From a virus (Duplodnaviria > Caudoviricetes), in IMG/VR virus record IMGVR_UViG_3300047279_000042, positions 1 to 35,569 of that record: DNA of 35,569 nt; one strand, given 5' to 3'. Under the pieces are notes generated by a model. The model saw nothing but the letters and a program-made list of their open reading frames with translations. It was not told the DNA's origin and did not search any database. The position numbers and the translations under genes were made by a program. Shown here one piece after another: positions 1 through 35,569 of this stretch (its first letter is position 1; every line of letters starts with the position of its first letter).

Positions 1-203
1 GGCTGGGGATGTCTCTGGCCTATCTACTGAAAAGCTGAATATTCTTAAAAGCATTCTGTCTCAGAGTCTAGACATTGATCGCCCTGCACCAGCTCCAGCG
101 CCAGCATTGGCCCAGCCACTGCCAGAAGCTCCAACCCAACGCCTGCGATCCATTGGCCAAGGTGTCACGATGGGTGCATCCGATGAGATGGAAGCTCAAT
201 TGC
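1..203. repeat. Terminal overlap, left copy (circular assembly / terminal redundancy)
   Basis: Nt 1-203 (GGCTGGGGATGTCTCT...GCTCAATTGC) match 35355-35569, except that the right copy has one extra CCAGCTCCAGCG unit. Confidence 0.95.
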
Positions 204-1996
204 GCTCTTCTGTGACTGGTGAAAACTATGACAAGGCACTTGCTGACATTAGAAGCAAGATGAAGGCTTACCAGGCCCAGTCACCTTTTGAGGCATTGGG
301 TTATGAAGCGCTTGGCGGTGTTGGATCAGCGGCTGCATTGACTGCGGCCACTGGTGGCACGGCTGCACCATTGACTGGGCCAAGAATAGCGGCCAGCATG
401 GCTCCACTGGTCAGGGCATTGGCCGGCACTTCAGCGCTTGGTGGCGCTCAAGGTGGCATCACCGGATTTATGACTGGCGAGGGAGACTTTGCAGCCCGTG
501 CGGCCAGAGTGCCAAGCTCAACAATGATGGGTGCAACTCTTGCCCCAGCAGTGCAGGCCACATTCATGGGCGCTGGCAAGGTCACAGACATGGCGCTCGA
601 TGCTGCCAGGCGCTTGGCCGGTGGTCGGGGTGGCAAGGCAGCAGAGGCTGAGATTCAACGCCTTGCAGGCGAGACTGGCCTGACCACAGACGAAATCGTG
701 CAGCGCATTGCCAATGGCGAAATCTTGGCCGAAAACCAAACATTACTGCAAGCTGTGCGCGGCCTGTACACCCAAGGCGGCAAGGCATCCACAACAATTC
801 AAGGCGCTTTATCTACACGCCCAGACACTTTGCGCAGAGAAGCATTGACAGATATGCAGCAGAAGCTGGTCAGCGGTCTCAATCCCAACTTTACTGGACC
901 ACGCCCACAGAATGAAAATGTCTTGCGTTTTTATCGATCAACCAATGACGAAGCAAAGGCATTGGAAAACCAAGCCTACAAAGACTCTTATGGCACTGGC
1001 GGCATCATTGGCCAAGATTTATTGGGAAGTCTTAAAGACGCACTGCAAAGATCGCCAACGGCCATTGCCGACATCAATGCAATCTACACGGCCCAGACAG
1101 GCAAGAAGCCATTTTTCTCCTTTGACAAAGATGGCGAAATTGTGTTTGCCAAAGCGCCAACATTGGAAGATGCTGAAGTTGTCCGAAGAGGTATTCAGAC
1201 ATCAATTGACTCTGCCTTTACAAGTGGCAAGGGTGGTGTTGGAGCAGCTCTTAAACCCGTTGAGGGCGCTTTGAGAGATGCTATTGATTCATCATCACCA
1301 AGACTGGCTGCAACCCGTGCTGAAGCCTCACAGCTTAGAAGCGCAAGGGATGCATTCAAAGAAGGCCGCACCATCTTTAGCAAGAGCGCAGATGAGGTCC
1401 AAATAATGATGGAAGACATGGCCAGCAACCCTGGCGCAGTCAATGCGTTTAGGGCTGGCGCTATGGATGCCATTCGCAATCAAATGGGATCAGGTCGCGC
1501 CAAGTCCATGATGGGTGTGCTGGCCAGTCCTGAGACCAAGCAAGGCGCTATCTTGCGCACCATTTACCCTGGTGACGAGCTTGATGGCATCTTGACCCGC
1601 ATTGGCACAGCTGCCCAGTCGCAGGCTGCCAAGAATAGGGTTCTTGGTGGATCGGATACAGCGTCATCAGTAATGCAGGCTGCGCGTACTGGCTCAACAC
1701 TTACTGCTGACGATCTGGCCAGCGCTGCTACCGGAAGCCCAATGGCTGCATTCCGAGTGGTCAGCAAAATGCTAGGTGAGTCCAACAAGGGAATGTCAGA
1801 GCAAGATCGCCAGCGTGTGGCCCAGATTCTGATCTCAGAAGACCCAGAGATTGTGCGCAAAGCATTGCGTGATGAAAGCGGCATGGCCAGATTGCAGCAG
1901 GCCGTGGCGGCTGGTGCGAGAATGCTTGGCAAGACTGTGCCTTATGGTGCAAGCTACATTGGCGCGACAATGCCAAGACCTATCTACGGCCAATAA
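1..1996 (+). CDS. Internal virion / DNA-ejection protein, 3' part (true start at 35305, gene wraps the circular junction)
   Basis: The frame of ORF 107..1996 is open from nt 2 and continues the frame begun at ATG 35305. The protein is Ala/Gly-rich and helical with hydrophobic glycine-zipper segments, and it follows other ejection-type genes. Confidence 0.7.
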   Translation, partial: AGDVSGLSTEKLNILKSILSQSLDIDRPAPAPAPALAQPLPEAPTQRLRSIGQGVTMGASDEMEAQLRSSVTGENYDKALADIRSKMKAYQAQSPFEALGYEALGGVGSAAALTAATGGTAAPLTGPRIAASMAPLVRALAGTSALGGAQGGITGFMTGEGDFAARAARVPSSTMMGATLAPAVQATFMGAGKVTDMALDAARRLAGGRGGKAAEAEIQRLAGETGLTTDEIVQRIANGEILAENQTLLQAVRGLYTQGGKASTTIQGALSTRPDTLRREALTDMQQKLVSGLNPNFTGPRPQNENVLRFYRSTNDEAKALENQAYKDSYGTGGIIGQDLLGSLKDALQRSPTAIADINAIYTAQTGKKPFFSFDKDGEIVFAKAPTLEDAEVVRRGIQTSIDSAFTSGKGGVGAALKPVEGALRDAIDSSSPRLAATRAEASQLRSARDAFKEGRTIFSKSADEVQIMMEDMASNPGAVNAFRAGAMDAIRNQMGSGRAKSMMGVLASPETKQGAILRTIYPGDELDGILTRIGTAAQSQAAKNRVLGGSDTASSVMQAARTGSTLTADDLASAATGSPMAAFRVVSKMLGESNKGMSEQDRQRVAQILISEDPEIVRKALRDESGMARLQQAVAAGARMLGKTVPYGASYIGATMPRPIYGQ

Positions 1997-2005
1997 GGGG
2001 TAAAC

Positions 2006-3553
2006 ATGGCAGGCTTGCTGGACTACTTAGAGGGCATTGGAGAGACTGGTGCGACACTTGGCACTGGACTCTTGTCTGGTGTTGTTGGCGCTCCATACGG
2101 GCTGTTTAAAGGCATCACCAGTGGCCGCTATGGCAGCCCAGAGGCTGTGCGTATTGCCGAGGAAGAGGCCAAAAAATTCATGGAGCGCAACACCTATGTC
2201 CCAAGGGGCAAGGTGGCCCAAGAGGCTTTTAGCAAGGCTGCACAGCTCATGGAAGCAAGCAAGCTGCCACCAATAATTCCAGAAGCTATTGCACTTGGCT
2301 CAATTCCTCGCCAGGCTTATCTGGCCCAAGCCGAGCGCAGGGGCATGGACCTAGAACGGGCCATGGAGCCAAGGGTTAAAAAAATGCTTGAGCGTGGTGG
2401 TGTTGGCGCTGATATCTTGCAGGGATTAGCGCAGGGTACTCGGTCAAATGTTTACTTACCAAATACGCCATCAAATCGAAACCCATTAGTTGGAACTCGA
2501 TACGAGACTCAGCAGCTACCAGGCATTGTGGCCAGAAGGCCAGTCAACTATGACGAAATGCGTGGTGGCAGCATAATGACTTATCCGACTGATATATTGA
2601 GTCGCAATACGTTAGTCACCAGTGTCAGTGATATTCCACTTGGAAACAATGCGTTTGTCACACCAGGCGGTTTGATGTACATGATGGATGAAAATAACAT
2701 TGCCAAAAAAATTGGCTATGCATCAAATCAGGCTGCTGCAACTTCTCAAAACAATAGAGCGTTACAGGCCATTGAAGAAAATTTGAAGATGGGTGGAACT
2801 GGCCGTATTTTTATGGCCCCTCACACAATGCCACCAGGTGGTGAGAACTTCTCAACTGGTCCAACACTTGGTCTGCTATCAATGATTGACGCAACTAATC
2901 CCAGTCCATCTCTTTTGAATACCATTTCAGATCAGATTAGAGCAGCCACAGTCAAAGGCGTAAAAGGAAAATACAAAGATTTTGTTGGCTTGAATGATCC
3001 AATGGCGGCAGCGCAATTGCTTACCGGCCAAGGTTTAAAGGCTGGAAGTGCAGGCGATTTGAGAAAAGTGTTTGTTGACAAGATGAGCAATGTTGCTGCT
3101 GAAAAAGGGTTGGACTTTAACTATCCAGACTTACAAAGGGCCATGTTTGATCCAAATGTTATGAATAGGCCCAGCTTCTGGATGGGCGATGCAATCTATG
3201 AAGCATTGCCAAAACTTGGAATTCAACCTGGTACGCATGGCGCTTATGGCTACGATATGCCAGGCATATTCTTTGGCAATACCAGAGGCGCTCCAATCAA
3301 TGAATTCATGCAGCCGGTATACAACAAGATTTTGCCAACGCAAATGAACAAGCCTGGTTCTGGCTATAAGAGTGCTTCACTTGAAGATTTATTCGGTCAA
3401 ATCCAAATGCCTGGAGATATACCAGCCGGCAGGACTTATGCAGACCCAAATCAATTGACCAGAGGGAAGTTGTCCACAGCTGGTGAAAACATTTCCATGT
3501 TTATGGATGATGCTCAAATCAAACGACTCAAGAAACTTCTTGGGGAAGAGTGA
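2006..3553 (+). CDS. Putative internal virion protein with uncharacterised C-terminal domain (515 aa)
   Basis: AGGGG RBS before ATG 2006; N-terminus MAGLLDYL..GATLGTGLLSG is typical of injected proteins; last gene of the late operon. Confidence 0.55.
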   Translation: MAGLLDYLEGIGETGATLGTGLLSGVVGAPYGLFKGITSGRYGSPEAVRIAEEEAKKFMERNTYVPRGKVAQEAFSKAAQLMEASKLPPIIPEAIALGSIPRQAYLAQAERRGMDLERAMEPRVKKMLERGGVGADILQGLAQGTRSNVYLPNTPSNRNPLVGTRYETQQLPGIVARRPVNYDEMRGGSIMTYPTDILSRNTLVTSVSDIPLGNNAFVTPGGLMYMMDENNIAKKIGYASNQAAATSQNNRALQAIEENLKMGGTGRIFMAPHTMPPGGENFSTGPTLGLLSMIDATNPSPSLLNTISDQIRAATVKGVKGKYKDFVGLNDPMAAAQLLTGQGLKAGSAGDLRKVFVDKMSNVAAEKGLDFNYPDLQRAMFDPNVMNRPSFWMGDAIYEALPKLGIQPGTHGAYGYDMPGIFFGNTRGAPINEFMQPVYNKILPTQMNKPGSGYKSASLEDLFGQIQMPGDIPAGRTYADPNQLTRGKLSTAGENISMFMDDAQIKRLKKLLGEE

Positions 3554-3701
3554 CCATGATGATGTAATGCTCAAGAGCGCGAATAGCCTCTTCAGCAATG
3601 GCCTGCTGTTCTGGGCCGGTCATCTTATTGATGGCTCTGTCTGGCTGCACATCGATGTTGATGCCAAAACTAGACAGTTGAACGTCTAAAACTATTTTCA
3701 T
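3528..3701 (-). CDS. Small hypothetical protein (57 aa, MKIVLDVQLSSFGINIDVQPD...LPQEVS), not in ORF track
   Basis: Translated by hand. ATG 3701 overlaps the stop of 3698..4090 (ATGA coupling); stop TGA at 3530-3528; overlaps the end of 2006..3553 convergently. Confidence 0.65.
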   Translation of the reverse strand: MKIVLDVQLSSFGINIDVQPDRAINKMTGPEQQAIAEEAIRALEHYIIMVTLPQEVS

Positions 3702-4090
3702 ACTATTCCCCCAAAAAACGCGGCCACAAGTGGGTCGCGTTTAACAACCCGTCTTTTCTGTCTGCGTCTGGCCAAGCCAAAGTCTTTGTCGTCTGCTGAC
3801 ATTTTCTCTCTGTATTTTTTGATGCGCTCTGAGCCTGGCACTGGCCCAGGCGCTTCAGCATCAATCCCATCACCCCATGACCACAGAGGCCGCCACTGGC
3901 CATTGGCGCTCACTCTGGTGTATCCGCTGATATAGACCAAGTCATGGCGGTGCAGATCAAACAGAATCCTTGCAGCACTGCGCCTGGCACAGAAGCACAG
4001 CTTGGCCAAGTCAAGGTCTGAGAGGTTCCCTTTCTTTTGGAGCGCTGCCTCAATGGCAGGCTCTACACGGGGTTTTAAGCCTCTGGCCAT
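3698..4090 (-). CDS. Hypothetical protein, probable winged-HTH DNA-binding protein
   Basis: LSDLDLAKLCFCARRSAARILFDLHRHDLVYISGY resembles a wHTH; basic C-terminus; lies in a coupled leftward operon. Confidence 0.55.
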   Translation of the reverse strand: MARGLKPRVEPAIEAALQKKGNLSDLDLAKLCFCARRSAARILFDLHRHDLVYISGYTRVSANGQWRPLWSWGDGIDAEAPGPVPGSERIKKYREKMSADDKDFGLARRRQKRRVVKRDPLVAAFFGGIV

Positions 4091-4257
4091 GTGCTGGTCT
4101 CCATTCGGGCTTTTAAGCGCTGGAGCATCGTTTTGACAACGTATGCATGGGTTCTGACATCTTTGTTGATGGCATACCCATAAATCTCTGGATCGACCAT
4201 GGCACTGACCAGGTCAAGACAAGCCTCAAGGGCCAAAGGCAATTCTTTATCGGTCAT
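4075..4257 (-). CDS. Hypothetical phage protein (MTDKELPLALEACLDLV...)
   Basis: ATG 4257 is preceded by GGAGAAG on the minus strand; overlaps both neighbours in the operon. Confidence 0.6.
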   Translation of the reverse strand: MTDKELPLALEACLDLVSAMVDPEIYGYAINKDVRTHAYVVKTMLQRLKARMETSTWPEA

Positions 4258-4522
4258 TGAACTTCTCCAGCGCAGAGACCTCAATGTGGTCCACCATGGA
4301 CTGCAAGATCATGTGGGCAATGTCCACATCAGTGCCGGCAATGTATGCATTGTTGAGGGTCATGCACTCTTCAATATCAGGCTCATAAGGCGCACCATAA
4401 GAGTCGGTGTAGCCTTTCTCTTCTGGGCTGTATTCCAAGAAACAGACCAGGTCAACGTCTTCAACTGAGCATTCAAACTGGAACAAGTCTTTGGGGCATG
4501 GGGGTGTGGGGCCGTAGTTCAT
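4247..4522 (-). CDS. Acidic hypothetical phage protein (91 aa)
   Basis: GGAGGGG RBS upstream on the minus strand; tight operon packing. Confidence 0.7.
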   Translation of the reverse strand: MNYGPTPPCPKDLFQFECSVEDVDLVCFLEYSPEEKGYTDSYGAPYEPDIEECMTLNNAYIAGTDVDIAHMILQSMVDHIEVSALEKFNDR

Positions 4523-4525
4523 GGC

Positions 4526-4618
4526 TCAACCCCTCCAAGCCAACATCACGCCAATGCCACCAAAGATGATGATGGCCAAGGTGCATTCGATCAGGGTGGT
4601 AATAATTTTCTGTTTCAT
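4526..4618 (-). CDS. Small single-TM membrane peptide (30 aa, MKQKIITTLIECTLAIIIFGGIGVMLAWRG), not in ORF track
   Basis: Translated by hand; fills the gap in the leftward operon; one hydrophobic helix. Confidence 0.6.
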   Translation of the reverse strand: MKQKIITTLIECTLAIIIFGGIGVMLAWRG

Positions 4619-4635
4619 CGGTTTCTTTCGTTAAT

Positions 4636-4649
4636 GGGGCCGAAGCCCC
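4636..4649 (-). other. Stable cUUCGg hairpin between early genes
   Basis: Minus strand reads GGGGC-TTCG-GCCCC. No U-tract follows, so it is more likely an mRNA stability/processing element than an intrinsic terminator. Confidence 0.5.
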
Positions 4650-4656
4650 GTGGGTT

Positions 4657-4857
4657 TTATTTAACAGCTTTTAAAACTTCAGTGTCAACCCAGTCGCCAA
4701 TCTGGGCAGGCATCCAGCCGTTTTTTTGTTGGCGGCCCAGGTGTGTGCTGGCCATGTGGCAATAAGTATTGCCATCACGCTGTGCGCCCACAGCGACAAT
4801 GCGCCATGTGTCGCCCAGATGGACAATGACTTTGTTGAAGAGTTGGTTTGTGTTCAT
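4657..4857 (-). CDS. Hypothetical early protein (66 aa)
   Basis: GGAG RBS upstream; first gene after a sigma70-like promoter. Confidence 0.7.
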   Translation of the reverse strand: MNTNQLFNKVIVHLGDTWRIVAVGAQRDGNTYCHMASTHLGRQQKNGWMPAQIGDWVDTEVLKAVK

Positions 4858-4890
4858 TTCGTTTACTCCGTTTTGTGTTGGTGTAACGGA

Positions 4891-4918
4891 TTATGCCATA
4901 AAACAAATATGTGTAAAC
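4891..4918 (-). promoter_or_regulatory. Sigma70-like leftward early promoter
   Basis: Minus strand reads TTTACA-16 nt-CATAAT with an extended TG motif, in an AT-rich divergent intergenic region. Confidence 0.55.
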
Positions 4919-4969
4919 AATTATTTTTATCTGTTGTTTTTATACATAAAGCGCAATTAGAATGCGCCC

Positions 4970-5170
4970 ATGGAATCAATTCACACTATCAGGGCAAGGG
5001 CCAAGGCTCACAAGATCACCATGGCTGCGGTGTGCGAAGCCGCTGGCATCCAGCAGTCCCAAGTCAGCCGGTGGCTGAGTGGAACTGTGGAGCCTCTGTG
5101 GACATCAGTCAATCAATTGAACATTGCGCTCAACAAACTGATCGACCAATCACCAGTCATTGTCGATTGA
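4970..5170 (+). CDS. Cro/CI-type (XRE) helix-turn-helix regulator (66 aa)
   Basis: ITMAAVCEAAGIQQSQVSRWLSGTVEP is a classic XRE HTH pattern; divergent from the early operon. Confidence 0.85.
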   Translation: MESIHTIRARAKAHKITMAAVCEAAGIQQSQVSRWLSGTVEPLWTSVNQLNIALNKLIDQSPVIVD

Positions 5171-5716
5171 GGCAGCAGCCGGTGCGCTGGCTTTCTTTGG
5201 CGAGATTCCAAAGTCAGCAGCCGCACTGGGTTTGCTACCACCCAATGACTCACCCTTTTCCAAGAGCATGATGTTGTTGAGGCCAAAGCTGACACCCTTG
5301 TTTCCGGCTTGGTCATACGCATAGGCATTGACCGCCACTCGGCCATAGTCGCCAGAGACGATTTCATTGCTACCCAAGATGTCGTGGCCATGGGCATCGA
5401 CTGCACCAGGCTTGGCCGTTGACTTGGTGTTGAAAAAGAAGTGGCCAGCGTATTCAGCGCTTAATGGCGAGCCATCAGATTTCACCTCAGTGTCGCCATC
5501 ACGCAATGGATTGCGAACAGTCTTTGGTATTTTGTCTCCGAACTTGGCAGTCAGTGCCTCTTTGGCTGCGGCCTTTAACTGGGCCACAGTCTCGGTGTCA
5601 GTCTTTGGGACCAGCACCTGAGTGGAGAACTCTTCTTTGCCGTTCATCTCATTCTTACGAGCAGTCAGTGCTGAGAAATAAGAGAAGCGAACTTTACCGG
5701 TTACGACTTTTGTCAT
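5150..5716 (-). CDS. ssb: Phage single-stranded DNA-binding protein (DUF2815 / T7 gp2.5-like OB fold)
   Basis: Motifs VRFSY, KIPK..RNPLRDGD, SGDYGRV.VNAYAY..GNKGVSFGLNNI.L..GE.LGG; acidic/aromatic C-terminus DNDW; AAGGA RBS. Confidence 0.9.
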   Translation of the reverse strand: MTKVVTGKVRFSYFSALTARKNEMNGKEEFSTQVLVPKTDTETVAQLKAAAKEALTAKFGDKIPKTVRNPLRDGDTEVKSDGSPLSAEYAGHFFFNTKSTAKPGAVDAHGHDILGSNEIVSGDYGRVAVNAYAYDQAGNKGVSFGLNNIMLLEKGESLGGSKPSAAADFGISPKKASAPAAASIDNDW

Positions 5717-5839
5717 GGTTTTTTCCTTTTAAGGGTTTAAGGGGTTAATGGTTTACTACGTTTCTGCGATTAAACAGAAATTGCACTTTAGCACAAATGT
5801 CAGTTAAGATGCCTGCAAGTTAAAACGAGGAAACCGAAA

Positions 5840-7066
5840 ATGCAGTTATTTCCCCATCAGCAGGAAGCCAAGCTCTTCTTGCTCTCTAGGCGAAGGGCCA
5901 TACTGGCCGACCAACCCCGTGTTGGCAAGACGCTACCCACAGCAGCTGCTGCCCTAGAAAACCTACCAGCCCTGATCGTTTGCCCAGCCATTGCCAAGAC
6001 AGTTTGGGAGGCGGCATTTGCTCAGCTGGCCCCCAACGTCTCGGTCCATGTGGTCAATGGCAAACGTGGCGCTTCAGAGGTGAATAGCGCAGACATCACC
6101 ATCATCAACTACGATGTGTTGCAGTATGGTGTGACGCAAGTGGACAGATATAACACTCTAGTCTTGGATGAGTGCCACAGGATTAAGAATCCAAAAGCCC
6201 AAAGAACCAAGGCCGCCATGCTGGCCATGAAGAAGGTGGGCCATGTCTACGCATTGTCTGGCACGCCAATTCCAAATCGGCCCATCGAGTTGTGGCCCAT
6301 CCTGCACGGCCTTGGCATTTACAGAGGCGGCTGGTACGACTTTGCAGGCCGTTATGCAAAGATGTGGGTCGCACCATGGGGCCTAGACACCAGTGGCGCG
6401 TCTAACCTGGTCGAACTCAAAGAGCTGATGAAGCCCCATGTGCTGAGACGCAAAAAAGAAAACATCTTTAAAGACTACAAAGACCCACAAGTGTCTCTGA
6501 TCACCTTTGATCTGGCCAATGACAAACGCGAGCAAGCCTTTGATGCCGATGCCTTGATGGCAAACCCCAATGCCTTGCTGGCCTTTGAGGGTCTGGCAGA
6601 GATCATGCGGGAAGCCGGTATGCGCAAGGTCAAGGCCGCCAGTGAATTCATCGATGACCTCTTGCAGGCCAATGAGCCGGTGGTGGTCTTTGCGCACCAT
6701 AAGGATGTGGTGGCCGAGCTGGAGAAACTGCTATTTGTCCACAAGCCCGTGATCGTGGTGGGTGACACATCAAGGGCCAAGCGCGACAAGGCCATTGCAG
6801 ATTTCCAAGCCGGCCAGACCAAATGCATCATTGGCAACATTGCTGCAATGAGTGAAGGTGTGGACCTATCGGCTGCCGACACCATTGTCTTTGTTGAATG
6901 TACTTGGTCCACATCGGCACTGGAGCAGGCATCAAGCCGTGTGGAAAACATCAACAAGTCAGGCATTCCACCCGTCATCTACATTCTGACCATCAAGGCA
7001 TCCCTCGACCACAATGTGCTGGCCAAGGTCTTAAAAAAGCTCAATGTCGTCAATCAAATCATTTAA
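5840..7066 (+). CDS. SNF2-like superfamily 2 helicase
   Basis: LADQPRVGKT (motif I), LDECHRIKN (DExH), LSGTP (III), EGVDL and EQASSR (V/VI); GAGG RBS. Confidence 0.92.
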   Translation: MQLFPHQQEAKLFLLSRRRAILADQPRVGKTLPTAAAALENLPALIVCPAIAKTVWEAAFAQLAPNVSVHVVNGKRGASEVNSADITIINYDVLQYGVTQVDRYNTLVLDECHRIKNPKAQRTKAAMLAMKKVGHVYALSGTPIPNRPIELWPILHGLGIYRGGWYDFAGRYAKMWVAPWGLDTSGASNLVELKELMKPHVLRRKKENIFKDYKDPQVSLITFDLANDKREQAFDADALMANPNALLAFEGLAEIMREAGMRKVKAASEFIDDLLQANEPVVVFAHHKDVVAELEKLLFVHKPVIVVGDTSRAKRDKAIADFQAGQTKCIIGNIAAMSEGVDLSAADTIVFVECTWSTSALEQASSRVENINKSGIPPVIYILTIKASLDHNVLAKVLKKLNVVNQII

Positions 7067-7081
7067 CCAACTGGAGAAACC

Positions 7082-8089
7082 ATGCAACATGAAACCCGAA
7101 AACACGCCCGACTCTCAGCATCCCGCACAGACAGATTCATGTCTTGCCCAGGCTCATACCGGCTTGAATCCCTCATGCCTTACGAGCCAGCAGGAGAAGC
7201 CGCTGCCATTGGCACAGCAATCCATGAACTCTCTGAGATCATTCTGTCAGGCCGTGCAGTCCCTGCCGACACCGACAAGGACCATGTGGCCATGGCCCAA
7301 GGCTATGCAGACTTTGTCAACACTCTGGTCGAGAATCCGCGCAAGAAGCTGATTGAGGTCAACCTCGATGAAGGTCTGAAGTCCCTGCACCCAGCGCTTG
7401 GTGGGACTGCTGATGCCATCCTGGTCGATGGCAACCACCTGCATGTCATTGATCTGAAGACTGGCCGTGTGGCCGTGGAGGCCGAGGACAACAAGCAGCT
7501 CTTGACCTATGCCCTTGGCGCGATGCGTCAGCTCAAAGCGCCAAACACCATCGAATGCACCATGCACATCTATCAGCCCCGTGTTGGCCACAGCAAGTGG
7601 ACAGTGTCGGGCAACCGATTGGAGCTACACGGCAGGCGCTTACAAGAGGCAGCCGAGCTGGCGCTCACAAGCGATGCACCTACAAGCCCCTCTCCGGATG
7701 CCTGCCGGTACTGCAAGGCCAAGACCATTTGCCCCAGTATGCGTGAGAAGGTCCAAGAGACCGCTAGGAACGATTTCAAGCCTGACACGACAGTCACCCC
7801 TGAGATGCTCGATGACGCTGCTCTGGTGGCCGCATGGGCCGATGCAGTGCAGTCTGCCGCCAAAGAGCAACTGACCAATGGCAAAGCAATCACTGGCTGG
7901 ACCATGCGTGCAGGCCGTAAGACAAAATTCTGGAAAGACGAAGCGCTTGTCATGGAGGCATTCAAGGACAACATGAGCGCATGGGAACTCAAAAGCCCCA
8001 GTGCTGTCTTGAAACTCGGTGTCGAAGTCAGCGAAAGCCTAGTCGGTGAGAAGGTGGCTGCGGCTTCTTTGGTGAGGAGCAAAGAATGA
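7082..8089 (+). CDS. Cas4-like PD-(D/E)xK exonuclease (DUF2800 family)
   Basis: HARLSAS..CPGS, GTAIHE, GGTADAI, IDLKTG, QL..YALG and CRYC..K..CP (Fe-S cysteines). Confidence 0.88.
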   Translation: MQHETRKHARLSASRTDRFMSCPGSYRLESLMPYEPAGEAAAIGTAIHELSEIILSGRAVPADTDKDHVAMAQGYADFVNTLVENPRKKLIEVNLDEGLKSLHPALGGTADAILVDGNHLHVIDLKTGRVAVEAEDNKQLLTYALGAMRQLKAPNTIECTMHIYQPRVGHSKWTVSGNRLELHGRRLQEAAELALTSDAPTSPSPDACRYCKAKTICPSMREKVQETARNDFKPDTTVTPEMLDDAALVAAWADAVQSAAKEQLTNGKAITGWTMRAGRKTKFWKDEALVMEAFKDNMSAWELKSPSAVLKLGVEVSESLVGEKVAAASLVRSKE

Positions 8090-8361
8090 ACAAGTCAATG
8101 TGGAATAACGAGGCAGTCAAAGCCTATGAATCTGGCCAAGGTGTGGTGCTGGTTGAAAAGCCCTATCCGCACTATGAGCCTGTGGCGTGTTTACCGCCAA
8201 CCCCAATTAGCGAGAATGCTCTCTACACCACCCCACCACAGCGCACATGGGTTGGGCTGACGGATGACGAGGTTTACAGAATAGCGTTTGAATTAGAGGG
8301 CGAGCATTGGAGGAAGATTGCCGATGCCATTGAATCCAAACTCAAAGCAAAAAACACTTAA
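8086..8361 (+). CDS. Hypothetical phage protein
   Basis: ATGA-coupled to the upstream gene; C-terminal module LYTTPPQRTWVGLTDDE..AIESKLKAKNT is of a kind common in proteobacterial phages. Confidence 0.65.
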   Translation: MNKSMWNNEAVKAYESGQGVVLVEKPYPHYEPVACLPPTPISENALYTTPPQRTWVGLTDDEVYRIAFELEGEHWRKIADAIESKLKAKNT

Positions 8362-8384
8362 AGAATAGAATCCAATCCCGTGCC

Positions 8385-8423
8385 AAAAGAAAAGACCTGA
8401 TAGCGCGTAAACGCTACCAGGTC
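8385..8423 (-). terminator. Intrinsic terminator on the antisense strand upstream of the primase
   Basis: Minus strand reads GACCTGGTAGCG-TTTACG-CGCTATCAGGTC-TTTTCTTTT: a 12-bp stem with one G-U pair followed by a U-tract. Confidence 0.7.
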
Positions 8424-8479
8424 AAAAGTTCAACTCTCATGGCAACTAACAAATGAAACCCCTAACTAAAGGAATTTCA

Positions 8480-10630
8480 GTGACCATCTTAACTGAAACA
8501 CCCCTGCCAGATACATTCAGCCAGTCCCAAGTATTGGCCTGCAAGATTGGCGCTGTCGCCCCAGATGCAGTCTTCTGCACCTTTGCCCTACAAGGCTCTA
8601 AGAAAATCCCCTACAAGCGGTCTGGCCAAGGTGTGGCACGGGATACAGACCCCACTGACCTCTACAACGCTGAAGACATTTGGGCCATGGAGTCATGCCC
8701 TCATGGCCAGTACCTTGGCCTAGTGCAGCAGCGCCCAATCATCAGCGCATCAGGCAATTATTTGGTTTGCCTTGATGTGGACATGAAGCACGCAAGTGGC
8801 CCCACCAACGTGGCCATCCAGCGCATGGCCAAGTATGTCAAAACCAACAAGATGCTGACCGAGGTCTCGGTCTCAGGCCGTGGCCGTCATGTCTTCTTAT
8901 GGGTCCAACCGCCCAAAGAATCTGACCAAGTGCTGCCGAAGTACAAACTCGGTGGCGGCCAAGAATTAGAAGTATTTGGCCTCCCAAACAGTGCCGGCAA
9001 GTCAGTGCTACTTTCTGGCAATCAATTGGTGGGTGAATTCCAAGAGGCCGTGGACCTTTATGCCTTGCTCCAAGACTGGGGCATCATTGAGCAGCACCAG
9101 CTGCAAGAGCCAAAGCCAGCAGCGCCACCCACACAATCGTTTGACTTCACCCAATTAGGCTCAAGACTTGAAGACAGCGACCTTGATCGCGCAGTCAAGG
9201 CTTTGCACCACATTTCCCCAGACTGCGACTATGACCAGTGGATTGAGCTGGGCCAAGCGCTGCATACAGAATTCGGAGAGGCTGGCCTTGGCCCATGGAT
9301 GACATGGTCCATGGCCGGCAACAAGTTTGCAGGCTTAAAAGATATTGAGACCCACTGGAAGAGCTTTCACCAGGGCAAGGGTGTTGGCATTGGCACACTC
9401 TTCAAGCACGCCAAGGACTGTGGCTGGGAAGCCCCAACCAAACAGACCGAGCGCAACTCAGCGGTGCAAGACTTTGCAGCAGTGATCAGTCAGGCCCAAG
9501 GGGATGCACCAGTGGCCCAAGACGCACCACAAGGCTGGCCAGAGCGCACATTGACCATTGGCCAGATCAAGCCTATCCGCTACATGGTCAAAGGCTTCTG
9601 GGCGCATAGTTTCATGGTCCTTGCCGGTCAGCCTGGCATTGGCAAGACCACAGCGGTCATCTCTTTATGCATGGTCATGGCCGGACTACAGGCCAAGGAC
9701 TGCGAACTCACAGCCACCAAGAAACGCAAAACAATCATAGTGACTGAAGACTCTGACCAGGTAGAACGCACACTCACTGGATATTCACGCCATTATGGGA
9801 TCAGTGCCAGTGAACTCTCCAATTGGTTTGTCATTATCGATGCCAAGAGAAGCCAAGTTAAAGACTTACTCATGCTTGCACATAATGTGATTCACCACAC
9901 AATAGATAATGTCCGGCCATTATTAGTATTAGACACGGCCAACGCAACAATGGATATTGATAATGAGAATGACAACTCAGAAGTGGGTGCATATATTGCC
10001 GCCCTAAAGCAGACAATCTACATCCAGCTGGACACGCCAGTTTGCATCATCACACACACCAACAAGACCATATCTAAGGCCGACTCAGATGCCACTGCCC
10101 GTGGAGCCTCTGCATTCACAGGTGATGCAACCCTGACCGGTGTTCTCTTTGAAGATGAGACTAAGACCCGTTATATGCGCCTGGTCAAAACAAGATATCA
10201 GCCAAATTTTAGAGAAATCAAGTTCAACTCCGATGTCTTTGCTGACACTGTCCTTGATGAAGATGGCGATATTCAAGAGCAGATGGTTCTTTTGGTCGTG
10301 CCAGCCATGTCCTCGGAAGAAGACCGAAGGCAGGCAGCCAACGACAGACAGAACGACAAAAAACAACAACAAGTCCAAGATGCCGCAGACGCTGCCTGCA
10401 ACTTTGTCCAGTCCATCATCAATGCCAAAGGCGCTGTCATCATGCGCAGAGGTTCTGGCCGGCCAAGTGTCCCAAAAGAAATGCAATCAATGCACCAGCT
10501 GGAATGGGCTGACATCTATCAGGCCGTGCCAGTGGCTGACCAAAGCTATGCGAGAAAGGCCGTTAGCAGTGCCATTTTTCAGCGCTTTGCATTGGACCAG
10601 TCAAGCTCTGGATGGGTTCAAATAAAGTAA
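8480..10630 (+). CDS. Primase-polymerase (AEP) + PriCT-2 + AAA_25/RecA-type helicase fusion
   Basis: AEP motifs CLDVD and EVSVSGRGRH; PriCT-2-like DYDQWIELGQAL..W..WS..W.SF..G.GTL..AK..GW; Walker A GQPGIGKT, Walker B LVLDT and HTNK..RGASAFTGDA. Likely start is GTG 8480 after AAAGGAA (track start 8453). Confidence 0.88.
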   Translation: MTILTETPLPDTFSQSQVLACKIGAVAPDAVFCTFALQGSKKIPYKRSGQGVARDTDPTDLYNAEDIWAMESCPHGQYLGLVQQRPIISASGNYLVCLDVDMKHASGPTNVAIQRMAKYVKTNKMLTEVSVSGRGRHVFLWVQPPKESDQVLPKYKLGGGQELEVFGLPNSAGKSVLLSGNQLVGEFQEAVDLYALLQDWGIIEQHQLQEPKPAAPPTQSFDFTQLGSRLEDSDLDRAVKALHHISPDCDYDQWIELGQALHTEFGEAGLGPWMTWSMAGNKFAGLKDIETHWKSFHQGKGVGIGTLFKHAKDCGWEAPTKQTERNSAVQDFAAVISQAQGDAPVAQDAPQGWPERTLTIGQIKPIRYMVKGFWAHSFMVLAGQPGIGKTTAVISLCMVMAGLQAKDCELTATKKRKTIIVTEDSDQVERTLTGYSRHYGISASELSNWFVIIDAKRSQVKDLLMLAHNVIHHTIDNVRPLLVLDTANATMDIDNENDNSEVGAYIAALKQTIYIQLDTPVCIITHTNKTISKADSDATARGASAFTGDATLTGVLFEDETKTRYMRLVKTRYQPNFREIKFNSDVFADTVLDEDGDIQEQMVLLVVPAMSSEEDRRQAANDRQNDKKQQQVQDAADAACNFVQSIINAKGAVIMRRGSGRPSVPKEMQSMHQLEWADIYQAVPVADQSYARKAVSSAIFQRFALDQSSSGWVQIK

Positions 10631-10808
10631 ACCGGTAAACCGGTAGTAAACCGGTAGTAAACCGGTATACCGGTTTAGATAAAGGCAGGTCTGTTGGTAT
10701 AAGTGGGGGTCGTAGACCCACTTATCCACAGGCCAATCTGGTCAGTTTTGGGATAGTCAAAAGTAAAGCGGTAAAGCGGTAGATTTCCTTTGTCCATACC
10801 GGTTTACT
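10626..10808. repeat. Iteron-like array, putative replication origin
   Basis: ACCGGT at 10631, 10639, 10650, 10661 and 10669, mostly within GTAAACCGGT units; perfect 20-bp palindrome at 10658-10677; variant AGTAAAGCGGTAAAGCGGTA at 10762-10781; inverted copy at 10796-10808; directly after the primase stop. Confidence 0.75.
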
Positions 10809-10862
10809 TTTCACCCTTTTTGGAGTTTTTACATGGTCAATCAAATTGCTCAGTTATCCACA
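10722..10862 (+). promoter_or_regulatory. DnaA boxes, cluster 1
   Basis: Perfect TTATCCACA at 10722-10730 and 10854-10862. Confidence 0.6.
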
Positions 10863-11177
10863 GGTTGTACACAATTAGAGAAATTCGTGGAAGATGAGCG
10901 CGTTTTTTGCCACCAGTGCAGTAAAGCGGTAAACGTGGAGCAGCGCCTGTCCATGCCGGCAGAGCAGTTGGAGAGGCACAGGAAGGTCAACGCAAAGCCA
11001 CTGCACTGGATGCTGCAAGAGGCCAAGCTGAAAAACGGATGGGCAACAGTTAAGTGGTCCGAACACCAGTGCGGCCAGACCGGCCTCGCGGCATTCCCAA
11101 CCGATGTCAAGCACCGATGCCATATGTTCCAGACCAAAGCCTCGGCAGTAGAATCCGAAGAATGGTGGTTGACTTAA
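10833..11177 (+). CDS. Cys-rich hypothetical protein (possible Zn-binding)
   Basis: GGAG RBS; CHQC...C..H.C pattern. Confidence 0.6.
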   Translation: MVNQIAQLSTGCTQLEKFVEDERVFCHQCSKAVNVEQRLSMPAEQLERHRKVNAKPLHWMLQEAKLKNGWATVKWSEHQCGQTGLAAFPTDVKHRCHMFQTKASAVESEEWWLT

Positions 11178-11560
11178 AACGCAAACGAAAAAGCATTGAA
11201 CACATTGACCAGGTCAAAGTGGTCCAACACTTTCGAGCGTTTTATCCAGACATCATCATTGCAGCAATACCCAATGGAGGCGATAGAACGGCCTCAGAGC
11301 GCGTTAGATTGCATTCTGAAGGGGTTTTGGCAGGGATGCCTGATCTATGCGTCTTGGAGCCTAAAAACGGCTTTCATGCGTTATTTGTGGAAATGAAGAC
11401 CAAGGCCGGTGTGGTTTCAAGCAAACAAAGTGCAGTGGGTTTGCAGTTAAATGCAAAAGGGTATCGAGCAGTGGTCGCCAGATCAGCTGCCGAAGCAATC
11501 AAATCAATCGAGGAATATCTGAATGGCAACACCAAAAAAGAGTGCAAAGACATTGAGTGA
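11162..11560 (+). CDS. VRR-NUC domain nuclease
   Basis: EHIDQ..IPNGG.R..EGV.AG.PDL..LFVEMKT..G..S..Q..GY...VARS; probable start ATG 11162 (track start 11054). Confidence 0.9.
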   Translation: MVVDLKRKRKSIEHIDQVKVVQHFRAFYPDIIIAAIPNGGDRTASERVRLHSEGVLAGMPDLCVLEPKNGFHALFVEMKTKAGVVSSKQSAVGLQLNAKGYRAVVARSAAEAIKSIEEYLNGNTKKECKDIE

Positions 11561-12038
11561 GTTAGCCGACAACATTGTCGAGCGCCAGCTCACACTGCGT
11601 GACCAAGCTGCAATTGATCGCAAAGAGATGTCAGGAATCAATAAGAAAATTCACGCCTTTGGCGGTGAAGCCATGCTCTTTGACCATATCTCACAAGGAA
11701 AAACAACCGATTCAGTGATTAAGTCTCTGGGCATCAGCATCGGTGGTTTCTACAAATGGATCGAAAAAGATGGCAAGCGGGGAGAGCTGCTTGCTCGCGC
11801 ACGCACGCGAGGTGGTCGAAGTTTAGCAGAGCAGACCCTCGAAATTGCAGACAGTGCAAGCCCTCAAGACGCGCAAGTGGCCAAGCTGAGAGTGGATACA
11901 AGACGCTGGCTGGCCTCTAAGCAGGCTCCAGATGAGTATGGTGACAAGCAGCAGCCCCTGGTCAATATCGACCTTGGAAGCATGGCGCTTGATGCCCTGC
12001 GTAAGCGATCTGTCGTGTCACTAGACGATTCTGCATAA
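11523..12038 (+). CDS. terS: Terminase small subunit (Sf6-type)
   Basis: HTH followed by ARAR..LAEQTLEIAD..VAKLRVDTRRWLASK.AP..YGDK; GAGGA RBS. Confidence 0.85.
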   Translation: MATPKKSAKTLSELADNIVERQLTLRDQAAIDRKEMSGINKKIHAFGGEAMLFDHISQGKTTDSVIKSLGISIGGFYKWIEKDGKRGELLARARTRGGRSLAEQTLEIADSASPQDAQVAKLRVDTRRWLASKQAPDEYGDKQQPLVNIDLGSMALDALRKRSVVSLDDSA

Positions 12039-12085
12039 ATGAATACCGAAGCATTCAGCTACTTTATACAATGGCCATTATGTTA

Positions 12086-12186
12086 AGTGGATAGCTCGTT
12101 ATCCACAGAATTAAGTGCATCAAAGTATTACAAGCCTACTTATGCACAGAAATCTGTGGATAAAGTTAGCCAAAATCCGTGGATAA
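12086..12186. promoter_or_regulatory. DnaA boxes, cluster 2 (intergenic)
   Basis: TTATCCACA 12099-12107, TTATGCACA 12140-12148, TGTGGATAA 12155-12163 (inverted), CGTGGATAA 12178-12186 (1 mismatch), AGTGGATAG 12086-12094 (2 mismatches). Confidence 0.7.
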
Positions 12187-12364
12187 CCCAGCGGTGGCCG
12201 GCTGGCGGTCGGTGGCCACGACCCCCCCTTGGCCGGTTTGGCGGGGGCGACTGTGGCGGCACTAAACAGCTACAAAAAAAATTTTTAAAAAATTTAAAAA
12301 TCTAACTTACCAAACAAGTCAAATTGTGCAAAAATGTCAACTCCACAAACAACGCGAGAACCCT

Positions 12365-12529
12365 ATGCAAACGAAGCAAGCGACAGTCACAATTGATGAC
12401 CAGGAGTGGATCGTCTTAGACACTGATGAGACTAAAGACAAGAAAGTGTTTTGCGCCTTGGGCAAGCCAGACAGTACGATTGTTTGGCACACTTGGGTGG
12501 ACATTAACAAGATTGTGGGGATAATATGA
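12365..12529 (+). CDS. Small hypothetical protein (54 aa)
   Basis: ATG 12365 after GAGAA; ATGA-coupled to the next gene. Confidence 0.6.
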   Translation: MQTKQATVTIDDQEWIVLDTDETKDKKVFCALGKPDSTIVWHTWVDINKIVGII

Positions 12530-12687
12530 ATATCAGTTTATTAACCAAAGTCAGGCAATTATTTAATGTCGAATATGTACCACGTAGCACGAATAGACAT
12601 AATCAGAAGCAATATATTAAAGCGATTAGATTATTAGGTGATAAGTGGTTAACGCACCCACATAATAAAATTCAGAGAATACAGTGA
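12526..12687 (+). CDS. Small basic hypothetical protein (53 aa, MNISLLTKVRQLF...RLLGDKWL...), not in ORF track
   Basis: Translated by hand; 4-nt overlaps with both neighbours; GGGG RBS; AT-rich. Confidence 0.65.
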   Translation: MNISLLTKVRQLFNVEYVPRSTNRHNQKQYIKAIRLLGDKWLTHPHNKIQRIQ

Positions 12688-12899
12688 TTATTATTTATTT
12701 AATCATTGCGGTTAATGTTTTATTCATTGCTTGGCTGGTGTGGAAGTATTTGAGCCAAAAGAAAGAGCAGCCCCCCACTGGTCCGGCCTGTGGGCTAATA
12801 CTAAGGACATGGGTGAGTGAGCATGATTTTTTTGACAGGAAGTGTCCACCATGTCATCAGAACTGTGAGCAGGGCAGGACTTGTCCGGCAAGGGTATGA
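12684..12899 (+). CDS. Membrane-anchored protein with C-terminal Cys motif (CPPCHQNCEQGRTCPAR)
   Basis: GTGA-coupled start; N-terminal TM helix; Cys-rich tail. Confidence 0.65.
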   Translation: MIIIYLIIAVNVLFIAWLVWKYLSQKKEQPPTGPACGLILRTWVSEHDFFDRKCPPCHQNCEQGRTCPARV

Positions 12900-13090
12900 A
12901 GAGTAACTTTGTGAATAATCATGTGAGATTGAACGGGAACGTGCATGGCCATAAATTACGGCTTTGTAATAAATGCGAAGAGATGAAGCCACCCGAGGGT
13001 GGTGTGCAGATGTCTAGGTCGCGGTGGATTTGTGCATCGTGCTGGACCGATAGGGTGACCAGTCAGAACTTTAAGGGGATGGCCAAATGA
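12896..13090 (+). CDS. Small Zn-finger protein (CxxC...CxxC)
   Basis: CNKC and CASC motifs; ATGA overlaps at both ends. Confidence 0.65.
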   Translation: MKSNFVNNHVRLNGNVHGHKLRLCNKCEEMKPPEGGVQMSRSRWICASCWTDRVTSQNFKGMAK

Positions 13091-13290
13091 CTGATTTGTT
13101 GACTGCGCTGCACTTGGCGGTGGTGATACTGGATTTGAAGATTCGCATGATGGAGGCGATCAATGAGGAGATGTTTGATTTGGCGATGACGTATCACTTG
13201 CTGATACTGGTCAGGACTGATGAGCTAGAGGCGCATAAGTGGGCGATGAGTCCGAAGGCTTGGGTTATGTATGAGACGATCCACCCATGA
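13087..13290 (+). CDS. Hypothetical protein (67 aa)
   Basis: AGGGGA RBS; ATGA-coupled to terL. Confidence 0.6.
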   Translation: MTDLLTALHLAVVILDLKIRMMEAINEEMFDLAMTYHLLILVRTDELEAHKWAMSPKAWVMYETIHP

Positions 13291-14696
13291 GTAAAGAGAA
13301 TGTGTTTGCCCAGTGGGTGGAGAGGTATCAGCCGGACCCTGTGCTATTTGTGCGGGAGGTGCTGGGGGTTGACCCTGACCCGTGGCAAGTGAAGTTTCTT
13401 GGGGCCATTGCCCGTGGGGATAGGAAGATATCTGTGAGGTCTGGCCACGGGGTGGGAAAGAGTACGGCAAGCAGCTGGGCCATGCTCTGGTACTTTATGA
13501 CTAGATCGCCTGTCAAGGTGGTGGTGACTGCACCGACAAGCAGCCAGTTATACGATGCCATGTTTGCAGAGCTAAAGAGATGGATCAACGCGATGCCTTT
13601 GCCCTTGCAGGGGTTATTGACTGTCAAGCAGGAGAGGATTGAATTCAATGCCGCACCGACTGAGATGTTTATATCGGCAAGGACAAGTCGGGCCGAGCAG
13701 CCGGAAGCCTTGCAGGGGATTCACTCAGAGAATGTGATGCTGGTGGCCGATGAGGCTTCTGGTGTGCCAGAGCAAGTGTTCGAGGCGGCTGCTGGCTCGA
13801 TGTCTGGCCACAATGCGGTGACGCTGCTTTTGGGGAATCCGGTGCGAAGCTCTGGATTCTTTTACGACACCCACACACGACTTGCTGATGAGTGGACCAC
13901 ATTCCAAGTGGCGTGTACGGACTCGCCACGGGTGTCAGATGAGTACGTCAAAGAGATGGCCATGCGCTATGGCGAGGAGAGTAACGTCTACCGGATCAGG
14001 GTGATCGGGGAGTTTCCCAAGGGCGATGACGACACTGTCATTGCCATGGACTTGCTGGAGAGTGCCGTGAATCGGGATGTCGCGCCAAGTGACTACGCGC
14101 CCATGCTATGGGGCTTGGATGTGGCAAGGTTTGGGAGCGATAGGTCAGCGCTGTGCAAGCGCCAAGGGAATGCGGTCACTGAGAATATCCGGACATGGAA
14201 GAATTTGGACCTGATGCAACTGACTGGCGCGGTGGTGGCCGAGTATCAGGCGCTGGCCCCAAGTGCGCAGCCTAAAGAGATTCTGGTCGACTCGATTGGA
14301 TTAGGTGCTGGGGTGGTGGACCGGCTCAGAGAGCTGGGCCTGCCGGCCAGAGGGATCAATGTCAGTGAATCACCCGCGATGGGTGGAACGTACAGGAATC
14401 TGAAGGCTGAACTTTGGTACAAGGCGAGAGCTTGGCTTGAGGCCAGAGACTGCAAGATGCCAAAGGATGAGGTGCTTATTGCTGAACTGGCCACAGTGCG
14501 GTACTCATTCACCAGCAACGGCAAGATCGCCATTGAGGGGAAAGACGAGATCAAGAGGCGCGGTCTGCCAAGCCCAGACAAGGCCGATGCCTTTGTCCTG
14601 ACGTTTGCCAGTGATGCAATGGCGGGGATGTACGGGTCTGGTGGAAGCAATAAGTGGAGCCAGCCCCTGCGCAGAAACCTTGTCAGGGTTGCATAA
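13287..14696 (+). CDS. terL: Terminase large subunit
   Basis: Walker A VRSGHGVGKS, Walker B LVADEASG, coupling motif LGNP, and RNase H-like GLDVARFGSD / VDSIGLG / SPDKADA. Confidence 0.95.
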   Translation: MSKENVFAQWVERYQPDPVLFVREVLGVDPDPWQVKFLGAIARGDRKISVRSGHGVGKSTASSWAMLWYFMTRSPVKVVVTAPTSSQLYDAMFAELKRWINAMPLPLQGLLTVKQERIEFNAAPTEMFISARTSRAEQPEALQGIHSENVMLVADEASGVPEQVFEAAAGSMSGHNAVTLLLGNPVRSSGFFYDTHTRLADEWTTFQVACTDSPRVSDEYVKEMAMRYGEESNVYRIRVIGEFPKGDDDTVIAMDLLESAVNRDVAPSDYAPMLWGLDVARFGSDRSALCKRQGNAVTENIRTWKNLDLMQLTGAVVAEYQALAPSAQPKEILVDSIGLGAGVVDRLRELGLPARGINVSESPAMGGTYRNLKAELWYKARAWLEARDCKMPKDEVLIAELATVRYSFTSNGKIAIEGKDEIKRRGLPSPDKADAFVLTFASDAMAGMYGSGGSNKWSQPLRRNLVRVA

Positions 14697-14728
14697 TTCG
14701 GGTATTGACAACCACATGGGGATTTGAA

Positions 14729-15043
14729 ATGAGTAAATTGACAAGAGACGACAATGGTCAGGTGGCGACATTTGGCAGGCCAGGCGTGAGCCAAGTGATC
14801 ACTGTTGGTGCAACAAGCTCACAGTCAAACGCTGTGGCAGCTGACTGCACGATTGTGCGTTTGGCCAATATCAATTCAGCGCCTTTATTCTTTGCGGTGG
14901 GTACAAACCCAACAGCTACGACAACGACCAGCGCCATGCTGCCGGTCAATGCGGTGGAATACATCGCAGTCAATGGCGGTGACAAGATCGCGGTGATTCG
15001 CGGTGCAACAGCCACTGATGTGTGCATCACACAAATTATTTAA
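14729..15043 (+). CDS. Small beta-rich virion-type protein, paralog 1 (104 aa)
   Basis: Start ATG 14729 after GGGGA; aligns end to end with the next gene. Confidence 0.7.
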   Translation: MSKLTRDDNGQVATFGRPGVSQVITVGATSSQSNAVAADCTIVRLANINSAPLFFAVGTNPTATTTTSAMLPVNAVEYIAVNGGDKIAVIRGATATDVCITQII

Positions 15044-15052
15044 GGGGCTGAC

Positions 15053-15364
15053 ATGTCAAAACTTGCACGCGATGACAATGGCCAGCTATGCACCTTTGGC
15101 CGCCTTGGCACGAGCCAGGTAATTGCTGTCACATCTACCAGCCAGCAGTCCAGCGCATTTGGAGCTGGAACGACCATTGTTCGACTGGCTAACACAAGCA
15201 CAGCGCACATCCATTATGAAGTGGCTGCAAACCCAACAGCCAGCACCAGCACATCGGAGTGCCTGCCAATCAATACTGTGGAATATATTGAGGTCACTCC
15301 TGGCCACAAGATTGCTGTGGTGTGCGGCACGACCAGCACATTTTCTGTGACTCAAATTGTTTAA
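15053..15364 (+). CDS. Small beta-rich virion-type protein, paralog 2 (103 aa)
   Basis: AAGGGG RBS; shares MSKL.RDDNGQ..TFGR.G.SQVI...LP.N.VEYI.V..G.KIAV with paralog 1. Confidence 0.7.
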   Translation: MSKLARDDNGQLCTFGRLGTSQVIAVTSTSQQSSAFGAGTTIVRLANTSTAHIHYEVAANPTASTSTSECLPINTVEYIEVTPGHKIAVVCGTTSTFSVTQIV

Positions 15365-15374
15365 GGAAAACACC

Positions 15375-15563
15375 ATGAAAGCAATGTCTAAAGCGCAAAA
15401 GAAGGTCGGCTCAGTAATGAAAGAGTTTGGCTCTGGCAAGCTGCACAGCGGCAAGGGTGGGCCAGTGGTCAAGAATCCCAAGCAGGCCATTGCCATTGCA
15501 ATGTCTGAGGCAAAGATGCCCATGCGCGGTCAGCGCACGGCAAAAAACAAGGCGAAAAAATAA
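15375..15563 (+). CDS. Small basic protein (DUF6496-like)
   Basis: KVGSVMKEFGSGKLHSGKGGPVVKNPKQAIAIAMSEA motif; AAGGA RBS. Confidence 0.7.
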   Translation: MKAMSKAQKKVGSVMKEFGSGKLHSGKGGPVVKNPKQAIAIAMSEAKMPMRGQRTAKNKAKK

Positions 15564-16036
15564 TGGCTACTCTAAAACGCACCATGCGCCAGGTCATGGA
15601 CAAAGAAGAGGGCGAGGACATGGAGGGCGGTGAGAACTGCCCCATGCCTACGCAAGACATTACCCTCAACCTAAAAAACCGCGCCAAGGCAATCACCAGC
15701 GCGGCCTATGGTCCTGAGAATCCCAAGCTGCCAAACGAGGCTTTTTGGCGTAAGAAGGCAGACCAGTGGGATGTCAGCATGGATGACGCAAAGCAGAGCC
15801 TATGCGGTAACTGCGCGGCTTTCAACGTATCCGATAAGCTCAAAGAGTGCATTGCGCAAGGTATTGGCATGGAAGCAGACCCATGGGGAACGATCAAGTT
15901 GGCCGATCTGGGTTACTGCGAGATTTTCGACTTCAAGTGTGCGGCCAGCCGGACTTGCGATGCATGGGTGGTGGGTGGACCCAACACTGGCGAGCAAGAG
16001 GGTGAAGACATGGAAGATGAAGGGGAAGAGGAATGA
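15563..16036 (+). CDS. Conserved hypothetical protein with Cys cluster and acidic termini
   Basis: CGNCAAF..GYC..F.C...RTCDAW; coupled to both neighbours. Confidence 0.75.
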   Translation: MATLKRTMRQVMDKEEGEDMEGGENCPMPTQDITLNLKNRAKAITSAAYGPENPKLPNEAFWRKKADQWDVSMDDAKQSLCGNCAAFNVSDKLKECIAQGIGMEADPWGTIKLADLGYCEIFDFKCAASRTCDAWVVGGPNTGEQEGEDMEDEGEEE

Positions 16037-16185
16037 AAGGGCTATATGCAAACATTCATGCAAAACGCGAAAGAATTGCTGCTGGCAGCAAAGAGAAAAT
16101 GCGCAAGCCTGGGGCAAAGGGTGCGCCAAGCGCTTCAGACTTTAAAGCAGCGGCTAAAACCGCCAAGCCAGTGAAAAAGAAATGA
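16033..16185 (+). CDS. Small basic protein (50 aa, MKGLYANIHAKRERIAAGSKEKMRKPG...), not in ORF track
   Basis: Translated by hand; ATGA overlaps at both ends; very Lys/Arg-rich. Confidence 0.75.
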   Translation: MKGLYANIHAKRERIAAGSKEKMRKPGAKGAPSASDFKAAAKTAKPVKKK

Positions 16186-16472
16186 AGACCCCAGCCTGGC
16201 AGCGTAAAGAGGGCAAAAGCCCATCTGGCGGGTTAAACGCCAAGGGCCGTGCCAGCGCAAAGGCGCAGGGTATGGACCTCAAAGCGCCCGTCAAATCAGG
16301 CGACAATCCAAGGCGTGCCAGCTTCTTGGCGCGAATGGGCAATATGCCTGGGCCTGAGATGAAGGGCGGTGAGCCGACACGGCTGCTGCTGAGTCTCAAG
16401 GCATGGGGCGCAAGCTCCAAGGCCGATGCCAAGGCAAAAGCCAAAGCAATATCTGCAAGGAACAAAAAATGA
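16182..16472 (+). CDS. Small basic protein (DUF6321-like)
   Basis: AWQRKEGK.P.GGLNAKGRAS...RRASFLARM...SL.AW motif; ATGA coupling. Confidence 0.7.
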   Translation: MKTPAWQRKEGKSPSGGLNAKGRASAKAQGMDLKAPVKSGDNPRRASFLARMGNMPGPEMKGGEPTRLLLSLKAWGASSKADAKAKAKAISARNKK

Positions 16473-18682
16473 ACGACATGAATATGGACATCAGCACCGA
16501 CATTGCAGCCACCGAGCCAATGGATGATGCGGAACTGCAAAGCATCATCACGCAAGACCTGACCGATGCCATCAGCTATGTGGACAGTGATCTGTCCCCC
16601 ACACGCGCCAAGGGGACTGAATACTATCGCGGTGATTTATTCGGCAATGAGGTCGAAGGCAACAGCAAGGTGGTGGCCATGGAAGTGCGGGACACTGTCT
16701 CGGCCATGCTGCCAAGCCTGATGCGTGTTTTCTTTAGTTCTGAGAATGTGGTCGAGTTTGCACCCCGTGGCCCAGAAGACATGAAGATGGCCCAGCAGGC
16801 GACAGACTACGCCAACTATGTATTCCAGAACGACAACAACGGGTTTCTGACCAGCTATGCCATTTTCAAAGATGCGCTGGTCAGGAAATGTGGCATTGCC
16901 AAATTCTGGTGGGAAGACGAAGAGAAGGTCCGAATTGAAGAGTACACCGGCCTTGATGACCAGACCCTAGAGATGCTGATGCAAGAGCCTGGTGGTGAGG
17001 TCAAGATCATTACGTCTTACCCAGACCCAGCGATTGATGAAGCGCAGCTCACAACTGTAGACCCCACCACTGGCCAGCCGATAGTAATGCCTGCGCCAAT
17101 GATCCATGATGTGCAAATCAAGCGTATCACAAAGGATGGCCGGATCAGGATCATGGCCGTGCCACCCGAAGAATTATTGCTGGACAGACGCGCCAGATCG
17201 TTTGACGACTCAACCATCATTGCCCACAGGCAAATGGCCACCATGGCTGACTTGCTCGCCATGGGCTATGACCAAGATGAGATCGAAGAGAATATGTCAT
17301 CGACTGACTTGGACAGCAATGACGAGTATTTAGCGCGTCAGCCACTGAGTACCACATTTGGCACAAATGACGCTGCAAACCCGATGATGCGCAGAGTGCT
17401 GTACATCGAGGCTTATTCCCGTGTGGACTTTGATGGTGATGGCATTGCAGAGCTTAGAAAAGTCTGCTGCATGGGTGGCGGCTATAAGGTGGTGCGCAAT
17501 CTGCCGGCCAGCTACATCCCCTTTGCTGACTTTCCCTGCGACCCAGAGCCACACACAAGCCCACTTGAGGCGATGTCGATTTTTGATATTACCCGTGACT
17601 TGCAAGAGATCAAGTCGGAAATACTCCGAAACACATTGGACAGTCTGGCCCAGAGCATTCACCCTCGCACAGCGGTGGTCGAAGGCCAAGTCAACATCGA
17701 TGATGTCTTGAACAACGAGACTGGCGCAATTATTCGTATGCGTGCGCCTGGCATGGTCCAACCCCTGACAACTCCATTTGTTGGTCAGGCCGCATTCCCG
17801 ATGATGGAATACATGGACCAGATCAAGGAAGACCGCACCGGCATGAGCAAGGCGGCCATGGGTCTGAACGCTGATGCATTGCAGTCCAGCACCAAGGCAG
17901 CTGTGGCAGCGACCATCAGCGCCAGTCAAGGCCGGATTGAACTCACGGCACGCATTCTGGCCGAGGGCATGAAAAAGCTATTCAAGGGCATTTTGTTCTT
18001 GGCCACAACGCACCAGGACAAAGCCCGAATGGTCAGAATGCGCAATGAGTGGGTGCAGATCGATCCAAGGTTCTGGGATGTGGGCATGGATGCCAACATC
18101 AACATTGCATTGGGCAATGGCGACACCAACGAGAAACTGCAAGCGCTGATGATGATCATGTCCAAGCAAGAGCAAATCCTGCAACAACTTGGCCCACAGA
18201 ATCCACTGGTCACGCCACAGCAGTTCAGCAATACCCTGCGAAAAATCGTAGAGGTATCTGGTTTCAAAGACACAACAAGCTATTTCCAGAATATCCCTGC
18301 CGACTATGTGCCACCCGCACCACCACAAAAGCCAAGCCCCGAAGAGGTGCTGGCCCAGGTGCAGGCCGAGTCCATCAAGGCCGACATCCAGAAGAAGGCT
18401 GCCGAGCTTGAACTCAAGCGCCAGCAGATGATCATGGATGATGATCTAAACCGCGACAAGATGGCTCAGGATTTGTATCTCAAAAAATATGAAATTGAGT
18501 TAAAGTACAACTCACAGATCAGTACAGCCGAAATTGATGCGGCACAAAGTATTGATCGTGAAGCAATGCGTCAGCAGTCGCTATTGGCCCAGCAGCAAGC
18601 CGCACAGTTTGTGCAGCAACCACAGCAGCCACCAGCGCCTGAGATGATGCCCCCATCAACCTTTCAAGGAATGGCACAGTAA
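16469..18682 (+). CDS. Portal protein (podovirus type, long coiled-coil C-terminus)
   Basis: YYRG..FGNE..G.S.VV..VRDTV..MLPSLMRVF..DAL..K.G..K.WW...Q.IKS.ILR..LD..RTG; lies between terL and scaffold; start ATG 16469 after AAGGA. Confidence 0.9.
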   Translation: MNDMNMDISTDIAATEPMDDAELQSIITQDLTDAISYVDSDLSPTRAKGTEYYRGDLFGNEVEGNSKVVAMEVRDTVSAMLPSLMRVFFSSENVVEFAPRGPEDMKMAQQATDYANYVFQNDNNGFLTSYAIFKDALVRKCGIAKFWWEDEEKVRIEEYTGLDDQTLEMLMQEPGGEVKIITSYPDPAIDEAQLTTVDPTTGQPIVMPAPMIHDVQIKRITKDGRIRIMAVPPEELLLDRRARSFDDSTIIAHRQMATMADLLAMGYDQDEIEENMSSTDLDSNDEYLARQPLSTTFGTNDAANPMMRRVLYIEAYSRVDFDGDGIAELRKVCCMGGGYKVVRNLPASYIPFADFPCDPEPHTSPLEAMSIFDITRDLQEIKSEILRNTLDSLAQSIHPRTAVVEGQVNIDDVLNNETGAIIRMRAPGMVQPLTTPFVGQAAFPMMEYMDQIKEDRTGMSKAAMGLNADALQSSTKAAVAATISASQGRIELTARILAEGMKKLFKGILFLATTHQDKARMVRMRNEWVQIDPRFWDVGMDANINIALGNGDTNEKLQALMMIMSKQEQILQQLGPQNPLVTPQQFSNTLRKIVEVSGFKDTTSYFQNIPADYVPPAPPQKPSPEEVLAQVQAESIKADIQKKAAELELKRQQMIMDDDLNRDKMAQDLYLKKYEIELKYNSQISTAEIDAAQSIDREAMRQQSLLAQQQAAQFVQQPQQPPAPEMMPPSTFQGMAQ

Positions 18683-18946
18683 GTGACAAATGAAGACCTG
18701 GTAAATAAAGGCCGAAAGGCCAAGCAGCTGCTAGAGGATGAAACCCTCAATGCAGCGATTGCAAAATTAGAAGGCGACCAACTTTGGATATTTCGATCAT
18801 CGAAACCCGAAGAGTCTGCGAGGCGCGAGACAGCGTGGTGTATGTTGCAGGCCATTGATGGCCTACGGCAAGAGTTGATCAAGATAATGGACAACGGAAA
18901 AATTGCACAAAACGCTATCAGCAAATCACAGAAAACCTTAATTTAA
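18683..18946 (+). CDS. Conserved small helical protein between portal and scaffold
   Basis: GTG start after AAGGA; position is typical for this phage type. Confidence 0.7.
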   Translation: MTNEDLVNKGRKAKQLLEDETLNAAIAKLEGDQLWIFRSSKPEESARRETAWCMLQAIDGLRQELIKIMDNGKIAQNAISKSQKTLI

Positions 18947-18955
18947 AAAAATACT

Positions 18956-19936
18956 ATGGCAGAAATACAAGCAATGAATATGGTCGATGCGACCAGTGCT
19001 ATCTCGGCAATGTTAGCCCCCCAAAAGGGACAAGCAGAACTTGACGAGACGCAGCCAGTCGAGGAATCCGAAGAGGAAACCGAGACAGCGGCTTCTGAAG
19101 ATGATGACTCTGGTGTGGAAGACGCGCCAGACGAAGAGTCTTCAGAGGAACAGTCCGAAGAAGAGGAAGAGCAAGAGGAGCAAGAACAGCCACAGACTTT
19201 CACTGTCAAAGTAGACGGCAAGGAAGTTTCTGTCACGCTAGACGAGCTGCAAAAAGGCTATTCCAGAACTCAGGACTACACTCGGAAAACGCAGCAAATT
19301 GCCGAAGTGCGAAAGCAAGTCGAGCAAGAAACGTATGCAGTCCGAGCCGAGCGTGAGCAATACGCTCAATTGTTGGGAGCATTGCAAGCCCAACTTCAGT
19401 CTTCAGAGCCTCAAATTGATTTGGAGCGCCTCTACCAAGAGGACCCAATTGAATGGGTTAGGCAAAATGAAGTCATGCGACAGAGACAAGAGAAACTCGG
19501 TGCTATTCAATCAGAGCAGCAGCGGCTTTATCAAGTTTCCCAGCATGAGCAGCAGCGTGCTATGGAGGCCCAACTTGCCAGCCAGCAAGAAGCCCTGTTA
19601 GCAGCTTTGCCAGATTGGAAAGACCCCAAGAAGGCGAAGGCCGAAAAGGCACTGGTGATTGAGTCTGCAAAGGCAGCAGGCTTTTCAGATGAAGACTTGA
19701 AGAGTGTTTACGACCACCGACTGGTCCTGTTGCTGCGTAAAGCGGCACTGTTTGACCAGATGGTAAGTAAACGCCAAGGCATTAAGCCTGTGGTGAACAA
19801 TGGCCCACGACCAGCCAAGCCTGGTGCAGCTGGTCGGGTTTCGACAACAACTGAGAGTACGCGAGCAAAGCAGCGTCTTGCTAAAACTGGCCGTGTCGAT
19901 GATGCGGCTTCTGCAATTGAACTCTTATTGAAATGA
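18956..19936 (+). CDS. Capsid scaffolding protein
   Basis: Acidic N-terminus, TVKVDGKEVSVTLDELQKGY.R..DYTRKTQ, coiled coil, C-terminal RLAKTG.VDDAA; directly upstream of the capsid gene. Confidence 0.88.
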   Translation: MAEIQAMNMVDATSAISAMLAPQKGQAELDETQPVEESEEETETAASEDDDSGVEDAPDEESSEEQSEEEEEQEEQEQPQTFTVKVDGKEVSVTLDELQKGYSRTQDYTRKTQQIAEVRKQVEQETYAVRAEREQYAQLLGALQAQLQSSEPQIDLERLYQEDPIEWVRQNEVMRQRQEKLGAIQSEQQRLYQVSQHEQQRAMEAQLASQQEALLAALPDWKDPKKAKAEKALVIESAKAAGFSDEDLKSVYDHRLVLLLRKAALFDQMVSKRQGIKPVVNNGPRPAKPGAAGRVSTTTESTRAKQRLAKTGRVDDAASAIELLLK

Positions 19937-19943
19937 GGAAATT

Positions 19944-20277
19944 ATGGCTATCGTAAGTAACACGTTCTTGACCTATTCGGCCAAGGGCATCCGCGAAGAC
20001 TTGAGCAATGTGATCACAAACATTGCCCCCGAAGAAACCCCTTACATGAGCAACATTGGCCGTGAAAACGTGTCCAACAGCTTGTATGAGTGGCAGACCG
20101 ATACATTGGCCGCAGCTGCTGCCAATGCCCAGTTAGAGGGTGATGATGTTGCATCATTTGACTCTGTGACTGCTACTGTGCGTTTGCAAAACTACGCACA
20201 GATTTCACGCAAGACAATCATCTTGTCAGCTACTGAAGAAGTGGTGAACAAGGCTGGTCGTCGCAGCGAATTGGCGT
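19944..20277 (+). CDS. Major capsid protein, exon 1 (DUF5309/SU10-MCP-like)
   Basis: GAGG RBS; GIREDLS..I.NI.PEETP..EWQTD.L..EG.D..R..NY.QI.RK; ends ...GAA TTG GCG T at the splice site. Confidence 0.92.
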
Positions 20278-20597
20278 TAACTTTGCATTGATAAGCGCCC
20301 GTATTCGGTAACGAATATTGAAAAACTAGGTGAATTGCTGGAAACCCTTTAGAGCCTGATACACCACAACATAGCCCGAAAGAGCAAGTGTGATGGTCCA
20401 AAAAGAATCAGGATTAGGCAATCAGCAGCCAAGCACCGCATAAGGTGAAGGTTCAACGACTAGGGAGTAATCCCGTAGGACCAAGTGGTCCGAAGTGCCT
20501 AGCCCCAGAGATGGGTGAAGATATAGTCTGATCTTGTATGAGAGTACAAGCCTCGAAAGAGGGTCGGGAAGATAACGAGTCCTGGCAAACAAAAATG
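20278..20597 (+). ncRNA. Group I self-splicing intron (IA2 architecture, 320 nt, no endonuclease ORF)
   Basis: Core motifs P AATTGCTGGAAA (20333), Q AATCAGCAGCC (20420), R TTCAACGACTA (20452), S AAGATATAGTCT (20518); P1 GGCGU/GCGCC with a U-G wobble; P7.1 and P7.2 hairpins; terminal G at 20597; removal restores the reading frame. Confidence 0.96.
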
Positions 20598-21226
20598 ACC
20601 AGATCGCAAAGCGTGGCGCTGAAATTAAGCGCGATCAAGAATTCTCCATGCTCAATGGCGCTATCGCTGTTGCTGGTGATTCTACGACTGCACGCACGAC
20701 TGCCTCTTTGGGCGCGTTTGTGAAAACAAACACCGACAAAGGCTCTGGCGGTGCTGACCCATCTTACACAACGCTGCCAAACAGCGCCCGTACAGATGGC
20801 ACAGTTCGCACATTCACTGAAACCATTCTCAAGAATGTGATTCAGAAGGTGTGGACTGCTGGTGGCACACCTAAGATTTTGATGTGCGGTCCTGTTAACA
20901 AGCAGCGCGTGTCAGGTTTCTCTGGTATCGCTTCCAGCCGTTTCAACATTGATGGCGGTGCAAAGCCTGCCACACTGGTTGGCGCAGTTGACATTTATGT
21001 TTCAGATTTCGGAAACGTACAGGTCATTGCAAACCGCTTCCAGCGTGAGCGTGATGCATGGGTGATCGATCCTGACTACGCCAAGATGACAGTGCTGCGC
21101 CCTTACCAGCAAGTCGAATTGGCCAAGACCGGTGACGCTGAAAAGCGTATGCTGATCGCAGAATGGGGTCACAAAGTGTTGGCTGAAAATGCCCACGGCT
21201 TGGCCGCTGACTTGGTTACTTCTTAA
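20598..21226 (+). CDS. Major capsid protein, exon 2 (spliced product 320 aa)
   Basis: The join gives SELA-Y-QIAKRGAEIKRDQEFSML, in frame with ORF 20648..21226 (YVSDFG, LAKTGDAEKRML..EW..V.AE.AHG). Confidence 0.92.
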
Positions 21227-21240
21227 TAGTAAGCAAACGG

Positions 21241-21270
21241 AAAGAGCCAGAGAAATCTGGCTCTTTTTTT
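21241..21270 (+). terminator. Intrinsic terminator after the capsid gene
   Basis: AAAGAGCCAGA-GAAA-TCTGGCTCTTT followed by a T-run. Confidence 0.9.
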
Positions 21271-21273
21271 AAT

Positions 21274-21591
21274 ATGATTCACAAAAGACTATTTAGCGAA
21301 AACAAAGAACAAGGCATCAAGCGCTATTGGCATGAGAATGCTGAGACTGGCGATGTGACCATTGAGACCCAGCAAGATGTGACTGCGGTGGTGGAGGCCA
21401 ACAAGGCCATCTATAACGCTGTAGACGAGAAGGCTGCATGGAAAGGTGAGTGGCACTTGGTGGCATCCATCCCCGAATCCCTTTTTTACAAGATGAAGGC
21501 CGAGGGCAAGATCGATGACCAGGAGTACATGAAGCGCTGGCTCAACGATTCTGACAATCAATTTTTTAGAACAAGACCTGGGAAAATATGA
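21274..21591 (+). CDS. Conserved hypothetical protein downstream of the capsid gene
   Basis: QDV...EANK...HLVASIP...WLND.DN..FRT pattern; coupled to the next gene. Confidence 0.7.
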   Translation: MIHKRLFSENKEQGIKRYWHENAETGDVTIETQQDVTAVVEANKAIYNAVDEKAAWKGEWHLVASIPESLFYKMKAEGKIDDQEYMKRWLNDSDNQFFRTRPGKI

Positions 21592-22250
21592 GCAATTACG
21601 TCGCAGTTTGCACACCGGCCCGTGATCAAGTCCACACCAACTATTGCTACTGCATGGTCAATATGGTGGCTTATCACACACTCAACACTGAAGACGCTAT
21701 CAGTCTGAAATTGATGCAAGGCACGATTATCCAAAACCAAAGGGCTGACCTTTGCTTGGATGCATTGCGCGAAGGCTGCTCACACATTCTCTTCATTGAC
21801 TCTGACATGACATTCCCCCAAGACATGGTGGGGAGGCTCTTGGCCCATGACAAAGACATTGTGGCTGCCAACTGTGCCAAGCGCAGAATGCCAACTGGAC
21901 CAACTGCGCAGAATTATGATGAGAACGGCAAACGAATCCCTGTCTACACCATGCCAGATTCGACTGGATTGGAAGAGGTGGGGAGCATTGGAACGGGCAT
22001 AATGCTGATCAAGCGCGAGGTGTTTAAGGGTATGTCTGAGCCATGGTTTGATATGCCGTGGCAGACCACACGGGGCTACATGGGAGAAGATGTGTTCTTT
22101 TGTAAGAAAGCCAAAGAGCTGGGCTACAAAGTCTACATCGACCATGACGTTTCTCAAGAGATTGGCCACATTGGGACTTTTGAGTTTGGCCACCCTCACA
22201 CTTGGATTGTGAAAGAAGAGATGGAAAAAGAGGCGAAAAATGGCACTTAG
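21588..22250 (+). CDS. GT-A fold (GT2-like) glycosyltransferase
   Basis: ILFIDSDM (DxD motif), GTGIMLIKREVF..PWF, GEDVFFC, YIDH..GHIG. Confidence 0.85.
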   Translation: MSNYVAVCTPARDQVHTNYCYCMVNMVAYHTLNTEDAISLKLMQGTIIQNQRADLCLDALREGCSHILFIDSDMTFPQDMVGRLLAHDKDIVAANCAKRRMPTGPTAQNYDENGKRIPVYTMPDSTGLEEVGSIGTGIMLIKREVFKGMSEPWFDMPWQTTRGYMGEDVFFCKKAKELGYKVYIDHDVSQEIGHIGTFEFGHPHTWIVKEEMEKEAKNGT

Positions 22251-22863
22251 CACCTATGCAGAACTGAAGACTTCCATTGGCGACTGGCTAAACCGAGCCG
22301 ACCTGACTGCTGTCATTCCTGACTTTATCTCTCTGGCCGAGGCGCAAGTGGAGCGCACACTGCGCACCAGGCAGATGATTGTCAGGGCCAATGCGTCTTT
22401 TGATGTGCAATATGGCGCTGTGCCTGCTGACTTCTTGGAGGTCAAATCCCTCAAGCTCACAAGCACAAACCCCCAGACCCCATTGTCGTTTTTGAGCATC
22501 GATGCCTTAGACAATGAGATGACGAAATACACCGGTAGTGGCAAGCCAAAATTCTTTGGCATTGTTGGTGGCCAGTTTCGCATTGTCCCGACACCAGACG
22601 CAAACTACACCACTGAGCTGACCTATTACGCAAAGTTGTCAAAGTTATCAACTAGCAACACGACCAACTGGCTTTTGACATCAAACCCCGACATTTATCT
22701 GTATGGATCATTGCTCCAGGCTGCACCATACTTGCAAGATGATGCGAGAATCCAAGTGTGGGCGACACTCTATGAGCGAGCCTTGAACGATTCACAAACT
22801 GCCGATGATCGAAGTGCATCTTCTGGTGGTGCATTGCTGACCCGTGCGAAGACTTTTGGATAA
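22240..22863 (+). CDS. Head-tail adaptor / tail tubular protein A-like
   Basis: YAELK..I.DWLNR.DL..IPDFI.LAE..P.D....G.P....PTPD..Y....YY...PD.YLYG pattern; position after the capsid module. Confidence 0.7.
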   Translation: MALSTYAELKTSIGDWLNRADLTAVIPDFISLAEAQVERTLRTRQMIVRANASFDVQYGAVPADFLEVKSLKLTSTNPQTPLSFLSIDALDNEMTKYTGSGKPKFFGIVGGQFRIVPTPDANYTTELTYYAKLSKLSTSNTTNWLLTSNPDIYLYGSLLQAAPYLQDDARIQVWATLYERALNDSQTADDRSASSGGALLTRAKTFG

Positions 22864-22871
22864 GGACTGAT

Positions 22872-23270
22872 ATGTCATCTTTTACCGACTACACCGAAAA
22901 CCTAGTTTTAAATTTTCTACTCACAGCCAATACGGCCACACGCCCCACGGCTTGGTATGTTGGCCTCTTCACGGCTGCACCGAGCGACACTGGTGGCGGC
23001 ACTGAGGTGTCTGGCAGCGCCTATGCGCGAGTGGTGACTGGCACAATCACTGTCTCCGGCACAAGCCCCACAAACGCAACAAACGCAGCGGCCATCGAGT
23101 TTGCAGCTGCCAGCGGTGGAAACTGGGGATCAATTGGCTGGGCCGGCATCTTTGATGCAAGTACCGGTGGCAATCTTTTAGCCTGGGCGGCATTGACCAC
23201 AGCACGCACCATCAATGATGGCGATGTGCTGCGCATCCCAGCTGGCGACCTTGATGTCACATTGACATGA
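22872..23270 (+). CDS. Virion structural (tail-associated) protein
   Basis: YVGLFTAAPSD.GGG.EVSG..YAR...F..A..NWG....IFDA..GGNLL is a widespread phage tail protein pattern. Confidence 0.75.
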   Translation: MSSFTDYTENLVLNFLLTANTATRPTAWYVGLFTAAPSDTGGGTEVSGSAYARVVTGTITVSGTSPTNATNAAAIEFAAASGGNWGSIGWAGIFDASTGGNLLAWAALTTARTINDGDVLRIPAGDLDVTLT

Positions 23271-23271
23271 C

Positions 23272-24033
23272 ATGGCAGCCTATGGTCTTGGCCCGTATGG
23301 ACAAGGGAATTATTCCTATGGCGTAAGCCTTGGAGCAGTTACCCTTGCAGCCACCAGCACGGCTGCATTCAACGCAAGACGCATCTGCATAGGCGCGTTT
23401 TCTACGTCTGGCACTAGCACAGAGACTGTCAGCGCCAATGTAGTCAAGACAGCATCATTCTCAGTTTCAGCCTCTAGCACTGCCACAGCAGCTGCACAGC
23501 GCATTGCCATTGGCGCGGCCACGGCCTCAAGCGCCAGCACCATGTCAATCAGCGCCTTGCGCTATGCGGTGGGGGTAGCAACATTTGCGGCCACATCGAG
23601 CGCGAGCTTTGCAGCCAGGCGAGTGGCCATTGGGTCATTTGCCTCAGTCGATGTCAGCACCATGGCGGTGTCGGCCATCAGGGTCCCACTGATTCAAATC
23701 CTGATTCAAGACTTTGCCACCATGACTGTGGCCACCAAGGTGGTGCTGCGCGGATCAGTGGCAATGGCGGCCACATCTAGTGTGAGCATTAACGGCCAGA
23801 GAAGACAAAGCACGCCAATCAATTTCACTTGCCAGTCATCTATGACGATTGCTGGCAATCTAAAATGGGTGGCAGAGTCTGACACGGCAGAAACATGGAA
23901 TGCGATCTCTGACAATTCAGAGACTTGGACACCGATCACAGACACATCAGAAACATGGACCGCAATCTCTGACAGCAGTGAAACTTGGACTGCAATTGCG
24001 GATAATAGCGAATCATGGCAAATAGCCGCATAG
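23272..24033 (+). CDS. Ala/Ser/Thr-rich repetitive fibre-like protein
   Basis: N-terminal YG repeats, ~19-aa periodic middle, C-terminal 10-aa ETW repeats. Confidence 0.7.
   Translation: MAAYGLGPYGQGNYSYGVSLGAVTLAATSTAAFNARRICIGAFSTSGTSTETVSANVVKTASFSVSASSTATAAAQRIAIGAATASSASTMSISALRYAVGVATFAATSSASFAARRVAIGSFASVDVSTMAVSAIRVPLIQILIQDFATMTVATKVVLRGSVAMAATSSVSINGQRRQSTPINFTCQSSMTIAGNLKWVAESDTAETWNAISDNSETWTPITDTSETWTAISDSSETWTAIADNSESWQIAA
23878..24027 (+). repeat. Five 30-bp coding tandem repeats (SDxxETWxxI)
   Basis: SDTAETWNAI / SDNSETWTPI / TDTSETWTAI / SDSSETWTAI / ADNSESWQIA. Confidence 0.9.
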
Positions 24034-24042
24034 GGGTAGAAA

Positions 24043-25617
24043 ATGGCAGATTTAACCACAACGAATCTATTACTCACCAAACCAGAAGTTGGTGCATCCA
24101 CTGACACCTGGGGAACAAAGATAAACACCGACCTAGACTCGGTCGATGCAGTCTTTGCAGCTGCCGGCACTGGCACAAGTGTGGGCCTCAATGTTGGCGC
24201 TGGTAAGACTTTGAGTGTGGCCGGCACACTGGTGGTGACTGGCTCGGCCAGCACGATTGACGCGACTGCCATTGGCGCTACCACACCAGACACTGGTGCT
24301 TTCACGACATTAAGCTCAACTGGCAACACAACACTTGGCGATGCATCAGGCGATGCAGTCACCATCAATGGCACGGCAACATTTGCCAATGCAAGCCCAG
24401 TCTTGACACCAGGCACAGCCAACGGGGTCGCCTTTCTCAATGGTTCAAAGGTTCTGACAAGTGGCTCTGCGCTGACTTTTAATGGCACAACACTCTCAGC
24501 AACCAACGACATTACTGTCAATAGCGTAAAAGTTGGGCGTGGTGCGGGTTCTGTGTCTACCAATACTGCGGTGGGTGAAGATGCTTTAAGTAATGGTTCT
24601 CAATCAGGCGTTAGAAATACATCTTTAGGATTTAGGGCTTCATACCTTAATACATCGGGCCAAAACATAACAGCGCTGGGTGCTTATGCTCTTTACAGCA
24701 ATGACACAGGCTCTGACAATACTGGCATTGGATTTGGTGCGCTTGATTCAAACACATCGGGCAGTAACAACGTGGGCGTTGGAGTTGGTACATTGCAGAC
24801 CAACAGCACAGCATCTAACAACACTGCTGTAGGTTATCAGGCGGGGTATACAAACAACACTGGTACGCAAAATACCTTTTTAGGTTTTAATGCTGGCTAC
24901 ACAAATAATAGTAATTACAACGTGTTTATTGGTGGGGAGACTGGAAAGTTTTCAACTGGTACGCTTAATAATTTTGTAGGTTACAACTCTGGTTACAACA
25001 TGACCGCAGGGTCAAAGAACACCATTATTGGCGGTTTTACAGGTAACACAGGTGGCCTAGACATTCGCTCATCAGACAACTACATCGTGCTGTCTGACGG
25101 AGATGGAAATCCACTTATTTCCACAGCCAATAGTCAAACAGTAGCACTAAAAGGCGCAGTCCCCAACTCAGGCACAGGCATCACATTCCCCGCAACTCAA
25201 TCAGCATCATCAAACGCTAATACTTTGGATGACTATGAGGAGGGGACTTGGACACCTACACTTTCTTTTGGTGGTGCAAGCGTAGGAATTACCTATGGAG
25301 TTAATCAAGGAACATACACAAAAATTGGTAATTTAGTTACTGGTCGATTTGTTATGGGTTTATCTAGTAAAGGCTCTTCAACTGGAAATGCCACTATTGG
25401 AGGATTGCCTTTTACTCTTGGTGTTGCTCTTGGAGTTGCAGTAACAGAACTTGCATTTACCTTTACATTAAGCCCTCCAACAAATGGATGGCCTCAAGAT
25501 GGTCTAACAAGTATAAATCTTTGGGCAATGGGCGCAACTGGTATTACATACACAACAGACACAAGTTTTAGTAATGCCAGTCGTTTAGATATGTGGTTTC
25601 AATACTTTATTGTTTAA
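24043..25617 (+). CDS. Tail fibre / receptor-binding protein (524 aa)
   Basis: Anchor [15 protein letters not shown], ~14-aa N(T)xxG beta-roll repeats resembling an autotransporter head, and a C-terminal module starting [11 protein letters not shown]. Confidence 0.85.
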
Positions 25618-25626
25618 GGAAAAATT

Positions 25627-25956
25627 ATGTCAACATTTACAGAAAAAACTTCTATCTCTGAATTTAACATTCAGTCTAATGGCTGCATTAGTGTTCGCAA
25701 GACCACTGAGGTTCTAAAAGATGGAATTGTGATTTCATCAACTTACTGGCGTTGTGTTTTAGTGCCAAATGACACACAAGCGTCAACAGTATTAGATGAG
25801 GCTTATTACTTGAGCATTGCTCAAGTGGCTTGGACTGCTGAAGTTGTTAGTGCTTATCAAGCAGAGCAAGCACGAATTGCTGCTGAACAGGAAGCACAAC
25901 GATTGGCTGCTGAAGCTGCACAGGCTGCGGCTGAAGCTGCTGCTGCATCTGCATAA
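25627..25956 (+). CDS. Putative tail-fibre chaperone/accessory protein
   Basis: Directly follows the fibre gene; AAGGA RBS; VR....DG..IS..Y.R and AWT.EVV.AY motifs; Ala/Glu helical tail. Confidence 0.6.
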   Translation: MSTFTEKTSISEFNIQSNGCISVRKTTEVLKDGIVISSTYWRCVLVPNDTQASTVLDEAYYLSIAQVAWTAEVVSAYQAEQARIAAEQEAQRLAAEAAQAAAEAAAASA

Positions 25957-25958
25957 TC

Positions 25959-26156
25959 ATGGATGCAGATGTTGACAAAAGGCTTGCCGTGCATGAAGCG
26001 ATCTGTTTAGAAAGATACAACAACATTGATCGGTCACTGCGCGATGGGGACAAGCGCATGACCAAGATTGAATACTTGCTCTATGCGGTGATCATTGCGG
26101 TCTTGTTTGGACCAGGTGTTGCTGCCGAATTCGTCAAGAAAATATTCGGGCTATGA
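25959..26156 (+). CDS. Coiled-coil + TM protein (holin/antiholin-like)
   Basis: HEAIC.ERY..I...L......M.KIE followed by one TM helix; first gene of the membrane/lysis cluster. Confidence 0.6.
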   Translation: MDADVDKRLAVHEAICLERYNNIDRSLRDGDKRMTKIEYLLYAVIIAVLFGPGVAAEFVKKIFGL

Positions 26157-26245
26157 GAGACTGGGCCGTGGCAATCATTGCTGCGGTCTGCATCACTGTC
26201 TTTGTGATCTGGGGCAGCTTTGTCATCATTTTGTTTTGGCCATGA
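26153..26245 (+). CDS. Small TM peptide (30 aa, MRDWAVAIIAAVCITVFVIWGSFVIILFWP), not in ORF track
   Basis: Translated by hand; ATGA overlaps at both ends. Confidence 0.6.
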   Translation: MRDWAVAIIAAVCITVFVIWGSFVIILFWP

Positions 26246-26364
26246 TTTATGCTCTGGTCCTATTAGCGGCCATCGAGTACAGATGCGTCAAATGGACATG
26301 GACTGGTGATGTCTACAACCGAAGAGTTGTGTGCATTAAGTGGGAAAAGATTGAACGGAAGTAA
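26242..26364 (+). CDS. Small protein (40 aa) with hydrophobic N-terminus and Cys-bracketed hairpin
   Basis: MIYALVLLAAIEYRCVKWTWTGDVYNRRVVCIKWEKIERK; ATGA-coupled start. Confidence 0.6.
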   Translation: MIYALVLLAAIEYRCVKWTWTGDVYNRRVVCIKWEKIERK

Positions 26365-26366
26365 TC

Positions 26367-26858
26367 ATGGACCCGATGTTAGCCCTGGCAGGGATACAAA
26401 ACGCCATCAGCATGGTCAAGAAGGCCAGCAAGGTCGCATCCGACCTTGGCTCACTCGCGCCAATGATTGGCAAGATGTTCGATGCCAAGAGTGCGGCCAC
26501 CAAGGCGCTGATCGAGACAAAGAAGAGCAAAGGTTCCAACATGGGAACCGCCCTCCAGATTGAGATGGCACTGGAGCAGGCCAGAGCCTTTGAGGAAGAG
26601 CTGAAGATGCTCTTTATGACCACTGGCAAGGTCGATGTCTGGAACAAGATCAAGGCCCGTCAGGACCAGATGGACATCGATGACGCAAGAGAGCTGCGGT
26701 CTTTAGAGAAGGCAGAGAAGGCGGCCAAAAAGAAAGAGGAAGAGATGAATGAGCTGGCCATGATCATTGGCGGTGTGGCTTTTGTCTTGTTCTTGGTGGC
26801 CATTGGCATCAATGAATTGATGGACTTTTGTAACACCACCAGAAGGTGTGGAAGATGA
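26367..26858 (+). CDS. Coiled-coil protein with C-terminal TM anchor (163 aa)
   Basis: MDP.. amphipathic N-terminus, long charged helix, TM segment LAMIIGGVAFVLFLVAIGI. Confidence 0.7.
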   Translation: MDPMLALAGIQNAISMVKKASKVASDLGSLAPMIGKMFDAKSAATKALIETKKSKGSNMGTALQIEMALEQARAFEEELKMLFMTTGKVDVWNKIKARQDQMDIDDARELRSLEKAEKAAKKKEEEMNELAMIIGGVAFVLFLVAIGINELMDFCNTTRRCGR

Positions 26859-26965
26859 CTTGGCTTGATATAGTTCTTTGGTCTGCTGTACCTTTTAACT
26901 ATTTGTTTTGGATAGTTATTTATCCAAGGTTAAAAAAAAATGAACGAATATCAGAAGACCTTTGA
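26855..26965 (+). CDS. Small TM peptide (36 aa, MTWLDIVLWSAVPFNYLFWIVIYPRLKKNERISEDL), not in ORF track
   Basis: Translated by hand; ATGA-coupled; AT-rich. Confidence 0.5.
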   Translation: MTWLDIVLWSAVPFNYLFWIVIYPRLKKNERISEDL

Positions 26966-27095
26966 CCTATGCCTCAAGATATTCATCTATGGGTGTGTGG
27001 CGCTTTGGTTTCTGGGTTTCTTGAAATTCTTGCCGAATGACTTATCTGACAAAATTGTCAATTTACTGCTGGGCAGAGTAGGATTAGGCAAATGA
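26940..27095 (+). CDS. Small TM protein (51 aa, MNEYQKTFDLCLKIFIYGCVALWFLGFLKFLP...), not in ORF track
   Basis: Translated by hand; stop overlaps the next ATG. Confidence 0.6.
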   Translation: MNEYQKTFDLCLKIFIYGCVALWFLGFLKFLPNDLSDKIVNLLLGRVGLGK

Positions 27096-27295
27096 GATAT
27101 TTACTGCTTCTGTTACTGCTGACTGGCTGCGAAGACCGCTATCGATACAAGTGCCAGAATCCTGACCATTTCCACGCACCAGAGTGTCAGAAGCCAAAGT
27201 GCTTATTTACTCAGCAGTGTCCAGAATACCTGGTCGCACCCATCTTGGAGAAACAAGTCAATGCAAACCAGCCAGAAGCCAAATCTAACCCCTGA
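27092..27295 (+). CDS. Small Cys-rich lipoprotein
   Basis: Signal MRYLLLLLLLTG|C (lipobox LTGC) plus four further Cys. Confidence 0.75.
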   Translation: MRYLLLLLLLTGCEDRYRYKCQNPDHFHAPECQKPKCLFTQQCPEYLVAPILEKQVNANQPEAKSNP

Positions 27296-27797
27296 CGAGA
27301 TCGAGGTCAGAGTCTGGGGCTTTGTGGTCATTGCGGTCACTTGCATTCTTTGCTTCATTGTGGTGGCGCTTTTGTACTCTGTGACCTTTGTCACTCAGCC
27401 CATCAAGTCCATGGCCCCGATTGACCAGGCATATACCAAAATGCTGAACGACATTGTCTTGCTCATTGTTGGCGGCATTGGTGCGGTGATGGGCAAGAAG
27501 GCGGTGGGGTCTGCTGCCAAGGCTTTTGGTGGCCAGCAGTCCATGCAGCCGATGGGCCAGTGCATAGGCCAGCCCATGCAAGGCTATGGCCAGCAATACG
27601 GCTACAGCAATAATCACGGCTTTAACGCAAAGACCAACGGCATCCCATCCCAGCCATTTGGCGCTATGCCGACATGGACCAATCCAGAGCTTGATGAGAG
27701 CTGGACACCTGGTCCACCACCCACAACGCCACCGGACCATCTTGAGGATGACCATGAGCGCATTCAACTGGCTGCGGCCAGACAGGAGGCAGAATAA
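27261..27797 (+). CDS. Two-TM membrane protein with Gln/Pro-rich tail (holin candidate)
   Basis: Two hydrophobic helices; GGAG RBS; upstream of the spanins and endolysin. Confidence 0.6.
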   Translation: MQTSQKPNLTPDEIEVRVWGFVVIAVTCILCFIVVALLYSVTFVTQPIKSMAPIDQAYTKMLNDIVLLIVGGIGAVMGKKAVGSAAKAFGGQQSMQPMGQCIGQPMQGYGQQYGYSNNHGFNAKTNGIPSQPFGAMPTWTNPELDESWTPGPPPTTPPDHLEDDHERIQLAAARQEAE

Positions 27798-28273
27798 TGT
27801 TTGGCATCCCACTCCCCTATATCGCTCTGGCTGTTTGCATTGCCTTGTTTGGTTCTTACCGAGGTGGGTATCACTTTGGCTGGGAAGACAGGGACAATGA
27901 CATGAAGATTGCCATTGCCAAGAAGAATGATGAAGCCAGAGCCAAAGAGGCAGAGCTTGGCACTAAATTGATTGATCAGGAAACGAAACTCAGAAAGGCC
28001 CAAGATGATATTGTCAAGAAACAGTCTGCTATGCATGAGCTTGCTAGGACTGGCCGGCTGCGCCTCCCAACCCCAAGTTGTCCACAAGCCAGTCCAAGTG
28101 CCACCATTGCCACTGGAAATCCACAACCCAGCGATCCCCCTCAAGCCGAATCTGAGCGACAGGTTATTGAAGCTCTTATCGACCTCGCAGCCGATGGAGA
28201 CAAAGCCATCACCAAGCTCAATGCCTGCGTCAGCGCCTACGAAGAAGTAAGGAGAATCGTCAATGGTCAATGA
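27797..28273 (+). CDS. Rz: Inner-membrane spanin (i-spanin)
   Basis: N-terminal TM helix, coiled coil, LA.DGD.....LNAC..AY; contains an embedded lipoprotein gene; GGAGG RBS. Confidence 0.85.
   Translation: MFGIPLPYIALAVCIALFGSYRGGYHFGWEDRDNDMKIAIAKKNDEARAKEAELGTKLIDQETKLRKAQDDIVKKQSAMHELARTGRLRLPTPSCPQASPSATIATGNPQPSDPPQAESERQVIEALIDLAADGDKAITKLNACVSAYEEVRRIVNGQ
28005..28250 (+). CDS. Rz1: Outer-membrane spanin lipoprotein embedded in Rz in the +1 frame
   Basis: MILSRNSLLCMSLLGLAG|C lipobox; Pro-rich mature part; GAAAGG RBS before ATG 28005. Confidence 0.8.
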   Translation: MILSRNSLLCMSLLGLAGCASQPQVVHKPVQVPPLPLEIHNPAIPLKPNLSDRLLKLLSTSQPMETKPSPSSMPASAPTKK

Positions 28274-28856
28274 AGCACAGCTGGCACGGCTGCACATTGG
28301 TCCAGAGTGGGTCGATGCGCTTAACGAGACTTTCCAGCGCTTTGACATTTCAACGCCTCTGCGCCAGGCTGCCTTTATCGGCCAGTGTGGCCATGAGTGT
28401 GGCCAGTTTAGGATTCTTGAAGAGAACTTGAATTACAGGGCAGAGGCTTTGCAAAAGCTCTGGCCCAAGCGCTTTGATGCGGCCAAGGCCCAGATGTGTG
28501 CCAAGAATCCAAAGCTCATTGCCAACACTGTCTACAGTTCACGCATGGGTAACAGGGATGAAGCCAGTGGGGATGGGTATCGTTTCCGAGGCCGTGGCTG
28601 CATTCAATTGACCGGCTCGGCTAACTACCACCATGCTGGTCAAGCGCTTGGTGTGGACCTGATCATGCAGCCCGAGCTGGTGGCCACGCCCCAGTATGCT
28701 GCGCTGACAGCCGGCTGGTTCTGGGACACCCACAAGCTCAACCAGTATGCGGATGCCCAAGACTACCGGACCATGACTAAAAAGATCAATGGCGGCTTTA
28801 TTGGCCTAGACGATAGGATCAAGCACATCAACCATGCACTGTCTGTCCTGACATAA
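28263..28856 (+). CDS. Endolysin, glycoside hydrolase family 19 (chitinase-like)
   Basis: AAFIGQCGHECG..LEENLNY, YSSRMGN..GDG.RFRGRG.IQLTG..NY, A.WFW, TKKINGG..GL.DR. Confidence 0.93.
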   Translation: MVNEAQLARLHIGPEWVDALNETFQRFDISTPLRQAAFIGQCGHECGQFRILEENLNYRAEALQKLWPKRFDAAKAQMCAKNPKLIANTVYSSRMGNRDEASGDGYRFRGRGCIQLTGSANYHHAGQALGVDLIMQPELVATPQYAALTAGWFWDTHKLNQYADAQDYRTMTKKINGGFIGLDDRIKHINHALSVLT

Positions 28857-28863
28857 TTAAGCC

Positions 28864-29514
28864 ATGGCCACCAAACAGCAACAAATTGAGTCTCCATCTA
28901 TACCGAGTCTGGGATACCCACCAGACTTGTATGAGCGCAGGCACTTTAATGAGAACTATGGCTCTTTGAATGTTTTCTTTAGAAAACTGACCACAGCGCT
29001 TGGCTCACTGTTTGGACCAAGAGGAAGCCGGTTTATCTATGCCCCACTTGGGGCTTTTCAAGACTCAACCGACCAAGTGGCGGCCAACACCACCACGGCC
29101 TATGCGGTCACATTCAACACCACAGACTTTTCCAGTGGCGTGACAATAGCCAGTAACAGCCGAATCACTGTGGCCGATGCCGGAATCTGGAACTTGCAGT
29201 TTTCCATTCAGTTTACAAACACGACTAATTCATCTCAGGATGTGGATGTCTGGTTTCGGGTCAATGGGACAAATTCGGCCAATTCAAACAGCAGATTCGG
29301 CTTTGCACCCAGAAAAGGTGCAAGCGATCCGTATCACACCATTGCTGCCATGAATTATTTTTTGAGCTTGAATGCCAATGACTATGTCGAGATAATGTGG
29401 AGGCCAACCGATGTCGGTGTCACGATTGAACAATACGCTGCTAGCGTCAGCCCCACACGGCCAGCAGTCCCATCAGCCATTGCCACAATGAGCTTTGTCT
29501 CAAACATTACCTAA
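28864..29514 (+). CDS. Tail-associated protein with C-terminal beta-sandwich (C1q/TNF-like) domain
   Basis: N-terminal helix, then GAFQD..VTFNTTD..SRITV..AG.WNLQFS.Q..WFR.NG..YVEIMW; precedes the tail hub gene. Confidence 0.6.
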   Translation: MATKQQQIESPSIPSLGYPPDLYERRHFNENYGSLNVFFRKLTTALGSLFGPRGSRFIYAPLGAFQDSTDQVAANTTTAYAVTFNTTDFSSGVTIASNSRITVADAGIWNLQFSIQFTNTTNSSQDVDVWFRVNGTNSANSNSRFGFAPRKGASDPYHTIAAMNYFLSLNANDYVEIMWRPTDVGVTIEQYAASVSPTRPAVPSAIATMSFVSNIT

Positions 29515-29522
29515 ACACTGCC

Positions 29523-31001
29523 ATGTACATACCCCTAAAATTACCCCCAGGCATCTACAGAAACGGCACTGAGTACCAGTCAGCAGGCCGATGGTTTGAT
29601 GCCAACTTGGTGCGATGGTTCGAGAATACTTTGCGGCCCATGGGTGGCTGGAGGTTGAGGTCAAGCCAACAGTTAAGCGGTATGTGTCGAGGACTGATCA
29701 CCTGGCGCGACAATGGCGGCACACGCTGGATCGCTGCCGGTACGCACACAAAGCTCTATGTGATGAGTGACGCTGGGGTCAGGAAAGAAATCAGCCCGAC
29801 CGGCCTTGCTGGCGGCATTGCCAATGCAAGCAATGTCACTGGTTATGGATACAGCACCTATGGCAGCTATGCCTATGGTGTGGCGCGACCTGACACTGGC
29901 AACACCATCCCAGCTACCACCTGGTCATTTGACACATGGGGCGAGTATTTGATTGCCTGCTCAAGCACAGACGGGATGCTGTACGAATGGCAATTGGGAT
30001 TTACTACGCCAACAATTGCGGCCAGAATTACCAATTCACCAGCGGGAAACAAGGCCGTTTTGGTGACTGCCGAGCGCATCATGTTTGCCCTTGGCGCTGG
30101 TGGCAATCCAAGAAAAGTGTCATGGTCTGACCAAGAGGACAATACAGTCTGGACACCGGCAGGCAACAATCTGGCTGGTGACTATGAGCTGACAACGCCT
30201 GGCACACTGCTGGCCGGCAAGCGCGTCAAGGGTGTCAATCTACTGTTTACAGATGTGGATGTCCACACGGCCCAGTATGTTGGCGCTCCATTTGTCTATG
30301 GCTTTGAGAAGGCTGGCTCTGGATGCGGTCTCATATCGGCCCAGTCTGTGGCGGCCATTGACACTGCTGCCATTTGGATGAGCAAGTCAGGCTTTTGGAT
30401 TTATGACGGATATGTCAAGCCACTGCCATGCGATGTGTCTGACTACATCTTCAACAATATGAACTTTAACCAGGCATCCAAAGTCTATGCTGTCCACAAC
30501 AGCAAGTTTGGTGAAATCTGGTGGTACTACCCAAGCGGTGGCAGCAATGAGAATGACAGCTATGTTACTTACAACTACAGAGAGCAGCACTGGAACATAG
30601 GGTTACTTGCCAGGACTGCTGGCACTGATGCAGGAGTGTTTACCAACCCCATGGCCGTGTCCACAGACGGGTACGTCTATGAGCATGAGGTCGGCTTTGC
30701 TTATGACAGCGCCAGCGTCTACGCTGAGTCTGGGCCAATACAGCTGGGCAATGGCGACAACATCATGTCTGTCAGGCAAGTTGTGCCAGATGAGCAGACG
30801 CTGGGTGAGGCGGTGGTTTCATTCAAAACCCGCAATTACCCCACTGGTGCGCAGTCTACGTTTGGGCCATACACGGCAGCCAACCCCACTGATGTCAGGT
30901 TTTCTGGCCGGCAAGTCAATGTGAAGGTGACTGGTGCGGTATTGGCTGACTGGCGAATTGGGGTGATGAGGCTTGATGCCGTGCCATCCAGCAAGCGATG
31001 A
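29523..31001 (+). CDS. Tail hub / DNA stabilisation protein (P22 gp10-like beta-propeller)
   Basis: Trp/Gly-rich beta-strand repeats, R.V.WSDQE, CGLI, F.EIWW.YPS; podovirus gene order. Confidence 0.7.
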   Translation: MYIPLKLPPGIYRNGTEYQSAGRWFDANLVRWFENTLRPMGGWRLRSSQQLSGMCRGLITWRDNGGTRWIAAGTHTKLYVMSDAGVRKEISPTGLAGGIANASNVTGYGYSTYGSYAYGVARPDTGNTIPATTWSFDTWGEYLIACSSTDGMLYEWQLGFTTPTIAARITNSPAGNKAVLVTAERIMFALGAGGNPRKVSWSDQEDNTVWTPAGNNLAGDYELTTPGTLLAGKRVKGVNLLFTDVDVHTAQYVGAPFVYGFEKAGSGCGLISAQSVAAIDTAAIWMSKSGFWIYDGYVKPLPCDVSDYIFNNMNFNQASKVYAVHNSKFGEIWWYYPSGGSNENDSYVTYNYREQHWNIGLLARTAGTDAGVFTNPMAVSTDGYVYEHEVGFAYDSASVYAESGPIQLGNGDNIMSVRQVVPDEQTLGEAVVSFKTRNYPTGAQSTFGPYTAANPTDVRFSGRQVNVKVTGAVLADWRIGVMRLDAVPSSKR

Positions 31002-31366
31002 GTGATCAGGAACATTTGGAGAGGCTACGCCACCATGTGGAGGCGGCATTAGAATACTCTGGAGGCACACATAATTTTGACGATGTCGCTGAGATGGTTG
31101 AAAAGCAGCAATTACAGCTGTGGCCGGCCAAGGACTCGGTGGTGTTGACAGAGATCATTGTCTATCCCAGGCTAAAAAATTTGCATTATTTTCTGGCTGG
31201 TGGCGACCTAGATGAACTCTCACGGATGAGACCAATGATCGAATCCTGGGGCAAGTCTATTGGCTGCACCAGAGTGACCTTGGCAGGCCGCAGAGGCTGG
31301 TCAAAGACATTTTTGAAAGACGAAGGCTACAGTCCACAATGGACTGTACTTGCAAAAGATTTATAG
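30998..31366 (+). CDS. GNAT-fold virion assembly protein (T7 gp13 / P22 gp14-like)
   Basis: LH.FLAGG...WGKSIGC..V.L.GRRGW; position after the tail hub gene. Confidence 0.6.
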   Translation: MSDQEHLERLRHHVEAALEYSGGTHNFDDVAEMVEKQQLQLWPAKDSVVLTEIIVYPRLKNLHYFLAGGDLDELSRMRPMIESWGKSIGCTRVTLAGRRGWSKTFLKDEGYSPQWTVLAKDL

Positions 31367-31375
31367 GGGATAGAT

Positions 31376-32983
31376 ATGGCTTCAGCTGGACTTGCATGGT
31401 CACTAGCAAATGGTATTACTGAGGCGGAGTATTACGAAAACTTGCGCAAATCTTTAATCACTGCCACAGAAAATGGTGTCAGTGATGCAACCATTGCCAA
31501 AGAGATGGAGAAGTATGGCATCAGTGCGGCTGATCTGGCCAAAGCCACTGGTGTAGAGACTAAAGTTGTTCAAGACAGAATAGACACTGTCACAACACCA
31601 GGTCTCTTGGAGCCAGAGGTGGTCACACCAACACCACCCACTGGCGGTGGCGGTGGCGGTCTTTTGACTCCAGACGTTGTGACCCCTGTTCCTCCTGTTG
31701 CAGTAGCACCAGTGGTTACGGCTCCAGTGGTTACGGCTCCAGTGGTCACGGCTCCGGCAGTAACAGCACCAGCAGTGACACCTCCAGTGGTCAAGCTACC
31801 CACTACCCCAATCACAATAAATACACCAGGTCTTCTAACTCCAACGACACCAGTGACACCACCAGTGGTCGCGCCTCCAGTAGTGGCGGCTCCAGTCACG
31901 CCTCCAGTGGTAGCAGCACCAACAACGCCCACACGATCTGCCGGTCTGACCTGGTCATTGGCTAATGGCATCACTGAGGCGGAATACTATAAAAAGGTCG
32001 CTGAAGATTACAAAAGAGCTGTCGATTTAAAGTTAACAGACGCACAAATCAAAAGCACCATGGACCAGTATGGCATCAGCGCTGCTGATCTGGCGACTGC
32101 TACTGGCTCAGACCTTAAAAAAGTTGAAACCAGAGTAACAGCGGCAGTGCCAACAACCCCAGCTGAAATTGCATACGATAAAGCCGCAAAAGAAGAGCTG
32201 GCGGCAAGAGAAGCCAAAGCTGCTGCCGAGAAAAAAGCCAATGATGCGGCATGGGCCGAAAAGGAAAGGCTAAACAAACTTGCATGGGAAGAAAAGCAAA
32301 AGCAAAATGAGCTTGCTTGGGCAGAGCAACAAAGAAAAAATGCACTTGACTATGCTGCACAGCAAAAAGCTGCGGCTGATGCAGAACGAGCCAAATTAGA
32401 TGCGCTTAGAACGCCAGAAACAAATCCATTCATAAATGCTGGACCAATAAACCCAGAGCTACCGCCTGGTCAAGTTGGCTTTACACAGCCCACACAACCC
32501 GAATCTGGGCCGCTGACCTTTGCGGAAAACTTAAAGAATTACCAGTCAATCCCAGTTGGCGCTCAATACAACCCCTATGCGGTCGGTGGCACTGGATCAC
32601 CCTACAGCCAGATCATGGCCCAGGCAAAGCCATTGGGCAACCCATACGCCAATGCTTTGGCTGGCCAATCCATGGGCGGCTTCAACCCAGCTTTGTATGC
32701 CCAAGCCGCTGCGGCCTATAAGGCCGAGGCCGATGCAGCGAAAGCAGCAGCAGATGCTGCAGCAGTAGCGCCAGAAAGCACAGGATTAGCCTATGGCGGC
32801 ATGGTCCATGGCGGCCTGATGTTTGGACCAAACCCTGCCGGCCCAGATGATGGCGCTGTCAATCTTGATCTTGGTGAGTATGTGGTCAAGAAGTCTTCAG
32901 TCAATAAATACGGCAAGGGACTTCTGGACATGATCAATGAAGGCAAAATACCCGCAAAGAAAATTAGATCGTTACTGGATTAA
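31376..32983 (+). CDS. Modular virion-associated protein: duplicated helical domain, Pro/Thr linker, coiled coil, C-terminal AxGG...GEYV domain
   Basis: Two copies of SAGL.WSLANGITEAEYY...YGISAADLA.ATG; APVVT repeats; AWxE repeats; AYGGMV..GP...DD....L..GEYVV. Confidence 0.7.
   Translation: MASAGLAWSLANGITEAEYYENLRKSLITATENGVSDATIAKEMEKYGISAADLAKATGVETKVVQDRIDTVTTPGLLEPEVVTPTPPTGGGGGGLLTPDVVTPVPPVAVAPVVTAPVVTAPVVTAPAVTAPAVTPPVVKLPTTPITINTPGLLTPTTPVTPPVVAPPVVAAPVTPPVVAAPTTPTRSAGLTWSLANGITEAEYYKKVAEDYKRAVDLKLTDAQIKSTMDQYGISAADLATATGSDLKKVETRVTAAVPTTPAEIAYDKAAKEELAAREAKAAAEKKANDAAWAEKERLNKLAWEEKQKQNELAWAEQQRKNALDYAAQQKAAADAERAKLDALRTPETNPFINAGPINPELPPGQVGFTQPTQPESGPLTFAENLKNYQSIPVGAQYNPYAVGGTGSPYSQIMAQAKPLGNPYANALAGQSMGGFNPALYAQAAAAYKAEADAAKAAADAAAVAPESTGLAYGGMVHGGLMFGPNPAGPDDGAVNLDLGEYVVKKSSVNKYGKGLLDMINEGKIPAKKIRSLLD
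31706..31792 (+). repeat. 15-bp coding tandem repeat (APVVT/APAVT, ~6 units)
   Basis: GCACCAGTGGTTACG GCTCCAGTGGTTACG GCTCCAGTGGTCACG GCTCCGGCAGTAACA GCACCAGCAGTGACA CCTCCAGTGGTC. Confidence 0.9.
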
Positions 32984-32993
32984 AGGAAAAATT

Positions 32994-33932
32994 ATGTCAA
33001 AAGGTGGAAGCACAACCTCAACAAGCTCCATTGATCCACAGATCAAGGATGCGTTTTTATCCAACTTTGAGCAGGCCAAGAATGTGGCCGGTGCATTGCC
33101 GGTACAACAGTTTGCAGGCTACAACCCGCTGCAACTGGCAGGCGAGGAGGCTCTGGTCAACACATCCCTTGCTGGCCCAGGCATTGCTGGCACAGACTTG
33201 GCGGCTCAAATGGCTGCCACTAATAGCCTCTATCAGCCCTCTGTACTCAAAGCGCAGCAGACTAACTTAGGCATGAGTGGCCCAGGCTCTATTGCTTCTT
33301 ACATGAATCCCTATACAGAGTCTGTGCGCAAGAACGCATTGGCTGACCTTGAGTCCTCGCGCCAGGCTGCCGTGCAGCAAACTGGTGAGCGTGCAGCGGC
33401 TGCCAAGGCTTTTGGTGGATCACGCCAAGCAGTGGCCGAAAGCCTGACCAATACTGGCTTTGCCAAGCAGGCTGGCGACCTTGGCACTAGGCTCAACGAG
33501 CAGGCATTCAATCAGGCCATGGCTTTGCAGCAGGCCGACATTGGCCGGATGTCAGCGGCAGACATTGCCAATCAGCAAGCAGGCTTGCAAGGCGCTCAAT
33601 TGCGTCTGGCTGGCTCTGGCCAGCTTGGAAGTCTTGCGGCCCAGCAGCAGGCATTGCGTCTTGGTGGCGCTCAGAATGTCATGGCCGCTGGCAGTGCGCG
33701 TCAGGCCCAAGAGCAGCAGAGAATGGATGCCATTCGAAACATTGGCCTCCAGCGCCTTGGTGTGGTGCAAACAAGTCTTGGTGCGCAGCCTGCCAACCTT
33801 GGCATGATTACTCAGACCCCATACACCCAGAACCCAGTGGCTGGCGCTGTTGGTGGGGCATTGGCTGGTGGCAAATTGTTTGGATTGCCTGGTGCAATTG
33901 GCGGTGGAATTCTTGGCGCAATTGGCCCCTAA
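32994..33932 (+). CDS. DNA ejection / pilot protein
   Basis: Start ATG 32994 after AAGGA; MSKGG.T.TS, YMNPY, AFGGSR, Gln/Ala helices, C-terminal glycine zipper. Confidence 0.7.
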   Translation: MSKGGSTTSTSSIDPQIKDAFLSNFEQAKNVAGALPVQQFAGYNPLQLAGEEALVNTSLAGPGIAGTDLAAQMAATNSLYQPSVLKAQQTNLGMSGPGSIASYMNPYTESVRKNALADLESSRQAAVQQTGERAAAAKAFGGSRQAVAESLTNTGFAKQAGDLGTRLNEQAFNQAMALQQADIGRMSAADIANQQAGLQGAQLRLAGSGQLGSLAAQQQALRLGGAQNVMAAGSARQAQEQQRMDAIRNIGLQRLGVVQTSLGAQPANLGMITQTPYTQNPVAGAVGGALAGGKLFGLPGAIGGGILGAIGP

Positions 33933-33943
33933 AGGAGTAAGAA

Positions 33944-35308
33944 ATGGCTGAATTTAGTTTTTCTGATTTATTCAAAAGCGACAATGCGGGTGGCGACATT
34001 TTCGGCAATATGTTTGGCGGTGGTGGCACGCCAACGGGGCTTGATGCACTGTTGACAGAGGATCAGCGCAAACTCTTAAGCCGTAATGCGACACTTTCAG
34101 CAGCTGCTGCACTCTTGCAAGCCAGTGGCCGAAGCCCACAGCGTATTGGTCTGGGCCAAGCTCTAGGCTCTGCCCTGCAAGCCGGCCAAGGCGCTTATGA
34201 GAAAGGTCGTGCCAGCTCTTTTCAAGATTTAATTTTGGGTGAGAAGCTGAAAGAAGGTCAGGCAGAACGTGCGCGTGATGCAGATTATTTTGCAATGCTA
34301 AAGGCAGCAGGCCAGCCAGCAATGCCCACACCAGGCGGTCAAATGCCTATACCCCCAGCGGCCATAGATGGTCCTGGTGTGCAAGTGTTTGCACCAGATG
34401 CCCCCAGAGCAGCTGCGCCAATGACTGCACCAAACATCTTTGCCAATATGACACCAGAGCAGCGAACACTGCTGGCCGGTATGCCTCGCAAAGAAGGTGC
34501 AAAGTTTTTGCTTGAAACTACGAAGCCAGAAGCTACTCCAGAAAACATCAAGACTTTGAGAGCATTGGGCCTGCCCGTGACACTGGAAGGCTTGCGTCAA
34601 CTGGACAAGCCAGAGGCATCACCAGCTGAGTCAAAACTGCTTAGAGAAGCCGGAGTGCCTGTTACTCTTGAAAACATCATGAAGCTCAAGCGATCTGGTG
34701 CGGCTAACACTAGTGTAGATGTCCGGATGCCTGGCAATCAGCAATTCTTGGCTGGTGTTGGAACTGATGTTTCTAAAACATTGACTGATTTGACAGCTGG
34801 AGCAAGGTCTGCAAATGAGACATTGACAAATGTAGAGAGAATGCTGCCTGCGCTTGATAAGGCCATTCTTGGCCCAGGTGCAGATTACAGAACAGCCATG
34901 GTGCGAATTGGCCAGCAATTGAATATCGCTGGTGCTGATGCAAATGAGCAATTAGCTAACACCAGAATTGTGGTCCAAGGGTTGGCCCAGCAAGAGCTTG
35001 ACGCTGCGGCCCAAATGCGCGGCCAAGGATCATTGACCGAAGGTGAGCGCGGAATACTTAGACGCGCAGCTGCTGGCGATCAAACACTAAGCGCTGCCGA
35101 GATTAAGCAAGCATTGTCAACGGCACAGAAAACATCTAGATATCGCTTAAAAGAACAAAAAGACTATCTGGAACGCGCTAGCAAATTGCCAGGCTTTGAG
35201 CAGTTTGCACCTATGTACCAAGTCACGCCTTATGGTGGTGGTGGGAATCCACTGGAAGATGCCATTAACAGATCACTTCAATTACGTTCTTCTGGAGGTC
35301 AGCGATGA
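33944..35308 (+). CDS. Internal virion / ejection protein (454 aa)
   Basis: AAGGAG RBS; AAALLQASG..P..LGQALG..LQAG; short internal repeat (KPEA.P...LR..G.PVTLE twice); G.GSLTE.ER motif. Confidence 0.65.
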   Translation: MAEFSFSDLFKSDNAGGDIFGNMFGGGGTPTGLDALLTEDQRKLLSRNATLSAAAALLQASGRSPQRIGLGQALGSALQAGQGAYEKGRASSFQDLILGEKLKEGQAERARDADYFAMLKAAGQPAMPTPGGQMPIPPAAIDGPGVQVFAPDAPRAAAPMTAPNIFANMTPEQRTLLAGMPRKEGAKFLLETTKPEATPENIKTLRALGLPVTLEGLRQLDKPEASPAESKLLREAGVPVTLENIMKLKRSGAANTSVDVRMPGNQQFLAGVGTDVSKTLTDLTAGARSANETLTNVERMLPALDKAILGPGADYRTAMVRIGQQLNIAGADANEQLANTRIVVQGLAQQELDAAAQMRGQGSLTEGERGILRRAAAGDQTLSAAEIKQALSTAQKTSRYRLKEQKDYLERASKLPGFEQFAPMYQVTPYGGGGNPLEDAINRSLQLRSSGGQR

Positions 35309-35569
35309 GCGATGCATTAGAAGGTTTCACAACCGAAGAACTGCTAAAGATTAAGGCTGGGGATGTCTCTGGCCTATCTACTGAAAAGCTGAATATTCTT
35401 AAAAGCATTCTGTCTCAGAGTCTAGACATTGATCGCCCTGCACCAGCTCCAGCGCCAGCTCCAGCGCCAGCATTGGCCCAGCCACTGCCAGAAGCTCCAA
35501 CCCAACGCCTGCGATCCATTGGCCAAGGTGTCACGATGGGTGCATCCGATGAGATGGAAGCTCAATTGC
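35305..35569 (+). CDS. 5' part of the ejection protein that continues at nt 1-1996
   Basis: GGAGG RBS; ATGA overlap with the previous stop; reads MSDALEGFTTEELLKIKAGDVSGLSTEKLNILKSILSQSLDIDRPAPAPAPAPAPALAQPLPEA into ORF 107..1996. Confidence 0.85.
   Translation, partial: MSDALEGFTTEELLKIKAGDVSGLSTEKLNILKSILSQSLDIDRPAPAPAPAPAPALAQPLPEAPTQRLRSIGQGVTMGASDEMEAQL
35355..35569. repeat. Terminal overlap, right copy
   Basis: Matches nt 1-203 apart from a 12-bp insertion at 35455-35466. Confidence 0.95.

Follow-up and report, generated by a model that had tools for sequence, protein, structure and literature searches.

Group I introns have been found in phage capsid genes before. The intron in the major capsid gene of mycobacteriophage LittleE was shown to be spliced by RT-PCR and protein sequencing, in a paper that also cites a capsid intron in lactococcal phage Tuc2009 (Pope et al. 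2013, PMC3706429), and the MCP genes of Delta and Zeta crAss-like phages contain group I introns and have as many as four intervening segments (Yutin et al. 2021, PMC7886860). Peters et al. 2022 (PMC9523058), considered as a further capsid case, does not mention introns. Collaborative homing, in which ORF-less phage introns are mobilized by free-standing endonucleases, has been reviewed (Hausner et al. 2014, PMC3984707), metatranscriptomes have lent support to group I introns of Jug phages (37/76; PMC12880540), and the gene preference of phage group I introns has been called still mysterious (PMC12350094).

Here we describe a group I intron of 320 bases that interrupts the capsid gene in a complete virus record (100% complete according to CheckV), the 35,569 bases of which were analyzed over their full length and are referred to as the window. 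An earlier note, made from the sequence of the window, had set the capsid location of this intron against the DNA-metabolism genes that house the best-known phage group I introns; the capsid introns already published for LittleE and Tuc2009 (PMC3706429) and for the crAss-like MCP genes (PMC7886860) do not sustain the view that such a location is surprising. In a literature search conducted largely without subscription papers, we found no paper on the SU10-type freshwater family or on circular forms of phage capsid introns in environmental RNA. The element is of an ordinary kind, and it is the RNA circles, the three optional intron sites and a one-sided conserved flank that take it slightly beyond a routine case. 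We hold it to be very probable that the intron, which interrupts the capsid gene between the first and second bases of codon 112, is excised in living material from close relatives, likely through ribozyme activity of its own, to give a normal capsid, and that it is most likely a near-neutral selfish passenger that lost or never had an endonuclease.

The window intron resembles that of LittleE in that it interrupts a single major capsid gene, with a U at the end of the exon and a G at the end of the intron, and in that close relatives lack it. Splicing of the LittleE intron was observed in infected cells, whereas that of the window intron is known from RNA contigs of close relatives. The LittleE intron is 819 bp long, contains an endonuclease gene and was not assigned to a subgroup; the window intron, in contrast, is 320 nt long, ORF-less and IA2-type, interrupts an SU10-family capsid gene and occupies one of three optional sites. 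As in the crAss-like phages, the capsid gene of uncultured phages is cut by one to several group I introns that defeat gene callers, but the crAss-like introns were found via intron-encoded protein domains in large gut phages, whereas the window intron is ORF-less, resides in a 35.6-kb freshwater-type phage and has RNA evidence behind it. With phage introns of subgroup IA2 (Pf-WMP3 DNA polymerase, PMC3428280; T4 td, nrdB and nrdD, and SPO1, as cited) it shares G-U-A-linked P7.1 and P7.2, an extended P9 domain, a U-G pair at the splice site, a terminal G and an early in-frame stop; unlike them, it is without a homing endonuclease, lies in a structural gene and has a P2 and a ~60-nt P5 extension. 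Collaborative homing systems are similar in that an ORF-less intron lies in a conserved gene and an optional free-standing endonuclease gene is found nearby in the phage family, but in the family of the window the intron and the endonuclease were never found in one and the same record at the site concerned (site B).

The best match among GenBank phages is a group I intron, ORF-less and so far without annotation, that lies close to the end of the annotated major capsid gene of Vibrio phage 1.232.O (MG592596; L324:1455-1778), which is 74.7% identical over 68% of the window intron, scores 83.1 bits against RF00028 and has the same P5 extension. It differs in belonging to a different capsid family, in its position near the C-terminus, in its reduced P7.1 and in having, after a short second exon, a free-standing HNH gene directly downstream. 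This cultured phage carries a relative of the intron that can be tested at the bench. The value of the present case lies in its population setting and in how complete the evidence is, since public environmental RNA shows the junction, the precursor and the circle alike.

The split capsid gene and its boundaries

The head module of the window contains, in order, genes encoding terminase, an SU10 portal (16403-18682, PF23899), scaffold, major head protein and adaptor. The scaffolding gene (18956..19936, + strand, phrog_3927) lies directly 5' of the split capsid gene, which thereby belongs to the head module. Exon 1 (19944..20277, + strand) comprises 111 codons and a U, the first base of Tyr112, and matches positions 3-106 of PF17236 (E 2e-29) as well as the major head family phrog_1328. 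Exon 2 (20598..21226, + strand) supplies the last two bases of Tyr112, 208 codons and the stop, matches positions 125-291 of PF17236 (E 2e-49) and is 93-99% identical to 80 relatives. Together the exons match consecutive stretches of the 292-position family model, as is expected of an SU10-family major capsid protein. The split gene is the only major capsid gene of the phage, and splicing is obligatory for its capsid. The capsid region was not called as one gene but as two ORFs of 115 and 192 aa; both fragments sit in a public protein collection, and the prediction that gene callers would yield two broken capsid fragments therefore holds.

As the earlier note had stated, the capsid frame stops at TGA TAA (20289..20294, + strand), in the fifth codon from the splice site, such that an unspliced message would terminate five codons into the intron and produce the 115-aa fragment. 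Joining U20277 to A20598, with removal of 20278-20597, rebuilds a 320-aa capsid protein with the motif SELAYQIAKRGAEIKRDQE at the junction, also as predicted. An open frame is insufficient to set the boundaries because many U/G pairs give one, and enumeration of open frames was rejected as proof of the splice sites (dozens of other U/G pairs also leave the frame open). The boundaries were set at 20278-20597 because 106 relatives are uninterrupted and because RNA contigs skip exactly that span. Two IMG/VR protein searches returned 160 loci, of which 111, including the window's own, are distinct. In 106 of these 111 the matches to the two exons lie one codon apart, and that codon encodes Tyr in the context Tyr-Gln-Ile, so that the spliced protein aligns with its intronless relatives continuously over the junction, as had been anticipated; in five, the window included, an intron of 319-320 nt is present at the Tyr codon. 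A solved capsid, 9NY2, also aligns without a gap over the intron site.

The intron (20278..20597, + strand) is recognized by the Rfam group I model that the earlier note had put forward as a check: cmscan matched RF00028 to 20268-20550, scoring 80.5 bits where the cut-off is 50 (E 4e-19), and this was the sole Rfam match across the window up to E=1. It contains no endonuclease gene of the kind that marks a mobile (homing) intron, being 320 nt long with stops in all three frames, and its description as ORF-less extends to 57 related introns, in which the longest stop-free stretch is 49-90 codons and no ORF fits. In all 57, an in-frame stop occurs no more than nine codons from the splice site. 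Early in-frame stops have been noted as a trait of bacterial group I introns (PMC3984707).

Ribozyme fold and subgroup

The ribozyme motifs that had been listed for the intron were all found where they had been placed, except that P4 was one base out of register relative to the Rfam alignment (20336-20341 with 20422-20427), and P5 with its ~60-nt extension, P6/P6a, P9.0 and P9.2 had been missed. In P1 (20273..20299, + strand), the last five exon bases are predicted to pair with a guide sequence at 20295-20299 (pair probability 0.93-1.0), with U20277-G20295 at the 5' splice site and the in-frame stop in the loop. The U-G pair is present in 15 of 15 site-B introns, two of which have one compensatory pair change in this helix, and together with the terminal G20597 at the 3' splice site it provides the splice-site bases characteristic of group I introns. 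An exon hairpin considered as a competitor of P1 was rejected (probability ≤0.01). P2 (20301..20318, + strand) is a hairpin with a GNRA loop and seven pairs, 100% paired, four of which have changed on both sides.

The catalytic core (20326..20529, + strand), placed from the Rfam alignment and pair counts, consists of P3 (20326-32/20496-502), P4 (20336-41/20422-27), P6 (20428-30/20450-52), P6a, P7 (20456-62/20524-29) and P8. P7 contains a bulged C20457 beside the pair G20458-C20528, which, from its position in the established group I structure, we take to be the G-binding pair. P5 and its ~60-nt structured extension, which ends in a GAAA loop (20346..20418, + strand), have changed on both sides at 12 of 20 pairs; the extension is present in the Vibrio phage 1.232.O intron and absent from the introns at the two other capsid sites, A and C. 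P7.1 and P7.2 (20463..20491, + strand) are joined by a G-U-A linker, the IA2 hallmark, with compensatory changes at four of five P7.2 pairs, and P9.0, P9, P9.1 and P9.2 (20531..20596, + strand) are 100% paired, with eight of 20 pairs compensatory. Judged from its sequence, the intron is IA2-type by two criteria, P7.1 and P7.2 joined by G-U-A (PMC3428280) and a domain 9 that is extended and has P9.0, P9.1 and P9.2 (PMC4227781), in a subgroup that is reported to be heterogeneous (PMC11878797).

Across 15 distinct site-B introns, the only ones on which the pairing model (written from the Rfam alignment and the window) was counted, 98.6% of 1333 cells are paired and 32 of 91 pairs are compensatory, figures biased toward pairing support by the kinship of the sequences and by the derivation of the structure from one of them, and owing part of the covariation signal to two divergent introns (L179 and L223). 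The compensatory count was reached by none of 500 shuffles, and slid controls gave one to three such pairs. Changes on both sides in P5, the P5 extension, P7.2, P9 and P9.2 are also seen among the 13 closer introns. In the 15 introns P3, P4, P6 and P7 are 100% paired and P8 96.7%; P4, P6 and P7 are invariant among site-B introns, and P4 covaries between sites. All 100 shuffles of the intron region folded less well than the region itself (z -3.4); the minimum-energy fold misses P1 and P7, as expected for a pseudoknot. A candidate P10, between the 5' strand of the intron and exon 2, forms a 6-bp duplex of -7.9 kcal/mol that is not above chance (72 of 928 exon windows equal it), and its pairing is kept with changed letters in L176 and L256.

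Splicing and intron circles in environmental RNA

The sequencing runs that contain the capsid gene are mostly river and lake metatranscriptomes. Eight of 23 were examined, of which X1, X2, X6, X7, X9 and X12 are RNA, the kind being off record for X15 and X17. Among the other runs, X21-X23 contain hardly any of the sequence words searched for. The evidence from these runs takes the form of assembled contigs, absent coverage was never counted as evidence, and the RNA is that of close relatives (L027-like, with an intron that differs at three bases) rather than that of the window's own phage. Contigs that skip exactly 20278-20597 were present in X9 (depth 69.9) and X6 (depth 7.2), with 30 and 19 letters, respectively, on the short side, both below a 31-letter bar, 30 being the length expected from a branch in a 31-mer graph. 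In X7, an exon-1 contig runs into exon-2 letters and an exon-2 contig is preceded by exon-1 letters, such that the loose ends match, and none of six contigs examined covers 20278-20288 or holds an unspliced junction. Exon ligation in vivo was therefore seen, in contigs of close relatives, in three of six RNA runs, and the spliced junction that the earlier note had suggested looking for in metatranscriptomes was found. X9 also contains an unspliced contig (depth 23.6) beside the spliced one, X1 contains an unspliced contig only, and X2 and X12 have exon junctions of the intronless type. X15 and X17 contain neither the exon junction nor a circle joint, and unspliced contigs across the boundaries are present in both. 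Intronless DNA is an unlikely source of the X9 junction, because the spliced contig agrees with the intron-bearing allele L027 at 10 of 10 exon-2 variants, because none of 103 intronless alleles matches its 30 exon-1 bases, and because only one of the 103 (L215) shares even the last six.

The excised intron was also found as a circle. Closed contigs of 339 letters in X2, X6 and X7 (three of six RNA runs) join G20597 to U20289; their shorter side measures 91-152 letters, the two sides have no letters in common where they meet, and the contigs correspond to a 309-nt circle (20289..20597, + strand) that has lost the first 11 bases of the intron. Once excised, a group I intron is known to form a shortened circle when its terminal G attacks close to the 5' end (PMC4344496). 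In X12, a single contig of depth 4 joins the end of the intron to its first base and is possibly a full-length intron circle. Other group I introns, abundant as contigs in X7 and X9, share P4 motifs and were set aside as unrelated.

In group I splicing, a guanosine-initiated attack at the 5' splice site is followed by attack of exon 1 at the 3' site. For the window intron, the last five exon bases would pair with the guide sequence to form P1, as predicted and supported by covariation; free guanosine bound at P7 would, by established group I chemistry, attack after U20277; exon 1 would then attack after G20597, joining the exons into the product seen in RNA contigs; and the terminal G of the freed intron would attack after U20288 to produce the 309-nt circle that was seen, the full-length circle having appeared once, weakly. 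Removal of the intron is likely due to its own ribozyme activity, and we infer that self-splicing can be protein-free. Among Bastillevirinae, four of eight spliced genes are reported to be spliced only in infected cells (PMC11878797).

Distribution and spread of the intron

Among the 110 relatives from the protein searches, 106 have no intron at site B. Site-B introns are present in four, while six carry an intron at site A (after codon 29, ~260 nt) and three at site C (in codon 246, ~265 nt), making 13 of 110 carriers in total. The introns at sites A and C are likewise optional, ORF-less and group I (e.g., L008:2492-2751 and L105:3738-4004, in the same capsid gene), and the site A, B and C introns are 60-68% alike. 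Some phages carry two, and all three occur together in L208 and L296. Since the family has hundreds of near-identical members and 13 of 110 relatives carry an intron, gene callers must break a measurable share of its capsid genes. In a tree built from 130 distinct exon sequences (193 resolved loci, with L008 and L009 omitted as unresolved), 18 site-B alleles need 11 changes, nine of them forced by well-supported branches, compared with a shuffled mean of 12.4; the tree is only approximate because intron searches enriched the sample and because the gene undergoes recombination. The site-B intron is scattered across the capsid tree and is dispensable in the family. L215 is the only one among 103 intronless alleles whose last six exon bases are of the intron type, and it may represent a precise intron loss. 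Two alleles, L179 (1800-2100) and L223 (1801-2100), carry a different intron at exactly site B, 70% alike, with another guide sequence, a shorter P5 and a longer P9.1, which may reflect either an independent invasion or deep divergence.

A 22-base core pattern matched at least 130 IMG/VR loci, some contigs being counted twice, of which at least 84 lie in capsid genes of the window's family. Among the matches listed, 46 are other loci; at least 13 of these adjoin other major head genes, the rest include major tail, terminase, tape measure, NrdD and DNA polymerase genes, and several enclose HNH or GIY-YIG genes. The same core thus occurs mostly in virion genes of unrelated phages, including major tail genes (L173, L207, L250 and L251) and other capsid genes (L192, L195, L198, L219, L224 and L239), and also in a terminase (L168) and a tape measure (L244) gene. 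The introns of L219 and L239 contain a NUMOD4-HNH gene; they share the core but lie in a different capsid family, and were rejected as an endonuclease-bearing version of the site-B intron. Capsid genes with only ~33-50% identity (L174, L178, L184, L193 and L176) have related introns at these sites or close to them, two each in L174 and L178.

The joined message and the circle in RNA, together with the absence of the intron from most relatives, make it likely that the intron is a selfish element of a known type that the phage tolerates, and not a switch governing virus production. Its scattered distribution suggests that DNA recombination carries it from one capsid allele to another within a phage population that mixes freely, possibly aided at times by an endonuclease acting in trans. 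Directly 5' of the intron, intron-bearing alleles share a near-invariant exon tract of ~90 nt (20188..20277, + strand): diversity in these upstream 90 nt is 0.020 among eight intron-bearing alleles (a set that omits L204, which is outside the clade, and the duplicates L208 and L297), compared with an expectation of 0.117 when drawing from 77 intronless alleles in that clade, and none of 20,000 draws was as low. Downstream of the site, diversity is 0.152 compared with 0.214 expected (104 of 20,000 draws as low). The near-identical pair L015/L014 has six of its 16 differences within -23..-2 and none at +1..+105, and L098/L079 has five differences within -23..-2 and none at +1..+303. The one-sided upstream tract resembles the co-conversion footprint of homing, although ordinary recombination combined with selection on the exon could give the same.

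This flank, and the concentration of differences at -23..-2 in near-identical pairs, are what would be expected if the intron were still homing collaboratively, with an endonuclease in trans cutting intronless alleles just upstream of the site. A candidate exists in the family: a free-standing HNH_3 endonuclease gene of 153 aa (L014:3992-4453), between homologues of window 21274-21591 and 21588-22250, is optionally present one gene 3' of the capsid gene in seven of 130 alleles (in a direct HNH search, 15 of 18 loci were close homologues), and the related capsid intron of Vibrio phage 1.232.O is likewise adjoined by an HNH gene. However, HNH family searches and ORF scans found this gene neither in the window nor in any of five intron-bearing records, none of 14 HNH-bearing capsid alleles carries the site-B intron or has the low-diversity tract at the site, and no endonuclease-bearing version of the intron was found at site B. 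The family's HNH was therefore rejected as the mobilizer of the site-B intron, and the endonuclease that a collaborative pair would have in the same genome was not found within that scope. Ongoing collaborative homing is less likely than the reading we favor. A broader proposal, in which a gene-less IA2 lineage has specialized on virion genes and is spreading in wild freshwater phages at three capsid sites, leaving a one-sided conversion tract by means of either a borrowed nicking HNH or the stable intron circles of river and lake RNA, is speculative and somewhat less likely still. If it were true, this abundant phage family would offer a natural setting in which to study the persistence and movement of ORF-less introns, and the circle-to-junction ratio would gauge late infection in the field. 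The one-sided conserved flank offers a concrete starting point for studying the spread of endonuclease-free introns.

The earlier note had instead proposed that splicing could act as a metabolic or temperature gate on virion production. A domesticated gate of this type, in which splicing hinges on temperature, Mg or guanosine and delays capsid synthesis until conditions suit, would be compatible with the obligatory splicing of the capsid message, with the conserved, structured P5 extension and with the spliced and unspliced contigs side by side in X9, and the idea of phage introns as sensors has been discussed, as unproven (PMC11878797). Yet 106 of 110 relatives do without the intron, its gains and losses are scattered over the tree, three unrelated capsid sites are occupied in varying combinations, and none of the six X7 contigs examined holds an unspliced junction. 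Nor was a ligand-binding RNA family found in the intron: Rfam riboswitches matched neither the window (up to E=1) nor 20335-20430 (up to E=10), and with respect to described aptamers it does not qualify as an allosteric intron. These data make a gate improbable. That the insert is dead or born of assembly, the capsid gene being broken or read by frameshift or readthrough, might be suggested by the two stops after exon 1 and by the metagenome-assembled nature of the record, but is practically ruled out by the presence of the same intron in independent contigs, pairing kept by compensatory change, stops in all three frames, and the exact junction and circle in RNA, which refute the broken-gene reading.

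Several minor observations concern the phage and the surroundings of the capsid gene. Four MAG contigs considered as pointers to a host have labels unrelated to each other, look like binned phage DNA and name no host. A glycosyltransferase-like gene (21588-22250; phrog_12406, weak Anp1) lies within the head module of the window and in L204 is either replaced or absent. Just past the capsid stop, at 21241-21266, an 11-pair hairpin is followed by a T run on the + strand (an automated hairpin scan reported the - strand only), and is likely a terminator.
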